The notes beneath the pieces are model-generated. The model was not told the DNA's origin. It saw nothing but the letters and a program-made list of their open reading frames with translations, and made no database searches. 64,000 bases of DNA. Origin: an uncultured Fibrobacter sp. Lineage in GTDB: Bacteria; Fibrobacterota; Fibrobacteria; Fibrobacterales; Fibrobacteraceae. Every line of letters begins with the position of its first letter. The stretch's first letter is position 1. Shown here in pieces: positions 1 through 64,000 of this stretch. The stretch lies in the NCBI GenBank assembly GCA_964501065.1, contig CAZCRF010000006.1, forward strand, positions 204 through 64,203, given 5' to 3'. Made by a program: the position numbers and the translations under genes.

Positions 1-34
1 AAAGGAAAGAGCGTCAGCACGGCCCGTGCGGCGG

Positions 35-69
35 AACTAACAACTAAAAACTAACCACTGATAACTAAA
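35..69. repeat. Degenerate heptamer tandem repeat, 5 units, consensus AACTAA(C/A)
   Basis: Units read directly: aactaac aactaaa aactaac cactgat aactaaa. AT-rich island in GC-rich DNA. Confidence 0.7.
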
Positions 70-168
70 TAATGGCTTGCCCGAATGTTCGCCGAATTGT
101 GCAAGTTGCCGTGGTTCTTTTTGCTTCAGCAAATCTAGAACCATGTGCAATCCTGCTGCGACCAAACG

Positions 169-226
169 GTTCGTTTGACGAACACAAGCTGGTCGTGCCA
201 ACGACAAAGCCGTCCGTTTGACGGAC
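169..226. repeat. Two copies of a 15-bp hairpin-forming palindrome GTYCGT-TTG-ACGRAC
   Basis: GTTCGTTTGACGAAC at 169-183 and GTCCGTTTGACGGAC at 212-226. The two differences are mutually compensatory. Confidence 0.6.
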
Positions 227-272
227 AAGAGCCTCCGAGTGACGGCAGTAACCGCTGGATTGGAATCCGTGT

Positions 273-2618
273 TTAGTGGACTGTATTTCGGGCGGTGCGG
301 ATGCGGTAACCGGCATCGGAGAATTCAACGCTGACCGTGCCGAATTCCGACGTGTTCAGCAGGGGAATTTTCAAACTGTCCAGACGTTTTACGACTTGTC
401 CGTGCGGGTGGTGGAATCGATTTCGTCTCCCGTTCGATGCAATGGCGATATCGGGCGCAACGGCTTCGAGAAATTCCCGGGAGCTAGAAGTTTTGGAACC
501 GTGATGGCCGAGCTTTAAAATGTCCGTTTTGAGGGGAATGTCCGTGGAGAGGATTTCCTTTTCGCCTTCTTTCGTCAAGTCTCCCGTCAGGAGGATGGAT
601 CCGCCGATTCCGACGACGCGGAGAGTGACGCTTTCTGAATTGGTCTCGCCACAGACGAGCGGGTCTGGGTGCAAGACGCGCATTTCCCATTCTTCCGTTC
701 TTTGAAAATTTCGGTGGGACGTTTCCCGGAACACCATCCCGCGGTTCAAGTCTTGGACTGGCACGCCTTTTTTCATCGCCGTGGAAAGTGCCGCTTGCCA
801 TTCGGGTTTTTCCACAATGCGCGCGCATCCTTGAATCCAGAGGTTTTCGACGGGGAACTCCCTCAGCAAGACGGAAAGTCCGCTGTAATGGTCCAAATCC
901 GGGTGCGTGATGATGATGCCCTTCAGTTTCCAAATGCCGGATTCCTGTAAAAAAGGGATGATTTTGTCGTTTGCGACATTCCGCTTTCCCTGGTTGACGC
1001 CGGCGTCGACAAGGTAGGCATCGCCTCCCGGAGTTTTGACGAAAATGCAATCGCCTTGCCCGATGTCGAGAACTTCGACTTTCCAGGACGGCCGGATTTT
1101 GGGACGGACGGAATTCCAGGTGAACGATGCGCCGAAGATGACGAGAATGGAGAGGACGATTCTCCTCGCCCAGGGATTCTTGCGGAAAGCCCCGGCGGAA
1201 AGAATCAGGATGCCGCCTAGCAAAAGAATCCATGCGGGGAACGGCCCTACCGTGACGGACGCGATGGTGATGGCGGAAATCTTCTCCACGAGATAGGCGG
1301 ACACGCGGAAGAGGAATCCGGCGGCGGCGCAAAACGCTCCGGCAATGGGAGGGAACGGTAAGAGCAAGGCGAATATCCCCGCCTGCATGCCGAGGCTCAC
1401 TAGCGGCACCACGCAAATGTTCCCGAGAATGGAAATGGGCGAGAGCGAATGGAAAGACCAGATGAGGAACGGGGCTGTCGCCGCCGATGCGACAAGAGTT
1501 ATCCACACGGCGGAAAGGAGGTTGTTTTCGAAGAATTTCCAAAGGGGATTTTTCTTCAGCCGCTCGCTCTTCGCTGTAAACGGGGAGCGCTTTCCGTAGG
1601 CGATGATCCCGGCCGTCGCCGATGCGGAAAGTTGGAATCCGACATTCCAGAGAATTTGCGGATTGGAAAAGGTCAAGAAGAGAAGGGCGACTCCGAGGGA
1701 GTTCAAACTGTCCGCCTTGCGTTCAAGGAGGGACGCGATTTGTACGACAGAAAACATGAACACGGCCCGGTAAACTGCGGGGGAGCCGCCGGCGATGGGA
1801 GCGTAGGCCAGCATGAACAGGACGGCGACGCATTTGGCGACCCGGTGCGGCATCCGCGTCGCTTTGAGGAGCAAGAGGAGCATGCCGGAAAGTAGTACGA
1901 CATGGAACCCGCTGATGGCCAAAACGTGGACGATTCCCGCGCGTCGAAAACCGCTTTGCAGGGAATCCGGAATGCTCGAACGGTCTCCCGCCAAAAGTCC
2001 GATCAAAAGTCCCGTTTCCGCAGGGGGCAGGAATTTGGCGAAGTAATTCTTCAGCATTTTTCGCAGACGGGAGAAGCTCTCTTCGAAAATCCATCTGTGG
2101 CTTCGGACGGAAAATTCCTCCAACTTCCCGTAGCCCGAAAGTCTTTGGCTTGAAAGCCATTCCGGCGTATCGAAACTGCCGGGGACTGTGGGGGATTCCA
2201 CGGGGAACCACTTGGCCTTGTAGCGGATGGAATCCCCGGGCGATGGATAGGGTGGGGACTTTTTCGACAGGCGGAATCTTTGCCCGCTTTGGGAAACGAT
2301 GGCGGCGACCCCCTCGGCGCGGTCCAGTACAGATTCGACGAAGCCCGAGCCTTCTGCCTGCGGCGGATTGAAGTTTTCATCGGTGGGAACTGTCTTTGCG
2401 AGGAACAAGGATTCCGCTCCGAAGAGGAGCAGGAGAAAGAGGGAAGCCCTGCGCGGAAATGTCGGAATCTTTGCAAGGAAGAGTATCAAGAGGGGAATGA
2501 AAAAGATGCCGTAAAGGGGGTGCTTTGCGCTCGCCAAGAAAAGGACTGCGCAAAAGAAAGCGGAAACGGCGGGCCTTTCCGCCAAGGGGGCGAAGAACTT
2601 TTTTAAATCCTCTGACAT
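273..2618 (-). CDS. comEC: DNA internalization competence protein ComEC/Rec2 with C-terminal metallo-beta-lactamase domain
   Basis: HVLAISGFHV and GFQLSASAT competence-domain motifs. LDIGQGD, THPDLDHYSG, LLTGD and LKLGHHGSKTSS MBL motifs. Multiple TM segments. Confidence 0.95.
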   Translation of the reverse strand: MSEDLKKFFAPLAERPAVSAFFCAVLFLASAKHPLYGIFFIPLLILFLAKIPTFPRRASLFLLLLFGAESLFLAKTVPTDENFNPPQAEGSGFVESVLDRAEGVAAIVSQSGQRFRLSKKSPPYPSPGDSIRYKAKWFPVESPTVPGSFDTPEWLSSQRLSGYGKLEEFSVRSHRWIFEESFSRLRKMLKNYFAKFLPPAETGLLIGLLAGDRSSIPDSLQSGFRRAGIVHVLAISGFHVVLLSGMLLLLLKATRMPHRVAKCVAVLFMLAYAPIAGGSPAVYRAVFMFSVVQIASLLERKADSLNSLGVALLFLTFSNPQILWNVGFQLSASATAGIIAYGKRSPFTAKSERLKKNPLWKFFENNLLSAVWITLVASAATAPFLIWSFHSLSPISILGNICVVPLVSLGMQAGIFALLLPFPPIAGAFCAAAGFLFRVSAYLVEKISAITIASVTVGPFPAWILLLGGILILSAGAFRKNPWARRIVLSILVIFGASFTWNSVRPKIRPSWKVEVLDIGQGDCIFVKTPGGDAYLVDAGVNQGKRNVANDKIIPFLQESGIWKLKGIIITHPDLDHYSGLSVLLREFPVENLWIQGCARIVEKPEWQAALSTAMKKGVPVQDLNRGMVFRETSHRNFQRTEEWEMRVLHPDPLVCGETNSESVTLRVVGIGGSILLTGDLTKEGEKEILSTDIPLKTDILKLGHHGSKTSSSREFLEAVAPDIAIASNGRRNRFHHPHGQVVKRLDSLKIPLLNTSEFGTVSVEFSDAGYRIRTARNTVH

Positions 2619-2674
2619 GCTTCTTTTTCCTATTTTTTGTCTATTTTGAAAACGTTTCTAGGGATAACGCTCCG

Positions 2675-3934
2675 ATGAATTCAATGAAGAACTTTTTTTT
2701 CGCTTTTCTCGCTGTTCTTTTGGCGGGCTGCGGCCTGTTCGATTCGCAGTCCGGCGGGGAAACCTACGCCTATCCCTTGGATTTGTCCTATTCCCTTTAC
2801 GCGAACGATTTGGCGAAGAACGATTCCGCAGCGGCGAACCTCGCTACGGGAGTCATGATGATGGTGCATCCGGGCGCGTCCTACACCCTTTCGTTCGATG
2901 TCGACCCCAATTTTTCCCCACCGGATTTGGAACTTTACCGGTTGACGCTCAAGTCGGACAGCATTTACTTGGGGAATCGGACGCGGAAGATTTCTCCGGA
3001 GGATTCTCTCGGGCGTTGGATTTACCGGTTCGATTGCGGCGAAGAGGAGCGCAGTTATTGGGCGGCGACCCTTTCGAACGGGAAGGATTATTACGCAGGG
3101 AAAGTGAACGGCATCGCCTTTTCCGGGGAAGGGGAAAATAGTCTCCACTTCAGCCTGAACCTGATTGTCGTCGGAGAATACGGAGGGACGGCGGACAGCG
3201 TTCCCCTCGATTCCCTCTCGCGTCTGATGCTTTTTAAATTCCGGGATGCCTTTGCGAAGAACGGAGTCTTTGTCGATACGATTTTCGTCCACCGGGCGTC
3301 GGAACGGACAGATTTGGAAACGGTTTATCCGGACAACAAGCCTTGGCTCGCCGGAAGGTCAAGCCCGGATCTTTTCCTTTCGGAGCTTGGCGGCTGGCCG
3401 GAAAGTTTGGGGGAGCCGGGCGTGTTCGATGCGTTGGACTTGGTGCTTGTCCATCGGATTGAAAGCGCGGGGGTGCTCGGGTATTCCATCTTCTTCGGCG
3501 GCAGCCTCGGCGGCGGAGAGGGGAGCACGGTCGTCGTGGGAACTCATTACACCCTAGGCGGCATCGGGGAATATTCCCAAACGGCGCAAACCATCGCGGA
3601 AACGGCTGTTCACGAAAGCGGCCACTTCTTTGGACTCAGGCACACGACTTCGACAGTTTCGGATATCGAATCGACCGGTGACGCATCCAACGTGGAAGAC
3701 GGCATCGAAGACACCCCCTACTGCGGAAAAGTCATCTTGGCGAAGACCGCCGCCTTGGAATCCCGCGCCCCGAAACCGTTCGTCTCGTTCCCCCGCACCG
3801 TTCTCTTCAAATCGGGAGAATGCCCGGACGCCCACAACCCGATGTTCCCGACCGCCTCGGACGGGACTCTCGAACCTTTCACCGATGGGCAGCTTTCCCT
3901 TTTCCGAAAGAATCTGGCCCTTTACCCGCACTGA
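2675..3934 (+). CDS. Lipoprotein zinc metalloprotease, metzincin (M43/pappalysin-like)
   Basis: Lipobox LLAGC after MNSMKNFFFAF (start moved to ATG 2675). HESGHFFGLRH = HExxHxxGxxH, followed by DGIEDTP and an NPMF Met-turn. Confidence 0.8.
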   Translation: MNSMKNFFFAFLAVLLAGCGLFDSQSGGETYAYPLDLSYSLYANDLAKNDSAAANLATGVMMMVHPGASYTLSFDVDPNFSPPDLELYRLTLKSDSIYLGNRTRKISPEDSLGRWIYRFDCGEEERSYWAATLSNGKDYYAGKVNGIAFSGEGENSLHFSLNLIVVGEYGGTADSVPLDSLSRLMLFKFRDAFAKNGVFVDTIFVHRASERTDLETVYPDNKPWLAGRSSPDLFLSELGGWPESLGEPGVFDALDLVLVHRIESAGVLGYSIFFGGSLGGGEGSTVVVGTHYTLGGIGEYSQTAQTIAETAVHESGHFFGLRHTTSTVSDIESTGDASNVEDGIEDTPYCGKVILAKTAALESRAPKPFVSFPRTVLFKSGECPDAHNPMFPTASDGTLEPFTDGQLSLFRKNLALYPH

Positions 3935-3936
3935 AT

Positions 3937-4464
3937 ATGGCAAGTCCGAAACAATTTTCCGAACGCGCGACCCTCATTGCCTTTGTATTGCTCCGTGGTG
4001 CGGAGTGGCCCTTTGGCGTGCAACGGGCTTTGGAGGAAACCTGGGGGCCGGTCAGACATTGGGGTCGCCTTTTCGCCTTTGACAAGACGGACTATTATGC
4101 GCCGGAGATGGGGGAGGGGCTTTATCGGGGAGTCCTCTCCTTCGAAAAGACAGTGCTCCCTCAGGAAATCGGCCGGGAAAAGGAAGTCTCGAACGCCTTG
4201 GAAGCGGAGCTTTCTAGCTCGAACGAATCCCGGAACGTCAACATCGACATCGGCTACATGGATTTGGACAAGGTCGTCCTGCCCTCTTACAAGCGCGGCC
4301 CCTTCAAGCTCTACGCGGGGGACGGGCTGTGGCTGGACATGATTCTGCATTATGCGAAGGGGAAATTCTCGCCGACTGCATGGGCGTTTGAAGACTTCCG
4401 CCGAAATCCCTACGAACGCGATTTGTTGCTCATCCGCGAAAAGTATAAAAAGGCGATGCGCTGA
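3937..4464 (+). CDS. DUF4416 family protein
   Basis: FDKTDYYAPEMGEGL and RNVNIDIGY motifs typical of DUF4416. ATG lies 2 nt after the upstream stop. Confidence 0.8.
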   Translation: MASPKQFSERATLIAFVLLRGAEWPFGVQRALEETWGPVRHWGRLFAFDKTDYYAPEMGEGLYRGVLSFEKTVLPQEIGREKEVSNALEAELSSSNESRNVNIDIGYMDLDKVVLPSYKRGPFKLYAGDGLWLDMILHYAKGKFSPTAWAFEDFRRNPYERDLLLIREKYKKAMR

Positions 4465-4487
4465 AGCTCGCCCTCGGACAAGAGATT

Positions 4488-4907
4488 TTACTGTGGGGAA
4501 ACTTCGAGTTCGACAGCAGGGGCGGCCGCCGGTTGCATCTGTTTTTGGGAAAGGGCCTTGTAGGTCGTCGAATCGATGCGCTTGTATCCGGTGACGATGC
4601 TTGCAAATTCGTAGAAGGCGGAATCCCCCTTGACGCGCATGGCGATGGGCATCTGTTCCGAATTCATCCCCTTGAGGACGCTGTCTCCTTCAATGCCCGC
4701 GTGCAAGTCGCCGAAAATGTTCCGAATCGTGTAATCGTTTTTCCCCGGAGCAGTCTGGAAGACTTCGAAGACATCTTCGTCGGAACCTTGCCAATAGCCG
4801 GTGAAGACGGGCTTTTCCGTCTTTTGGGAGCAGGCGGAAAAAAGGAGGGAAGCGCTCATGGCGGCGATTGGGGCTAGGGCGAAAATTCTTTTCATCGGGG
4901 TCTCCAT
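4488..4907 (-). CDS. Hypothetical lipoprotein
   Basis: Signal peptide ending LFSAC. Fills the gap between convergent and divergent neighbours. Confidence 0.75.
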   Translation of the reverse strand: METPMKRIFALAPIAAMSASLLFSACSQKTEKPVFTGYWQGSDEDVFEVFQTAPGKNDYTIRNIFGDLHAGIEGDSVLKGMNSEQMPIAMRVKGDSAFYEFASIVTGYKRIDSTTYKALSQKQMQPAAAPAVELEVSPQ

Positions 4908-4949
4908 CTTTTGATGGCAAGAAAAATAATAAATTTCGATGCGGAAAAT

Positions 4950-4957
4950 TATTTTTG
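4950..4957 (+). promoter_or_regulatory. Putative Bacteroidota-type -7 promoter element TATTTTTG
   Basis: Matches TAnnTTTG, 6 nt before ATG 4964, in an AT-rich divergent intergenic region. Confidence 0.4.
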
Positions 4958-4963
4958 GACGCG

Positions 4964-5380
4964 ATGCGGTCGATGCGATTTCTTTTTCTTTGCCTTTTTA
5001 CTGTCGCCAGTGCGAAGTGGAGCGAAGGGGACGTGCACCGTCTGTTATTGAAAAGGACAGCCCAGAAGCCGGGGGTTGCCATGGGGAAGCTCGAAAGTTC
5101 CATGGATTCGGCGGGGATAGTCGTCGTCGCGGAGTATCACAAGGTGATGGGGGATTCCTACACGCCGACAATCACCAGTGCGAACGACTACGCTTTTCAC
5201 AAGCGGTTCTCAAAGCATTATTTGAACCGCGCTCTGGATTTCCGGATTGTGGACGTCCCTCCGTTGAAGCGGGCCGCTTTGGTGTCCGCTGTCCGAAAAG
5301 CCTTGGGAAGCCGCTTCCTGGTGCTCTGGGAGGGGGCCGGAAAGCCGAACGAGCATCTGCACGTGGAACTTCTCGATTGA
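4964..5380 (+). CDS. Exported peptidase M15-like (Hedgehog/DD-peptidase fold) protein
   Basis: Signal peptide MRSMRFLFLCLFTVASA. ITSAND, SKHYLNRALDFR (HxxxxxxD) and EHLHVE (HxH) zinc-ligand motifs. Confidence 0.7.
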   Translation: MRSMRFLFLCLFTVASAKWSEGDVHRLLLKRTAQKPGVAMGKLESSMDSAGIVVVAEYHKVMGDSYTPTITSANDYAFHKRFSKHYLNRALDFRIVDVPPLKRAALVSAVRKALGSRFLVLWEGAGKPNEHLHVELLD

Positions 5381-5382
5381 CG

Positions 5383-6603
5383 TCACGGAGCGTCGGCGCA
5401 GCAGCGGAATCCGACGAAGTTGTATTGGTTCTGGGGATAGAAGCTGTATTTGGTGTCCGTGCACTTGCTTTCGTTTTGCGTTTCCCAGCTTCCGCCGGCG
5501 ACCAGGTAGCGGTTCGGCATTTCCTTGGCTTCGGTGTCCGTCCACTCCCAAAGGTTTCCGTTCATGTCGTACATGCCGTACCAGCTGCGGCATTGCTCCT
5601 TTCGCCCGGCGCGGCGCGCCGCCTTGGAATTCGTATTGCACTTGGACGGTTTGTAGGACGGCCCGTAGGAATAGCGGAATGAGTCCTTTCCCTTGCAGGC
5701 CGCGGACCATTCGTTGAATTTGCAGAGGCGTTTGCCCGCCTGTTTGCAGAGTTCCACGGCTTGGTCGTGAGAGACCATGTCCTTGACGACGGCGTCCGCT
5801 TCGTTCGGGTATTCGTAGGCGTCGACGCAGACCGTTTTGCCGCCTACGGGGACGGGATAGGCGTTCTTGCCGCACTGGTTGTCGCTCGCCATGTCGTAGT
5901 GGACGCTTTGCCATGCGGAGCGGTTCCCGGCGGAGTCTTCTGCGAAATAAAAGACGTCGCCCGTCTTGTTGTATTCGACGGGTTTCGAAAGTTCCTGGAC
6001 GTTGTTCGTGTCGCCTATTGAATAGAAGGTCTTGCACTTGTATTCATCGCATTTGACCTTGAGTCGAATCGGGTCGTAGTAACGCCCCGCCGGGGGGACG
6101 ATGCTCGCTTCCGGTGGGATGGAGTCCCGGTTCGCATAGGCGATGCTGTCCGCTCGGCGGAGGCTGTCTAGTTTTGCCAGGCTGTCGAGCTGTGCCTTTT
6201 TCGCCTTTTCCGCGCTGTCCTTGGCCGCTCTTTTCTCTTGGGCGATGCTGTCGCGGATTTCCTTCCTGCGTTTAGCCGCGCTGTCCCTCTTGCTTTTTTC
6301 TTCGGGGGAGAGCGGAGCTGAAATTTTTGACAGGCTGTCCTTGGGCAAGGTGTCGGTTTTGCTTGTCGTGTCGGCTTCGGGAATTCCCCGGGGGAGGCTG
6401 TCGATTGCCGTTTCGACGGCGGTTCCCGCTTGTTCCGTTTCCCGGGAGACCGACGTCCTGTTCGCCATTTGGGAAAGTTCGCATTGGATGAGGAACAGCA
6501 GCACGAGGAGGATGAGCATGATCGATAGAACGGTCACGCGTCTTTGAATCCTTTTCTTTTTCGCCTTTTCTTCGGGAGTCATGTTGTTCGGAGTCTCTTT
6601 CAT
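5383..6603 (-). CDS. Single-pass membrane protein with C-terminal FGE-sulfatase (SUMF1/EgtB/PvdO-like) domain and a small Ig/chitobiase-like module
   Basis: N-terminal TM and charged linker. PPAGRYYDPIRL module. VCVDAYEYPN, GMYDMNGNLWEWT and VGFRCC FGE-fold motifs. Confidence 0.85.
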   Translation of the reverse strand: MKETPNNMTPEEKAKKKRIQRRVTVLSIMLILLVLLFLIQCELSQMANRTSVSRETEQAGTAVETAIDSLPRGIPEADTTSKTDTLPKDSLSKISAPLSPEEKSKRDSAAKRRKEIRDSIAQEKRAAKDSAEKAKKAQLDSLAKLDSLRRADSIAYANRDSIPPEASIVPPAGRYYDPIRLKVKCDEYKCKTFYSIGDTNNVQELSKPVEYNKTGDVFYFAEDSAGNRSAWQSVHYDMASDNQCGKNAYPVPVGGKTVCVDAYEYPNEADAVVKDMVSHDQAVELCKQAGKRLCKFNEWSAACKGKDSFRYSYGPSYKPSKCNTNSKAARRAGRKEQCRSWYGMYDMNGNLWEWTDTEAKEMPNRYLVAGGSWETQNESKCTDTKYSFYPQNQYNFVGFRCCADAP

Positions 6604-7427
6604 GGAACGTTCCTTTTATTTTTGCCGGAGCCTTCGCCTTCGAACAGGTCGCGCCAATGGCGTTTGATTTCTTCTTCCACTTCCTTGACGCTGAGCTTTC
6701 GGCGGAGCGACGTGCGGTAGGCGATGGAGATGTAGCCCGTCTCTTCGGAGACGACGATGACCAGCGCGTCGCTTTCTGCGGCGAGGGCCTTTGCGGCGCG
6801 ATGGCGCATGCCGTAAGCGGAATCCTGTTCCGACGTGATGGCGGGGAGCGGGAGGATGCAGCCCGCGGCGACGATGCAGTGGCTGTTGACGATGACCGCC
6901 CCGTCATGCAACGCTGAATTCGGGAAGAAGAGCGCCCGCAAGAGGCGCGAGCTTATCCGGGCGTTCAAAAGCTCCCCGGTGTCTGCGTAATTTCGCAGAC
7001 CGACGCGTTTTTCGAGGACTATCAGCGCACCGAACTGGTTCTTCGCCAAGTCCTGCACTGCGGTGCCGATTTCCTTCGCCACTTTGTCGAGTCCGCTTTC
7101 GTGGAAAAATAGAGTCTTGAGGTTCATCCGGGCGACGGATTGCCCGATTCGGGTCAAAGCTCCGCGAATTTCGGGTTGGAAGAGGATGACAAGGGCGATG
7201 ATGCCTAGAGTCGCCAAGTTGCTGAGCAACCATACGATCGTGTGCAAGTCCCACCACTGCGCAAGGAACCAGATGATGAGCAGAAGTCCTCCGCCGATGA
7301 ACATTTGCACGGCCCGTGTTCCGCGGAACAAGAGGAATACATAATAGGCGACAATCGACACTAAAAAGATGTCGAGCAAGTCGGCGAAGCGTACGTCGAT
7401 GACTCCGAAAAGCTTAAACAGGTTCAT
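6600..7427 (-). CDS. cdaA: Diadenylate cyclase CdaA/DacA
   Basis: Three N-terminal TMs, FQPEIRGAL, LHDGAVI (DGA) and GMRHRAA (RHR) catalytic motifs. Confidence 0.95.
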   Translation of the reverse strand: MNLFKLFGVIDVRFADLLDIFLVSIVAYYVFLLFRGTRAVQMFIGGGLLLIIWFLAQWWDLHTIVWLLSNLATLGIIALVILFQPEIRGALTRIGQSVARMNLKTLFFHESGLDKVAKEIGTAVQDLAKNQFGALIVLEKRVGLRNYADTGELLNARISSRLLRALFFPNSALHDGAVIVNSHCIVAAGCILPLPAITSEQDSAYGMRHRAAKALAAESDALVIVVSEETGYISIAYRTSLRRKLSVKEVEEEIKRHWRDLFEGEGSGKNKRNVP

Positions 7428-8304
7428 GTCGGAAAGCCTTCAACAGGCAAAACGATTCAACGGCTTCGCGGACGTCGTGGACGCGGACTGCAGTCACGCC
7501 GGAAAGGGCGGTGAGAATTCCGGAGACGACCGTGGGAATCAGGCGGTCGCTCTTTTCTAAGCCGGGGATTTTCCCGATGTAGGACTTGCGGGACATTCCG
7601 TAGAGGACGGGGAACCCCGTTGCGACGAAGTCCGATGCGTGGGCAATCAGATCCAAGTTGTTCTGCAGATTCTTGCCGAATCCGATTCCCGGATCGAGGC
7701 AAATCGTCTTTTCGTCCGCGCCCAGTCCGGTGAGCTTTTCCGCTGCGCGGAGGAGGGAGTCCTTCACTTCGCAGACGACGTTCTCGTATGGAGAGAAGTC
7801 TCGCTGCATGGTGCCGAAGTTTCCGCGCATGTGGTTGAGTACGCTGGATGCCCCTGTCTCGGCGATGGTCTGCGCCATGTCCTTGTCGAATTCGAGCGCG
7901 CTGATGTCGTTGATGATGTGCGCTCCGGCCTTCATGCATTCGCGGGCGACTTCCGCCTTGACCGTGTCGATGGAAATCCAAAAGCGCCTGTGCGAGAGCA
8001 GCGGCACGAGCCTTTTGACAAGCGGCAAAACGCGTTCAAGTTCTTCTTTTGCGCTGACGGACTTTGCTCCGGGGCGGGAGCTTTCCCCGCCGATGTCGAT
8101 GATTTCCGCGCCTTCATCCAGGAGCTTCTGGGCGTGTGCGTAGGCGCTTTCCAACGTGTTGTGCGTTCCGCCGTCGAAGAAACTGTCCGGGGTGACGTTG
8201 ACGATTCCCATCACGGCGGGGACGGGCTTGCCGGATACGGAATCCGTCCCGATTTTCCACGGGTTCGCTTTTGACGTCTGCAAAATTTCACGGAACGGCA
8301 TCAT
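7414..8304 (-). CDS. folP: Dihydropteroate synthase
   Basis: [41 protein letters not shown] and RVHDV motifs. Confidence 0.97.
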
Positions 8305-10394
8305 GCGTTTTCCCCCTTGGCGTCCCCCGTGGGAAGTTCCGGCACGATTTGCGTCGGAGCGGGTTCCGGGCGGCCGGGATCCGGTGGGGGCGTCTCCTCT
8401 TTTCTTTCTTCGTCTTGCCTTTTCGCCAACTGTTCTTGGAACAGGTAGGTGCGGCTCTTCTTCGTGCCGTCGAGCTTTTCCCCGGCGAGGACGCGGTCGA
8501 TTTCGTCGCGGTCCAGGACTTCGTATTCGAAGAGGGCGTTGCCCAAGAGGTCCAGCTTTTCGCGATTCTCCGTCAAGAGCTGTCTTGCCTTTGCGGTCAT
8601 CTGCTTCACCAGATTGTTGATTGCCCCGTCAATCGTTTCCGCCATCTTCTCGGACATTTCCTTCGGCTTGCTGATTTCGCGCCCGAGGAAAATTTCTCCG
8701 TCGTTCCGGCTGTAGCAGAGCGGTCCGACCGTTTCGTCGAAGCCCCATTCCGTCACCATCTTGCGCGCCAAGTCCGTCGCTCTTGCGATGTCGTTAGACG
8801 CCCCGGTGCTCTGGTGGTTGAAGCAGATGAGTTCCGCCAGGCGTCCCGACATGAGAATCATGATGTTCTCCTCGGCACTTTCCTTGGACATGGAGACGCG
8901 ATCCTTTTCGGGCAAGGACATGGTGACGCCCAAAGCCCTGCCGCGCGGAATGATGGTGATTTTGTGCAGCGGATCCGCATGTTTGCAGAGGAGCGTCATC
9001 AGGGCGTGCCCCGCTTCGTGGAATGCCGTGTGGCGTTTTTCCTCGTCGGACATGAGGAGAGTGCGCCGTTCCGCCCCCATGGAGAGCTTGTCTCTCGCTT
9101 CTTCGAAATCCTGTTTCGTCACTTTCTTGTTGTCGAATCTGGCCGCCAGAAGGGCTGCCTCGTTGACCAAGTTCTCGAGGTCTGCTCCGGCTAGTCCCGG
9201 AGTGCCGCGGGCGATGTCCTTGACGTTCACGTCGTTCGCCAGAGGGACTTTGCGCTTTTTGAGGTGGACTTTCAAGATTTCTTCGCGACCCACCAAGTCG
9301 GGGAGTCCGACGACGATTTGCCTGTCGAAGCGTCCGGGGCGGAGAAGCGCCTTGTCCAAGACGTCCGGGCGGTTTGTCGCTGCAATCAAGATGACTCCCT
9401 CGTTGGCGCTGAAACCGTCCATTTCGACTAGAAGCTGGTTCAACGTCTGTTCGCGTTCATCGTGACCGCCGCCGAGTCCCGCCCCGCGTTGCCTGCCGAC
9501 CGCGTCGATTTCGTCGATGAAGAGGATGCAGGGGGCGTTCTTTTTCCCCATTTCGAAAAGATCGCGGACGCGGGCCGCTCCGACTCCGACGAACATCTCG
9601 ACAAAGTCGGAACCGGACATGCTGAAGAAGGGTACGCCCGCCTCACCGGCGACAGCCCTTGCCAAAAGGGTCTTTCCCGTTCCCGGGGGACCAATCAGCA
9701 GCGCGCCCTTGGGAATGCGCCCTCCTAATGCCGCGTATTTCTTCGGATCCTTCAGGAATTGGACGATTTCGTACAAATCCGCCTTCGCTTCGTCGCAGCC
9801 GGCGACATCTTTGAAGGTCGTTTTCGTCTTGCCGTTTTCATTCAACTGCCGCGCTTTGCTCTTGCCGAAGGAGAACATTCCCATGCCGCTCTTTCCGCCC
9901 GTCTGCCGCGCCATCATATACCAGAAGAAGGCTATCAAGAGAATGGCGGGGAGGAAGGCGAAAATCCGGTCGAACCAAGAAGCCGTCTCGTGGATGACCT
10001 CGACGTCGATGTGTTTGTTCTTCTCCCAGGAATCGATCTGTGCGTTGGTCAAGTCCAATACGTGGCTCGAAAAGGCCATGATTCCATCGGGGGACGAAGT
10101 GTTTCTGGCCAAGCGGGAGAGCACGCCCGGCTTCGGGAGCTTCGCCCGGTCTTCTTCCGTCATCGCCTTTGTGCCTTCGATTGCGATGCCGTCCAGGGTG
10201 CGGTGGAGCTTGAGGCTCTTGATTTCCGTCGTGGAATCTTCCATCATCGCGAGGAATTCCGTCCGGGAAAGCGTCTTGGTGGGTTCTTCGCTGTAAAGCC
10301 GCATGAAGAAGAGCGCCATGAGAAGCATCGTCGCAATCAGGAAGAAGTTCCTGTTCTGGAATGCCGAAGGGACCTTGTTTGGCTTGTCTTTCAT
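8301..10394 (-). CDS. ftsH: ATP-dependent zinc metalloprotease FtsH
   Basis: Two TMs, GPPGTGKT Walker [10 protein letters not shown] Walker B, RPGRFDRQ and HEAGH zinc motif. Confidence 0.98.
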
Positions 10395-11620
10395 AAAGTT
10401 CCTTTATGCGAGGGGGGAATTCCGAAGATTTCCAGAATCCGATGCCCTTGGGCGAAGAGGGGCACGGAATCTCTGGCAAAGTGCGGAACGCCGTTTTCTT
10501 CGAACCATTTCTTGAGCGGCTTGGAAGGACCCGCGGCGGGAGCGTAAATGTCGCCCGGCATTCGGAATCTCCATTCGCCCGGAATGGATTCTCTTTTTGG
10601 GAAAAGATACAAATTGTCTTGGGGGGGAGTTTGCGCGAAGCGGCAAAACCAGAGGACGCTGCGCGATTTTTCAAAGAGGAGAGTCCTGTCGCACGATTCG
10701 AAACGGGAAAGGAAGTTCACCTTCTGCGGCAAGGGGATTCCCCGGGAATCGAGCCAGAGGTGCAACAGTTTGGCTGCCCCCGTCGGACTTTTCGTGGAGA
10801 GCCTTTCCCAGGCGGAACGGTGAAGCGCGAGGATTTTCGCGTCCGGGAAGATTTCGGCGGAAAAGGGCCAGAGCCTTGGCGGGACGGTGAACGGGGAGAG
10901 CGCTTCGTTCAGTACGGAAATCATTTTTTCGTTCGCCGTCCGGGAAAGTTCGGCGATTCGGGAGAGCTGCGCGCCGGCGCCGGGATTTGTTCTTTCCAAA
11001 AGCTTCAACAGGCCGAGCCGAATGGCGTTCCTGTCGAAATGGGTGTCCGCGTTGGATTCGTCTTCCCGCCATTCGAGGCGGTGCGCCGTTGCTTCTTGGA
11101 GAATTTCGTTTCGGGAAACCTTCAGGAATGGGCGGAAAACGCCGTCTTCGCGGACTTCCCGGATACCGGACAGTCCCCGAATTCCCGTGCCGCGCAAAAG
11201 CCGCATCAGGACAGTTTCCGCCTGGTCGTTTTCATGGTGCGCCGTGACGATGGCGTCTGCCCGGACTTCGGGGAGTTGCGAAATTCCGTGCAGAGCTTCG
11301 TAACGCTCCCGGCGCGCATTTTCTTCTATGGAGCCTTTGGCCTTGAGGGATTCCCCGTCTAGATGCCGGATGAAAAAGGGGACGTTCCGTTTGGCGGAGA
11401 ACCGGCGGACGCATTCGGCGTCGAGGTCGGCGGAACCCTTTCGGAGACCGTGGTGGATATGGGCGACGCCCACCCAATTCAAGGAAAGGGCCTTTTGATT
11501 TCGAATAAAGTAATCGGCTAGGCAAATGGAATCCATTCCGCCGGAGACGGCGAGCAGCAGGCGGTTCCATTTTTTTTCGCGGAGGGTGCGGAGGATTTCC
11601 CGAAAAATCACTTCTCGCAT
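10391..11620 (-). CDS. tilS: tRNA(Ile)-lysidine synthetase
   Basis: [10 protein letters not shown]-loop, [29 protein letters not shown]. Start is ATG 11620 or GTG 11611 (overlapping the hisI stop), not the ORF-track start. Confidence 0.93.
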
Positions 11621-11958
11621 TTTTGAAAAAAGCAGGATCTTGCGCCGGTGTGGCAGGCCACTTGATCCCCGCGCATCCGCACTTTGAAGAGGAGCGCGTC
11701 GCTGTCGCAGTCGGCGTACCAGCTTTCGACTTCCATCACGTTCCCGCTCGTGTCGCCCTTGTGCCAATATTCCTTTCGGCTGCGGCTGTAAAAGACCATT
11801 TCGCCGCATTCGTTCGTTCGCCGCAGGGCTTCCCTGTCCATCCATCCCATCATCAATACGTCGTTCTTGTCCGCGTCCTGGACGATGGCCGGGACGAGTT
11901 TTTTGTCGCCGAATTTCACTTCGAATTGAATCTTGTCGAGAAGCTGTTCAAATTTCAT
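11608..11958 (-). CDS. hisI: Phosphoribosyl-AMP cyclohydrolase
   Basis: LVPAIVQD, YSRSRKEYWHKGDTSGN, DCDSDALL and ACHTGARSCFF motifs. Confidence 0.97.
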   Translation of the reverse strand: MKFEQLLDKIQFEVKFGDKKLVPAIVQDADKNDVLMMGWMDREALRRTNECGEMVFYSRSRKEYWHKGDTSGNVMEVESWYADCDSDALLFKVRMRGDQVACHTGARSCFFQKCEK

Positions 11959-11962
11959 GGAA

Positions 11963-11970
11963 CAAATTTA
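11963..11970 (-). promoter_or_regulatory. Putative -7 promoter element TAAATTTG, 4 nt before hisI ATG
   Basis: Minus strand reads TAAATTTG-TTCC-ATG with no SD. Confidence 0.55.
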
Positions 11971-12044
11971 ACAAGAATTCGGGACGGACGGCGTCCGAGC
12001 CCTGAGGCAGATGTCGCGGGGACGGGCTTTCGCCTTTGTGCAGT

Positions 12045-13238
12045 TTAAGTCGCCGCAAACGCTCTCCGGATACGGTCGAGGGCCTCTTGCAGAACGGCGC
12101 GCGGACAGGCCAGGTTCATCCGTTCAAAGCCCGCTCCGCTTTTCCCGAATCGCAGCCCGCTGTTGAGCCATAGCTTCGCCTTGTGCAAAATCAAGTCGTC
12201 GATTTCCCGGGGAGTTTTTTCCGTCCCGTTGAAATCGAACCAGGCCAGGTATGTGGCCTCCATCGGGATGAGCTTCACGCCGGGCAAAAAGTTTTGAGTG
12301 TAGGTTTGTACAAAGTCGATGTTTCCCCGGATGTATGCGAGCAGTGCGGAAAGCCATTCTTCGCCGTTTTCATAGGCGGCCTTGGCGGCGACGATCCCCG
12401 GTGTGGAAACTTCTTCGTAAGCGACTGCGGACAGTTCCCGTTGAATGGCCTTGCGGAGCCTCGGGTTCGAAATGAAGGAATGCGCGATTTGCAGACCGGC
12501 CAGGTTGAAGGTCTTCGTGGGGGAGGTGACCGTGACGGTGATGTCCGAAATTTCCGGGGAGAGTGTGGCGATGGGAATGTGTTCCCCTTTGAAAATGAAG
12601 TCTCCGTGGATTTCGTCGCTCACGATGATGACGCGGTTTCTTTGGCAGATTTCCGCCATTTGCAGAAGCTCCGCCCGGGTCCACGTGCGGCAGACGGGAT
12701 TGAGCGGATTGCAAAGGAAGAAGAGCTTGGCGTGCGATTCGGAAATTTTCCGTTCGAAATCGTCGAAGTCGATGTGATACGTGCCGTCTTCGCCGTAAAC
12801 CAGGTCGCTGCTCACGACAATCCTCCCGGAATCCCGGATGAGCCCCGCGAAGTGCATATAGACGGGTTCTTGGATCAAGATGGAGTCGCCTTTTTCCGTG
12901 AAGGCGTTCACGGCCATGGCGAGCATCGGCATGACTCCCGGGGTCTTCACCATGCAGGAACTGTCCGGAATTTCGAGATGGTGGTGGCGCGAGTAGAATC
13001 GCTTGACGGCAGAAAAGTAATCTTCGTCCGTTTCGCTGTATCCGAAGATGCCGTGCGTCACCAATTTGTGCAGGGCGTCCTGGATGTAAGAGGATGTTCT
13101 GAAATCCATGTCGGCAACCCACAGAGGGAGCAAATCCGGGGAGGATTCCCCGAGGAGTTCCTTGGCGAAGTCGTATTTCATGCTGTAGGTGCCGCGTCTG
13201 TCGACAATCGTGTCGAAATCCAAATTGCGTTCAGGCAT
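12045..13238 (-). CDS. MalY/PatB family PLP-dependent cystathionine beta-lyase
   Basis: LPLWVADMDF, GIFGYS, LCNPLNP, SDEIHGD and SPTKTFNLAG (PLP lysine). Confidence 0.92.
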   Translation of the reverse strand: MPERNLDFDTIVDRRGTYSMKYDFAKELLGESSPDLLPLWVADMDFRTSSYIQDALHKLVTHGIFGYSETDEDYFSAVKRFYSRHHHLEIPDSSCMVKTPGVMPMLAMAVNAFTEKGDSILIQEPVYMHFAGLIRDSGRIVVSSDLVYGEDGTYHIDFDDFERKISESHAKLFFLCNPLNPVCRTWTRAELLQMAEICQRNRVIIVSDEIHGDFIFKGEHIPIATLSPEISDITVTVTSPTKTFNLAGLQIAHSFISNPRLRKAIQRELSAVAYEEVSTPGIVAAKAAYENGEEWLSALLAYIRGNIDFVQTYTQNFLPGVKLIPMEATYLAWFDFNGTEKTPREIDDLILHKAKLWLNSGLRFGKSGAGFERMNLACPRAVLQEALDRIRRAFAAT

Positions 13239-13284
13239 ACAATGTCCTTTGAAACGGGGCGAGCCGTTTCGTCTAAATCCTCGG

Positions 13285-13292
13285 CAAATATA
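13285..13292 (-). promoter_or_regulatory. Putative -7 promoter element TATATTTG for the MalY/PatB gene
   Basis: Exact TAnnTTTG match 46 nt upstream of ATG 13238. A hairpin (13251-13270) and an AAAGGA SD-like site lie in between. Confidence 0.45.
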
Positions 13293-13446
13293 AGTGGAGT
13301 TTCAAGAGCCGGCTAATACTTTATTTTGAAAGCCGATAATCGATTTTTCCGATAACGGGAAAATTTTTGTCGGCGGAATGGGAAATTCCCGCTTGAAGAA
13401 ATGGAACGGGGCAAATGCCTGGCGAAAAAATTTCTCTTCGAATTTT

Positions 13447-13454
13447 TAAATTTG
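13447..13454 (+). promoter_or_regulatory. Putative -7 promoter element TAAATTTG, 4 nt before the M16 peptidase ATG
   Basis: TAAATTTG-CCAT-ATG with no SD. Confidence 0.55.
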
Positions 13455-13458
13455 CCAT

Positions 13459-14703
13459 ATGATTCGGCAAAAGATTTCGAAGACGGAATTGGATAACGGG
13501 ATCACGGTCTTGACCGATCCGATGCCCGGAGCCTATTCGGCGAATGTCGGCGTCTGGATTCCGCGGGGTTCGAGACACGAGACGGAAAGGACTAGCGGCC
13601 TTGCCCATTTTTACGAGCATTTGGTTTTCAAGGGGACGAAAAAGCGGTCCGCTTACGATATCGCCCACACGATTGAAGATCGCGGCGGCAGCCTGGAAGC
13701 TTACACGACGCGGCAGGAGACGGGCTTTTACGCACAAGTCGTCCGCGAAGACGTGCCGCTCGCCGTCGAAGTGATTTCCGACATGTTGCTGCATCCGGAA
13801 TTCGACCCGAAGGAAATGGAGAAGGAACGGAAGGTCATCGTCGAAGAAGTCCACAGTTATGATGACATCGCCGAAGAATGCGTCGGCGACCTCTTCAACG
13901 CAATCCATTACAAGGGATGCGGTCTTGCGCTCCCCATCGCGGGAACGGTCAAAACGGTCCGCGGACTTTCCCGGGAAGGGCTCGTCGAATGCGAAAGGCA
14001 AGTCTTGGAGGATTTGCCGCTCACGGTCTGCGCGACGGGGAAGGTCGAACACGAACGTTTCGTGGATTTAATCCGGGATGCGTTTGCGGAAAAGAAGTCC
14101 GCGTCGAAACCTTTTGAAAACGGTTACGCGGCTTCCGCCGCCCAAAAGACGAAGACCCGGCGGGAACTCAGCCAAACGAACCTTTTCTGGGGAACGAGCT
14201 TCGACTTCTCGAACGGCGACGTGGACTTCATGCGCGCCCTCGGGCTTTTCAACGTCGCTTTCGGTGCGGACATGGGGTCGAGGCTTTTTCAAAAAGTCCG
14301 CGAGGAACGGGGGCTTGCGTATTCGGTCTATTCGATGACGGATGTCTATCGCGACGTGCTCGGCTGGGGAATTTCCCTGGCGACCGCCCCTTCGAAAATG
14401 GAGCAGGCTCTCGCCATTGCGCAGGGGGAGCTCCGGAATTTTTTGGAGAACGGATTCGGCAAGGGGGAACTCGAACGCACCAAGATGAATGTCATCGGGG
14501 GGCTTCGAATCAGCGCGGACAATGCGGAAAAGCGTTTGATGCGCTTGGCGGACCAGGCTCTGCATTTGGGAAAGGTCTATTCCCTTTCGGAGACGGAGGC
14601 GCAGGTGCGGGCCTTTTCGGAAGAACGCGTCGTGGAATCCTTGCGGCGAGCATTCAAGAATGCGCCGTTTGCAACGGCGATAGTCAAACCGGCAAAAAAT
14701 TGA
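13459..14703 (+). CDS. M16 family zinc peptidase (pitrilysin-like)
   Basis: LAHFYEHLVFKG inverted HxxEH motif and SRLFQKVREERGLAYSVYS. Confidence 0.95.
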   Translation: MIRQKISKTELDNGITVLTDPMPGAYSANVGVWIPRGSRHETERTSGLAHFYEHLVFKGTKKRSAYDIAHTIEDRGGSLEAYTTRQETGFYAQVVREDVPLAVEVISDMLLHPEFDPKEMEKERKVIVEEVHSYDDIAEECVGDLFNAIHYKGCGLALPIAGTVKTVRGLSREGLVECERQVLEDLPLTVCATGKVEHERFVDLIRDAFAEKKSASKPFENGYAASAAQKTKTRRELSQTNLFWGTSFDFSNGDVDFMRALGLFNVAFGADMGSRLFQKVREERGLAYSVYSMTDVYRDVLGWGISLATAPSKMEQALAIAQGELRNFLENGFGKGELERTKMNVIGGLRISADNAEKRLMRLADQALHLGKVYSLSETEAQVRAFSEERVVESLRRAFKNAPFATAIVKPAKN

Positions 14704-14712
14704 GAGGACGAT

Positions 14713-16053
14713 ATGCAGAAGAAGTGGGCGGAACCCGTCGGCATTTTGGGATTTGGCGTTGAAGGGAGAAGTTCATTCGATTATTTCGTGCGCAACGGTT
14801 GCACGGAAATCATCGTGATGGACAAGAATCCGTTCGAGTTGCCGCCCGTGCCGCAGGGCATTCGCGTGAAAAGTTTTGTTGGCGAAAAGTACATGGACGG
14901 CCTCAAGGATTGCGTGACGGTCGTCCGGTCGGCCGGCGTTTATCCGCTGCAGCGGGAACTGTTCGCGTTTCAAATGAACGGGGGGCTTCTCACCAGCCAA
15001 ATCGAGATGTTCCTTTCCGAGACGCATTCGAAGTCCGTCGTCGGAGTCACGGGGACTCTCGGCAAGGGAAGTACGGTCAGCATGATCCGGCACGCCTTGG
15101 AAGCTTGCCGGATTCCGTCCGCCATCGGAGGGAATTTCGGGGTTCCCGCCTTGGACTTGTTGAAGGACGAGTCGAAAGACCGCGTTTCCATTTTGGAGCT
15201 GTCCTCCTTCCAGCTGATGACCCTTTCCGTTTCGCCGCATATCGGAGTCGTTTTGCGCGTTTCCTCGGAGCATTTGGACTGGCACAAGTCCGTCGAGGAA
15301 TATCGCGATGCGAAGGCGAACCTCGTGCGTTGGCAAAAGCGGAGCGATTTCTGCATTTATTTGAAGGATGCCGCCCCGTCTTTGGCGATTGCCCGGGAAA
15401 GCGGTGCCCAAAAGCTCTCCTTCGGCTCCCGGGATGCCGATGCCGTCTTTACGCCGGAGTCCCTCTCCATGGACGGCTACACCCTCAGACTTTCGGACTG
15501 CAAGGTTCGCGGGGCTTACCAATTGGAAAATATGGCGGCCGCCTTGCTTGCGGTGAAGGCTCTCGGCGCAGACGTCCCCACGGCGTTGCAGGCGTTGAAA
15601 TCCTACGAGGCTCTCCCGTTCCGGATGGAATTCAAGGGGGAATGGCGTGGCGTTGAATTTTACAACGATTCCTATGCGACGCGCCCCGATGCGACCATTG
15701 CCGCAGTCAAGAGCATGAAACGCCCGTTCGCGCTGATTCTTGGCGGTTCGGAAAAGAATGCGGATTTTTCGGAATTGTCGGAAGTGCTGTCCCGTGTGCC
15801 GAATTTGAAAAGAGTCTCGTTCATCGGGGCGACTGCCGATCGGATGCGGGAATCGTTGCGGCGTTTTGGCGTTTCCGTCCCGATGATGATTTTCCCGGAT
15901 TTGGACTCAGCCTTTGCCGATGCGTGTTCGATTGGGAAGGGGGGCGCCGTGCTGCTTTCCCCCGCCTGTGCGAGTTTTGGACTTTTCAAGAATTACAAGG
16001 TTCGCGGGCAATGTTTCGATGCGTTGGTTGAAAAATTCCAATCGGAGGAATGA
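14713..16053 (+). CDS. murD: UDP-N-acetylmuramoyl-L-alanine--D-glutamate ligase
   Basis: GVTGTLGKGST, ELSSFQL, HLDWH, YNDSYAT and LLSPACASFGLFKNYKVRG. Confidence 0.95.
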   Translation: MQKKWAEPVGILGFGVEGRSSFDYFVRNGCTEIIVMDKNPFELPPVPQGIRVKSFVGEKYMDGLKDCVTVVRSAGVYPLQRELFAFQMNGGLLTSQIEMFLSETHSKSVVGVTGTLGKGSTVSMIRHALEACRIPSAIGGNFGVPALDLLKDESKDRVSILELSSFQLMTLSVSPHIGVVLRVSSEHLDWHKSVEEYRDAKANLVRWQKRSDFCIYLKDAAPSLAIARESGAQKLSFGSRDADAVFTPESLSMDGYTLRLSDCKVRGAYQLENMAAALLAVKALGADVPTALQALKSYEALPFRMEFKGEWRGVEFYNDSYATRPDATIAAVKSMKRPFALILGGSEKNADFSELSEVLSRVPNLKRVSFIGATADRMRESLRRFGVSVPMMIFPDLDSAFADACSIGKGGAVLLSPACASFGLFKNYKVRGQCFDALVEKFQSEE

Positions 16054-16784
16054 TGCTTGACGTCCGGAATCGCTGGTGCTTGGTGACGGGAGCTTCCCGC
16101 GGCGTGGGCCGGGAAATCGCCTTGCAAATGGCGAGGCTCGGCGCGAACCTCGTTCTGCAGAGCCGTTCGAAGGGACACCTGGAATCGGTCGTAGAGGAGG
16201 CGCGGCTGAGGGGTGCTTGCACAGTTCCCGTAGAATGCAGCCTCGAAGATTCCAAGTCCGTAGAAGCGATGCTTGCCGAAATCGACGGGACGGGTTTTGA
16301 CGTGGAGCTTGTCTTCAACAACGCGGGGAAGATGAGTCGGTACTTTGCCGATTTCACGTCGAATACGATGGAAGACTTTCGCGAAGCGATGGACGTGAAC
16401 TTTTTCGCCCAAGTGCAAATCGCCTACCATTTCTTGCCCCGGATGATTCGAAACGGTTTCGGGCGGATGCTTTTCACGACCAGCGGAATGGCGGATGAGC
16501 CGGAACTTGCCGCCTATGCTTGCGCCAAGGCCGCCCTTTCGAAATGGGTGCGCGATTTCTCTTGCAAACTCGAAGGTTCCCGAGTGGCGGTGAACTTGAT
16601 GGATCCCGGATGGCTTCGCACGGATCTCGGCGGACCGAAGGCTCCGAATGCGGTGGAATCCGTCATTCCGGGGGCTGTCGTGGGGATGCTCCTTGAAAAG
16701 GTTTCAAGTGGACGCTTGTTCTCCGCACAGGACTATGCCGGGATGACTCTCGAAGAAGCTCTCGAAAAGGCTGCGGAAAAGTAA
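16050..16784 (+). CDS. SDR family NAD(P)-dependent oxidoreductase
   Basis: TGASRGVG, NNAG, YACAK (YxxxK) and PGWLRTDLGG. Confidence 0.92.
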   Translation: MMLDVRNRWCLVTGASRGVGREIALQMARLGANLVLQSRSKGHLESVVEEARLRGACTVPVECSLEDSKSVEAMLAEIDGTGFDVELVFNNAGKMSRYFADFTSNTMEDFREAMDVNFFAQVQIAYHFLPRMIRNGFGRMLFTTSGMADEPELAAYACAKAALSKWVRDFSCKLEGSRVAVNLMDPGWLRTDLGGPKAPNAVESVIPGAVVGMLLEKVSSGRLFSAQDYAGMTLEEALEKAAEK

Positions 16785-16877
16785 CGTCGAACGTGTCGCC
16801 TCGCGCTTTTCGATTGTCCGCCTCGGTCGAATTTTATACTTTGGCAAAGATTTGAAAAACGGATATTTGGAATTCAT

Positions 16878-17048
16878 ATGCTCGAAAAATTGATTCGATA
16901 CGTCAAGAGTTTCAATTGGAAATTCCTGATTCTTTTTGCCGCCTGCTGCGTCTTGCTGGGCATCGCCAACAACTTGCGCGTCGATGACGCCAAGTCCGTG
17001 GAATGGTTCGGCTCCCAGGAAATCCTCGAAAAACCGGAGGGATTCTGA
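16878..17048 (+). CDS. Small (56 aa) membrane protein absent from the ORF track
   Basis: My translation: MLEKLIRYVKSFNWKFLILFAACCVLLGIANNLRVDDAKSVEWFGSQEILEKPEGF. One TM. TGATG coupling to the next gene. Confidence 0.7.
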   Translation: MLEKLIRYVKSFNWKFLILFAACCVLLGIANNLRVDDAKSVEWFGSQEILEKPEGF

Positions 17049-17716
17049 TGAAGCGCCCAATCACCTCTGCAGTCCTGTTGCTGTTCGCCTCCTTCTTCAC
17101 GGCGGTCTGCGTCGCGGAAATCTCGTTCCCGGAATCGTTCCTCACTTTCACGGATTACGAAGCTTTAATCGAGCGTTTCCCCAAAATTTGGAAGTACAAC
17201 ATCCATGTCGGCCTCGCTTCGCTCGTCTGCGCCATTTTGCTTGTCGTCCCCGCCTTCCGCTTGGATCGGAAGTTCACCGTCAAGGGGCTTGAAACCCTTT
17301 TCCGCATCGGCATCGGCGGCATGTTCATCTTTGCGAGCCTTTTCAAAATCCAGGATCCGAAGACCTTCGCCGTCTTGGTCGCGCAATACCAGTTCTTGCC
17401 GGATTTTGTGAACAATCTGTTCAGTTTGATTTATCCGCAATTTGAGTTCTGGTTCGGCTTGGCCTTGATCCTGACTCCGTTCACGAAGGAATGCGCCCTT
17501 GCGATTTTCTGGATGTTCGTGAGTTTCATCATTGCGCTGGTCTGGGCCTTGGTCTTGGACTTGGGCATCACGTGCGGATGCTTTGAACTCGAAGGCGCGC
17601 AGAGCAAGACGGAAACGTGGACGGCGTTGATTCGCGACTTGATTCTCATCGGCCCGACCTTTTGGCTGACCCTTCGCCCGAACAAGAGTCTAATCGGCCT
17701 TTGGAGAAGGGGTTGA
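17048..17716 (+). CDS. MauE/DoxX family redox-associated membrane protein
   Basis: FRIGIGGMFIFASLFKIQDP, YPQFEFWFGLALIL and GITCGCF (CGCF) motifs. Confidence 0.85.
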   Translation: MKRPITSAVLLLFASFFTAVCVAEISFPESFLTFTDYEALIERFPKIWKYNIHVGLASLVCAILLVVPAFRLDRKFTVKGLETLFRIGIGGMFIFASLFKIQDPKTFAVLVAQYQFLPDFVNNLFSLIYPQFEFWFGLALILTPFTKECALAIFWMFVSFIIALVWALVLDLGITCGCFELEGAQSKTETWTALIRDLILIGPTFWLTLRPNKSLIGLWRRG

Positions 17717-17736
17717 CACGCCGGCTTCGGCGCATG

Positions 17737-18414
17737 TTAAAACGGGTCGCCTCCCAATCGAGAGTCTCCGGGTTTCACCTTCGAAAGGATTTCAAGCCCG
17801 GAAAGCTCTTGCATCATGAAAATGTTGTCGTCTTCCATTTCCCGGTTCCCGCTTTCCCCGTAGCGGTTGACCAGGATGCCCCGAATCCTTAGCCCCCGGC
17901 TTTTGGCGTATTCCACGGTCAAGAGGCACGCGTTGATGGAGCCCAGGGCGGCCGTGGTGACGATGAGCAGGGGCAAGTCCAAGGCTTTCATGACGTCTTC
18001 CAAGAAGATTCTTTTGCCGCCCGGCTTCAAATCGTATCGGATGGGGCAGAGGATTCCGCCGCTGCCTTCGACGAATAGAAATTCATGCCGCTTCTGCGCG
18101 GCTTTGAAATCGGCGAGGATTTTGGAAAGCTCCGCCGGGTTCCCTTCCTTGCGGGCGGCCAAATGCGGAGAAACGGGAGTCTCGTAAATGTAGCTCACCA
18201 TTTCATCTTGCGAGTCGAAAAGGCCCACCCTTCTTTTGACCGAATCGGCGTCTCCCGCGACGAGCTTCCCTTGATGCCGTTCGGCACCGCTCAGCGCGGC
18301 CTTGTAGTAGCCCGCGTCGATTCCGGAATCTCTCCATTTTTTGACTAGAAGACCCGTGACGAAAGTCTTCCCGACATCCGTTCCCGTCGCCGTGACAAAA
18401 TATCCATTCGACAT
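17737..18414 (-). CDS. bioD: Dethiobiotin synthase
   Basis: VTATGTDVGKT, YYKAALSG, PVSPHLAA, VEGSGG and LGSINACLLT. Confidence 0.96.
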   Translation of the reverse strand: MSNGYFVTATGTDVGKTFVTGLLVKKWRDSGIDAGYYKAALSGAERHQGKLVAGDADSVKRRVGLFDSQDEMVSYIYETPVSPHLAARKEGNPAELSKILADFKAAQKRHEFLFVEGSGGILCPIRYDLKPGGKRIFLEDVMKALDLPLLIVTTAALGSINACLLTVEYAKSRGLRIRGILVNRYGESGNREMEDDNIFMMQELSGLEILSKVKPGDSRLGGDPF

Positions 18415-18487
18415 GTTGAACGCCTCTTTTGAAAATTTCGGAAAGAATTTAAAAATCGGGGAATTTGCGATGTCGACTTTTTCGGCA

Positions 18488-19384
18488 TTACGCCCGCGGG
18501 TGCGCTTTTTTGAAGCTTTCCTTGAGGCGTTCCGCGGAGACGTGGGTGTAGACCTGTGTCGTGGCGAGGCTCGAATGCCCGAGCATTTCCTTGACGCTCA
18601 TGATGTCCGCTCCGTTTTCGAGCAGATGCGTGGCGAAGCTGTGCCGGAGTACGTGCGGGCTGGCTTTCCCCTCCCAGCCGATGCTTTGCAGCAAATTGCG
18701 GATGTCCCGCCGCAAGGTGCGCACGTTGTGCGCCTCTCCGTGTTCGTTCAAGAATACGGGGGCTTTTGGGGAAGGGAAGCGGCCGACTTCTTCTAGCTTG
18801 AATTTGTACGCAGAAAACCATTCGACGGCGGTGCGGGTCAGGGGAACGGCCCGTTCCTTTTCCCCCTTTCCGATAGTCCTCACGGTGCAGTTCGCAAAGT
18901 CGAGTCGAATCCAGGTCAGGCTTTGGCATTCCGAAATGCGCAGTCCCGAACCGTAAATCAGTTCGAGCAAGACGCGGGCGCGGACCATGGGGAGCGTGGG
19001 GTTTTCAATCTTCGGGAAGTTCGACAGGGACAAGTCCTTTTGGGAGAGGAAGGCGACAAGCCGCTTGGGGCGTTTGGGGATGGGAATCGTCTCTGCGGGG
19101 TTGATGTCGATGAGGTGGCTGCGTACGAGGTATTTCCCGAAACTTTTGATGCAGGCGATGTGCAGGCCGATGCTTGTCGCCTGGAGGTTTTCCGCCTTTC
19201 GCATTTCCCAGACGAATGCGCGGATGGAAGCCGTCGTGAAGTCTTCCAAGGAAGCTTCTGCGGGCATGTGGGAAAGGTATTTGGAAAGGGATTCGCGGTA
19301 AGTCCGGACGGTGCGCGGGGAAAAGCGCCGTTCCGCGGCGATGTACTGCAGAAAATTTTCAGCATGTTCCGAAAGGAGTCCCAT
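18488..19384 (-). CDS. xerC: Tyrosine recombinase XerC/XerD family
   Basis: GSGLRISE, GKGEKER, PHVLRHSFATHLLENGAD and LGHSSLATTQVYTH give the full R-K-H-R-H-Y set. Confidence 0.88.
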   Translation of the reverse strand: MGLLSEHAENFLQYIAAERRFSPRTVRTYRESLSKYLSHMPAEASLEDFTTASIRAFVWEMRKAENLQATSIGLHIACIKSFGKYLVRSHLIDINPAETIPIPKRPKRLVAFLSQKDLSLSNFPKIENPTLPMVRARVLLELIYGSGLRISECQSLTWIRLDFANCTVRTIGKGEKERAVPLTRTAVEWFSAYKFKLEEVGRFPSPKAPVFLNEHGEAHNVRTLRRDIRNLLQSIGWEGKASPHVLRHSFATHLLENGADIMSVKEMLGHSSLATTQVYTHVSAERLKESFKKAHPRA

Positions 19385-19444
19385 ACCTTCAAAATTTACA
19401 AGTTTTGGGAGAAATTGCGGTCGGAAAATTTTATCTTGTGGAAA

Positions 19445-20608
19445 ATGTCGCGGATTGCTTTGACCGGATCACTCTTCCTCCTCGTGCTTGCCCTTTTCGA
19501 AGCGCAGGCCGCCACTCGCGTCGTCGGGGCGAACGGATCTCTGGAAATCCATGCAGGGGCGCGGACTTCCGCTCTCGGTGGGGCGGCCGTCTCGGTGGAC
19601 CGGGACTTGTTGGAGCTTTCTTCGAATCCGCAGCAGCTTTCTTCGGCGAAGAACTCCTGGGTGGCGTTCAGCCATGTAGCCTATTACGAAGACACAAAGT
19701 ACGATTACGGAGCGGTGCAATTTCCCCTGGGGGATTTGGGCGGCTTGGGAATCGCCTTTTCGCGGTTCGGCGCGGACGGAATCCCTCGAATCGCCGAAGG
19801 GGACGCTTTGCCGGAAGGCGACGAATACAAGACGTTCTCGATTGCGGATTATCTGTTCACCGTCGCTTGGGGGCGCAGTTTTTGGAAGGACCGGTTGGAC
19901 GTGGGCGTTTCGTTCCACGGGCTTTACCGGGAATTGGACCAGACCGGTTGGGGGTTCCGGGGCGACTTGGGCGCGAACTTTCACGTGGTGCGACAATTGA
20001 CGGTTTCATCATTCCTCAAGGGATGGACGTCTTCCGCCGTGTCGTGGGAAGAGGGGACGGTCGAATACAGTTCCCCGGAATGGTATTTGGGAATCCGCGC
20101 GGAACAACCGATTTCTTACTTCTACGGGAAAATCTCCGTCTATTGGCAGAGCGCCGGAATCTTGCATCGGGAAGACCGCGACTTGGATTACGATGGAGAC
20201 TTTCGGGGCGGTCGCTTTTGGGAGCACCCGGTCGATTGGCTGGGCGGCGGTCGCGCGGGAGTTGAATTCGCTTTCGACTTCGGACTTTCCTTGCGAGGGG
20301 GGCTTGCGAGTCTTTCGGAATGGGAAAGTTGGACTGCCGGGGCGGGTTTCGCCCTTTCGAATTGGCTTCGGGTCGATTACGCCTTTGAATCCCATCCGAC
20401 CCTTTCCGCCGTGCACCGGGTCAGCCTGGAGTTTTGTCCGGGCCTCTTCCTTTATCCGCAAAAGAAGGCGAAGGCCCCCGCGTATGAGGAAAAGGAAACT
20501 TCGCAGAAAGTGGATGACCGGAAGAGTTCCGTGTCCGAAATGGAGCCGGAAGAATCCGTCGATTCCTTTGACGGGGAATCTGCGGGCGGCATTTATTGGG
20601 AGGAATAA
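19445..20608 (+). CDS. PorV/PorQ family outer-membrane beta-barrel protein
   Basis: Signal peptide. LEIHAGARTSALGG...NPQQL N-terminal pattern and VDYAF...HRVSLEF C-terminal strand pattern. Start moved to ATG 19445. Confidence 0.8.
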   Translation: MSRIALTGSLFLLVLALFEAQAATRVVGANGSLEIHAGARTSALGGAAVSVDRDLLELSSNPQQLSSAKNSWVAFSHVAYYEDTKYDYGAVQFPLGDLGGLGIAFSRFGADGIPRIAEGDALPEGDEYKTFSIADYLFTVAWGRSFWKDRLDVGVSFHGLYRELDQTGWGFRGDLGANFHVVRQLTVSSFLKGWTSSAVSWEEGTVEYSSPEWYLGIRAEQPISYFYGKISVYWQSAGILHREDRDLDYDGDFRGGRFWEHPVDWLGGGRAGVEFAFDFGLSLRGGLASLSEWESWTAGAGFALSNWLRVDYAFESHPTLSAVHRVSLEFCPGLFLYPQKKAKAPAYEEKETSQKVDDRKSSVSEMEPEESVDSFDGESAGGIYWEE

Positions 20609-20623
20609 GGTATATTGTCGAAT

Positions 20624-21244
20624 ATGAACGAATTGAAGAATTTTCGTGCAGTGGGTCTTTTCGACCTCCTTTCGGCGCCGGTCACGCCCATCGGGGCTTT
20701 TGACGCGGAACAATTCAAAAAGGACGTGCGCCCCTTGTTTGAAAAGGGATCGAAGTTCATCGCCGTGGATTTGACCGGCTTGGACTTCTTGTACAGCGAC
20801 GCGTGCAGCGCATTCAACATGGTCCGGCAGGAGCTTTCCCCTCTTGGCGGAGCCTTCGGCGTCTTGACCGACAACGATATTGTCGTGGATTGTTTGCAGA
20901 AGGCTGGCCTAGACAGGAACTTGCTCGTGTTCCGCAAGGAAGCGGACATGATGGCGTTCTCGATGAAGGAGACCGGTCTGCAGGAGGATGAGCCGAAGAA
21001 GGGAGCGGAACAAATCGTCTCCTCGGCGAATTCCCACGCAATGCCGTCGCAAGATTCGGGGAGGCGTCGGGTGACGGGACGGTTCACCAAGAGCTTCAAC
21101 GCCATTCGAAAGGATGCAAAGCCGCTTACCGGCGGAATGGAAAATCCGTTCCAAGAAAAGAAGTCTTCCGGTCGCATCTGGTTCCGCATCCTTCTCTTTT
21201 TGCTGCTCGCGGCCGCAGTCGCCGCCTTTGTCGTTTTGCGGTAA
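20624..21244 (+). CDS. STAS-domain protein with C-terminal TM anchor
   Basis: IAVDLTGLDFLYSD (STAS DLxxVxFIDS-like). Low-complexity linker and terminal hydrophobic helix. Confidence 0.75.
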   Translation: MNELKNFRAVGLFDLLSAPVTPIGAFDAEQFKKDVRPLFEKGSKFIAVDLTGLDFLYSDACSAFNMVRQELSPLGGAFGVLTDNDIVVDCLQKAGLDRNLLVFRKEADMMAFSMKETGLQEDEPKKGAEQIVSSANSHAMPSQDSGRRRVTGRFTKSFNAIRKDAKPLTGGMENPFQEKKSSGRIWFRILLFLLLAAAVAAFVVLR

Positions 21245-22179
21245 TGGCGTCCTTTCGCGAATACAGAAGCGGAAAGTTCGGCTGGAGACCCCAAAAGCGC
21301 ATTCCGGTGTTGCGGACTCTTTGCGTTTTGGCCTTGATTTATGCAGTCTATGCCAGCGGGACCGTGCAAAAGGCTTGGAACGTTGTCGGGGAATGGCGGC
21401 ATCGGGCGTCTGCGTTGTCGGAGGCTCTTCCTTTGGAATGGATTGGGCGATGTGAAAAATCCGGAGGCGAGGCGTTCCCGGTGAAAAATTCCCTGGGGCG
21501 GTGTTCGTGGGTGTTGACGTCCCCGGGGAAAGTTTCCCTTTTGCCGGAAAATGATTTTGTGCGTTATGCGGCGTCTGTCCCCGTTCTGCGGTATCCGCTG
21601 GCGGTGCATTGGATTGCCGACACGGCGGACTTTGAAACGCCCCTGTTGCTGGGGGTGCAGGGGGATTCGTTGAAAGCCTGGTTCTTCCGCTTGACCCTTC
21701 CGGATTCTTCTTTCGCTTGGGTCGATGGGGAGGGGTGCCGCGCATTGGAGCCGTGCCCCCACAATCCGCTCATGGGCGGCGCCATCCCGATTCTTTCGGA
21801 TTTTGATTTTGAAGGCAGGGAGGCTCTTTTGTTGAAAGACCTTTTTTCCGGGATTGGCGAGGCTCCCGTTTTCCCGGTGCTCCCCGGGAAGGTCGTGTCG
21901 CTTTCCGAGGATTCGTCCGGCTTTCGGATTTACATGGATCACGGGGGGAATCTGTTTTCTCGGATTTCGGAACTTCCGAACGTCTCCCCGGGAGTTGAAG
22001 TCGGCAGAAGCCTTTTGCAGGGCGAACCGTTGGGGCGCTTGTCCCCGAACGACAGCTCTTCCTTTTATTTGGAAATCTTGCGGAATGGACGTTTTGTCCG
22101 ATGGAAGAAGTTTTACGACGACGCGCATGTCGCGGATGCGGAAGACGTGGAATCCTTTCGACGGAAGTGGGGACTTTGA
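21244..22179 (+). CDS. Membrane-anchored protein with degenerate M23/LytM-like C-terminal domain
   Basis: PVFPVLPGKVV, IYMDHGGN, VEVGRSLLQGEPLG and FYLEILRNG follow the M23 layout, but the zinc histidines are absent. Confidence 0.65.
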   Translation: MASFREYRSGKFGWRPQKRIPVLRTLCVLALIYAVYASGTVQKAWNVVGEWRHRASALSEALPLEWIGRCEKSGGEAFPVKNSLGRCSWVLTSPGKVSLLPENDFVRYAASVPVLRYPLAVHWIADTADFETPLLLGVQGDSLKAWFFRLTLPDSSFAWVDGEGCRALEPCPHNPLMGGAIPILSDFDFEGREALLLKDLFSGIGEAPVFPVLPGKVVSLSEDSSGFRIYMDHGGNLFSRISELPNVSPGVEVGRSLLQGEPLGRLSPNDSSSFYLEILRNGRFVRWKKFYDDAHVADAEDVESFRRKWGL

Positions 22180-23306
22180 TGCGGCGGTTGCTTCTTTTTT
22201 TTGTCATCGCGCTGCTTTGCGCCTGTTCGCAGTCGGATGACGGACCGATTCCCGTTTACCCGGACGGTTTCTCCGTCGACGGTTACGGTTACGTCCTCTT
22301 TGCCGAGCTGGATTCCGGCAGCCGATTCCATCTTTACGGCGATACGGTGGAAATCGCCTTGGACAGCATGTGGACTTTCGGCAATTGCTTCTTGAAGCAG
22401 ATTGAAGTCGTCGCTTCCCACCCGGAAGACTCGATCCTTTCCCTGAAGGTGAATTTGGCTCTGGGGAACACGGGAGTCTCGGATTGTCCGCAGCCCCTCT
22501 TTCGCCCGGATACGGTGATCCGCATCCCCTTTCTTGCAACGTGGAAGGACGTTCGCGAAATCCGCGTCGAAGGGGACGCCCACAACGATTTCTTCAAGGA
22601 ATCCCCGGACACCTCCTCGGCGGCCTCTTCGACTTTCAAGGATTCCATCCTGGTGCGCCGGGGCGGCTTTTCGCGGGAAAGCGTGACCGTTTATCTGGAC
22701 TCCGCCTTTGGAAATCCCCATGCGTATCCGCGCAGAACGTCGAACGATACGGCGGGAATTCTCGCAATCGTGGACTCCTTCAAAGTGAAGGAATATCCTT
22801 ACCGCTTCATGGAATCCCGCTGCACGGAAATCCACGATTCCTGCGAAACGGTCCCGGACACGGTTTGGGGAAGACTCCGGACTGCGGACACCTCCCTTGT
22901 CCCCGTCCGTCTCTCGTGTGCCGAAGATTCAACGTCGGATGATGTCGTTTATTGCCTTTCCGCCGATTGGGAGGACGATTCGACAGCCGTCGGCGATTCC
23001 GTTTACATTTGGCGGGACACGACTTGGTCCACGTCGTTTTATTACGCGGAGAGGATACCGAAATGTTCGGGGGTGAATTCGGGGGATTTTTCGGGCGCGG
23101 TGACGGCCGGGCGTTATTACACGGCGAAGTTCATGCTCTTCGTCCCGGATGCGGAAGAATCGGGATGCGGCCCGGCGGCCTTGCCGGAATGGATTTTTTA
23201 TAGATTGAATCCGGTGACGGAAATTTTGGACTCCGCTTTGGCGGACACTCTCCTTGCGGCTTGGAAAAAGGCCTCCGTCGGATTGGAAGAGGAAGAAGAT
23301 GATTGA
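22179..23306 (+). CDS. Hypothetical Cys-rich, acidic lipoprotein
   Basis: MRRLLLFFVIALLCAC lipobox. TGATG overlap with the upstream gene. Confidence 0.8.
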   Translation: MRRLLLFFVIALLCACSQSDDGPIPVYPDGFSVDGYGYVLFAELDSGSRFHLYGDTVEIALDSMWTFGNCFLKQIEVVASHPEDSILSLKVNLALGNTGVSDCPQPLFRPDTVIRIPFLATWKDVREIRVEGDAHNDFFKESPDTSSAASSTFKDSILVRRGGFSRESVTVYLDSAFGNPHAYPRRTSNDTAGILAIVDSFKVKEYPYRFMESRCTEIHDSCETVPDTVWGRLRTADTSLVPVRLSCAEDSTSDDVVYCLSADWEDDSTAVGDSVYIWRDTTWSTSFYYAERIPKCSGVNSGDFSGAVTAGRYYTAKFMLFVPDAEESGCGPAALPEWIFYRLNPVTEILDSALADTLLAAWKKASVGLEEEEDD

Positions 23307-24021
23307 ATACGGCTTTTCTGAAGAAATCCCCGAAGCGGACAGGGCGTCCGTCCTGGAAAGTTCGCTTTTCCGGAATTGGCTTTCAACGGTGGAAAAAAAA
23401 TTCATCGTCACCAAGATTCACTTTTCGTCCGTGGATTTCCGCTTCAAGAATCATTCTCCGCTGTTCATCAAGTTGACGGCGACAGCCACTCTCTTTGACG
23501 GGAAGCCCGTCCACGGGATAGTCCTTGTCCGCGGGAACGCCGTCGGCGTCCTGGTGGTCTTGCGCTCGGAGGGGAAGCCTTATCTGTTGCTTGTCCGCCA
23601 ACCGCGCTTTCCCATTTCGGAAACGGAGTCCTTGGAAATTCCGGCGGGAATTCTCGATTGGTCCGGGGATTACCGCAAAGTCGCCCTTTCGGAATTGAAG
23701 GAAGAAGCGATGCTCGATGTCGAGGACGGCGAGCTGATCGATTTGACGGGATTTTACACTGAAGGACGGTTGGATGGCCATGCGGGGAGCTGCGGGCTCT
23801 TGGACGAGAGGATTCGCCTCTTCGCCGTGGAACGGGAAGTTTCCCCGGAGGACTTGAAACGCCTTGACGGCAGGAACCAGGAATACACGGACGAGGGGGA
23901 ATGGATTAAAACGGTCGTGCTGCCTTACGAAGAGGCCGGGAAACAGTTCATCGACAGCAAGAATCTCGTGGCGATGTTCCTGTATGAACGTTACCTGAAG
24001 GCCGTGGGCAGGCACTTGTGA
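23299..24021 (+). CDS. NUDIX hydrolase, plant NUDX14-like (putative NDP-sugar pyrophosphatase)
   Basis: LEIPAGILD...VALSELKEEA Nudix box. GIVLVRGNAVGVL, LIDLT and GLLDERIRLF segments. Confidence 0.85.
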   Translation: MIEYGFSEEIPEADRASVLESSLFRNWLSTVEKKFIVTKIHFSSVDFRFKNHSPLFIKLTATATLFDGKPVHGIVLVRGNAVGVLVVLRSEGKPYLLLVRQPRFPISETESLEIPAGILDWSGDYRKVALSELKEEAMLDVEDGELIDLTGFYTEGRLDGHAGSCGLLDERIRLFAVEREVSPEDLKRLDGRNQEYTDEGEWIKTVVLPYEEAGKQFIDSKNLVAMFLYERYLKAVGRHL

Positions 24022-25483
24022 GGGCGAATCGCCCCGAAGAGGTTTCGGCTTCGGCCCGGACGTAGGCGAAGTTCTCCAAGGAGATTTCGGCGAAGGCTTC
24101 GTAGGCGGGCTGAGTTTGGACGGAGACTTTTATTTCGGCTTCCCGTTCCTTTGGGGACGCCTTTTGGGCGAAGACGGAAAACGACTTCAATTCCCCGAAG
24201 TCCGGAGTGCTTTTGAAGCGGAAGGTCGCCGCGCCGTTTTCAAGAGTCCACCAGAGGGCGGGACCGTCGGTGACGAACAGGTTGTCTCCGCGGAATGCGT
24301 CCACGGGGTCCGAGCCTTTGACGACCGTTCGCACGTAGCCGAAGACGTGTGTCCGGGACTGTTTGAGCTTCAACAGGGGAATCTTCACTCCCGTGTATTC
24401 ATTCAGGTCTCCATGGGCGTCGTTTCCGCCGAGGGGCAACAGGAAGTTCCCCTTTTCAAGCTCCGAAACCCAGAAAGCCTTCCCCAAAAAGAAGCCGTCG
24501 TCCTTGGAGCCGTTCCAAAATTCCAGGCCGGCAATGGGATTCTCCGCCCCTTTTTGGAGGTCGCGTTCGCTCCAATTCCCCCGGCGGAAGATGAATCGTT
24601 CGATGCGCCCCATCTTTTCCATGGGATGCGCGGCGAAGCAGGGGAGTTTTGTCATTGCCGTGATTTGCGGAATGGAAAGGGTCGGTTTGTTGTCGAGCCA
24701 TTTTCGGCCGCAATCCCCCTCGCCCGGGACGAAAAAGGCGTTCCCGGGAAAGAGAAGGTGCACGTTCCTCCCCTCGGAATTCCCGGCGGACACTTCTTCC
24801 CCGGCGATGAGTTTCGGGTGTTCGGGGAGCCTTGCGATTTCTTCGCGGAGTGCCGCGTAGCGGAGTGCGGCGTCGGTGCGAACCATGTAATCGTCCTTGT
24901 CGAAGGCGAAATCGTAGGAATGGTCCGTGCAAAAGACGAAGTCCAGGCCGACGGCTTTGGCGGCGCGCTGCAGCACGTCCGGGGACGCTCCGAATTCCAC
25001 GGGATCCGCGGAAACGTAAGTGTGGGCGTGGGTGTCCCCGGCGATGTAGCCGTCCGGTTTGGGAATGGGGTGTTTCAAGACTTCCATCTGGAGCGGACTT
25101 TTCTTCAGTCCGGTGAGGTTGAACCGCTCGATGCGCTTCTTCTTTTTGCCGATGCGGACGATTGCCGTTGCGCGGACCTCGTATTTGCCGGGGGGGAGGT
25201 TCCCGCAGGGGACGGGGATGAATGCAAACGGCTCGGAGATGGATTTTTGGATTTTAAATGTTTGGGAGAAGCTTTTTTCGGCGGATGAAAATTCCGCCTC
25301 GAGGGATTCGACGGCCACGGGGAAACGGTTCGCTTCCCGAATGACAATGAACAGGGTCGGCTCTTCGCCCGGGACGATTTCAAACGGCGCATCGATGATG
25401 ATTTCCGGTTCTTTTTTGAACAGGACGGACCACGGGAGCTTGAACTTGTAGTGCATTTCCGCGTAATCCGGGTCGAAAATCAT
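23948..25483 (-). CDS. PHP-domain metallohydrolase (CehA/McbA-like)
   Basis: GDTHAHT, FCTDHS, AGEEVS, FAAHP, GLEFWNG and GGNDAHG. Start placed at ATG 25483 (MIFDPD). Confidence 0.82.
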   Translation of the reverse strand: MIFDPDYAEMHYKFKLPWSVLFKKEPEIIIDAPFEIVPGEEPTLFIVIREANRFPVAVESLEAEFSSAEKSFSQTFKIQKSISEPFAFIPVPCGNLPPGKYEVRATAIVRIGKKKKRIERFNLTGLKKSPLQMEVLKHPIPKPDGYIAGDTHAHTYVSADPVEFGASPDVLQRAAKAVGLDFVFCTDHSYDFAFDKDDYMVRTDAALRYAALREEIARLPEHPKLIAGEEVSAGNSEGRNVHLLFPGNAFFVPGEGDCGRKWLDNKPTLSIPQITAMTKLPCFAAHPMEKMGRIERFIFRRGNWSERDLQKGAENPIAGLEFWNGSKDDGFFLGKAFWVSELEKGNFLLPLGGNDAHGDLNEYTGVKIPLLKLKQSRTHVFGYVRTVVKGSDPVDAFRGDNLFVTDGPALWWTLENGAATFRFKSTPDFGELKSFSVFAQKASPKEREAEIKVSVQTQPAYEAFAEISLENFAYVRAEAETSSGRFALTSACPRPSGNVHTGTSPRDSCCR

Positions 25484-26277
25484 TCTTCCGCCTGCCGGGA
25501 ATGGATGACGCCGAAGCTGAAGCGGAACTGCAGCTGCAGCCCGCCCAAATCCCACTTCGCCTTGTCCGAGTCCGCGTCGGGGACGACTCCGGAAAACGGT
25601 TCGTCGGACTTGACGATGATGCGGGAATAACCGATGTCCCCGTAAATGTGGATGTTCTTCCAGGTGGCGGCCAAATAGCCGAGGCTCACGCCGAAGCCGT
25701 TTCCCCACGGGGAGGTTTCCGCATCGATGTGCCCCCAGCTCGAATAGATTTCCGTTCCCGGGAGCATCCAATACCAGCGGAACGCGATGCTGAAAAGGCT
25801 CGCGTTCGAGAGGGAAATGAGGTTCGACGGGATGGCGACGCGGTATTCCAAGAAGAGCGGCACGCCCTGCAGCGTGTAGCTGTAGTCGTGGATTTTATCC
25901 TTGCGGTCGGTGACGACGACGGATTCGTTGTCGTAGATGAAACCGGCACCGAGGCTCACGAAATGGCCGTTCCGCCATTGGACTTGAACGCCCGCCGTGA
26001 CGGGGAAGCAAAAGTTCACCTTTTGGAAATCCTGCTTGGCGACGTAGCTGCTTTCGGATGCCGTCAAGGCCTGTGCGCGGTAATTTTTGTAAATCGTGTC
26101 GATTGCCGCTTGGAATTTTTCGCGGTTGTCGAATCCGAGGAATGAAATCGACGGTTGGACGAAAAAGGCGAGGAGACTCCGTTCTTCGGAGTCGCTTTGC
26201 CCGGACATCCCCGAAGTGGCGTTGGCGGCGAAAAGGCCCGTGCAAAGGAGGAGAGTGGCCCAAAGTGCCCGAATCAA
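25480..26277 (-). CDS. Hypothetical exported protein, probable outer-membrane beta-barrel
   Basis: TTG start overlapping the bamD stop. Signal peptide, amphipathic strands and terminal LQFRFSFG. Confidence 0.7.
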   Translation of the reverse strand: MIRALWATLLLCTGLFAANATSGMSGQSDSEERSLLAFFVQPSISFLGFDNREKFQAAIDTIYKNYRAQALTASESSYVAKQDFQKVNFCFPVTAGVQVQWRNGHFVSLGAGFIYDNESVVVTDRKDKIHDYSYTLQGVPLFLEYRVAIPSNLISLSNASLFSIAFRWYWMLPGTEIYSSWGHIDAETSPWGNGFGVSLGYLAATWKNIHIYGDIGYSRIIVKSDEPFSGVVPDADSDKAKWDLGGLQLQFRFSFGVIHSRQAEE

Positions 26278-27155
26278 TCTTCGTCCTCGTCTTCGGGGTG
26301 CGCTTCCGCTTCTTCCTTCGCTTCCCTCTTTTCCAACAATTTCTGTTTCTGCTCCTTTTCGAGGCGCTTCTGGAAGTTCTTTTCGAGTTTCGCGATGTAA
26401 CGCTCCTGGTTTTCCGGCGAGTCCAGTCTCTTTTGGATGCTGTCCGGGACTGTCAGCCGGTAATTCTCCAAGTAGTAGCGTGCGGATTCGAATTGATCCA
26501 GTTCCGCATAGCTCTTGACAAGAAGAGCCAAGGCTTCCGGTCGCCGCTTGCTCTTCGGGTAAAGGTCCAGGAATTCCTTCATGTAGATGGCGGACGATTG
26601 CGGATGCCCGAGCTTGTGGTAAAGGCGCGCCGTGCGGAAGTCGCGCTCTGCCCGGCGTTCCGTGAGCAAGTTCAGGTAATGGTTGACGGAATCGGAGAGG
26701 GGGGATTCCGGGTGGTTGGACAGGAACTTTTCGAAGTCGCGCATGGCGAGGGTCGTGTTGGTCTCGTCCCGGTCGATGTTGTATTCGATGTTGAACGCGG
26801 CGACGGCCTTGCGGAATTCCGCCGTTTCGTTGAACGGGGAACTCGGGAAGTTGTTCACGAAACTGCCGTATTCTCCGCGGGCTTCCAGCCATTCTTCCAA
26901 GTTGAAGTAGCTCTCGGCCAGCAGGAACTGCGTCTGCTCCATGTAGCCCGTGCCGATGCAAAGGTTCAAAATTTCTTCGAGAGGGCCTTTGACGCGTCCG
27001 TAGTGGCCTTCCTTGAATTCCTTGTCGGCGGCGTCGAACCGGTTCTTGCACATTTGCGTGCGGTCGCCGCCGCCCTCGCTTGTCGCACAGGCGGACAGGG
27101 TGAAGATGCCGAAAGAGAGCAGGAGCGGCAAGAGGAAAGATTTATTTATGCGCAT
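26274..27155 (-). CDS. bamD: Outer membrane protein assembly factor BamD
   Basis: Lipobox LSAC and TPR-like repeats (QFLLAESYF, FPSSPF, IDRDETNT, YPKS). Terminal coiled coil. Confidence 0.9.
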   Translation of the reverse strand: MRINKSFLLPLLLSFGIFTLSACATSEGGGDRTQMCKNRFDAADKEFKEGHYGRVKGPLEEILNLCIGTGYMEQTQFLLAESYFNLEEWLEARGEYGSFVNNFPSSPFNETAEFRKAVAAFNIEYNIDRDETNTTLAMRDFEKFLSNHPESPLSDSVNHYLNLLTERRAERDFRTARLYHKLGHPQSSAIYMKEFLDLYPKSKRRPEALALLVKSYAELDQFESARYYLENYRLTVPDSIQKRLDSPENQERYIAKLEKNFQKRLEKEQKQKLLEKREAKEEAEAHPEDEDED

Positions 27156-27227
27156 GAGTCCGTCTTGAAAAGGATGGAACGGGTTTCAAGTTTCTAAATT
27201 AGCAAAAAAACAGAGTTTGAAATAGCC

Positions 27228-28643
27228 ATGATTCTTGTACGATATGTGCTGAAGGAACACCTCGCGCCCTTTTTGCTGGCGTTGTTCGTCATCACGTTCC
27301 TCTTCGTCGTGGATTTTCTCGTGACGATTTTGGACAATGTCCTTTCGAAGGGGCTGCCCGCTTCGACAGTCCTTGAAATATTCCTGTTGAACATCGCCTG
27401 GATGCTCTCCCTTTCGATTCCGATGGCGGTCCTTGTCGCGTGTCTCATGGCCTTCGGGCGGCTTTCCGGGGATCAGGAGATAACGGCGATGAAGGCGGCG
27501 GGGGTTTCGCCTTTGGCCATCGTGCGCCCCGTTTTGCTTGTCGGCCTGTTGGTCTCGGAGCTTTTGATTCTTTTCAACAATTGGATCTTGCCGGAGGCGA
27601 ATCACAGATCCGTGGCGCTGATGAGTGCCGTTTCCCGGAAGAAGCCGCACGCATTCGTCGATGCCGGAAAGTTGATAACGCAGTTCCCGGGAGTCCAATT
27701 GTGGGTCGATCGGATTGATCCGTCTTCGGGGACTTTGTATGGAGTCCAGATTTTTGAAACGGGCGGGAAGGGGCCGCCGCGCGTCGTGATCGCGGATAGT
27801 GCGACGATGGATTACGTCGACAACGGGATGACGCTGATGCTCCGTCTGAAGAGCGGGGAAAACCATATGGTGGACAAGGACAATCCGGCGGATTACTTCC
27901 GCATCCGCTTCTCTTCGGAAGATTTTGCGATGAAAAACGTGAACGACCGGTTGGAGCGTCGCGACCGCAAGCACAGGAGTGACCGGGAAATGCCTGTCGA
28001 AATGATGCTCGAAGTCATCGGGGAAGCGGAAAAGAACGAGGCGAAAATCGTCGAGGAGTCCCGCGAAACGCTCTTTCCCGAACTGATCCGCATGAAAGGG
28101 CTTGTCTCCGGGGATTCCGTCGTGCCCCGTGACGGGAAGTGGAATTTGCCCCTCGATTCCGCGCGGCACGCGCGCGCCCTGCGGGACGTCTCCGTGTCCG
28201 AGAAAACGCGGGAACGCCTGGTCCACAGGACGGTGGAACGCGTCTTGAACGAACGGAAGCGCCAGGCGCAGTATTGGGTCGAAGTCCACAAGAAGTTCAG
28301 CACGAGCGTCGCGTGCGTCGTCTTCGTGCTGATTGGCGCCCCCCTCGGCATCATGGCGCGGAAGGGGGGAATCGGCACGGGCATCATTTACAGCATCGCG
28401 TTCTTCGTCCTCTATTGGGTCTGCCTCATCGGCGGGGAAAACTTGGCCGACCGTTTGATGGTCTCGCCCGTGCTCGCCATGTGGATTTCGAACGTCATCA
28501 TCGGGGCTTTTGGAATCCTCTTCATGTGGAAGATGTATCGCGACCGCTATTCCGGGACGACTCCCGTGGGGCATGTCAAGAACCTTTTCCGCCGGATTTC
28601 GGGAAAATTCAAGCGCAGGAAGTCGCCGGAGGGCTCGGCGTGA
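27228..28643 (+). CDS. lptF: LPS export ABC permease LptF
   Basis: LSIPMAVL...FGRLSGDQEITAMKAAGVS, EVHKKFS and GAPLGI. Six-TM LptF/G layout. Confidence 0.88.
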   Translation: MILVRYVLKEHLAPFLLALFVITFLFVVDFLVTILDNVLSKGLPASTVLEIFLLNIAWMLSLSIPMAVLVACLMAFGRLSGDQEITAMKAAGVSPLAIVRPVLLVGLLVSELLILFNNWILPEANHRSVALMSAVSRKKPHAFVDAGKLITQFPGVQLWVDRIDPSSGTLYGVQIFETGGKGPPRVVIADSATMDYVDNGMTLMLRLKSGENHMVDKDNPADYFRIRFSSEDFAMKNVNDRLERRDRKHRSDREMPVEMMLEVIGEAEKNEAKIVEESRETLFPELIRMKGLVSGDSVVPRDGKWNLPLDSARHARALRDVSVSEKTRERLVHRTVERVLNERKRQAQYWVEVHKKFSTSVACVVFVLIGAPLGIMARKGGIGTGIIYSIAFFVLYWVCLIGGENLADRLMVSPVLAMWISNVIIGAFGILFMWKMYRDRYSGTTPVGHVKNLFRRISGKFKRRKSPEGSA

Positions 28644-29887
28644 AGTTCTCGAGGTATCTGGTCGTACATTTTTTGAAGATGTTTCTGCTGGTGCTCCTCG
28701 GGGCCGTCTTCATGTTCATCGTCATCGATTTCGTGGGGAATATCCGCACTTGGCTTGCCCGTGACCTGTCCGATGTCCGCGAATACTATCTGGCCTACTT
28801 GCCCTACATCGTCTATTTGGTGACTCCCGTCGCCCTCTTCATCGGCATTGTCGCTTCGGTGGGGAACATGTCCCGGCACTTGGAATTCATGGCCATCCAG
28901 CAATCGGGTAGAAGCCCGTTCCGCGCCCTTTTCCCGGTCTTTTTCGTCGGTGCGGCGGTCACGCTCTTTTCCTTTTACTTGGATGCCGAAGTCTTGCCGG
29001 ATGCGAACCACGAGCGTTACAAAATCATGGAGCCGATGGCGCAGCAACGCCGCGATCCGAGGATCAAGGACAAGCGGGACTTCGTTTACATTTCCGGGGA
29101 CAAGACCAGTTGGTTCATGCGCTCTTACGGCGGAAGCGCAAGGCTCGGGCGCGACGTCGTGCTGCTGGTTTACCGCGACGGGAATCTTTACGAACGCTTT
29201 GACGCGCGCCGTCTGCGCTGGATGGATCCGGACACGGTTTGGAAACAGGAGGCCGCTCCCCCCGTGGCTTTCCGCAAAAAGGCCCGCGCCCGCGAACGGG
29301 GAAGCCTTTTTTCCGACTCGACGGATCTCAACGGGAATTCTTCGGATGGCGTGGAAAGTTCCTCGTCAAAAGCGGAAGTGGAGAGCATCGTGCCGGGGTA
29401 TTGGCGGCTCGAAGACGGCTATAGCCGAACCTTTTTGAACGACGGGACCGTTCAAGTGAGGCGTTTTTCCCGAGAGAGCCTGAAGGGGAAAACGGAGATT
29501 CTCCCGGAGGATTTTTTGGATGAACGGCAGCGCGGCGACGAAATGGATGCGAAGACCATTTTGCGCAAGATAGAAGTGCAGAAGCGTTCCGGGGAGAAGA
29601 CCAGCAAACTCGAAACGGCTTATTACTTCAAGTTTTCCGGGTCGGTCATGAATTTCATCGTCTTGTTGATTGGGGCGGCCCTTGCGCACAGGTTCAATCG
29701 GAATGGAGGGCTTTCTCAAAAATTCGGGGTTGGGATTTTGCTCGTGTTTAGCTATTATGTTGTCATTCGGATTGGGCTGAAGATGGGTGAAAACGGTGCG
29801 CTGAATCCCATGCTCGGGGCCTGGATCGGGCACATCCTTTTTGCGGTCGTCGCCGTGTGGATGTTGCACCGCTCATTCCGTTTGTAA
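28640..29887 (+). CDS. lptG: LPS export ABC permease LptG
   Basis: GTG start overlapping the lptF stop. GNMSRHLEFMAIQQSGRS, YYFKFS and GLSQKFGVG. Confidence 0.85.
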   Translation: MKFSRYLVVHFLKMFLLVLLGAVFMFIVIDFVGNIRTWLARDLSDVREYYLAYLPYIVYLVTPVALFIGIVASVGNMSRHLEFMAIQQSGRSPFRALFPVFFVGAAVTLFSFYLDAEVLPDANHERYKIMEPMAQQRRDPRIKDKRDFVYISGDKTSWFMRSYGGSARLGRDVVLLVYRDGNLYERFDARRLRWMDPDTVWKQEAAPPVAFRKKARARERGSLFSDSTDLNGNSSDGVESSSSKAEVESIVPGYWRLEDGYSRTFLNDGTVQVRRFSRESLKGKTEILPEDFLDERQRGDEMDAKTILRKIEVQKRSGEKTSKLETAYYFKFSGSVMNFIVLLIGAALAHRFNRNGGLSQKFGVGILLVFSYYVVIRIGLKMGENGALNPMLGAWIGHILFAVVAVWMLHRSFRL

Positions 29888-29905
29888 CAGATCGGTCGGT
29901 GGTTT

Positions 29906-31822
29906 ATGTTGTCTGAGCTTCTCTATATCGTTTCCGGTTTTTTGCTGGGTCTTGCCTTTCAAGGCGGGCTGTTCCTATTTCTCATCCCCTTTGCGCTTGT
30001 CGGCGTGATTCTCGCGCGGCTGAACAGCCCGAGCCTTCCCGATTCGGACACGAAGGCGACAGTCCCCATTTTGCGCGCGAATCGGCAGACGGATGCAGTG
30101 GAAGTCGGGCGCATCCTGCGCCCCGCGATGACGCAGACGGGAATCGTCTTGGCGGCGAAGGATACGTTCACCGCCTTTCCGGGCGAGGGGGAAGCCGCCT
30201 TCGACAAGCTCAAGGACAATGAAATTTGGCAAAAGCTCGAGAGCGATTTGGATCCCGTCTATCTAGGCGTCTTGCGTTCCCTTGAAAAGCTCATCCCCAA
30301 GGCGCATTCCGTCCTCTTCTTCTTGAAGTCGGGCGACGGAAGGGCTTTCCGCATCCGCCAATTCGCGTCCCTGTCGGAAGATTCCGTGAACAGGTCCGTC
30401 TTGATTCCCGACGGTTCCGGTGTCGTCGGGCAGCTGGCCGGTCGCGACCTTTTGCGCATTTTGGAGGGCGACTTGCCTAGCGGAAAGAGCTTGGGGTATT
30501 ATGTGGGGATTCCGCCCGTCCATTCTGTCGCCGGGGTTCCCCTCTTCAACGGCAAGAAGGAGCGGGTCGGCGCCCTTGTCGTCGATTCGGAAGAAAGGAG
30601 CGCGTTCGGGGCGGACATCATCCCGGTCTTGGAAAATTTTGCAGCCATGTTTTACATGCTCACCTACAAGAGTTTCGCTTCGGCTTCGAATTTCCGCGAG
30701 AAGAAGAAGTTTTACGAACTTGCCGCCTACCAGCAGAAGTTCTTCAAGACGACCCTCCTCCGCGACACCTACAAGGAAATTTTCGATTACGTCAGCCGCA
30801 ATTTCCAGGCGGATCGCATCATGATTTTGGTCTTTGACCTGCCGGACAAGGCCGCGCAATCGCACAATTCGTCGGAGAAGGAATTGGGGACTGTCGCCTT
30901 TTGCCGCGGGGAGGACGAATCCAGCTTTGAAGGAATGCATTTTTCCCTTTCCGACAAGGGCATCTTGCCGCTTTCGATGATGCAGCATACGGCGACGGAG
31001 CGCGTCTTCAGCGGGCGCGTGTCCGATTACGTCCCGCGCTTGAACGACGGCGAAGTCCGCAACCACTCGCTGCGCTATCTCTTTGTGCAACCCAGCTCCA
31101 TGACGATGCGGAACGCCGCCTTGAACGAGCCTTCGGAATTGGCCATTTGCCTGGAACGCCGTTACCCGGAAAAGCTCGGGCAACTCGAAAAGGACTTGCT
31201 CCGATTCGTTGTGAACATCGCCTATTTCGCCTACCAGCGCGGCAAACAATTTGAACATGAGCAGTTCGCCATTTACCACGACGAGTTGACGGGGCTTTTG
31301 AACAGGCGCACGATTGACGAGGAAGTCGCCAAGTTGAATCAAGTCCACCAGGTGAAGAACGTCGGCGTGATGATGATGGACATCGACCACTTCAAGAAAT
31401 TCAACGACACCTACGGGCATGCCGCCGGGGATATCGTGTTGAAGGAAGTCGCCGCGCGCATTTCGTCCGTTGCGGAGAGGGGGGACAATCTTTTGGCGAG
31501 ATACGGCGGCGAGGAATTCTTTGTCGCGATGCCGGGAGCGACGGAAAAATCCCTTTTGGACACGGCGGAGCGGATTCGCCTGGCCGTGTGCTCGAAGCCG
31601 TTCGACTTGCACCAAGGTTCGCCGATAGACGTCTCGGTGAGCATCGGATGTTTTTTGGCGGCGGAAGATTTTCACGGGGAAATGACGCGGGCCGTCCATT
31701 ATGCGGATGACGCGCTTTACAAGGCGAAGGAAAGCGGCAGGAACCGTGTCGTCCGCTACGAAAGCCGCCTTGAGGATGACTTCTCGGAAGATTCGGGCGA
31801 GCGGGATGTCCCGGGAGAATAG
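29906..31822 (+). CDS. Membrane-anchored GAF-domain diguanylate cyclase
   Basis: DELTGLLNRR, DIDHFKKFNDTYGHAAGD, ARYGGEEF and ADDALYKAKESGRN. Two GAF-like segments. Confidence 0.93.
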   Translation: MLSELLYIVSGFLLGLAFQGGLFLFLIPFALVGVILARLNSPSLPDSDTKATVPILRANRQTDAVEVGRILRPAMTQTGIVLAAKDTFTAFPGEGEAAFDKLKDNEIWQKLESDLDPVYLGVLRSLEKLIPKAHSVLFFLKSGDGRAFRIRQFASLSEDSVNRSVLIPDGSGVVGQLAGRDLLRILEGDLPSGKSLGYYVGIPPVHSVAGVPLFNGKKERVGALVVDSEERSAFGADIIPVLENFAAMFYMLTYKSFASASNFREKKKFYELAAYQQKFFKTTLLRDTYKEIFDYVSRNFQADRIMILVFDLPDKAAQSHNSSEKELGTVAFCRGEDESSFEGMHFSLSDKGILPLSMMQHTATERVFSGRVSDYVPRLNDGEVRNHSLRYLFVQPSSMTMRNAALNEPSELAICLERRYPEKLGQLEKDLLRFVVNIAYFAYQRGKQFEHEQFAIYHDELTGLLNRRTIDEEVAKLNQVHQVKNVGVMMMDIDHFKKFNDTYGHAAGDIVLKEVAARISSVAERGDNLLARYGGEEFFVAMPGATEKSLLDTAERIRLAVCSKPFDLHQGSPIDVSVSIGCFLAAEDFHGEMTRAVHYADDALYKAKESGRNRVVRYESRLEDDFSEDSGERDVPGE

Positions 31823-31825
31823 CTG

Positions 31826-33298
31826 ATGTTCACCTTGTTGGATTGGATTATTCTGGCGGCTTACATCCTGCTCTCCGTGGCTGTCGGGCTTTGGGCTTCC
31901 CGTGGGCGGAAAAATTACGGGGAATACATGCGGGGCGGCGGATCGATGCCGTGGATTGCCGTCGGCATCAGCTTGATCGCGACTTCCGTCAGCGCGACGA
32001 CTTTTCTCGGGAATCCGGCGGAGTCTTACTTGAACGACATGAGCTTCCTCATGAACAACGCAGGTGCGTTGATCGCCATCGGAGTCGTCGGATGGGTCTT
32101 CATCCCGAGAATCCGTGCGGCGAAGATTTCTAGCGCTTACGAACTTTTCGAAGTGCGCTTCTCCCCGGGAGTCCGGCGATTGGCGGCCGTCTTTTACTGC
32201 CTGCACTTGCTGCTTCGGATGGGAATCCTCTTGTATGCGCCGTCCTTGGTGCTCGCTCCCATCTTGGGAATCGACATTCGGCTGGCCATTTTGATCACGG
32301 CTGCGGTTTCCACCCTTTACACTTGGTTTGGCGGATTCAAGGCGGTCGTCTGGACGGATGTGATGCAATTTGCAGTCCTTTTCGGCGGCGGAGTCTTTGC
32401 CCTCTGGGTCTTGTCCCGCGGAGTCGGCGGCTTCGATGCGATGTTTGAAATGGCGGCCGCGGCGGGGAAAACGAAGTTCTTCGACGCCTTGGACTGGAAT
32501 CCGGCGAATGCGCGCAATTTGCTTTCGGCGGGAATCGCCTATGCGTTCACGGAAATTTCCATCCGCGGCTGCGACCAGCAATTCGTGCAACGTTACTTGA
32601 GCTGCGATTCGGTGAAGTCGGCGAACGCGTCGAGCGTCCTCAGCATGGTGCTCGGCGTCTTTGTCTCGGTTCTCTTCTTTCTAGTCGGTGCGGGGCTTTT
32701 TGTGTATTATCGGGTGGCGGCTGTCCATCCGCTTCCCGCCTCGATTGCCCCGAACGAAGTCTTCCCTTATTTCATCGTGCACTCCCTTCCCGCCGGAGCC
32801 ACGGGGCTTGTCGTCGCCGCCATTTACGCTGCGGCGATGAGCAGCCTTTCGAGCGCCATCAATGCGCTCGGGAACACGACCGTGAAAGACATTTTGCTGG
32901 TCCGGTCGGAAAGCGCGGCGACCTTGTCGAAGGCGCGACTGTGGACCGTGCTCTGGGCGCTTCTCAGCACGGGGGCGGCTTTCCTCGCCGTTTCGATGCA
33001 GAGCGATTCCCTCTTGAAAAGCGCGCTCTTTTTCACGGGACTTTTTACGGGGCCTCTCCTCGCCCTGTTCCTCCTCGCCTTCTTCGCTCCCAAATTGAAG
33101 ACTTGGCAAATCTGTGCGGGAGTCTGTTGTGGAATGCTCTCCATTTTGCTTTTCAACCGGATACCGGCCGTCCCCGCATACCGTCCGCCGTTGGACGGGA
33201 TGCTCTGCTTCTTCTGGAATCCGGTCGTTTCCTGTATCGTGACGTTTTTCATTTCCCGGGGGGTGGGGCTTTTTCGGCGAGGTTCACATGACGGATGA
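31826..33298 (+). CDS. Sodium:solute symporter (SSS family)
   Basis: SLIATSVSATTFLG, GGFKAVVWTDVMQ, DQQFVQRYL and AAAMSSLSSAINAL. Confidence 0.93.
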   Translation: MFTLLDWIILAAYILLSVAVGLWASRGRKNYGEYMRGGGSMPWIAVGISLIATSVSATTFLGNPAESYLNDMSFLMNNAGALIAIGVVGWVFIPRIRAAKISSAYELFEVRFSPGVRRLAAVFYCLHLLLRMGILLYAPSLVLAPILGIDIRLAILITAAVSTLYTWFGGFKAVVWTDVMQFAVLFGGGVFALWVLSRGVGGFDAMFEMAAAAGKTKFFDALDWNPANARNLLSAGIAYAFTEISIRGCDQQFVQRYLSCDSVKSANASSVLSMVLGVFVSVLFFLVGAGLFVYYRVAAVHPLPASIAPNEVFPYFIVHSLPAGATGLVVAAIYAAAMSSLSSAINALGNTTVKDILLVRSESAATLSKARLWTVLWALLSTGAAFLAVSMQSDSLLKSALFFTGLFTGPLLALFLLAFFAPKLKTWQICAGVCCGMLSILLFNRIPAVPAYRPPLDGMLCFFWNPVVSCIVTFFISRGVGLFRRGSHDG

Positions 33299-33791
33299 AG
33301 AAGATTTGCGTTGGATGGATGCGGCTCTCCGCGAAGCGGCGCGCGCTTACGATTTGGGGGAAGTCCCCGTCGGGGCCGTCATCGTCAAGGACGGCAGGTG
33401 CATCGCCCGCGGATTCAACCAGGTGGAATCCTTGAAAGACGCGACGGCCCATGCGGAAATCATCGCCATCGGAGCCGCGTCTGCGTCCCTTGAAAATTGG
33501 AGACTCGACGGGACGACTTTGTATGTGACTCTCGAACCTTGCCCCATGTGCGCGGGGGCAATCCTGAACAGCCGCGTCTCCCGCGTCGTTTACGGTTCTC
33601 CCGACACGCGCTTCGGCGGATGCGGCACGACCATCGACGTCCTGTCGGGCAATTCCTTGGGCCAAAAGGTGCAAGTGACCGGGGGCGTCAAGGCCGATGA
33701 ATGCCTGGGAATCTTGAAGGCCTTTTTCATGGAAATGCGCGAAAAGAAGGGCGATTCCGGGAAAAAACCGATGCGTCCGCCCCTTTCTTGA
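33288..33791 (+). CDS. tadA: tRNA adenosine(34) deaminase
   Basis: GEVPVGAV, TAHAE and TLEPCPMCAGA motifs. Confidence 0.95.
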   Translation: MTDEEDLRWMDAALREAARAYDLGEVPVGAVIVKDGRCIARGFNQVESLKDATAHAEIIAIGAASASLENWRLDGTTLYVTLEPCPMCAGAILNSRVSRVVYGSPDTRFGGCGTTIDVLSGNSLGQKVQVTGGVKADECLGILKAFFMEMREKKGDSGKKPMRPPLS

Positions 33792-33793
33792 AT

Positions 33794-33801
33794 TATTTTT
33801 G
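33794..33801 (+). promoter_or_regulatory. Putative -7 promoter element TATTTTTG, 4 nt before ATG 33806
   Basis: TATTTTTG-CCAT-ATG has the same geometry as the 13447 site. Confidence 0.55.
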
Positions 33802-33805
33802 CCAT

Positions 33806-34645
33806 ATGGTTCGTTCTGCCCTGTCGCTTTCGACTTTGATTTTGGCGTTGTCCTTGACCGCTTGCGATGATAGGACCGTCTCGCTTGGATTCAACACGCA
33901 AAATCCGACGCCGGACGATTACAGGTTGACCAGCTCTTTGCACGTCCTGCTTTCGCCGGATTCCGACAAGCAGTCGAGTCCCGAATCGATGAGTGCGAAT
34001 GTCGACGTCCAAGTGCATTCGGAACTCCTTTCCGCCTATGATGACGGTACGGGACGCTTCCTTCTCCGCGTGGATTCGGCGAACTATTCTTCGGACAGCC
34101 GCTCGGTGGAAGAAACGGACCACGTCGAGCGTTTTTTGAAAACTCAGGCCGTCCAATACAAAATGGGCGGCGACGGGGAGATGAGCGCTGTCCGGTTCGA
34201 CGACGTGGTCTCCTTCCCGGATATCGGCGACGTGGATATTCGGAACCTGTTCTTGAAAGTCCAGCCCATTTTGCCGGGCGCTCCCGTTTCCGTGGGGGAT
34301 TCGTGGGAACGCCAGCAGGCGATTGTCGGCGACGATGGCGGACAGAACGTCGTCTATAAGTGGTTCAAGCTTTCGGATGTCTTCGAAAAGGACGGGATTG
34401 AACTGGCGAAATTGGACATGAACGTCCGTTACCGGCAGCACGGCGAGGACGACGCGCAGATAACGGAAAGCCCGGACTTCGTCCTCGGCTCCGGGGTGAT
34501 CCTTTTCGACATCCGCGCGGGGAAGATTGTCGAAGGCGATTTGCAAATCGAGGGGCGCATCCGGGTGATAGAGAAGAAGTCGTCCGACACGATTCCGGAT
34601 TTGCGCGTGCGGCAGAAAATCTCCATCCGGAAGGTCGGCGGATGA
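33806..34645 (+). CDS. Hypothetical lipoprotein
   Basis: MVRSALSLSTLILALSLTAC lipobox. Beta-rich body. Confidence 0.8.
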   Translation: MVRSALSLSTLILALSLTACDDRTVSLGFNTQNPTPDDYRLTSSLHVLLSPDSDKQSSPESMSANVDVQVHSELLSAYDDGTGRFLLRVDSANYSSDSRSVEETDHVERFLKTQAVQYKMGGDGEMSAVRFDDVVSFPDIGDVDIRNLFLKVQPILPGAPVSVGDSWERQQAIVGDDGGQNVVYKWFKLSDVFEKDGIELAKLDMNVRYRQHGEDDAQITESPDFVLGSGVILFDIRAGKIVEGDLQIEGRIRVIEKKSSDTIPDLRVRQKISIRKVGG

Positions 34646-35388
34646 AGTTTTTTCCCTTTTTTCTGTTTGCCCTTGCCGGTTTCGCCCTTGCCGAAACGCC
34701 GTTCTCCGCGGCGAAGAATCACGATGAACCCCGTTCTGAAGTGACGCCGTTCCCCGCGGCGGAGAATCACAAGGTGTCCCTTTCGGAAGAATCCTCCCCA
34801 TACCTTCTCGAATCGAGCTTTGTCCTCGCGGAAGACGACACGCTTGAAGTCGGGCCGGGAGTGAAAGTCCTTTTCGGCGGCTATGCGCGGTTCTATTTGA
34901 GGGGGACAGTCCGGATCGAGGGGACGGCGGCGAAGCCCGTCGCCTTTTTGAACGCGGATTCGGCGGAATCCTGGAACGGGCTTTACATTTCGACGGGCGA
35001 GAATTTCTTCCATGCGAAGCACCTGCGGGTGGAGAAATCTTTTCGGAACACGGTCGTGCGTTCCCGTGGAATTTTCGAATCCGTCCGTTTTGAAAATAAT
35101 TATTACGGGCTTTGGTTTGAAAACTCTCCCCGGATGGAGCTTTCCGACTGCGAATTCCTGCAAAACCGCTTCGCCGTTTCGGTTGGAGTGGGCAAGGTGA
35201 AATTCCGGAATACCAAGATCCATGACAACATCTTCGGGATTTACCTTTATTCGGGGACGACCTTCGACGGCGACGCCGGGAGCGTCGTGAACAATTTGGA
35301 AGCGAATGTCCGGAAGGAGTCCGAATTCATCGGAAAGGGCCGCAAGATTTCCAAAGACGTCTGGCAGCGGATTGAGTCGAGCTTCTGA
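34642..35388 (+). CDS. Secreted right-handed parallel beta-helix repeat protein
   Basis: Signal peptide. LEVGPGVKVLF, GTAAKPVAF and WNGLYI, then repeated xxNxxGIYL-type coils. Confidence 0.75.
   Translation: MKFFPFFLFALAGFALAETPFSAAKNHDEPRSEVTPFPAAENHKVSLSEESSPYLLESSFVLAEDDTLEVGPGVKVLFGGYARFYLRGTVRIEGTAAKPVAFLNADSAESWNGLYISTGENFFHAKHLRVEKSFRNTVVRSRGIFESVRFENNYYGLWFENSPRMELSDCEFLQNRFAVSVGVGKVKFRNTKIHDNIFGIYLYSGTTFDGDAGSVVNNLEANVRKESEFIGKGRKISKDVWQRIESSF
34696..34770 (+). repeat. In-frame 27-bp direct duplication with 48-bp period
   Basis: acgccgttctccgcggcgaagaatcac (34696-34722) versus acgccgttccccgcggcggagaatcac (34744-34770), 25/27 identical. Confidence 0.85.
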
Positions 35389-35399
35389 GGGCGGGAATC

Positions 35400-36290
35400 G
35401 TGGAAGAGTCGTTTCGCAGGGCAATTCGGAAGATGACGGGAACCAGCCTTTTGGGCTTGGGCTTTTCCAAGGATCGCGCCGCTGAACTTTCGGAGCTTTC
35501 CCAGGCGATGGACGTGCGGTGGTCCATCGCTCTTTGCGAGCATTTGAACGCCGTGGAGTCGAACCCGGACGGAATGATGTCGGGCGGGGAATTGGTTTCG
35601 AACGGTTCTGCGGCATGGAAGCTTGCCGCCGAGGATTTTCCCGTCATTTTGGACGAATACCGTCAAAAGTTCGCCGAGTTCCGCGCCAAGTGGATGCAGC
35701 GGTTCTCGACGGATGAAATTTGCCGGATGTTGTTGCAGAATCAGTATCTCCTCCGGGACGATGAAGGCTGGTTCTACGCCGCTCCTGCGGAAAAGTTGCG
35801 CAACCTTTATTTTTCAACGGTCCATTTGATGGTGGGCGATGCCGAAAAGCTCCTGGTCAATTTGTCCGGTCGCGTGGAGCACATCCAAGAAAAGCTTTCC
35901 CGCCTCTGGTATCGGGAATGCGCACTCGACGCTTCGTCAAAGGTCTTGCCGACCATCGAAGCGTCCTTGCGTTCGGGGGAATACGCCCTGACTTCCCGTT
36001 TGAGGGCGTCCTTGGCCCAGGTCGCCCGGAAACGCTTCATGTCGGAATTCAAGCCGTCGCGGGAGCGGAAGCGGTTTGCCCAAGCGGATTCCTGCGCGAG
36101 GAGCGTGGGGGCGAACCTTTCGAACATCGCTTACGAAAATGCCTTTTTGGCTTTCACCGACGACTTTTGCGATTACGCTTGCGGCCTCACCCTGTTTTTA
36201 GGCGGATGGTATCGCGACAAGTGGCTTTTGTATCTGCGCGGGTTTTCGCGCGGGCAGCTCGACCTCTTTACCCCAAAAAACGTGGAATGA
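35400..36290 (+). CDS. Putative DUF3348-like protein (Zorya type III ZorF-like)
   Basis: ELSQAMDVRWSIALCEHLN and ALDASSKVLPTIEASL...LAQVARKRF echo DUF3348 segments as I recall them. First of four coupled genes. Start is GTG 35400 or ATG 35433. Confidence 0.55.
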   Translation: MEESFRRAIRKMTGTSLLGLGFSKDRAAELSELSQAMDVRWSIALCEHLNAVESNPDGMMSGGELVSNGSAAWKLAAEDFPVILDEYRQKFAEFRAKWMQRFSTDEICRMLLQNQYLLRDDEGWFYAAPAEKLRNLYFSTVHLMVGDAEKLLVNLSGRVEHIQEKLSRLWYRECALDASSKVLPTIEASLRSGEYALTSRLRASLAQVARKRFMSEFKPSRERKRFAQADSCARSVGANLSNIAYENAFLAFTDDFCDYACGLTLFLGGWYRDKWLLYLRGFSRGQLDLFTPKNVE

Positions 36291-38071
36291 ACATGACAAA
36301 ATTTCTCAAGACACTCCTCCTTTCCCTAGTCGGCGCAATCGTCCTCGTCGCAGGGGCGTTCTATTTTGGCGCCCCGCTTTTCGGTTGGCTTATCATTGCC
36401 GCCATTTTCGGGATATACCTGATTTCTTCGATTCGCATTTCCCTCGGGATCCGTGCGGACGAAAAGGCGCGGGCGAAACTCGAAAAGTATGCGTCGCTTT
36501 TTGAACGGGGGCGGACCCCGGCGGAATCGGAACTGGACAGTTCGAACGCCGTCGATTCGCGCATCCGCTTTTTGAAATACTCCAAGGGGAATTCCGCATG
36601 GAACGCGGAGGACTTGCCTTACCTCAAATCGGCGTGGTCTGCCGTCGAGGATTCCCAGGCAGAGAGCCACGGCGGCGTAGTCGTCTTGCTCGGCCTGATG
36701 GGCACTTTTTTCGGTTTGATGCTTTCCATCAATGCGGCCGGCTCGGCGATAGACACGAACGTGACTTCCGAAACGACTCTCGGCATCATCCAGAACATTT
36801 TTTCCAGCATGAAGGGAATTTTCGGTTCCTCCCTTTGCGGACTTTTTGCCGCCTTGATTTTGAACGCGGTCCATTCCATTTACGCCACTGCCCACGAAAA
36901 GTGGATCGCGGATTTGGATGCGTTCACCTTGCTCTGGCTTTTGCCGAAAAAGTCCTCCGGCGAAAGTGGGATTCTCGCCCAAATCGGGAACTTGGTGGAA
37001 TCCCTCGAAAAATCGGACGCCGCTCGTGCGAAGAATTTTGAAGAGTTGGCGGAAACCTTGCGTGCCGCAGAAGTTTCCCGTTCGGAAATTCTCGAGAAGA
37101 AGTTGGAATCCTTGCAGTCTGCGGGGGAGGCCGCCTTTGCGAATGTGCAACGGGAATTTGCGGAATCTTTCGCCAAGACGGCGGACAGTGCGCTGCAAAA
37201 TTTGGAAGCGGTGCAGAGGGCCTCTCTCGAAAATTTGTCTGCCGTGCAAAAATCGGCGGCGGAAGCTTTCGCGCGTTCGGGCGCGTCCGCCACGTCGGAA
37301 ATTCGCGATTCCCTGTCGCAGGTGATTTCCGGCCTCGCTGCGGAAATGCAACGTCTTTCGTCTAGCGTGCAATCGATTGAATCCGGAGTCGTCGAAGGCC
37401 TCGAAAAGGAAATTGCGAACCTTTCGTCGAATGTGGCCGCATCCATTTCCGGGCATTTGGAGCGGCAGATGCAAAGCTCCGGGGAAAATTGGAACACCTT
37501 CATGGAGTCGCTCCGCGCTTCTGCGGAAAAGGTCGCCGAGGCGGAGCAGAAAGGGCTCGAATCCCTCCGCGCCGTGGCGGACGAGGTCGCCGCCCGTGCG
37601 AACGATTCCACTGTCGGGCTTTCGGATGCGGTCAAGGGCGAAATGGAATCCCTGGCGCAAAAGGTCCAAGCTTCTTTCTCGGAACTCGCGAAGTCCTCGG
37701 AAAGCCTCGTGGCTGCGGAACAGTCCCTGGTGTCCGGAATCGCTTCCCGGGAGGAAAAGGAAAATGCGGCGGCGCAGGCCCTTTCGGAGAACATCGCGGA
37801 AACGGCGAAGCTCATGCGCGTGAACCAGTCGGAGCTGGCGGCCAATCTGGAAATGTTCGGCCATGGCGTCGAAGCGGTGCTTTCCAAAATTTCGGGCGAT
37901 GTGCCGGAACGCGAGAACGAAAAGAATTTCGTGGAACAACTCAACACGGCCCTCCAATCGTTCCAAGAACGTTCGGGCGAAGTGCTTTTGGAAAACGCTC
38001 TCAAGACTCAGGAAATCCTCCTCGAAATTTTGGACCAGGTGCAAAAGTCCCCGGCGGGGAAGGCGGAATAG
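36287..38071 (+). CDS. zorA: ZorA-like MotA/TolQ/ExbB-family ion-channel protein with about 390-aa helical tail (DUF802 type)
   Basis: Two N-terminal TMs. LLGLMGTFFG and MKGIFGSSLCG channel helices. Long Ala/Ser/Glu-rich helical tail. ATGA overlap with the upstream gene. Confidence 0.75.
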   Translation: MNMTKFLKTLLLSLVGAIVLVAGAFYFGAPLFGWLIIAAIFGIYLISSIRISLGIRADEKARAKLEKYASLFERGRTPAESELDSSNAVDSRIRFLKYSKGNSAWNAEDLPYLKSAWSAVEDSQAESHGGVVVLLGLMGTFFGLMLSINAAGSAIDTNVTSETTLGIIQNIFSSMKGIFGSSLCGLFAALILNAVHSIYATAHEKWIADLDAFTLLWLLPKKSSGESGILAQIGNLVESLEKSDAARAKNFEELAETLRAAEVSRSEILEKKLESLQSAGEAAFANVQREFAESFAKTADSALQNLEAVQRASLENLSAVQKSAAEAFARSGASATSEIRDSLSQVISGLAAEMQRLSSSVQSIESGVVEGLEKEIANLSSNVAASISGHLERQMQSSGENWNTFMESLRASAEKVAEAEQKGLESLRAVADEVAARANDSTVGLSDAVKGEMESLAQKVQASFSELAKSSESLVAAEQSLVSGIASREEKENAAAQALSENIAETAKLMRVNQSELAANLEMFGHGVEAVLSKISGDVPERENEKNFVEQLNTALQSFQERSGEVLLENALKTQEILLEILDQVQKSPAGKAE

Positions 38072-38074
38072 TCC

Positions 38075-38719
38075 ATGGCGAAGCGTCGAGAAGAAAGCCA
38101 TTGGCTGGTGCTGACGGATTTGACTGCGGGGCTTCTCGCCCTGTTCATCTTGGCCTTTGTCGCGATGACGACGATGAAGGAGAAAAAGGCGGAAGCCCTG
38201 ACGCGCACGGAGCAGGAAGTCGTGAGCTGCCAGGAGGAAATGCGCCGCGTCGCCAAGGAGCGCAACGCCCTGCTCTCCCAAAGCCTCAAGGCCCCGCTCG
38301 AAAAGGGCGTCATTGCGCTCGAAAACGGCAACATCCAAATCCAGGCCTCCTTCCTGTTCCCGCGGAACGGGGCGGACTTGACCGTGGAAGGCGCGAGCAT
38401 CATCCAATCCATCGGCAAGGGACTTTTGGACGTTCTCGATTCGGGGGACGCCATCATGGTCTCCGGGTTCACGGACGACACGCCGACGAATTCCCCGACT
38501 TACACGAACTGGAATCTTTCGACGGAACGCGCCGTGAACGTCGTCAAGACTCTCATCCGGCAAGGTTTCCCGGCGGACAGGCTTTTTGCGGCGGGATTCG
38601 GCGAGGAGCATCCTCGCGTCCCGAACACCAGTGAAGCGAACCGTGCCCAGAACCGCCGCGTGGAAATCGGAGTGACGTCCATCCGCAAGTCGGAACCTGT
38701 CGGGGATTTTTCGAAATGA
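38075..38719 (+). CDS. zorB: ZorB-like OmpA/MotB-family protein
   Basis: WLVLTDLTAGLLALF TM with Asp15. MVSGFTDD, NWNLSTERA, AAGFGE and NRRVEI peptidoglycan-binding motifs. Confidence 0.8.
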   Translation: MAKRREESHWLVLTDLTAGLLALFILAFVAMTTMKEKKAEALTRTEQEVVSCQEEMRRVAKERNALLSQSLKAPLEKGVIALENGNIQIQASFLFPRNGADLTVEGASIIQSIGKGLLDVLDSGDAIMVSGFTDDTPTNSPTYTNWNLSTERAVNVVKTLIRQGFPADRLFAAGFGEEHPRVPNTSEANRAQNRRVEIGVTSIRKSEPVGDFSK

Positions 38720-39399
38720 ACGGATGCGCGGAGAATTTGTACGCGGAACTCAAAGCCCGTGTCGATGCGCTTCGCAAGAATGGCCGCTTGCCGTATTGGA
38801 AGCTCTCTTACGCGGAGTTCTCCCTTTCCCGTATCGGGGATTACATCGCCGTCCGCAGGGAGGGGGAGGCCCTGGAAATGGGAAGTCGCCTGTCTTCGTG
38901 GATCGATTTCCATGAACGGGAGCTTGCGAAAACGGAAAAGCGCCCCCCTCGGAAAATTCCCCTCTGGAATTCCGAAGCCATCGAACGCGGACTAGAAGAA
39001 ATCCGGAAAAAGCTCCAAGCGAAGAATTATCTCATCCCGGTCGCAGAACGCATCTCCTTTGCGAACGGAATGGAACGCGCCCAAAAATTGCTCGCCCAGT
39101 CGCAATGCGACGCGGCTCATGCGGAACTCTTTTCGCTGAGGACGCAATTGGTTTCCAGGCTTCACCGCTCTTACCGCGCACGTGCCGCGATGATTCTTTA
39201 CAGCCGCCATGCGTCGGGATTCGGGCGTTCGCCCAAAGGGGAGGTCGTCGGCCCGTATAATTCCGAGCGAACTTTGGAATCGGCTCTTTCACTTGTCGGG
39301 GAGCGGGACGCCATTTGGGTGGAAGATTTCTTTGAACTTTACGAGGCTCTTTCGCAGATGACGGAAAGGCTCTCCCCCGTTGAAAAGAAACGGCGTTGA
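38716..39399 (+). CDS. Putative DUF2894-like protein (Zorya type III ZorG-like)
   Basis: GPYNSERTLESALSLVGERDAIWVEDFFELYEAL resembles the DUF2894 GPLNS...L...YL..F..Y...L motif. ATGA overlap with zorB. Confidence 0.6.
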   Translation: MNGCAENLYAELKARVDALRKNGRLPYWKLSYAEFSLSRIGDYIAVRREGEALEMGSRLSSWIDFHERELAKTEKRPPRKIPLWNSEAIERGLEEIRKKLQAKNYLIPVAERISFANGMERAQKLLAQSQCDAAHAELFSLRTQLVSRLHRSYRARAAMILYSRHASGFGRSPKGEVVGPYNSERTLESALSLVGERDAIWVEDFFELYEALSQMTERLSPVEKKRR

Positions 39400-39530
39400 G
39401 CCGCATCTCGGACTTTTGTCGAGTTGTCCCTGGACAACCGAATCCTTTCCGTCGGATGGGATTTGAACTTGCCCCCGTCTATATTTTGAACGTATCCGCT
39501 GAAGGATGCGTTTTTGATTGGAGTGTCGAC

Positions 39531-42284
39531 ATGAGCCTTTTCAAAATCCTATTCGTAGCCGGAGTCTCTTCCGTCGCGGCGGTCAGTTATCCTGTCCAGG
39601 AATTCCGCTTGGGCATCGGGAACTCGGACCGAAGCATGACGGGAGTTGCGGCCGGATCTTACGTCTCTTCCGCCACATTCCTCGGGACAAAGTCGCAAAA
39701 GTGGCATTTGAATTACGTCAGCGCGGGAATTCACGAAATCGTCAATTCCGAGACTGGGCAGCTCTTGACGAACGACGGCGGACTGGCCGTCACGGCGGCG
39801 GACAAGGATGCGGAAAACCAACGTTGGTTGATTCGGGCTGTGGAAAACGACTTCGACGGATATGCGCTTTATTACAAGGTGGTCTGCGCATCGGATTCGA
39901 GCCTCGGCTTGACCTTTTACCCGAACAGCAACTCGTTCCGCGTGGAGTCTTACACGGGGGCGGCTTATCAAAAATTCAAGTTGAACCTGGACGGGCTAGA
40001 AGGCTATGCGGCCAATGCGCTCACTCCATCCGGCCAAAAGGCGGGGACTATCGGGGGGCTGCTCGGCGAAGTCGTCTACGTCTCGACTGCGGACGATTTG
40101 GAAACGCAGCTGAATTCCGTCGGAGCGCAAACGATTGTCATCACGGCGGACATCGACATGCAAAAAAAGAGCAACACGCGCGTCCGCGACAACAAGACGA
40201 TAGTCGGACAATACGGGAACCACACGATTTACGATTCCCAATTCCGTACAAACGATGCGTGGGGAACTGTGGGCGAGGTCCCGTCGGACAACATCGTCTT
40301 CCGCAACTTGAAGATGGTCGCGAAGAACGCTCCGAACCGCATCCTCATCAACATCTGGTCTTCGCGGCAGATTTGGATTGACCACGTCTATTTCGAATCC
40401 CAACTCTCTTACGACAGGACGGGGAACGGTCAAGACGAAGTGGGGAAATTCATCTGGATAAACACGCCCTATGCAAATTATATGGATTCCCTCGACAGAT
40501 ACCGCAGCCCGGACTATGTGACGATTTCATACTCGCATCTCAAGAACCGCTATTGGACAGTCGCCTACGGCACGCAGAACGATGAAATCTCGCGCGACCG
40601 CACCACGCTCCTTTTCAACTGGTGGGACAAGAACGTCCGCCGCTGCCCGCAACTGGGCAATGGCAGCGCACACATCTACAACAACTATTTTTCCGCCTAT
40701 GGGACGTCGTCCAACGGCAGCGCCACGTCCGGCATCATCGGGGGGGACGGCTCCGACATGGTCTCCATCGGAAACCGGTTCAACGGCTACACGAAAAGCC
40801 AGGCCTTGATGATGGGCGGCGGGACGGATCCCTCCCGGGACTCCTATTCCTACCTGTCGGAATCCCTCGACGGCACGCCTTCGCCGGTGAGCTTTTCCCC
40901 GAAGGTCTCGTCTTCCTGGAAGCCCGAAGAGACGAATTACGGCTACTCCCTCATCGACGCCTACAATTCCAAGGGGACGGACGTGAAGGACTTTTGCACA
41001 AAATATACGGGCGACCAGACGACCGCCGATGGGATGAAGTACGTGACGGACGGCGATTTTGAAAATTGGGTGACGGTGACCTTTCCGTCGCCGTTCCTCG
41101 AAAGCATTTCCGTGGGGACGGATCCGGTGAACGGCAAGACTGCCGCTACGATGGACGCGAAGCATTCCGTCTCCATCCGGAACGTCAACAGCGGACTCTA
41201 TCTTTCGCCCGGGAATGCCCAAGCTCAAAACGGGACGGATGTCGAACAGAGCGGAATGGCGACTGCTTGGACCTTGACTCTTTCCGAGGAAGACGGCTAC
41301 TACTATTTGAATCCCGAAGGCTCGGAACTCTTCCTCGCGGCGGAAGGGGCTTCGAGTTCGAACGGTACGAACATCTCCGTTCGGGAAAAGTCCGCTGCGG
41401 ATGCATTCCTCTTCAAGTTCGTCTTGGGCGACGACGGGACTTTCAACCTGACGACGGAAATTTCGGCGGACAAGAGCTGTCTCGGCGTCGCGGCGGGGTC
41501 CAAAGATTCCGGGGCGACAGTCGTCGAATGGGAATGCAACGGTTCCGATGACCAGAAGTGGGTGGTGACGTCTCTGCCGAATGTGAAACAGGGGACTCTG
41601 TTCGCGGATTTGAAAGTCTACGACTTGGAGCGGGACTCCGCTTGGAACATCCTTTCCGAAGTCGGCGTGGGCAGCTTGATTTTCGGAGACCGCGACGTGA
41701 CTTTTGCCGATATTCCCGACTCCTTGGCCGGCGCAGAACTCATCAGCCCCGCTTGCGATTCCAAAAAATTCACCTCGGACACTTTGGCGACCTTCACTGC
41801 GGCGAAGAAAATGACGGTTTATGTAGCGGTGGACAGCCGCTTGACGGCGATTCCCGATTGGCTTTCGTCTTGGACGAAAACGGACTTGACCGTGACGAAC
41901 AGTGCGAACGTCATCTTTGACGTTTATGCGTTGTCCGCTTCCGCCGGGGAAGTGGTCTTTTTGGGTTCGAACGGGCAGACTGGCGGATGCGTACAGTATT
42001 TTGTCTTGGGCGTTCCCGAAAAGACGACGGCTCTTGTCGAACAAAAGCCTTTCGGCGGCTTTTCCGCGCGCTTTGACGGGGACGTCTTTCTCGTGGAGAA
42101 CCGTTCCGCATCGACCGCCTCCGTTTCGTTGCACAGGCTTTCCGGGGAAAGAATCGCCGGTTTCTCCGTGGACGGTCGGAATGCCGGGAGAGTCCGGCTC
42201 GGTGGGGCGACTCCCCGCGGCGTTTATTTCGTCCGCGTCCGCACCGCGTCGGGAAATGCGACGTTCCGGGTCGTTCGGCAGTAA
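39531..42284 (+). CDS. Modular pectate/pectin lyase (PL1) with two ricin-B (CBM13-like) domains and a T9SS-like C-terminal domain
   Basis: Signal peptide, NKTIVG, NIVFRNL, IWIDH and RRCPQLGNGSAHIYNNY. Q-x-W repeats (QKWHL, NQRW, DQKW). C-terminal GVYFVRV. Confidence 0.88.
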   Translation: MSLFKILFVAGVSSVAAVSYPVQEFRLGIGNSDRSMTGVAAGSYVSSATFLGTKSQKWHLNYVSAGIHEIVNSETGQLLTNDGGLAVTAADKDAENQRWLIRAVENDFDGYALYYKVVCASDSSLGLTFYPNSNSFRVESYTGAAYQKFKLNLDGLEGYAANALTPSGQKAGTIGGLLGEVVYVSTADDLETQLNSVGAQTIVITADIDMQKKSNTRVRDNKTIVGQYGNHTIYDSQFRTNDAWGTVGEVPSDNIVFRNLKMVAKNAPNRILINIWSSRQIWIDHVYFESQLSYDRTGNGQDEVGKFIWINTPYANYMDSLDRYRSPDYVTISYSHLKNRYWTVAYGTQNDEISRDRTTLLFNWWDKNVRRCPQLGNGSAHIYNNYFSAYGTSSNGSATSGIIGGDGSDMVSIGNRFNGYTKSQALMMGGGTDPSRDSYSYLSESLDGTPSPVSFSPKVSSSWKPEETNYGYSLIDAYNSKGTDVKDFCTKYTGDQTTADGMKYVTDGDFENWVTVTFPSPFLESISVGTDPVNGKTAATMDAKHSVSIRNVNSGLYLSPGNAQAQNGTDVEQSGMATAWTLTLSEEDGYYYLNPEGSELFLAAEGASSSNGTNISVREKSAADAFLFKFVLGDDGTFNLTTEISADKSCLGVAAGSKDSGATVVEWECNGSDDQKWVVTSLPNVKQGTLFADLKVYDLERDSAWNILSEVGVGSLIFGDRDVTFADIPDSLAGAELISPACDSKKFTSDTLATFTAAKKMTVYVAVDSRLTAIPDWLSSWTKTDLTVTNSANVIFDVYALSASAGEVVFLGSNGQTGGCVQYFVLGVPEKTTALVEQKPFGGFSARFDGDVFLVENRSASTASVSLHRLSGERIAGFSVDGRNAGRVRLGGATPRGVYFVRVRTASGNATFRVVRQ

Positions 42285-42305
42285 GTGAATTTCCAATCCA
42301 ATCCG

Positions 42306-42333
42306 GGCGCAGTCCATGCGGGCTGCGCCTTTT
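42306..42333 (+). terminator. Intrinsic terminator after the pectate lyase gene
   Basis: GGCGCAGTCC-ATGC-GGGCTGCGCC 10-bp stem (one G-U pair) followed by TTTT. Confidence 0.8.
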
Positions 42334-42493
42334 GCTTTGGAATTTCGGGGGCTCAAAACTTTTATTATTCCAACTTGGAGCGTTCCATAAACGTTACACT
42401 GCGGATTTTTGCCCGTTTGGGGCGTTTTAAATCTATTTTCTTTACAATTGTCATCTAGGTCACACATTTGTCTTTGAATGGTGTCATTACGGT

Positions 42494-45193
42494 ATGCAAA
42501 GCGATGCGTTGAAATGGTTCTTTGTCCGGATTCTCGGATTCGCCTTGGCTCTTTCGGCCACGGCGTTTGGCGGCGTGGATCTCGATTCCCTTTGCAGCAG
42601 CGTTTCCGGCCTTTGCTCGTATTATCCGGTCGGGGTCGTCAAATACCCGCGCCTGTGGACTGTTCCCGAAGGGGAAAACGTCTGGAACACGGCCCTGGCC
42701 ATCCCGAATGCGACTTTTTACGTTTACGCTCCGAACGACACTCTGATTTTGAATCCCTGCGACAAGGACTATTCGACGGGAATGCTCGGTTGCCGGGGCG
42801 ATGAACTCCTCTCCCATCCGACTGCGGAAGTGACTTCGGACGATTCCGGCTTCGTCTATTTGAAGGCCTATTCGAAATGGCCCGTTTCGCATGCGCCCAT
42901 CGGTACTCTAGTCCAACTGGACAAGTCTCCCTCCATCCAACGCTATTACACGTTCTACCTTCCCGAATTGGAATTTTCCTATGTGGATTCCACCGGGGAC
43001 ACGATTGTCGTCAAGGAGGAGACTCTGCTCTCGCTCCCGGTGGATTCTTCCCTTTCGGTGCTTGTCCGCGCGGTAGTCCCCGTGGGGCCGGATTCCGGGG
43101 CGACGGACACCCTCATCACCAAGACCTTTTATCTGGAAACGGGCAAGGGGGCGGACAATCTGCAGTTCACGACCCTCGGCGGCGACCCGACGAACCGCGT
43201 CGATTTGGAAAAGGGAGTGGGGACTTTTTGCGTGAGGGCCTCGGCGGCGCTTTCCGGGGCGGATTTCTCGGCGAACGGATTCGTTTCCCCGGCGGATTCC
43301 GCCGAATTTCTGGTGAGCGAAGTCTTTCCGGGAAAACTGACCTTTGAAAATCCGGACTTGCCTGTTTTGGACAGCGCGTTCATCTACGATGCGGACGGGG
43401 ACGGCATCGGCGACAGCATCGTCGCCTATTTCTCCGGGAAAACGGATTCCGTCAATTGGGACAGCCTTTTCTACAATTGGCCGACAGGCGGAGCGTTCAA
43501 GGAATTTTCCGGCGATTACAAGTGGAATGCGAAAACTTCCGTGATGGAGCTTTGGGGCGTGAAAACCTCCATCCCCGCAGATTCCGGCGCGGGCGGCTTG
43601 AAAGTTTACGCGACGTCAAAGCTCAGCGGGGCGGACGGCGTGCTTTCTTCCCCGATTGAAGACCGGATTGGCCCCGTCATCGAAATGGCGACCTTGGTCC
43701 GCGGCTCGGGCGGCGCGTTGGACACGTTGATTCTCGACTTCAACAAGGCCTTGGACACGTCCTTTGCGGAAGGTTCCGTGCTGCAGCTGTCGAACGGGGA
43801 CAAAGTCTCTGTGCGCGCCATTTCCAAGGACGGCAAGCGTTGGAAGTTTGTCGCGGATTCCGGAGCCGTGAACGTGGGGGATTCCCTTTCCATCGTCGTC
43901 GGACTCGGCGATTTGGGGCTTGTCGCATCGGACGGCAATGTCGCCTCTTACAATTTGCCTGCCGTCGTGAAGAACGCGGGGCGCGTGTACCTTTCCAACG
44001 AGAACAACGGCTTCTTCGATTCGGATGCGGACGGTCGGATGGATTCCGTGACGGTCGGGTTTGAAAATCCGATTTCCGAAGAGGAGCTGGAAAACTTGCG
44101 CCTCCAGTTCTTTTGGAGGGATACGAACGGGAACGAGCTGATTATCGAACCGGATGCGAAGGACTTGACCCTTTCAAAGGACGGCAAGACGGTTTCGTAT
44201 GCGCTTTCGGACGAGGAAGTGGCCAAGGTGCAAAAAGGCTTGACGTCGATTGACGATTCGGAAGCCTACGGATATGCCGCATTGGAAAATGTTTCCGTTG
44301 AAAACGGAGACACGGTTTCGATTTTCCAATATCTCGACATGAACGACCGGATGGCTCCCGTGGTGACTTCGACATTCCTCGCTCCGGAATCGGAAAGCCG
44401 CAGGAACTCGGATCGATTGACGGTCTCCTTTTCCGAACCTGTCGACACGTCTTCGATCGCCAATGCGAACTTCCTCGGTTTCGTCGTCGATGGGGATTCC
44501 GTTTATTTCGATTTCTCCTATGCTGTCTGGAATGACGATTTGACGCAGGTGACGTTGCTTCTCGGCAAGGACGTTTCGCTGCTTTCCCGGGCAAACCCGA
44601 ACGATTCGCTGTTCGTGAATCCGGAGGCAAGGCTTTCGGACTTCAGCGGCAATGCGGTGACGGAGAACGCCTTGGTGACGGTGATTGAAGGGGATCCGCG
44701 CGTGGTGATGGAGACCGCCTCTTTAGTCGGGCTTGACCGTGTCGCCTTGGCTGCGGATGGCCCCGCCTTTACGGAAAGGTTCTTCCCGGAAGGGACTTCG
44801 GCGAAGTCGGAAATGGGGAAATCCCTGGGAGTGATGCTCGACGTCGCATTCGCCACCATCTTTGACGATTCCACGGGGGAGTCACTGGATTTGGAAAAGG
44901 TCGGCTTGCATTGGTCTTTGGATGTTTATACGAACATGGGCGGCTTTGTCGCCGGCGGTCATGGGACGATTCACTGCGATGACCCGGATTTCGGGGAAAA
45001 TTGCTTTGAAAATGCAAAACGCCTTTATTTGCGCTGGAACTTGCGTTCGGCTTCGGGGCGAAAGGTCGGTGTCGGAGCCTACTTGGCGCAGTTCCACTTG
45101 AAAGTGTACGGGGCGAAAAACTCCTACACGTACGACAAAATTTTTAAATGGGGAGTCCACGGCGGCAAGGGCGGTCTTGCGCTAGATGACTAA
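42494..45193 (+). CDS. Large Fibrobacter-type secreted/surface protein (899 aa) with DxDxDG and Ig-like repeats
   Basis: Signal peptide. DADGDGIGD and DADGRMD motifs, TVSFSEPVD module, and C-terminal WNLRSASGRKVGVGAY...KWGV domain. Confidence 0.85.
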   Translation: MQSDALKWFFVRILGFALALSATAFGGVDLDSLCSSVSGLCSYYPVGVVKYPRLWTVPEGENVWNTALAIPNATFYVYAPNDTLILNPCDKDYSTGMLGCRGDELLSHPTAEVTSDDSGFVYLKAYSKWPVSHAPIGTLVQLDKSPSIQRYYTFYLPELEFSYVDSTGDTIVVKEETLLSLPVDSSLSVLVRAVVPVGPDSGATDTLITKTFYLETGKGADNLQFTTLGGDPTNRVDLEKGVGTFCVRASAALSGADFSANGFVSPADSAEFLVSEVFPGKLTFENPDLPVLDSAFIYDADGDGIGDSIVAYFSGKTDSVNWDSLFYNWPTGGAFKEFSGDYKWNAKTSVMELWGVKTSIPADSGAGGLKVYATSKLSGADGVLSSPIEDRIGPVIEMATLVRGSGGALDTLILDFNKALDTSFAEGSVLQLSNGDKVSVRAISKDGKRWKFVADSGAVNVGDSLSIVVGLGDLGLVASDGNVASYNLPAVVKNAGRVYLSNENNGFFDSDADGRMDSVTVGFENPISEEELENLRLQFFWRDTNGNELIIEPDAKDLTLSKDGKTVSYALSDEEVAKVQKGLTSIDDSEAYGYAALENVSVENGDTVSIFQYLDMNDRMAPVVTSTFLAPESESRRNSDRLTVSFSEPVDTSSIANANFLGFVVDGDSVYFDFSYAVWNDDLTQVTLLLGKDVSLLSRANPNDSLFVNPEARLSDFSGNAVTENALVTVIEGDPRVVMETASLVGLDRVALAADGPAFTERFFPEGTSAKSEMGKSLGVMLDVAFATIFDDSTGESLDLEKVGLHWSLDVYTNMGGFVAGGHGTIHCDDPDFGENCFENAKRLYLRWNLRSASGRKVGVGAYLAQFHLKVYGAKNSYTYDKIFKWGVHGGKGGLALDD

Positions 45194-45208
45194 CCGGAGG
45201 TTACAGAT

Positions 45209-48200
45209 ATGAAAAAACAGCTGAACCTAATCTCGATGGCAATCCTGTTCACGGCCGCTGCGGCGTTCTCGGACAGTTCCGACTCCATTACGGTGAACAC
45301 GCCGTACAACCCGGCGACGGGCATTTGGATCCAGCAGGTGGGCGATTTGTATCCTTCGGCCAGTACGGCGGATACGGTTTACTACACGCGTTACAGCGTA
45401 CAGCTTTCGGCGAAGGCGCTGGATTATTATTATGACGGAAACGGCTATTTGAAGCTTTCGAACAAAAGGCTCCTGTGCCGGACTCCCGGCGCGGACGGCA
45501 TCGTGGAGCACCCGGACGGGGACTTGCTCGTCGCCGGTCAAGAGAACAACGCCGTGTACAAAGTGGACAAGGCCGCTTCGGACACGGTGCAGTCGGCGTG
45601 CATCGTCAAAACGGCTCAATCGAAGGCGCGCTCGGCAACCTATCACTTGATGGTGAATCCGGACAATTCCGTACTGTGGTCGGCGGGCATTCCGGGGAAC
45701 TTGGTGTCCTATCGGATTGATTCGACGGCGGACAATAGGCTTGAGCAGATTCGCCAGGTCAAGATTTCCGGAGACATTTCGAACATCACGACAATCGTCT
45801 GGGATTCAAGCGGACAGGCGTTCTATACCCGATCGAGCAACTTGGGGACGATTTCCAAAAATTCTTCCAGCAACGCCCAATTCGGCATCATCGTCGACAC
45901 GACCTGCGCCGTGAATGAGAATCCCTGCCAGGCGAAGAACATCACCGGGCTGAAAACGAAAACCCTGATAGACTCCCTGAAGGGCGCCCACGGCGCAAGC
46001 TATGACGAATATTCCAATACGATTCTTTTGTTCGGCGATTCCCATATCGTGCAAATAGACCCCAGTTCCCGGAAGGTCGTTGCGGATGTCGATTTGCGCA
46101 AATATATGTTCCCCGACAGTTTGATGACCGGAAATTATTCCCCGAACGGGGCGGAAACATCTGGATATGCCATAAAAGGTTCTACTGAAATCCGTTGGCT
46201 GTTGGACCAGGGGACGGCGGACCACAAGGGGCACATCTTTGTCGCTTCGAATTCCGGACATTTGATTTTCCTCGATTACACGTCCAACGTGAACAAGCGG
46301 ATTGACAACAACATCTTGATTCACGTCCAATGGATTGACAATTACTTGGACGATTTGGCGCCGATTGCCGGTGCGGGTTCCAATCGCGCCCAGGCGAACA
46401 CGAATTCGGGAACTCTCGTCTCGTCGAATTCCCGCAGTTCTTCGAGCGTTTCCGTTTTCCATGAATCTTCGAGTTCTGCGGTGTCTTCCAGTTCCGGGAC
46501 GGGCGGCGGCTCTTCCAAGTCCAGTTCCAGCGGAAAGGGCTCTTCGAGCTCCGGGGTCGGCTCATCGGGCAGCGGCAACTCTTCCGGTTCGACGGGAGGC
46601 TCATCGGGCAGCGGCAACTCCTCGGGTTCGACGGGAAGTTCATCGGGCAGCGGCAACTCTTCCGGTTCGACGGGAGGCTCATCGGGCGGCGGCAACTCCT
46701 CGGGTTCGACGGGAGGCTCATCGGGCGGCGGCAACTCCTCGGGTTCGACGGGAGGCTCTTCGGGGTCGACCGGCAACGGGGATGAAGGCGGTTCGAGCTC
46801 TTCCGGTTCGGGAACGACAGGTTCTGGCGATGAATGGATTCCGCCTTGGGTCTCCGATTCGACCGTTTACGAGGGCTTTGACGATGAAGGCCAAGAAAAC
46901 CAGAATGGTGTCGATGTGTACCCGACGAACGACAAGCGCGACAAGGGCGACACCTTGGTGACGGAAGGTTCGAAGCTCATCCCGGTGACGTCGGATTCGG
47001 CGACGGGAAACACGATTACCATCAACGGCAACAAGTATGTGACGGGCGACGGCTCCCCGTCGACACTTCTCCCGAGTTACGGTTCGGATTCCGTTTCTTC
47101 GACGGGGCGTGAAAACGTCATCGTGGGCGACGTCATTTCCATCACGCTGGATGCGGACAAGCTGCGCGATTACTTCGGCGATGCCGATTCGATTTACATC
47201 TCCGGTTCGGACGGACTCCTCTTCATGGATCCGGAAAATCCGAGCGACCCGATGTCGAACGTGGCGGTGGGCGTCACCGGGAATGATCTTTCCATTTGGG
47301 TGACTGCGAAATCGGAAGTCTCCGTGGGAAGCATCTACATCACGGACAAGGACGGCCATCTGATCATCTTCGACGGCATCAACTTCTACGACCCGATTCC
47401 CAAGGCGGAAACGTCCTACATCCAGGATGCGGACGATGACGGCTTGCTCGATTCGATAGAAGTCATTTTGGCGGACACGATCCCCGCTGGAATTTCGGCG
47501 ACGGGACTCGCCGTGGTCGTGAACGGAGACACGCTTGAATTGAACAGCCCGCTGACTGTCGTCGGGTCGAGAATTTACGCAAGCGCGGCGGAACTGGGGC
47601 TTTCGGCGGACAGCTTCCCGGAGAACGCCCGCGTGATTGTCACCTACACGAGTGACGAAACGGGCGCCGTTTACAGCCGCGATGCGGAACTGTTGAGGCT
47701 CGGCTCCCACGTCATCAAGCAGGCTTACGCCATTCGCAGCACGAACGGTCGCGATTCGCTTTTCATCGAATTCAACATCGACATCATCCCCGCCGACTTG
47801 GGAAGCCCGGAAATGATCGTGTGGCTGAACGGCCTCGGCTTCGACTTGGATCAGGTGAGCGTCTATCTGCCGACGAAGAATACGCTCATCCTTGTCGGGG
47901 ATTCGCTTGCGCTGAACGGTTCGACGGATTACGTGACCCTTGCGCCGGGAGCCTCTTTTGAAAATCTTTCCTTCATCGCGACAGCGGAATACGACAGGCG
48001 CGTTCCCGTGACGGTCGTGGACCGCTACCCGGCGGCGAATCTAGTGGAATACTACGATGTCGACGGGGACGGCTCCATGGATTCCGTCGTGGTGCGCTTC
48101 TCGTCGAAGGTGACAGCCTCCGATATCGAGAACTTCTACTTCTCGTTCCCCTGGTACAGTTCTCGCGGTCTTTTGATTGAATTGCAGGCCTTGCCTAGGG

Positions 48201-49249
48201 ATTTGGTCTTGAGCGAGGACGGGCTGAGCGTGGGGTGGCGTGTCCGCAGCAACGTCAACGTGGCTTCCGGGCTGACGAGCATCGGCGTGGACATTCCCGC
48301 AGCGACCCTTTACACTTATTACGACATCTTCGGCAATACGTTCGTGTCTTCGCAGACCGTGGCGATTGCGGACAAGATGGCCCCCGTCGTCGTCGCCGCG
48401 TCCCTCCATTACGGCGAAAGCGATAAGCGGGACACGCTGACCGTGACCTTCTCCGAACCGGTGGATTACTCCTCCCTCTCCGGCAAGGATTTCTTCGCCT
48501 ACATCCACGGCAAGGATACGATCGACTTGAATCCGTCGAAGATGCTCTGGAGTGCAGATGGCAAGAGCGTCCGATTGGTGCTGGTGGAATCTACGGACGG
48601 CATAGTCCCGGGGGATTCCCTGATTGTCGTCCGCGGGAAAAAGTCCGCCATTGCCGATTCTTACGGGAATGAATCCGTGGAGAACGCTTCGCCTGTGGTG
48701 ATTGGCGGTTTGCTCGGGAAGATGGTCGAATCGGTGAAGATGGGCTTCTATGATCCGGAAAAGTACGTTTCCAATACGCTGAACTCGGTGTCGATTTCCT
48801 ATGTCTCGAACCAGACGCGGACTTCGGACTTGAGGGACGAAGGGACTCTCGGGCACTTGATTTCGCTGGGAGAACGGTTTGTTCCGCAGTTGATTGACGG
48901 CGCGAAGCTCGATGCGGACGGCAACTACGACCCGGCAGTCTTGGACAGCATCAACCCGGAAGACATCTTTGTGAATTTCAGCGTGAGCTACTTCGACAAC
49001 TTGGGCCAATACGTGACGGATACGACTTTCAACATTCCGTGCAACAGCCCGGCGTTCGGCGCTTCCCGGAACTGCTTGACGACGGACAAGAAGGTTTTCG
49101 TCAACTGGAATTACAAGGACCACACGGGTCGCTTGGTGGGTTCCGGAGTCTATATTGTCGAGTTCAAGCTGGTCGTCCGTTACAAGCAGAAAAAGGTCCA
49201 GGAAGAAATGCGCGATAAGTGGGGCGTTCGTCGCAAAAAGGCGAAGTAG
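45209..49249 (+). CDS. Large Fibrobacter-type secreted/surface protein (1346 aa): beta-propeller-like head, Ser/Gly linker, Ig-like repeats
   Basis: Signal peptide and propeller-like blades. DADDDGLLD, DVDGDGSMD and TVTFSEPVD. C-terminal WNYKDHTGRLVGSGVY...KWGV. Confidence 0.85.
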   Translation: MKKQLNLISMAILFTAAAAFSDSSDSITVNTPYNPATGIWIQQVGDLYPSASTADTVYYTRYSVQLSAKALDYYYDGNGYLKLSNKRLLCRTPGADGIVEHPDGDLLVAGQENNAVYKVDKAASDTVQSACIVKTAQSKARSATYHLMVNPDNSVLWSAGIPGNLVSYRIDSTADNRLEQIRQVKISGDISNITTIVWDSSGQAFYTRSSNLGTISKNSSSNAQFGIIVDTTCAVNENPCQAKNITGLKTKTLIDSLKGAHGASYDEYSNTILLFGDSHIVQIDPSSRKVVADVDLRKYMFPDSLMTGNYSPNGAETSGYAIKGSTEIRWLLDQGTADHKGHIFVASNSGHLIFLDYTSNVNKRIDNNILIHVQWIDNYLDDLAPIAGAGSNRAQANTNSGTLVSSNSRSSSSVSVFHESSSSAVSSSSGTGGGSSKSSSSGKGSSSSGVGSSGSGNSSGSTGGSSGSGNSSGSTGSSSGSGNSSGSTGGSSGGGNSSGSTGGSSGGGNSSGSTGGSSGSTGNGDEGGSSSSGSGTTGSGDEWIPPWVSDSTVYEGFDDEGQENQNGVDVYPTNDKRDKGDTLVTEGSKLIPVTSDSATGNTITINGNKYVTGDGSPSTLLPSYGSDSVSSTGRENVIVGDVISITLDADKLRDYFGDADSIYISGSDGLLFMDPENPSDPMSNVAVGVTGNDLSIWVTAKSEVSVGSIYITDKDGHLIIFDGINFYDPIPKAETSYIQDADDDGLLDSIEVILADTIPAGISATGLAVVVNGDTLELNSPLTVVGSRIYASAAELGLSADSFPENARVIVTYTSDETGAVYSRDAELLRLGSHVIKQAYAIRSTNGRDSLFIEFNIDIIPADLGSPEMIVWLNGLGFDLDQVSVYLPTKNTLILVGDSLALNGSTDYVTLAPGASFENLSFIATAEYDRRVPVTVVDRYPAANLVEYYDVDGDGSMDSVVVRFSSKVTASDIENFYFSFPWYSSRGLLIELQALPRDLVLSEDGLSVGWRVRSNVNVASGLTSIGVDIPAATLYTYYDIFGNTFVSSQTVAIADKMAPVVVAASLHYGESDKRDTLTVTFSEPVDYSSLSGKDFFAYIHGKDTIDLNPSKMLWSADGKSVRLVLVESTDGIVPGDSLIVVRGKKSAIADSYGNESVENASPVVIGGLLGKMVESVKMGFYDPEKYVSNTLNSVSISYVSNQTRTSDLRDEGTLGHLISLGERFVPQLIDGAKLDADGNYDPAVLDSINPEDIFVNFSVSYFDNLGQYVTDTTFNIPCNSPAFGASRNCLTTDKKVFVNWNYKDHTGRLVGSGVYIVEFKLVVRYKQKKVQEEMRDKWGVRRKKAK
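46559..46753 (+). repeat. Coding tandem repeat, 39 bp x 5, encoding GSSG(S/G)GNSSGSTG
   Basis: Unit ggctcatcgggcagcggcaactcttccggttcgacggga starts at 46559, 46598, 46637, 46676 and 46715 with few substitutions. Confidence 0.95.
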
Positions 49250-49264
49250 CCTCCGGGTCTTTCC

Positions 49265-49272
49265 TATATTTT
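49265..49272 (+). promoter_or_regulatory. Putative -7 promoter element TATATTTT, 4 nt before ATG 49277
   Basis: TATATTTT-CCAC-ATG with no SD. Confidence 0.5.
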
Positions 49273-49276
49273 CCAC

Positions 49277-50035
49277 ATGCTTCAAATTGGAAAAACGGAA
49301 ACGGCCTTGAATGCGGCAATCGAGCGTCGCGGAGCGCTTTTCGCCGTGCTGCTCGATCCCGACACCTCCGACGACACCGCCTTGCTGAAGGCGGGGACTC
49401 TGGCTGCGGAAAACGGCGCAGACCTTCTCCTCGTCGGCGGATCCTTCATGGGAAATTTCAAATTGCCGACCCAAGTGGCGGCTTTGAAGAAAGAAGTTCC
49501 CTTGCCGGTCATTTTGTTCCCCGGCGGGGCTTCGCAAGTCGTCCCCGGCTTTGACGCGATTCTTTTCACGACTCTTGTCTCGGGGAGGAATCCGAATTAT
49601 TTGATCGACGAACAGGTCCGCGGCGGCGTTCTCGTGCGGTCCTTGGGAATGGAGGCGATTCCGACCGCCTATGAATTGATAAACAGCGGCAAGCGCACTG
49701 CGGTCGAATATATCAGCAACACGACTCCCGTCCCGGCGAACAAGCCGAAGCTCTCGATGGTACATTCCATCGCGGCGGAACTCATGGGAATGCGGTTCGT
49801 CTATCTCGAAGCGGGTTCCGGTGCGGAGACGCCGGTTCCCGTGGAGCACATCCTCTATACGCGGAAGGCGACGCAGCTCACGATTATCACGGGCGGAGGC
49901 ATCCGGGATCCGGAGTCGGCAAAAGCGCGCGTCGCCGCCGGTGCGCAAATCATCGTCACGGGGACTCTTTGGGAAAAGGTGAAGGATGCCGGTCTTTTAA
50001 AGGAGTTCGCTTCGGCGATTCACGTGAAGGGCTGA
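49277..50035 (+). CDS. Geranylgeranylglyceryl/heptaprenylglyceryl phosphate synthase family protein (group II-like)
   Basis: VLLDPD, LVGGS, LFPG, LVSGRNPNYLI, PTAYELINSG, VYLEAGSGA, GGGIRD and IVTG motifs. Confidence 0.92.
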   Translation: MLQIGKTETALNAAIERRGALFAVLLDPDTSDDTALLKAGTLAAENGADLLLVGGSFMGNFKLPTQVAALKKEVPLPVILFPGGASQVVPGFDAILFTTLVSGRNPNYLIDEQVRGGVLVRSLGMEAIPTAYELINSGKRTAVEYISNTTPVPANKPKLSMVHSIAAELMGMRFVYLEAGSGAETPVPVEHILYTRKATQLTIITGGGIRDPESAKARVAAGAQIIVTGTLWEKVKDAGLLKEFASAIHVKG

Positions 50036-50087
50036 CTTTTTCCCTTCAAAATGAGTATTTTTCAAAGGGTTCGCCCCGGAGTTCTTC

Positions 50088-50324
50088 ATGGATAAAAAAA
50101 TCGTTGTGACATTTCTCTTCCGCTTGGTCGGCGTCGTCTTGGTCTTGATGTACTTTTTCGGGCATCCGCTGCTCAATCGCCTGTTTCCCGGATTCCCCGT
50201 CTCTTCCCTGAACTACTTCTTTTACGCGGGGCTAGGCTTTTACCTCGTCGGGGCCGTTCTCTATTACGTCTTCCGGCGGAACATCGTGAAGAAAATTGCC
50301 CGGGAAGAAGAGGACGACCGATGA
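50088..50324 (+). CDS. Small two-TM membrane protein
   Basis: Two hydrophobic helices. Overlaps the next ATG by 4 bp. Confidence 0.75.
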   Translation: MDKKIVVTFLFRLVGVVLVLMYFFGHPLLNRLFPGFPVSSLNYFFYAGLGFYLVGAVLYYVFRRNIVKKIAREEEDDR

Positions 50325-51235
50325 TTCAGGTCGAAAATCTCCAGAAGACCTATCGCACGGGCTTTCTGATGCGGGTGAAAAAGGCTCTTTCGGATGTTTC
50401 GTTCCGCGTCCCGAAGGGTTGCATCTATGGATTCATCGGACCGAACGGCGCGGGGAAATCGACGACCATCAAGCTCCTCACCGGTCTTTTGCACAAGGAT
50501 TCCGGGAAAATTCTCGTCGGAGGGGAAGAGCCGTCGACGGTGGAATGCCGCAGGCATTTGGGATATTCCCCCGAACAGCCTTACTTTTACGACTATCTCT
50601 CCGGGCGCGAGCTGATGCGCTTTTACGGCAGGCTTTCCGGCCTTTCCGGGGAACTTTTGGAAAGTCGGGTCTCGTGGGCGCTTTCGCTTTTGAATGCGGA
50701 CAAGGATTGGACGAATCGCCGCCTGCGCACTTATTCGAAGGGGATGATGCAGCGCATCGGAATCGCCCAGGCGATTCTTGCTAAGCCGGAACTTTTGATT
50801 CTCGATGAACCGATGAGCGGTCTGGATCCGGTGGGGCGCAAGGACGTCCGCGAGGCGATTCTCTCCTTGAACCGCGAGGGGGTCACCGTCTTCTATTCCA
50901 GCCATTTGCTGTCGGACGTGGAAACGATCAGCCACCGCGTCGCGATGATTGTCGGCGGGCGTATTGTCCGCGAGGGGACTGTCGATGACATCACGGCGAA
51001 CGCGTCTGCGGAATATCACGTGCATGTGTCGGCGGACATCCCCGTGTCGGACGTGCCTTGCGGGGTGAAGCCCCTGGGGACGACTCCTCGGGAATGGGTT
51101 TGCCAAGACGCTGCCGCGCGGGATGCCTTTTTGGATTATTGCTTGAAGTCCGGACTGCCCGTGGAGCGCATCGAACACCAGAGACCTAGCCTTGAAGATG
51201 TCTTGACGGAGGAAATCGCCCGTGCGGAACATTGA
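50321..51235 (+). CDS. ABC transporter ATP-binding protein (PilH-like)
   Basis: GPNGAGKST, YSKGMMQR, LILDEPMSGLDP and SSH. Confidence 0.93.
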   Translation: MIQVENLQKTYRTGFLMRVKKALSDVSFRVPKGCIYGFIGPNGAGKSTTIKLLTGLLHKDSGKILVGGEEPSTVECRRHLGYSPEQPYFYDYLSGRELMRFYGRLSGLSGELLESRVSWALSLLNADKDWTNRRLRTYSKGMMQRIGIAQAILAKPELLILDEPMSGLDPVGRKDVREAILSLNREGVTVFYSSHLLSDVETISHRVAMIVGGRIVREGTVDDITANASAEYHVHVSADIPVSDVPCGVKPLGTTPREWVCQDAAARDAFLDYCLKSGLPVERIEHQRPSLEDVLTEEIARAEH

Positions 51236-52025
51236 AAATATCGGAATCATCGCCCTGAACACTTTTCGGGAATCCGCCCGGAACAAAGTCCTCTACAACA
51301 TCGTCTTTTTGGCGGTCGCTTTGGCGTTCTTCAGCATTTTGCTCGGCGAGTGGTCCGTTTTCGACAGGTCTTACGTCATCAAGTCGACGACTCTCAGCAT
51401 CATGTCCCTGTCGGGGCTATTGATTTCCGTTTTCGTGGGAATCAGCCTTGTCCAAAAGGAAATCCAGGGGCGGACAGTACTCACTCTCCTTTCGAAGCCC
51501 ATCAGCCGCGCGGTTTTCATCGTGGGCAAGTATCTCGGGCTTTTGGCTGTCATCGCCGTCCATCTGGCTCTGCTCACCGTTGTCTATTATGTCATTCTGG
51601 CGCTCACGCATTCGAATCCGACTCTCTCCCTGTTGTTGGCTGTCTACATGGTCTTTTGCGAAATGGCGATAGTCATCGCCGTCGCGCTTTTGTTCTCGAC
51701 GTTTTCTAGCCCCGTGCTCTCGGCTCTTTTCACGATTGGCGTTTATGCGGCGGGGAGGCTTTCCGGCGAATTGATGGAGCAGGTGCATTTCGTCCGCCGG
51801 ATGGGGGAGGTCAACGGTTCTAGCGGCGTTTTCTTGGAAAAGGTGGCGGAAGTCGTCCATGCCGTTTTCCCCGGGTTGTATCGGTTCGACATTTCCGCTT
51901 ACGTGGTGCACGGGGTTGCCCTGCCGGATTTTTACGTCTTTTGGAACAGCCTTTATGCGCTCGGTTACATCGGCGTGTTTTTGGCGGTCGCCTCTTGGTG
52001 GTTCAGTCGTAGGGATTTCGTATGA
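51222..52025 (+). CDS. ABC-2 type permease (PilI-like)
   Basis: Six TMs. ALNTFRESARNKVLY and EIQGRTVLTLLSKPISR patterns. Confidence 0.88.
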   Translation: MRNIENIGIIALNTFRESARNKVLYNIVFLAVALAFFSILLGEWSVFDRSYVIKSTTLSIMSLSGLLISVFVGISLVQKEIQGRTVLTLLSKPISRAVFIVGKYLGLLAVIAVHLALLTVVYYVILALTHSNPTLSLLLAVYMVFCEMAIVIAVALLFSTFSSPVLSALFTIGVYAAGRLSGELMEQVHFVRRMGEVNGSSGVFLEKVAEVVHAVFPGLYRFDISAYVVHGVALPDFYVFWNSLYALGYIGVFLAVASWWFSRRDFV

Positions 52026-53641
52026 TGACGCACAACCAAATCATGGCAAAGGTCTTGTTTTCGAACGGCCTTGTGTCCGAAAAGCAGGTCCAGGAGTTTT
52101 GGCCGAAAATCGATGCGGCGCACAGCTTGGGCGACTTGCTCTTGCAAGCGGGAGTCATCGACCGGGCGACTTATGACGCCGTTTTGCAATACGTGAAAAA
52201 CTTGGAAGAGAAGCTCTCCGCAGCGGAAAGGGAAAAATCCGGTCCAGCGGAAAAGCCCCATTCCGCCTTTGAACGCCCGACTCCGAAAACCTCGCCGAAA
52301 CCCGTGCCCCGTCCGGAAATCAGCCGGGAAGAGGCGACTCCCGCAGCGGAAAAGCCTTTTGCCGTCGAAGGGAATAATCCATACGGCTCCTCGCCGACGT
52401 CGCACGTCGAAGTGGAAGCGGTCGAAGGGCTTGAACAGACGGCCATTGCGCCGGGCATTTCCCCGGAAGAGAATGCTTCGCCGGAAGGGGAAAATCCCGA
52501 GGAGGACTTGCCGAAAAGGTTCGAAGTGGAAAGTGGTGACGGGGCGGTCTCCATCCCCGAAGCGTTGACGGAGAAGAATTCGCTCGCCCAGATTTTGGCC
52601 TTTGCCCGCAAGGCCCGCGCCACGGACGTCTATCTTTCCCCGTCGTCGCCTGTCGCCTTGCGCATTTTCGGGAGGTTGCACTATGCGACGGAAAAGCCCT
52701 TCTCGGCGAAAACTTTGTCGAAATGGCTCTCCGAAGCGCAAAAGGGGTTTGCCGACGGCTATGAGCCGGAAGTGGGGAAGGATTTCAGCAAGTCCTTTGC
52801 CGTGGAAGGCGCGGGGCGAAGCCGTCTGACGCTCATTTGGGAAGATTCCGTCCCGACTCTCGCCTTTCGGTTGATTCCCGCCGATACTGTCTCGTGGGAG
52901 AATCTTTTTCTTCCGCCTTTCGCGTCGGACTTTTTGAATTTGCCTCACGGGCTGCTGTTAATCGCAGGTCCTTCGGGGAGTGGGCGTTCCACGACACTTT
53001 CTTCCTTTGGCGAAGCCATTTCCAGGAGTCGGGACGTCTTGATTGAATCCATCGAAAAGCCGATTGAACGTTTGCTGAAAAATGCCGGCGGGCTGACAGT
53101 CCAGAAAGAAGTGGGGCTGCACGTCCATTCGGGAGTTTCCGCCGTGAACGAGGCCGTGCGCGACGGGGCGAACGTCATTTTGTTCGACCATTTGGAATCG
53201 ATTGACGAATTGTGGGCGCTGCTTCGGGCGTCTTCCGCCGGAGCCTTGGTGATTGCCGTGGCGACGGGGAGCGATGTGCACGGCTTGCTTTCGAGACTTT
53301 TGAGCTCGGCGGGAAGCGGGGAAGAGGAGCTGGCGGCCGCCCTTGCCGACGAATTGAAGGGCGTCGTGGTACAGCACCTGATTCCCGTCATCGATTACAG
53401 CGGCTGGGTCTTGGCGACGGAGGCGTTCCGGATGACGACATCCATTTCGGGGCTTGTCCGTTCGAGGAATTTGATTCAAATACCGGCTGCATTGGCCAAC
53501 GACAAGAACCAGGCGCAGACCTTGGACGATTCCTTGCAGGGTTTGGTGGAAGCCGGCTATATCCGCGGGGAAGAAGCGTGGCAGCGTTCCCTGAACCGCC
53601 GCCGTTTTGCCGCTTACCGTCCCAAGGACAGGAGAACTTGA
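52022..53641 (+). CDS. Degenerate PilT/PilU-like ATPase with N-terminal MshEN-like domain and Pro/Glu-rich linker
   Basis: ATDVYL, LAFRLIP, GPSGSGRSTT, IESIEKPIE, QKEVG and QTLDDSLQGLV follow the PilT layout. Walker B and His-box are altered. Confidence 0.75.
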   Translation: MMTHNQIMAKVLFSNGLVSEKQVQEFWPKIDAAHSLGDLLLQAGVIDRATYDAVLQYVKNLEEKLSAAEREKSGPAEKPHSAFERPTPKTSPKPVPRPEISREEATPAAEKPFAVEGNNPYGSSPTSHVEVEAVEGLEQTAIAPGISPEENASPEGENPEEDLPKRFEVESGDGAVSIPEALTEKNSLAQILAFARKARATDVYLSPSSPVALRIFGRLHYATEKPFSAKTLSKWLSEAQKGFADGYEPEVGKDFSKSFAVEGAGRSRLTLIWEDSVPTLAFRLIPADTVSWENLFLPPFASDFLNLPHGLLLIAGPSGSGRSTTLSSFGEAISRSRDVLIESIEKPIERLLKNAGGLTVQKEVGLHVHSGVSAVNEAVRDGANVILFDHLESIDELWALLRASSAGALVIAVATGSDVHGLLSRLLSSAGSGEEELAAALADELKGVVVQHLIPVIDYSGWVLATEAFRMTTSISGLVRSRNLIQIPAALANDKNQAQTLDDSLQGLVEAGYIRGEEAWQRSLNRRRFAAYRPKDRRT

Positions 53642-53642
53642 A

Positions 53643-54650
53643 ATGGCAGACGTCTTGGACAGCGTTTTGGAATACGCCCTGCAAATCGGCGCCACGGATT
53701 TGATTTTGGCCGAGGGCTTTGCTCCGGCCGTGCGGATGGCTGGGTTTGTGCGAGCCATTCCCGATGCGCCGAGCCTTGCCTTTGGCGACCTTTCCCGTTT
53801 TTTGGAAAATTTGAACGGGGACTGCGGAATGTTTCGCGGCGGCCCTTGGTGCGGCGTGGAATGGCGTGTGCGCTATTCCCGGGAAGCGTTCGGGATGATG
53901 TCCCTTCTGCATCCGATCGGGGCCGCTTCCCCGAAGCTTTCCGCCTTGGCCGCCCCGGAATCCGTGAGAAGCTTGATCGGCGCGGGGGCGGGACTTGTCC
54001 TTTTTGCGGGACCGACTTCTTGCGGAAAGACGACGACGGCATCCGCTTATGTCTCGGAGCTTTGCTCGCAACGGGATCTTCGCGTCGGACTCTTGGATGC
54101 GTTCCCGGAATACGTCATTGAAGAAGGGAATTGCCTTGTCCGGCATCGGCGGCAAAATGCCGGCTTGGAAGAGGAACTGGTCCAAGGCATTCGTGCGGGG
54201 ACGGATCTCTTTTGGCTGGGGGACTTGGATCCGGAACTTTCCATCCCCGCTCTTCGCGCTGCGGAATCCGGGGCGCTTGTCGTCGCCACGGTCAACGCCT
54301 GCAGTGCAAAGGACGTCCTGAGCCACTTGCTTTCCGCAGAAAGTCCAGATGACAAGCCTCTTGCCCGTACGCTGCTCTCGGCGAACTTGAAGGCAATCGT
54401 TTCGGAGCGTCTGATTCTATTGGCGGACGGTTCCGGGCTCGCGCCCGCGTGGGAAGTCCTTTATAACGACACGGGCATTTCCCAACTGATTGAATCCGGG
54501 GAATACCACCGCATTCCGCAGGCGATGCGTTCCGCCGTTTCCGAGGGGATGCTGCCATTGGACGACTCCCTTTTTGAACTTGTCCGGGAAAACCGCATTT
54601 CGAAAGAGGTCGCGAGAATTTACGCTTTCGACGAATCGCGCTTCTTGTAA
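53643..54650 (+). CDS. Degenerate PilT/PilU-like ATPase
   Basis: GATDLIL, GPTSCGKTTT, FPEY and MLPLDDSLFELV. Walker B region reads DLFWLGDLD. Confidence 0.78.
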   Translation: MADVLDSVLEYALQIGATDLILAEGFAPAVRMAGFVRAIPDAPSLAFGDLSRFLENLNGDCGMFRGGPWCGVEWRVRYSREAFGMMSLLHPIGAASPKLSALAAPESVRSLIGAGAGLVLFAGPTSCGKTTTASAYVSELCSQRDLRVGLLDAFPEYVIEEGNCLVRHRRQNAGLEEELVQGIRAGTDLFWLGDLDPELSIPALRAAESGALVVATVNACSAKDVLSHLLSAESPDDKPLARTLLSANLKAIVSERLILLADGSGLAPAWEVLYNDTGISQLIESGEYHRIPQAMRSAVSEGMLPLDDSLFELVRENRISKEVARIYAFDESRFL

Positions 54651-54666
54651 CGCGTGAAGAGGCTGC

Positions 54667-56859
54667 ATGAATTTTTTTCGGAGCGGATGCGCGGCGGTAC
54701 TCTTGGCGGTGACTTTTTTGTTCGCGAATGCGGGCGATTCCCCGCAAACTCCGAAAGAAGTCGCGCCGTCGCTGCAATCTTCGCCGAAGACCGTCTTGCA
54801 TTTGGGCGGAGGGCATTATTCCCCTTGGTATTCCCTGGGTGTCCTTTACGCCATTCGCGATTACCGCATTCCCGTGGATTCCGTCGTCGGCGTTTCTTGG
54901 GGAGCCTTTGTCGGCGCACTTTGGAGCGTCGGATTTGAATTGGACGAAATCCAGCGCATTTTGACGGATTCCCTCTTTACGTCCTCTTTGCTCGGCGGGG
55001 ATTCTTTGCCGGAATTCTCGCCCGAACTTCCGATTTCGGCGGTCGGAGCGCCGTCCCTGGCGTTTCGCTTCACGGTCTTCGGGGATTCCCTCGGGTTTGC
55101 GCACTTTCGGAAAAGGGCCTTGACCCCGGATTCTGCGTTTTTGAAAAAGTCCCTGTTGAAGCTTCGCGTCGAGGAAGCCTTGTCGCGCGAAGATTCGCTC
55201 GTCGTCCCGTTTGCCGCCCTTTCTTGCAAGGAGGGGCGCTTGGTGCAGGCATCCGTCCAAGAGACTCTTCCCTATTCCAGGACTTCCGGGGAAAAGTGCC
55301 CGGGAAGCGTTTCCGAAGATTCCCTGCTCCACTTGTTCGTCATTGCTTACCCCGTCCGGGGCGGCTCTCCGCTCGACGATGATTTTGTCGTCGCCGGTTT
55401 TGAAAGCGAACTTTCCCAGATTCGAAGACTCCAGGAGGGGAATCCGAATGGGAGGGCGATTGTCGTCCGTCCGCATTCTGTTGAAAAGGCCTCTCCGCTT
55501 TTTTTGATGCAATCGGGATATTCGGATTTGGAAAAGAAATTGGGGGAGCTTTCCGGATTGTCCGCTAGAAAACGGGAACGCCCTTCGGCGGAGGATTCCA
55601 TCTTGCCTAGGTTCCACATGGAGCCTTCGTTCGATTCTTTGCCATCCGCTTATTTTTCGCACGCGTCGTCCTTTTGGAATGTTTCGGATACGGGGAGGCT
55701 CGCCCCCGAGAACTTTCTGCGGAAAATTTCCGTTTCGCCGTTTTACGATTCTGTCGAGGTGGAGGTGGATTCTGCGGGAAGCGTGCGGGTGCTTGCCGAT
55801 GCGGCGTCGTTCTTTGAACTTCGCGTCGGCGGTTTCGGGTCGAATCTGACGGGTCCCCTGGCCTATGCGGGGTTGGATTTCCGTTATGTGGATCAGTTCG
55901 AATACGCCTTTTCCCTGGAAGGTTTCGCGGGGGAACATTCTTTCGCCGTCCGCCCCGAATTTTCTGTGCGCGGATTGTTCGGCAACCGGGGGAGCTTTTC
56001 CGTCTCGGGGAATGTTTCGAAGGTGGAGCCTCTGAAAGGATATTTTTCCGATTTGCCCGAGGATCTCAAAATCCTGAGGTTGCGTACAAACGATTTGGAC
56101 GTGGCTTTCCTTTTCCGGGATTCTCTCGCGGATTTTCGTATCGGAGTCCTTTTGCAGTCCTTTGACTTCAGGACGTCGCTCGCGGAAGACGGGGAGGACA
56201 TGCACGTCAACACGTTGATTCCGGAGTGTTCGTTTGTACGGAATCGCGGCGGGTTTGAAGAATGGTTCGGCGGAAGCGGTTATCATCTGGGCGGGAGTTT
56301 CGGATTCCGATCGGTCAACTTGACAGCGGACGGCGTGGGGACCGCCCCTCTTTATGTTTCTTCGACGGTGGATGGGGCTTTTGAATTCTCTCCCGTGCGC
56401 TTTTTGGCTTTGGGCTTCGGCGCTGTCGGCGGCGTGAACATCCGGAGGGAATCGGGGGAAGGCTACGAATATCCCGCGACTCTGGGAATTTTCCCGGAAG
56501 AGCCGGACAAGGCCGTGGACAATTACTTCCGCTTGCACGCTCCGCTTTCCCCGTGGACTTCGGGCTGGAACTTTGCCGAAACCAGTTCGCACCATTACGG
56601 CGCGTTTCGGGCGAGCGTCGGTTTGCACGGCGAAAGGCTAGGCCTTTGGGCGTTCGCCGCCTACATGCGGGACTTCGAAGAGAATCCGTTCATTCCCCTT
56701 GACGCGGACAGGTTCCTCTTCGAACCCCTTTGCCGCTTCGCTTTTCGCTCCATCGACATCCGACTCGGGATGAGCCGCCTCGTTTCCCTTTCCGAATGGT
56801 CATCCCTTCTGGATTTTGGCGATTACAATTACTTCTTCCAAGTCGGCGCGAATTGGTGA
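54667..56859 (+). CDS. Patatin-like domain fused to an outer-membrane beta-barrel (PlpD/type Vd-like)
   Basis: Signal peptide. LHLGGG, GVSWGAFVGALW (GxSxG), amphipathic strands and terminal YFFQVGANW beta-signal. Confidence 0.75.
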   Translation: MNFFRSGCAAVLLAVTFLFANAGDSPQTPKEVAPSLQSSPKTVLHLGGGHYSPWYSLGVLYAIRDYRIPVDSVVGVSWGAFVGALWSVGFELDEIQRILTDSLFTSSLLGGDSLPEFSPELPISAVGAPSLAFRFTVFGDSLGFAHFRKRALTPDSAFLKKSLLKLRVEEALSREDSLVVPFAALSCKEGRLVQASVQETLPYSRTSGEKCPGSVSEDSLLHLFVIAYPVRGGSPLDDDFVVAGFESELSQIRRLQEGNPNGRAIVVRPHSVEKASPLFLMQSGYSDLEKKLGELSGLSARKRERPSAEDSILPRFHMEPSFDSLPSAYFSHASSFWNVSDTGRLAPENFLRKISVSPFYDSVEVEVDSAGSVRVLADAASFFELRVGGFGSNLTGPLAYAGLDFRYVDQFEYAFSLEGFAGEHSFAVRPEFSVRGLFGNRGSFSVSGNVSKVEPLKGYFSDLPEDLKILRLRTNDLDVAFLFRDSLADFRIGVLLQSFDFRTSLAEDGEDMHVNTLIPECSFVRNRGGFEEWFGGSGYHLGGSFGFRSVNLTADGVGTAPLYVSSTVDGAFEFSPVRFLALGFGAVGGVNIRRESGEGYEYPATLGIFPEEPDKAVDNYFRLHAPLSPWTSGWNFAETSSHHYGAFRASVGLHGERLGLWAFAAYMRDFEENPFIPLDADRFLFEPLCRFAFRSIDIRLGMSRLVSLSEWSSLLDFGDYNYFFQVGANW

Positions 56860-56932
56860 CGGGGAGAATCTTTTTATATTTTCCGCGTCCTTTTTTTTTG
56901 GCGGCCGCTTCGTGCCGTTTGGAGTTTGCGGT

Positions 56933-58861
56933 ATGCGCTTTCTTTCGACTGACGTTTGCTTCTTTTTTTGCGCGGTCATTCTCCTCGTCTGCAATGCCGT
57001 TTATTATTATGCGCGCAAGCTCCCCCAGAAGGATTTCAGCAAGATTTTCGAGTTGATGCTCTTCAATCTGCTCGCGACGTCGATTTGCGCGCTCGGGGCG
57101 AACTTGCTGGATCCCCTGACGTCGCCCCGGATGAATGCGTTCAACGTGCTGCAACAAATTTTTCAGACGCTTTATTTCGCCCTCCATGCGTTGCTCGCTC
57201 CGCTATTCGCCCTTTATGTCGTCATGGTGAACAATTCGGACGAAATCCGCACGAAGAAGTCCGCCCTCTTCTTCCTCACCCCGGCGTTCTTGCTCGAAAT
57301 TTTCGTATTCACGAATCCGTTCACCGGGCTGGTCTTCTATTACGAGGACAACGTCGTTTTCCGCCGAGGCCCGCTCGAACTCTTGATTTACGCCGAAGCG
57401 GCCGGCTACGTCTTCTTTGCCGTGCAACAGCTGATTGTTTCCCGGAGGATGTTCTCGAAGACGGTTTCGGTCGCACTCTGGTTCTTCGTCGGGTGCAGTC
57501 TCGTCGGGGTGCTCGTACAGTTCGCGTTCATCTGGTTCAAGCTGGAATTGTTCCTGGAGGCGGTTTCCCTCTGGGGCGTTCTTTTGCTCGTGGAGATGGA
57601 GAACTTGCAGACGGATGCCGCCACGGGCGTTTACAACCGGCAGATGTTCCTCGCGGAGACGGAACGCCTCATCCGCGGCAAGCGGAAGTTCATGGTGGTG
57701 GTCATCACCCTTTCGAACTTCAAGAATTTCTTGAGGATGTTCCGCAACGAGGATTTGGAAGAAGTCGTCAAGACCATCGTCGATTGGATTTCGGAAAATT
57801 CGAAGGGAATCGTCTATCGGATAGCCCAGAACAAGATTGCGGTCGTCACGTCCAGGGACCGCCGCGTTTGCGAGGAGTTCGCCGCCAGATTCCGGATGAT
57901 GATGCTCCACCGCGGACGGATATTGAAAAACGTCTCGCTCCCCATCGGCGCGACCGTCGCGATAGTCCGCGTTCCCGAAGAAATCCGCAGTCCGGAAATG
58001 CTGGTCGAATTGGGCGAATCGGAACGGGATGCGGGAGTCGAGTCCGGCGTCACCATCCATCGGGAAGAGGACATCGAACAGGTCCGTTTCCGCGCCGAAG
58101 TGGAACGCCTGTTGAACGAGGCAATCCAGAACGAGAGCTTTGAAGTGCATTTCCAGCCGATTTGGAATTCGGAGACATCCACGTTCGACTGCGCGGAGGC
58201 CTTGGTGCGCCTGTCCAGCCCGGAGTTCGGGAACATTCCGCCGGACAAGTTCATCCCCATCGCCGAACGGAACGGGATGATTTCCGACATCGGGCGCATC
58301 GTCTTTGAAAAGGTTTGCCGGTTCTTGCAGCGCGAACGCCCGGAACGGTTCGGGTTGAAGTGCGTCGAAGTCAACTTGAGCGTTTACCAGCTCTATGCGG
58401 AAAATACGGACGTCCTGTTCCGGAGCATCATGGAAAAGTACGGGATTCCGCCCGAACGCATCAATTTGGAAATCACGGAATCCGCCCCTTTCCGGGAAAA
58501 CGGCACGGTGCGGGAGCGCATCAAGAATTTGGCGGACATGGGCGTTTCCTTTTCCCTGGACGATTTCGGCACGGGTTATTCGAACTTGCTCCAGTTGGTG
58601 CAAAACGATTTCAAGAACATCAAGTTGGATAAGGGACTTTTGGATTCGGCCGCCGAAAATTCGGGGACGTTGCTGGTCGAAATCATCAACATCATCCGCA
58701 AGCTCCGTTTTGACGTCGTCCAGGAAGGAGTCGAAACGAAAGACCAGCTCGAGCTGGTCTTGAAAGCGGGGGCGAACCGGATTCAGGGATTTTACTTCTC
58801 GAAGCCGGTTTGCGAAAGTGAACTGTTGGAATTCTTGAAGGTGCGGAATCCCGTCGCCTGA
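56933..58861 (+). CDS. Multi-TM EAL-domain c-di-GMP phosphodiesterase with degenerate GGDEF domain
   Basis: About 7 TMs. DAATGVYNR with GGDEF replaced by AQNKI. EALVRL, VNLS, LEITES, DDFGTGYSNL, IKLDK, QEGVET and IQGFYFSKP. Confidence 0.92.
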   Translation: MRFLSTDVCFFFCAVILLVCNAVYYYARKLPQKDFSKIFELMLFNLLATSICALGANLLDPLTSPRMNAFNVLQQIFQTLYFALHALLAPLFALYVVMVNNSDEIRTKKSALFFLTPAFLLEIFVFTNPFTGLVFYYEDNVVFRRGPLELLIYAEAAGYVFFAVQQLIVSRRMFSKTVSVALWFFVGCSLVGVLVQFAFIWFKLELFLEAVSLWGVLLLVEMENLQTDAATGVYNRQMFLAETERLIRGKRKFMVVVITLSNFKNFLRMFRNEDLEEVVKTIVDWISENSKGIVYRIAQNKIAVVTSRDRRVCEEFAARFRMMMLHRGRILKNVSLPIGATVAIVRVPEEIRSPEMLVELGESERDAGVESGVTIHREEDIEQVRFRAEVERLLNEAIQNESFEVHFQPIWNSETSTFDCAEALVRLSSPEFGNIPPDKFIPIAERNGMISDIGRIVFEKVCRFLQRERPERFGLKCVEVNLSVYQLYAENTDVLFRSIMEKYGIPPERINLEITESAPFRENGTVRERIKNLADMGVSFSLDDFGTGYSNLLQLVQNDFKNIKLDKGLLDSAAENSGTLLVEIINIIRKLRFDVVQEGVETKDQLELVLKAGANRIQGFYFSKPVCESELLEFLKVRNPVA

Positions 58862-58862
58862 A

Positions 58863-60053
58863 TCAAGCCTTGGAGAGCTTTTTCAATTGGGCGGTCTTGT
58901 CCGTCTTTTCCCACGTGAAGCGTTTCCCGGAGCGGCCGAAATGGCCGAGGGCTGCCGTCGCCGCATAGCCCGGAGTCTTCAATTGGAGCATCTCCACGAT
59001 TCCGGCGGGAGTCAGGTCGAAAGTCTCCTTCACGATTGTCTCGATTTTCGAATCGGGGATTTTCCCCGTGCCGAAGGTGCGCACTAGGACGGAAACGGGC
59101 TTGGAGTACCCGATTGCGTAGGAGAGCTGCACTTCGCACCGGTCTGCAAGCTTCGCCGCGACGATGTTTTTTGCGACATACCGGGCGGCATAAGCCCCGG
59201 ACCTGTCCACCTTGGAGGGATCCTTTCCGCTGAACGCTCCGCCGCCGTGACGGCCCATTCCACCGTAAGTGTCGACGATGATTTTTCGCCCGGTGAGTCC
59301 GCAGTCTCCGTGGGGGCCGCCGACCACGAACTTCCCCGTCGGGTTCACCAGGAAGCGCGTCTTCTTGTCGAGCAGGTTTGCCGGGATGACCTTTTTCACC
59401 AGCTCTTCGACAATCGTCTTCTCGATCTGCTTGTGGGTGAGGGGCTTGCCCTTGACGTCGGGGTCGTGTTGCGTGCTGATGACGACCGTGTCGACGCGGA
59501 CGGGATGGTCGTTCTCGTCGTATTCCACGGTCACTTGGCTTTTGGCGTCAGGGCGAAGCCATTTGATTTTCCCGGATTCGCGGAGTTCCTGGAGCTTCGC
59601 CATGAGCTTGTGGGAAAGGGAAATCGGGAGAGGCATCAGTTCCGGAGTCTCGTTCACGGCGTATCCGAACATCATTCCCTGGTCTCCCGCGCCTTGTCCG
59701 TCGTCGCTCTTGCCTTCCGCCTTGACCGTGTCGACTCCTTGGGCGATGTCCGGGGATTGCTTGTCGACCGCCACGATGACCGCGCAGCTGTCCGCGTCGA
59801 AGCCTAGCCCCGGATGGTCGTAGCCGATGTCCCGGATGGTGTCCCGTGCGATGGACTGGTAATCGAGGTCCGCCTTGGTCGTGATTTCGCCGGAGATGAC
59901 GACTAGACCCGTGTTCACGAGAGTTTCGCAGGCGACGCGGCTGTCCTTGTCCTGCTTGAGCGCGGCATCCAGGATGGCGTCCGAGATTTGATCCGCCACC
60001 TTGTCGGGGTGGCCCTTGGAAACGGATTCCGAAGTGAAGAGGTAATGAGCCAT
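58863..60053 (-). CDS. metK: S-adenosylmethionine synthetase
   Basis: [36 protein letters not shown] and GHFGR. Start at ATG 60053. Confidence 0.98.
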
Positions 60054-60109
60054 GGAAATATTCCTTGAGTTCTGTCCCGCGGGGCCTTGGCGAATCCTCG
60101 GCTTCCGCG

Positions 60110-60140
60110 AAAACGCGTTTTGTTTATGCATAAATCTAGA
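60110..60140. promoter_or_regulatory. Stacked perfect palindromes in the divergent metK/Nif3 promoter region
   Basis: AAAACGCGTTTT (60110-60121), TTTATGCATAAA (60123-60134) and TCTAGA (60135-60140). Confidence 0.4.
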
Positions 60141-60186
60141 AAAGCGCATAGAATCTGGCAACGGTACTTTTTCCCTCCGGAAGTTG

Positions 60187-60194
60187 TAAATTGG
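60187..60194 (+). promoter_or_regulatory. Putative -7-like element TAAATTGG, 4 nt before the Nif3 ATG
   Basis: TAAATTGG-GCGC-ATG with no SD. One mismatch to TAnnTTTG. Confidence 0.45.
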
Positions 60195-60198
60195 GCGC

Positions 60199-60960
60199 AT
60201 GGAATTACGGGATTTTTCGAAATGGCTCGATGACTTGCTCCATCCGGAGAAGTTTCGGGATTTTTGCGTCGATGGGCTTTGCGTCGAGGCTGCCGACAGG
60301 GTGACGAAGGTCGTGACGGGGGTGAGTTTCCGGAACAGCCTGATAGACGCCGCCGTCGAGGAAGGGGCGGACTGCATTCTGGTGCACCACCCGAATGGAT
60401 TCTGGAACGGCGAAAAGAGACTTCCCGTGGGGAACTTCGCCTCCCGGCTGCGCAAGCTCTTCGTGAACGGCATCTCCCTTTACGGCTACCATTTGCCGCT
60501 GGACGGCCATCCGGAAGTCGGGAACAACGCTTTGATAGCGAAGGCTTTGGGAATGAAAATCGTCGAAGGGTTCATGGTGGAAGGGGAGGCACCCGTCGGA
60601 TATGTCGCGGAATTCGACAGGGGATTTTCAAGGGGGGGGTTCCTGGCCGCCGCAGAAAGGGCTTTCGCCCACGGCATCCAGAACGCCTTTTGGCACGGGC
60701 CGGAAGAAATCCGCCGCGTGGCGATTTGCAGCGGGAGCGGGGCCGGCGGAATCGAGGAATCCCTGGAACTCGGATGCGACGCTTTCGTCACCGGGGAAAT
60801 CAAGGAATCCGTTCCCATCCTCTGCGAAGAATTGGGAGTGAACTTGCTCTGCTGCGGGCACCATCGGACGGAAATCTTCGGAGTCCGCGCCTTGGCGGAA
60901 AAAATCCGGAACGATTTGGGCATCGAGGCGAAGTTCATCGATATCGACAATCCGATTTGA
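60199..60960 (+). CDS. Nif3-like dinuclear metal center hexameric protein
   Basis: [40 protein letters not shown] and GHHRTE. Confidence 0.93.
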
Positions 60961-61047
60961 CATTCTGAATTCCGCATTCGCCGCATTCTGCCGTGTTCCG
61001 AGGAACAAAATTTTCTAAGTTTCGGGAAAAATAAAGGATTTGAAAAG

Positions 61048-63480
61048 ATGAAAGTTTCGTTGAATTGGCTGCGCCGCCACGTCGATCTTCCGGAATCTGC
61101 CGAGGACGTGTCGCGGGCGTTGACGTCTGTCGGCCTCGAAGTGGAAGGAATGGACGAACCCGCGAAACGGTATGAAAAGCTCGTGGTGGCGAAGGTGCTC
61201 ACCTGCGAAGCGCACCCGGACAGCGACCATTTGCACGTGACGACAGTCGATGACGGGAAGGAAACTTTGCAAGTCGTTTGCGGAGCGCCGAATGTCGCTG
61301 CCGGCCAGACCGTGGTGCTCGCTCCCATCGGAGCGGAACTCCCGCTTCCCGACGGCAAGACCTTGAAAATGAAAAAGTCCAAAATTCGCGGAGTCGAAAG
61401 TTTCGGCATGATTTGCGCCGAAGACGAAATCGGGCTTTCCGACGACCACGGGGGAATTCTCGTGTTGGACGATTCCGTTCCCGCAGGGACTCCGATCACG
61501 TCCCTGGGGCTTTACGACGCGACTTTCGAATTGAACGTGACGCCGAATCGCCCGGACGCCCTTTCTCACCGCGGCGTCGCCCGGGAACTCGCGGCAAAGT
61601 TCGGCCGCCCGCTGAAGCCCCTCGCTTTTGATTTGAAGGTGGATGCTTCAAAGGACGCGTCTTCTGCGATGAAGCTCTCCGTGGAGCCCGGGACGGGATG
61701 CTCCCGCTATGTCGGGAGAGTCGTCGAAGGGGTGAAGGTCGGGCCTTCGCCGAAATGGCTTTCCCGCTTGCTCCGTTCCATCGGGATGAATTCCGTGAAC
61801 AATGTCGTCGATGTGACGAATTTCGTCTTGATGGACATCGGACAGCCTCTCCACAGTTTCGACATGGCGAAGCTCTCCGGTGCAGAGGTCGTCGTCCGCC
61901 GTGCAAGGCCCGGAGAAAAGATTGAAACTCTCGACCACAAGGAGCACGAGCTTTCCCCGGAAGATTTGGTGATTTGCGACGGGGACAAGCCCTCTTGCGT
62001 CGCCGGGGTGATGGGCGGCGTCGAAAGTGAAATCACGGATGCGACGGAAAACGTTTTCTTGGAAAGCGCGTGGTTTCGCCCGGCTGTCGTCCGCAGGCAG
62101 GCGCACCGCCTCTGCACTTCGACGGATTCGAGCTTCCGGTTCGAGCGGGGAATCGACTATTCCATGCAGCGATTGGCCGACGATTACGCCTGCGCCTTGA
62201 TCCAGGAAGTCGCCGGGGGAAAGGTGCTTTCGGGGACGGTCGAATACACGGGCGACGACCACCAAAAGGAACCTCTCGTGGTGACTCTCCGCGCGGCCCG
62301 TGTGGAAAAGGTCTTGGGAATTTCCCCGTCCGAGGAGGAAATTGTCCGCTACTTGACGGGAATCGGCCTTGAACATCTGGGGAGCATGGCTTTTAAAATT
62401 CCGCCCTACCGCCCGGACTTGGAACGCGAAGTCGATTTGATCGAAGAAGTGGCGCGTTTGGTCGGCTTCGACAATATCCCCTATGACGTCCCTTCCTTCA
62501 AGATTTGCCCGAACGACTTGCCCGCGGAGGAGATTCTCGGCCGCAAGATTCGCTACACCCTTTCCGCTTTGGGACTTCATGAATGCATTTCGCTCCGCTT
62601 CACCAGTGCCGCGAGCACGAGAAGCGTTTTCGGGGAGCCTTCGGATGCGGATCCGCGTTCCCGTCCGGCGAAACTCTTGAATCCCCTTTCCGAAGACCTC
62701 GGGTGCGTGCCGACATCCCTGATTCCGATTCTCCTCAAGTCCGTTGCGGACAATGAAAAGAACCGCCCGGGCTCCGTTCGCCTTTTTGAAAACGGGAAAG
62801 CGCAGTTCCAGAATGCGGAACGGAAGGATATTCGGGATTCCGGTTTCACGGAAAAGCCCGTCCTTTGCGCCGTTATCGCGGGGCAGCAAAAAACCGAAGC
62901 CTTGGACGACAAACCGCGCGAGGTCGAATTCGCCGACATCAAGGGTTTGGCAGTCGCCCTGTTCAAGCGTCTGGGCATCGCCGTCGAAACGCGCGCGCCA
63001 GCCGTCCCCGAAAAATTCCTGCACCCCGGGAAACAGGCTGTATTGGCGTCCGGCGACACGGTGTTCGGCTCGATCGGCGTCGTCCACCCGTCCGTCCTCG
63101 AAAGTTTCGGCATCGGTTACGCGACAGCCCTGTTCGAAGTCGACTTGGAAAAGGTCCAGAACGCCCGTGAACGGAAGACTCTCTTCAAGCCGTTCAGCAG
63201 GCAGGTCTTTATGACCCGGGACGTTTCCGTGCAAGTTCCCGAGCGCATGGAGAACGGGACCGTCCTCGAGAAATTCAAGGCCATCAAGGTCAAGAATCTT
63301 TCCCGCGTGGAACTCAAGAGCGTCTATCGGGGAATCGGCGTCTTGCCCGGCAAGAAGAACATGGTCTACACATTCATCTACCAGTCCATGACGGAGACTC
63401 TCACGGACGAAGCGGTGAACAAGGCTCACGAAAAACTTCGGGAAAGGCTTTCCGCCGACGCGGAAATCATCCTTCGCTAG
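61048..63480 (+). CDS. pheT: Phenylalanine--tRNA ligase beta subunit
   Basis: [47 protein letters not shown] and [15 protein letters not shown]-terminal FDX-ACB domain. Confidence 0.97.
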
Positions 63481-63490
63481 GGAGCGTTTC

Positions 63491-64000
63491 ATGGCTTACG
63501 TGGCAATGGCTAGAAAGTGGCGACCGGAATCCTTCAAGGATTTGGTCGGGCAGGAGCATATCGCGAAGACGATTGAAAATGCGATCGTCGGAGGCCGTCT
63601 GCATCATGCGTTCCTTTTCACGGGGACGCGCGGAGTCGGGAAGACTACGTCGGCCAGAATCCTTGCGAAGACGTTGAATTGCACGGGAGGCGATCCGCTA
63701 GTGCCCTGCGGCAAATGCAAAAGCTGCTTGGACATCGCGAGCGGGCATCCGATGGACGTGATTGAAATCGACGCGGCGTCGAACACGGGCGTCGACAACA
63801 TCCGGGAGCTTTTGGAGCAGACCCAGTACACGCCGATGATCGGCAAGTACAAGGTGTTCGTGATAGACGAAGTCCACATGCTTTCGAAGGGGGCTTTCAA
63901 CGCACTCCTCAAGACTCTCGAAGAACCGCCGCCGCATGTGATTTTCATCTTCGCGACGACCGAAGTCAACAAGGTCCCCCAGACGATTCTTTCGCGCGTG
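63491..64000 (+). CDS. dnaX: DNA polymerase III subunit gamma/tau (partial, runs off the window)
   Basis: My translation from ATG 63491: [23 protein letters not shown]...[18 protein letters not shown]...[10 protein letters not shown]...VIDEVHMLS. Not in the ORF track because it has no stop. Confidence 0.96.

Follow-up and report, generated by a model that had tools for sequence, protein, structure and literature searches.

Organization of the locus

The window analysed here is a 64,000-nt stretch of DNA from an uncultured Fibrobacter sp. (GCA_964501065.1, contig CAZCRF010000006.1). All features lie on the + strand and are collected in Table 1. The genes of interest will be referred to by letter in their order A-B-C-D-E-F, with A denoting the lipoprotein, B the beta-helix protein, D the ZorA-like subunit, E the ZorB3-like subunit, and C and F the two cytoplasmic proteins.

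Table 1. Features of the six-gene locus and its upstream neighbour (positions in the window)
Feature	Position	Strand	Details
tadA (tRNA adenosine deaminase)	33288-33791	+	Pfam MafB19-deam 3.6e-37, dCMP_cyt_deam_1 2.5e-31
-10-like hexamer TATTTT	33794-33799	+	-12 to -7 from the A of the gene A ATG (33806)
A, lipoprotein, 279 aa	33806-34645	+	Lipobox L-T-A-C
B, exported right-handed beta-helix protein, NosD/CASH-like, 248 aa	34642-35388	+	Signal peptide, Pfam Beta_helix
C, cytoplasmic all-helical protein, 296 aa	35400-36290	+	GTG start
D, ZorA-like subunit, 594 aa	36287-38071	+	PADLOC ZorA3, hhalign DUF802
E, ZorB3-like subunit, 214 aa	38075-38719	+	PADLOC ZorB3, Pfam OmpA
F, cytoplasmic protein, 227 aa	38716-39399	+	C-terminal GPYN...DPIWVEDF..LY motif

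The six genes are tightly packed. A and B overlap by 4 bp, B and C are separated by 11 bp, C and D overlap by 4 bp, D and E are separated by 3 bp, and E and F overlap by 4 bp. The gene ends and these five junctions are exactly those of the original prediction, which had been made from the DNA letters. Its description of the first two products as a lipoprotein followed by a secreted beta-helix protein is borne out by the lipobox in A and by the signal peptide and Beta_helix match in B. In the window, tadA ends 14 nt before the start of A, and the last codons and the stop of tadA overlap the region just 5' of the -10-like hexamer. The housekeeping genes upstream (tadA and the SSS transporter and GGDEF genes) are spaced equally tightly.

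The motor subunits

Type III Zorya consists of a DUF3348 protein, ZorA3/DUF802, ZorB3, and a DUF2894 protein (Payne et al. 2021, PMC8565338). E matches the PADLOC ZorB3 model (PDLC00651) at 1.3e-45, with 153.6 bits and coverage of 13-203 of the 215 positions. Its alignment to ZorB3 reaches an hhalign probability of 100% (2.3e-39), with ~38% identity to the ZorB3 proteins of Ralstonia and Aquabacterium. E has one transmembrane (TM) segment and an OmpA domain (PF00691, 61.3 bits against a cut-off of 27.2, E 1.2e-16), and the residues T14-D15-L16 are invariant in 91 orthologues. Within the genus, E is 86-94% identical and is at least as conserved as tadA.

D has four TM segments in a TM scan, including a MotA/ExbB-type core (LLGLMGTFFGL), followed by a coiled-coil tail of ~350 aa. 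The motif LLGLxGTFxGL is conserved across orthologues. D belongs with ZorA3/DUF802 by its PADLOC match (1.4e-07) and by hhalign against DUF802/ZorA3 of Betaproteobacteria (96.7%, 3.3e-10), an alignment that spans 172 columns of the TM region only. The best PDB sequence match of D is ZorA 8qyh, at E 0.05. The two marks of the MotAB/ExbBD/TolQR proteins, an acidic TM residue (in E) and a MotA-type TM3/TM4 core (in D), are both present. In relatives that have lost the motor, the part of D that is still conserved is its C-terminal tip. The original prediction had called the four distal genes Zorya-like, which they are, and the ZorB3 and ZorA3 matches together with the shared layout make them specifically type III-like.

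Genes C and F

C gave no match in Pfam, PADLOC or PDB sequence searches. Its structural model is confident (pLDDT 85, pTM 0.82), and a fold search of this model against the PDB returned no match below E 0.26. A homologue search started from the C profile brought up close Fibrobacter proteins alone, from which no annotation could be gained. Profile-profile comparison of C with DUF3348 was negative, with hhalign probabilities of 1.2-1.5% from a small alignment and from one of 98 sequences. A DUF3348 (PF11828) search of the genome at E<=10 found nothing, and 0 of 18 C-family members matched the domain. The correspondence between C and the DUF3348 protein of type III Zorya is confined to position, size, and helical nature.

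Neither F nor its close orthologues match Pfam or PADLOC HMMs directly, and the PDB sequence search was also unhelpful. When a broad family alignment of F is compared with DUF2894, hhalign gives a probability of 85.7% (E 5.4e-06), with the alignment limited to 59 C-terminal columns, while DUF3348, used as a control, gives 0.2%. Two or three remote members of the F family match DUF2894 models weakly (E 0.001-0.01). These alignments suggest that F is a remote relative of DUF2894 through its C-terminal domain. Neither the profile searches of C and F nor the fold search of C found a recognisable nuclease or other effector domain.

The exported proteins A and B

A carries the lipobox LSLTAC at residues 15-20, with Cys20 invariant in 16 aligned orthologues, and is thus a lipoprotein by this criterion. 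Its AlphaFold model is mostly beta and barrel-like (pLDDT 82.5, pTM 0.78). The fold matches are weak to moderate and include the lipid-binding barrels MTP, ApoB, and LmcA (TM 0.37-0.49); with TM <0.5, a lipid-binding barrel is kept as a lead and not as a fold assignment.

The closest known counterparts of the pair are the DUF6263 lipoproteins and the NosD/CASH-type beta-helix proteins. A itself differs from the former in having no direct Pfam match to DUF6263. Its homologue in another class (L126:6419-7279) passes the DUF6263 cut-off (27.9 bits against 26.7) and matches the A-family HMM at 5e-27. Judged by these profile matches, A belongs, as a divergent representative, to a lipoprotein family that spans Fibrobacterota and is related to Pfam DUF6263, and the A family has been found in 151/226 genomes of the phylum. 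B passes Pfam Beta_helix (PF13229) with 30.3 bits against a cut-off of 25.9 (3.9e-07) and matches NosD at 1.9e-04. The 4-bp overlap of the two genes is kept across classes, and the A>B junction is <=0 in 87/90 loci.

Transcription and expression

A generic sigma-70 scan did not flag the box at 33794, and the box became persuasive only after species comparison and a genome-wide spacing test. The pattern TAnnnT is found at the same spacing before A in 73/91 related loci, with the consensus TATATT. Before genes B to F only 0-4 loci have it at that spacing, and GAG/AGG-type ribosome-binding sequences are found there instead. Genome-wide, TAnnnT-N6-ATG occurs 504 times compared with about 230-360 times at other spacings, and 48% of these cases open an ORF of >=120 aa compared with mostly 20-30% at other spacings. 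Based on these two counts, the box is above chance and fits a leaderless promoter typical of this genome.

Terminator-like hairpins within the block (34926, 36353, and others) all lie in coding sequence, and the 24 found in the region compare with 23.9 expected from shuffling. The first strong terminator is at 42305, beyond the next gene. The original prediction of a promoter-like box at 33794 and of a chain free of terminators between its genes stands, and the six genes behave as a conserved, closely packed unit whose single promoter-like element precedes A. The six genes would form one conserved operon with a leaderless-type promoter directly before A, a reading to which the junctions, the pattern of the box and the joint detection of products in F. 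succinogenes S85 lend indirect support. Read-through into A from the upstream genes is possible given the 14-nt gap, and a promoter may also lie inside B.

The locus is expressed in a cultured relative. E is identical to FSU_0285 of F. succinogenes S85, and the S85 orthologues FSU_0284, 0285, 0286, 0288, and 0289, which represent 5/6 of the products, have been detected in one envelope proteome.

Distribution and inheritance

The order A-B-C-D-E-F is found in ~90 Fibrobacteraceae species and in a second family (f1, f4). Across the related loci, the median junctions are -4 nt for A>B, 9 for B>C, 7 for C>D, 3 for D>E, and -1 for E>F. A tadA match lies upstream of A in nearly all of these loci, with both ORFs resolved in 82, and the distance from tadA to A varies, reaching 440 nt. 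The block is single-copy in 19/19 genomes of the genus. The C family is present in 151/226 genomes of the phylum and is confined to the class, where it is near-universal and single-copy. A phylum-wide four-gene block can be discarded, as none of the sampled genomes outside the class has a C-family gene.

Several lineages hold only part of the locus. Complete C-ZorA-ZorB-F blocks that have neither A nor B occur in the sister families f2 and f3 and in Betaproteobacteria. Genus g4 has lost B alone and kept the rest. The Fibrobacteraceae genus g16, represented by 7 genomes, has lost A, B, and E together with the channel portion of D, from which it follows that the motor is not indispensable. The sister-order genus g21 has the arrangement A-C-D'-F with neither channel nor ZorB; this arrangement is present in 10/10 of its genomes with an A-family match, and A and C overlap by 4 bp in one of them. 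In the motor-less derivatives, C, F, and the tail of D persist among conserved housekeeping genes. Overlapping pairs of A and B homologues are found in three further classes of the phylum, in genomes that have no C-family gene at all, and these standalone pairs adjoin an aminotransferase gene and no motor.

A lipoprotein gene upstream of C in the high-GC genome G039 has been rejected as a sign of an ancestral A (hhalign only 40%, and the neighbour is missing in G035); genus g21 offers better evidence on the placement of A next to C.

Defence system or core locus

Type III is the least studied Zorya type. No function has been described for its two small proteins, and no accessory exported components of it have been described in the literature. 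Here, a whole family of cellulose-degrading gut bacteria has a type III Zorya relative as a fixed core locus; it is expressed in pure culture and joined to a pair of envelope proteins.

The block may be a bona fide anti-phage system, a variant of type III Zorya that has been fixed in the lineage and whose surface sensing is widened by A and B. We regard this reading of the sequence as a serious minority possibility. The strong ZorB3 match is in its favour, as is constitutive expression of the kind seen in S85, which is usual for Zorya. The closest characterised relatives are type III Zorya systems, which gave fewer plaques of several phages in E. coli (PMC8565338). However, a patchy, mobile or defence-island distribution, which is typical though not strictly defining of anti-phage systems, is not what has been found. 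The locus is single-copy and syntenic across the class, no mobile or defence-island genes have been seen near the block, and the synteny with tadA is fixed. The housekeeping surroundings in which C, the D tail, and F persist once the motor is gone also argue against defence, as does the lack of a recognisable nuclease or effector domain in C or F. Fixation alone does not decide the matter, since the type III Zorya of Stenotrophomonas nitritireducens protected E. coli from phages (PMC8565338) and type III Zorya is conserved across Ralstonia megaplasmids (135 records). The Fibrobacteraceae inherit the locus vertically, as a single-copy core locus and not as a mobile defence island. We lean slightly towards a standing role in envelope surveillance or envelope maintenance.

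Relationship of the exported pair to the motor

The original prediction had proposed A and B as novel envelope-side accessories of the motor complex, to be judged in part by their co-occurrence with the zor-like genes. Co-occurrence holds within the class, where every A-family gene found adjoins the block. It fails in the three other classes, where the pair is independent of any zor-like gene. Together with the motors that have no pair, these standalone pairs speak against the accessory proposal.

In its strongest form, that proposal would make A and B dedicated sensor or anchor subunits that contact the periplasmic domain of ZorB in a six-component machine. The operon linkage is strictly conserved in two families with junctions of the translational-coupling type, A orthologues in the class are found only beside the block, and A and B are exported to the compartment of the ZorB OmpA-like domain. 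Nevertheless, we consider dedicated subunits unlikely: A-B pairs stand alone in genomes that have no C-F genes, full motors in f2, f3, and Betaproteobacteria do without the pair, and g4 dispenses with B. Moreover, in g21 A is coupled to a version of the block that has no channel and no ZorB, so its partner there cannot be ZorB. Based on these four observations, A and B are more probably an autonomous envelope module of older origin that has been fused to the block, and not dedicated motor subunits.

It is also improbable that the two modules share only a promoter, with an independent A-B pair and a gene order kept by inertia; the autonomy of the pair elsewhere beside the aminotransferase gene, the four-gene form of the block in other lineages, and the equally tight packing of the upstream housekeeping genes all fit this, but the linkage of A to C persists across orders, both in f1 and f4, where B is present, and in g21, where it is absent, and such linkage in two architectures is hard to account for by inertia alone.

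A is adjacent to C in every member of the class that has A, in both architectures, and a functional link between the pair and the motor block is plausible. As a whole, the best explanation is that the locus is one operon assembled from two older modules, a core locus in which A and B are optional, and we give this reading a probability of roughly 0.6.

Proposed mechanism

In the two-module reading, the first module would be A and B, a barrel-like beta lipoprotein and an exported beta-helix protein, and the second would be C-D-E-F, a distant relative of type III Zorya. The homology with solved ZorAB and MotAB structures suggests that D and E may assemble in the inner membrane as a putative 5:2 complex driven by ions. 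In such a complex, Asp15, the invariant residue of E, would be the ion carrier, with the OmpA-like domain of E fixing the complex to the peptidoglycan. The coiled-coil tail of D would reach into the cytoplasm, where its tip may engage the helical C and F. On the periplasmic or outer-membrane side, A and B could act as optional add-ons in the same envelope process.

A broader proposal, which we offer tentatively and hold to be rather doubtful, is that the type III Zorya-like machines of Fibrobacteria are an ancient, vertically inherited apparatus coupling envelope and cytoplasm and are not primarily for phage defence. The heart of such an apparatus would be the coiled-coil tail, anchored in the membrane, together with C and F, a set that survives even where the channel and ZorB are lost. 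On the periplasmic side, its input would come from the DUF6263-like lipoprotein, either alone or together with a beta-helix protein that binds glycans. If this were true, the defence activity of Proteobacterial type III Zorya would be secondary or derived, with a housekeeping sensor of the envelope as its basis. The sister lineages amount to a natural deletion series (a motor without the pair, the pair without a motor, and the tail and its partners without the channel), which provides a way to ask what roles ZorAB-type motors have beyond phage defence and which parts interact.

Comparison with known systems

The block shares with type III Zorya the four-gene order, similar gene sizes, overlapping junctions, and strong ZorB3 and good ZorA3 homology. 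The C-terminal domain of DUF2894 is probably shared by F as well, as a remote likeness over 59 columns. The block differs in that C has no detectable similarity to DUF3348 and D is shorter-tailed (594 aa in total compared with about 700-1030 aa). Here, two exported proteins are also encoded upstream in the same putative operon, and the locus is fixed and syntenic in the whole family, with the C-D-F core in the whole class.

The ZorAB complex of type I Zorya has been solved by cryo-EM (PDB 8qyh, 8qyy; Hu et al. 2024, PMC11946911). The predicted likeness consists of a MotA-like subunit with a long cytoplasmic coiled-coil tail and a MotB-like subunit that combines a TM Asp with a peptidoglycan-binding domain. 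On the other hand, the sequence similarity is marginal (the ZorA 8qyh match noted above), and the partners here are small helical proteins rather than ZorC or the ZorD helicase/nuclease.

In Tol-Pal (tolQRA-tolB-pal), an ion-driven inner-membrane motor of the same superfamily shares its operon with the genes of a periplasmic protein and a lipoprotein. By analogy, both gene sets combine a motor with exported proteins of the outer side of the envelope. However, A and B are not homologous to TolB or Pal, the exported genes stand at the start here and at the end in Tol-Pal, the tail of D is cytoplasmic, and no TolA-like subunit spans the periplasm.

Among solved structures, the best matches of E are the periplasmic domains of PomB and MotB (1e-17). 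The TM Asp is kept in E and a GxxGT-type motif in D, as in MotAB/PomAB, but there is no flagellar context here. In S85, FSU_0285 is labelled a putative chemotaxis MotB and FSU_0286 a fimbriae-associated protein; both labels are probably misleading.

Organization and transcription of the block

The six-gene block, consisting of a lipoprotein gene (A), a beta-helix protein gene (B) and four Zorya-like genes (C to F), is compactly arranged. A and B, C and D, and E and F each overlap by 4 bp, and gaps of 11 bp and 3 bp separate B from C and D from E, respectively. The ORF coordinates thus reproduce exactly the junction series of the original prediction.

Coordinates of the six-gene block and its flanks in the window, with the orthologues in Fibrobacter succinogenes S85
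Feature	Position (nt)	Strand	Length (aa)	S85 orthologue	Remarks
GGDEF-transporter-tadA run	29906-33791				Includes tadA
tadA	33288-33791	+			Conserved upstream neighbour of A
TATTTT box	33794-33799				-12 to -7 relative to the A of gene A's ATG
A	33806-34645	+	279	FSU_0289	Lipoprotein; signal peptide with lipobox LTAC at its end
B	34642-35388	+	248	FSU_0288	Beta-helix protein; signal peptide
C	35400-36290	+	296	FSU_0287	Start codon GTG
D	36287-38071	+	594	FSU_0286	ZorA-like
E	38075-38719	+	214	FSU_0285	ZorB3-like
F	38716-39399	+	227	FSU_0284
Pectate lyase gene	39531-42284				Ricin-type lectin domains; C-terminal sorting-type tail

The promoter-like box proposed at 33794 was not flagged by a generic sigma-70 scan. 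It is supported by comparison across 91 orthologous loci, 73 of which carry TAnnnT (consensus TATATT) at exactly this spacing before A, while the remainder of the tadA-A spacer differs widely in length (under 0 to 440 nt). Such a box at leaderless spacing precedes B, C, D, E and F in only 0-4 of the 91 loci each, and the starts of these genes bear GAG/AGG-type sequences in its place. A spacing count over the whole genome also supports the box: 504 sites read TAnnnT-N6-ATG, whereas other spacings give about 230-360, an over-representation of about 1.5-2 times, and an ORF of 120 aa or more begins at 48% of these sites, compared with mostly 20-30% at other spacings. The spacing peak and the excess of long ORFs mark the leaderless-spaced -10 box as a general trait of this genome; the block has one, before A only. 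Leaderless-type promoters seem to be common in this genome; a literature search found no paper on them in Fibrobacter.

The absence of a terminator within the chain, also noted originally, agrees with the number of terminator-like hairpins in the region, which is at chance level (24 observed, 23.9 expected). Transcription of A to F as one operon is well supported, albeit indirectly. Upstream, the genes for a GGDEF protein and an SSS-family transporter, together with tadA, are spaced as closely as those of the block (a 3-nt gap, an 11-bp overlap and a 14-nt gap to A) and keep the same order within the genus. They and the block may therefore belong to one longer transcription unit that has an internal promoter; the short tadA-A gap would likewise permit read-through. 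Downstream, the pectate lyase gene begins 131 nt past F, and the first strong terminator (42305) comes after it. A search of the 8-kb flanks found this gene at no related locus; it is therefore not part of the conserved block.

One of the fetched E orthologues is identical to the "putative chemotaxis MotB protein" of F. succinogenes S85, which places the block at FSU_0284-0289. In S85, D is annotated as a "fimbriae-associated domain protein" with an ExbB/MotA motif and A as a "putative lipoprotein"; the chemotaxis and fimbriae labels are probably misleading. Five of the six products have been detected in the envelope proteome of axenic S85 cultures, FSU_0286 with 21 peptides, and they change little between glucose and cellulose (PMC6851124).

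Relation to type III Zorya

The PADLOC paper defines type III Zorya as zorAB with genes for a DUF3348 protein and a DUF2894 protein on either side (PMC8565338). The predicted Zorya-like nature of the four distal genes holds: PADLOC identifies E as ZorB3 (1.3e-45) and D as ZorA3 (1.4e-07), and their layout is that of type III. No PADLOC model matches A, B, C or F even at E<=10, and Pfam assigns Beta_helix/NosD to B and OmpA to E but no family to A, C or F. Searching plasmids and chromids with E retrieved loci from Ralstonia (135 records), Cupriavidus, Paraburkholderia, Caballeronia and Aquabacterium. These are annotated DUF3348 - DUF802 - OmpA family - DUF2894, match the block in gene sizes and overlapping junctions, and encode ZorB proteins about 38% identical to E. 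The canonical system lies on megaplasmids in the Ralstonia records and on chromids in Cupriavidus, Paraburkholderia and Caballeronia, and may be core-like in these four lineages too.

In profile-profile comparisons, E matches ZorB3 at 100% and D matches DUF802 at 96.7% across its membrane part. An alignment of F from Fibrobacteraceae alone matches DUF2894 weakly. A broad alignment of 64 F-family sequences was built after 1.84 billion proteins had been searched exhaustively with a profile, which gave 110 representative clusters. It matches DUF2894 at 85.7% (E 5.4e-06) across 59 columns at the C-terminal end, compared with 0.2% for DUF3348 as a control. A few remote F relatives match DUF2894 models weakly, one of them located after an OmpA gene. 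C shows no similarity to DUF3348 in family searches or profile-profile comparison; its confident model (pLDDT 85, pTM 0.82) is a long helical bundle with no fold match in the PDB. In its layout and in three of its four components the block thus resembles type III, but it is not a clean member of the type.

Predicted motor subunits and motor-less relatives

In D, four TM segments that include the MotA/ExbB-type core precede a coiled coil of about 350 aa. The single TM segment of E contains T14-D15-L16, which is invariant across the 91 orthologues and aligns with FGDLM of Proteobacterial ZorB3; the best solved relatives of E's OmpA-type domain are PomB and MotB. By homology with solved ZorAB structures (PMC11946911), D and E would assemble at 5:2 into an ion-driven complex that is held on peptidoglycan and bears a cytoplasmic tail.

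Three other families (f5, f6 and f7) and one Fibrobacteraceae genus (g16, seven genomes), which also lacks A and B, carry a locus in the order C-D'-F, where D' is a version of D with only 1-2 N-terminal TM segments and a coiled coil. No ZorB is present in these loci, so the ion motor is dispensable in some lineages. The part of D kept across full and motor-less loci is its C-terminal tip, which suggests that this tip, together with C and F, makes up the persistent functional core. Among the fetched loci, the motor-less ones with an F-like gene, which come from other orders of the class and from the Fibrobacteraceae genus, include L028:7390-10240, L030:7404-10061, L121-L124, L128 and L129. In one order, their conserved neighbours are pseudouridine synthase, Ser/Thr kinase, KaiC-like ATPase, holA, greA and argJ.

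The lipoprotein and beta-helix pair

The original prediction was that A and B may be novel envelope-side accessories of the motor, as sensor or anchor, and their independent occurrence in more distant relatives counts against this. Outside the class, A and B homologues co-occur though the C family is absent. Three such loci, each from a different family, were examined (L125:6496-8075, L126:6419-8001, L127:5959-7526); in all of them the two genes again overlap by 4 bp and adjoin a class I/II aminotransferase gene. Two of the three also have, opposite the pair, a Crp-like regulator and after it another, larger beta-helix protein. One A homologue exceeds the Pfam DUF6263 threshold. In L126, a PAS-GGDEF-HD-GYP gene abuts the pair. 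Conversely, complete C-D-E-F loci without A and B occur in family f2 and Betaproteobacteria, and probably in f3. Judged by these comparisons, A and B are an older, self-sufficient envelope pair, not special motor parts. Early in the class they putatively became joined to the upstream side of the type III Zorya-like block, and they have been lost or rearranged on several occasions.

A working relationship with the block nevertheless remains plausible, since A is attached to C in two different architectures. A profile search found the A family in 151 of the phylum's 226 sampled genomes, and every match inside the class lies next to C. The order is A-B-C-D-E-F in f1 and f4. In genus g21 of a sister order, A lies directly 5' of C without B in 10/10 genomes with an A-family match (with a 4-bp overlap in one). 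Genus g4 has lost B alone. A is also coupled to motor-less versions, so its partner cannot simply be the ZorB periplasmic domain. The A model (pLDDT 82.5, pTM 0.78) is mostly beta, a barrel-like fold with two helices that only moderately resembles lipid-binding barrels.

Distribution and probable role

Each protein was searched against 41 relatives, and all six were compared by tblastn with about 100 fetched loci. Every genome of the genus, to which F. intestinalis ATCC 43854 belongs, has the A-B-C-D-E-F order, and so do a second family (f4) and all sampled Fibrobacteraceae genera apart from g4 and g16. Across about 90 species, the junctions have medians of -4 (A>B), 9 (B>C), 7 (C>D), 3 (D>E) and -1 nt (E>F). 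E is 86-94% identical within the genus, conservation at least equal to that of tadA, which lies directly 5' of the block in nearly all Fibrobacteraceae loci. The C family occurs in 151 of the 226 sampled genomes, all from the window's class. Within the class it is nearly universal, with two genomes lacking it, and it is absent from the genomes sampled outside; in this sampling the block thus spans the class but not the phylum. No mobile or defence genes were found in the neighbourhood of the block.

We favour a standing cellular role such as envelope upkeep, at a probability of roughly 55%. That the block is a phage-defence system is possible but less probable; fixation, synteny, strong conservation and the motor-less descendants in housekeeping neighbourhoods count against it and favour the standing role.

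Six contigs 77-78% identical to the present Fibrobacter-type locus (L038, L040, L041, L043, L044 and L045) bear the unrelated names Eggerthellaceae, Methanomethylophilaceae, Senegalimassilia, Alistipes onderdonkii, Sodaliphilus and Oscillospiraceae. They share a single "cleanbin" series as their source, and their labels therefore look wrong.
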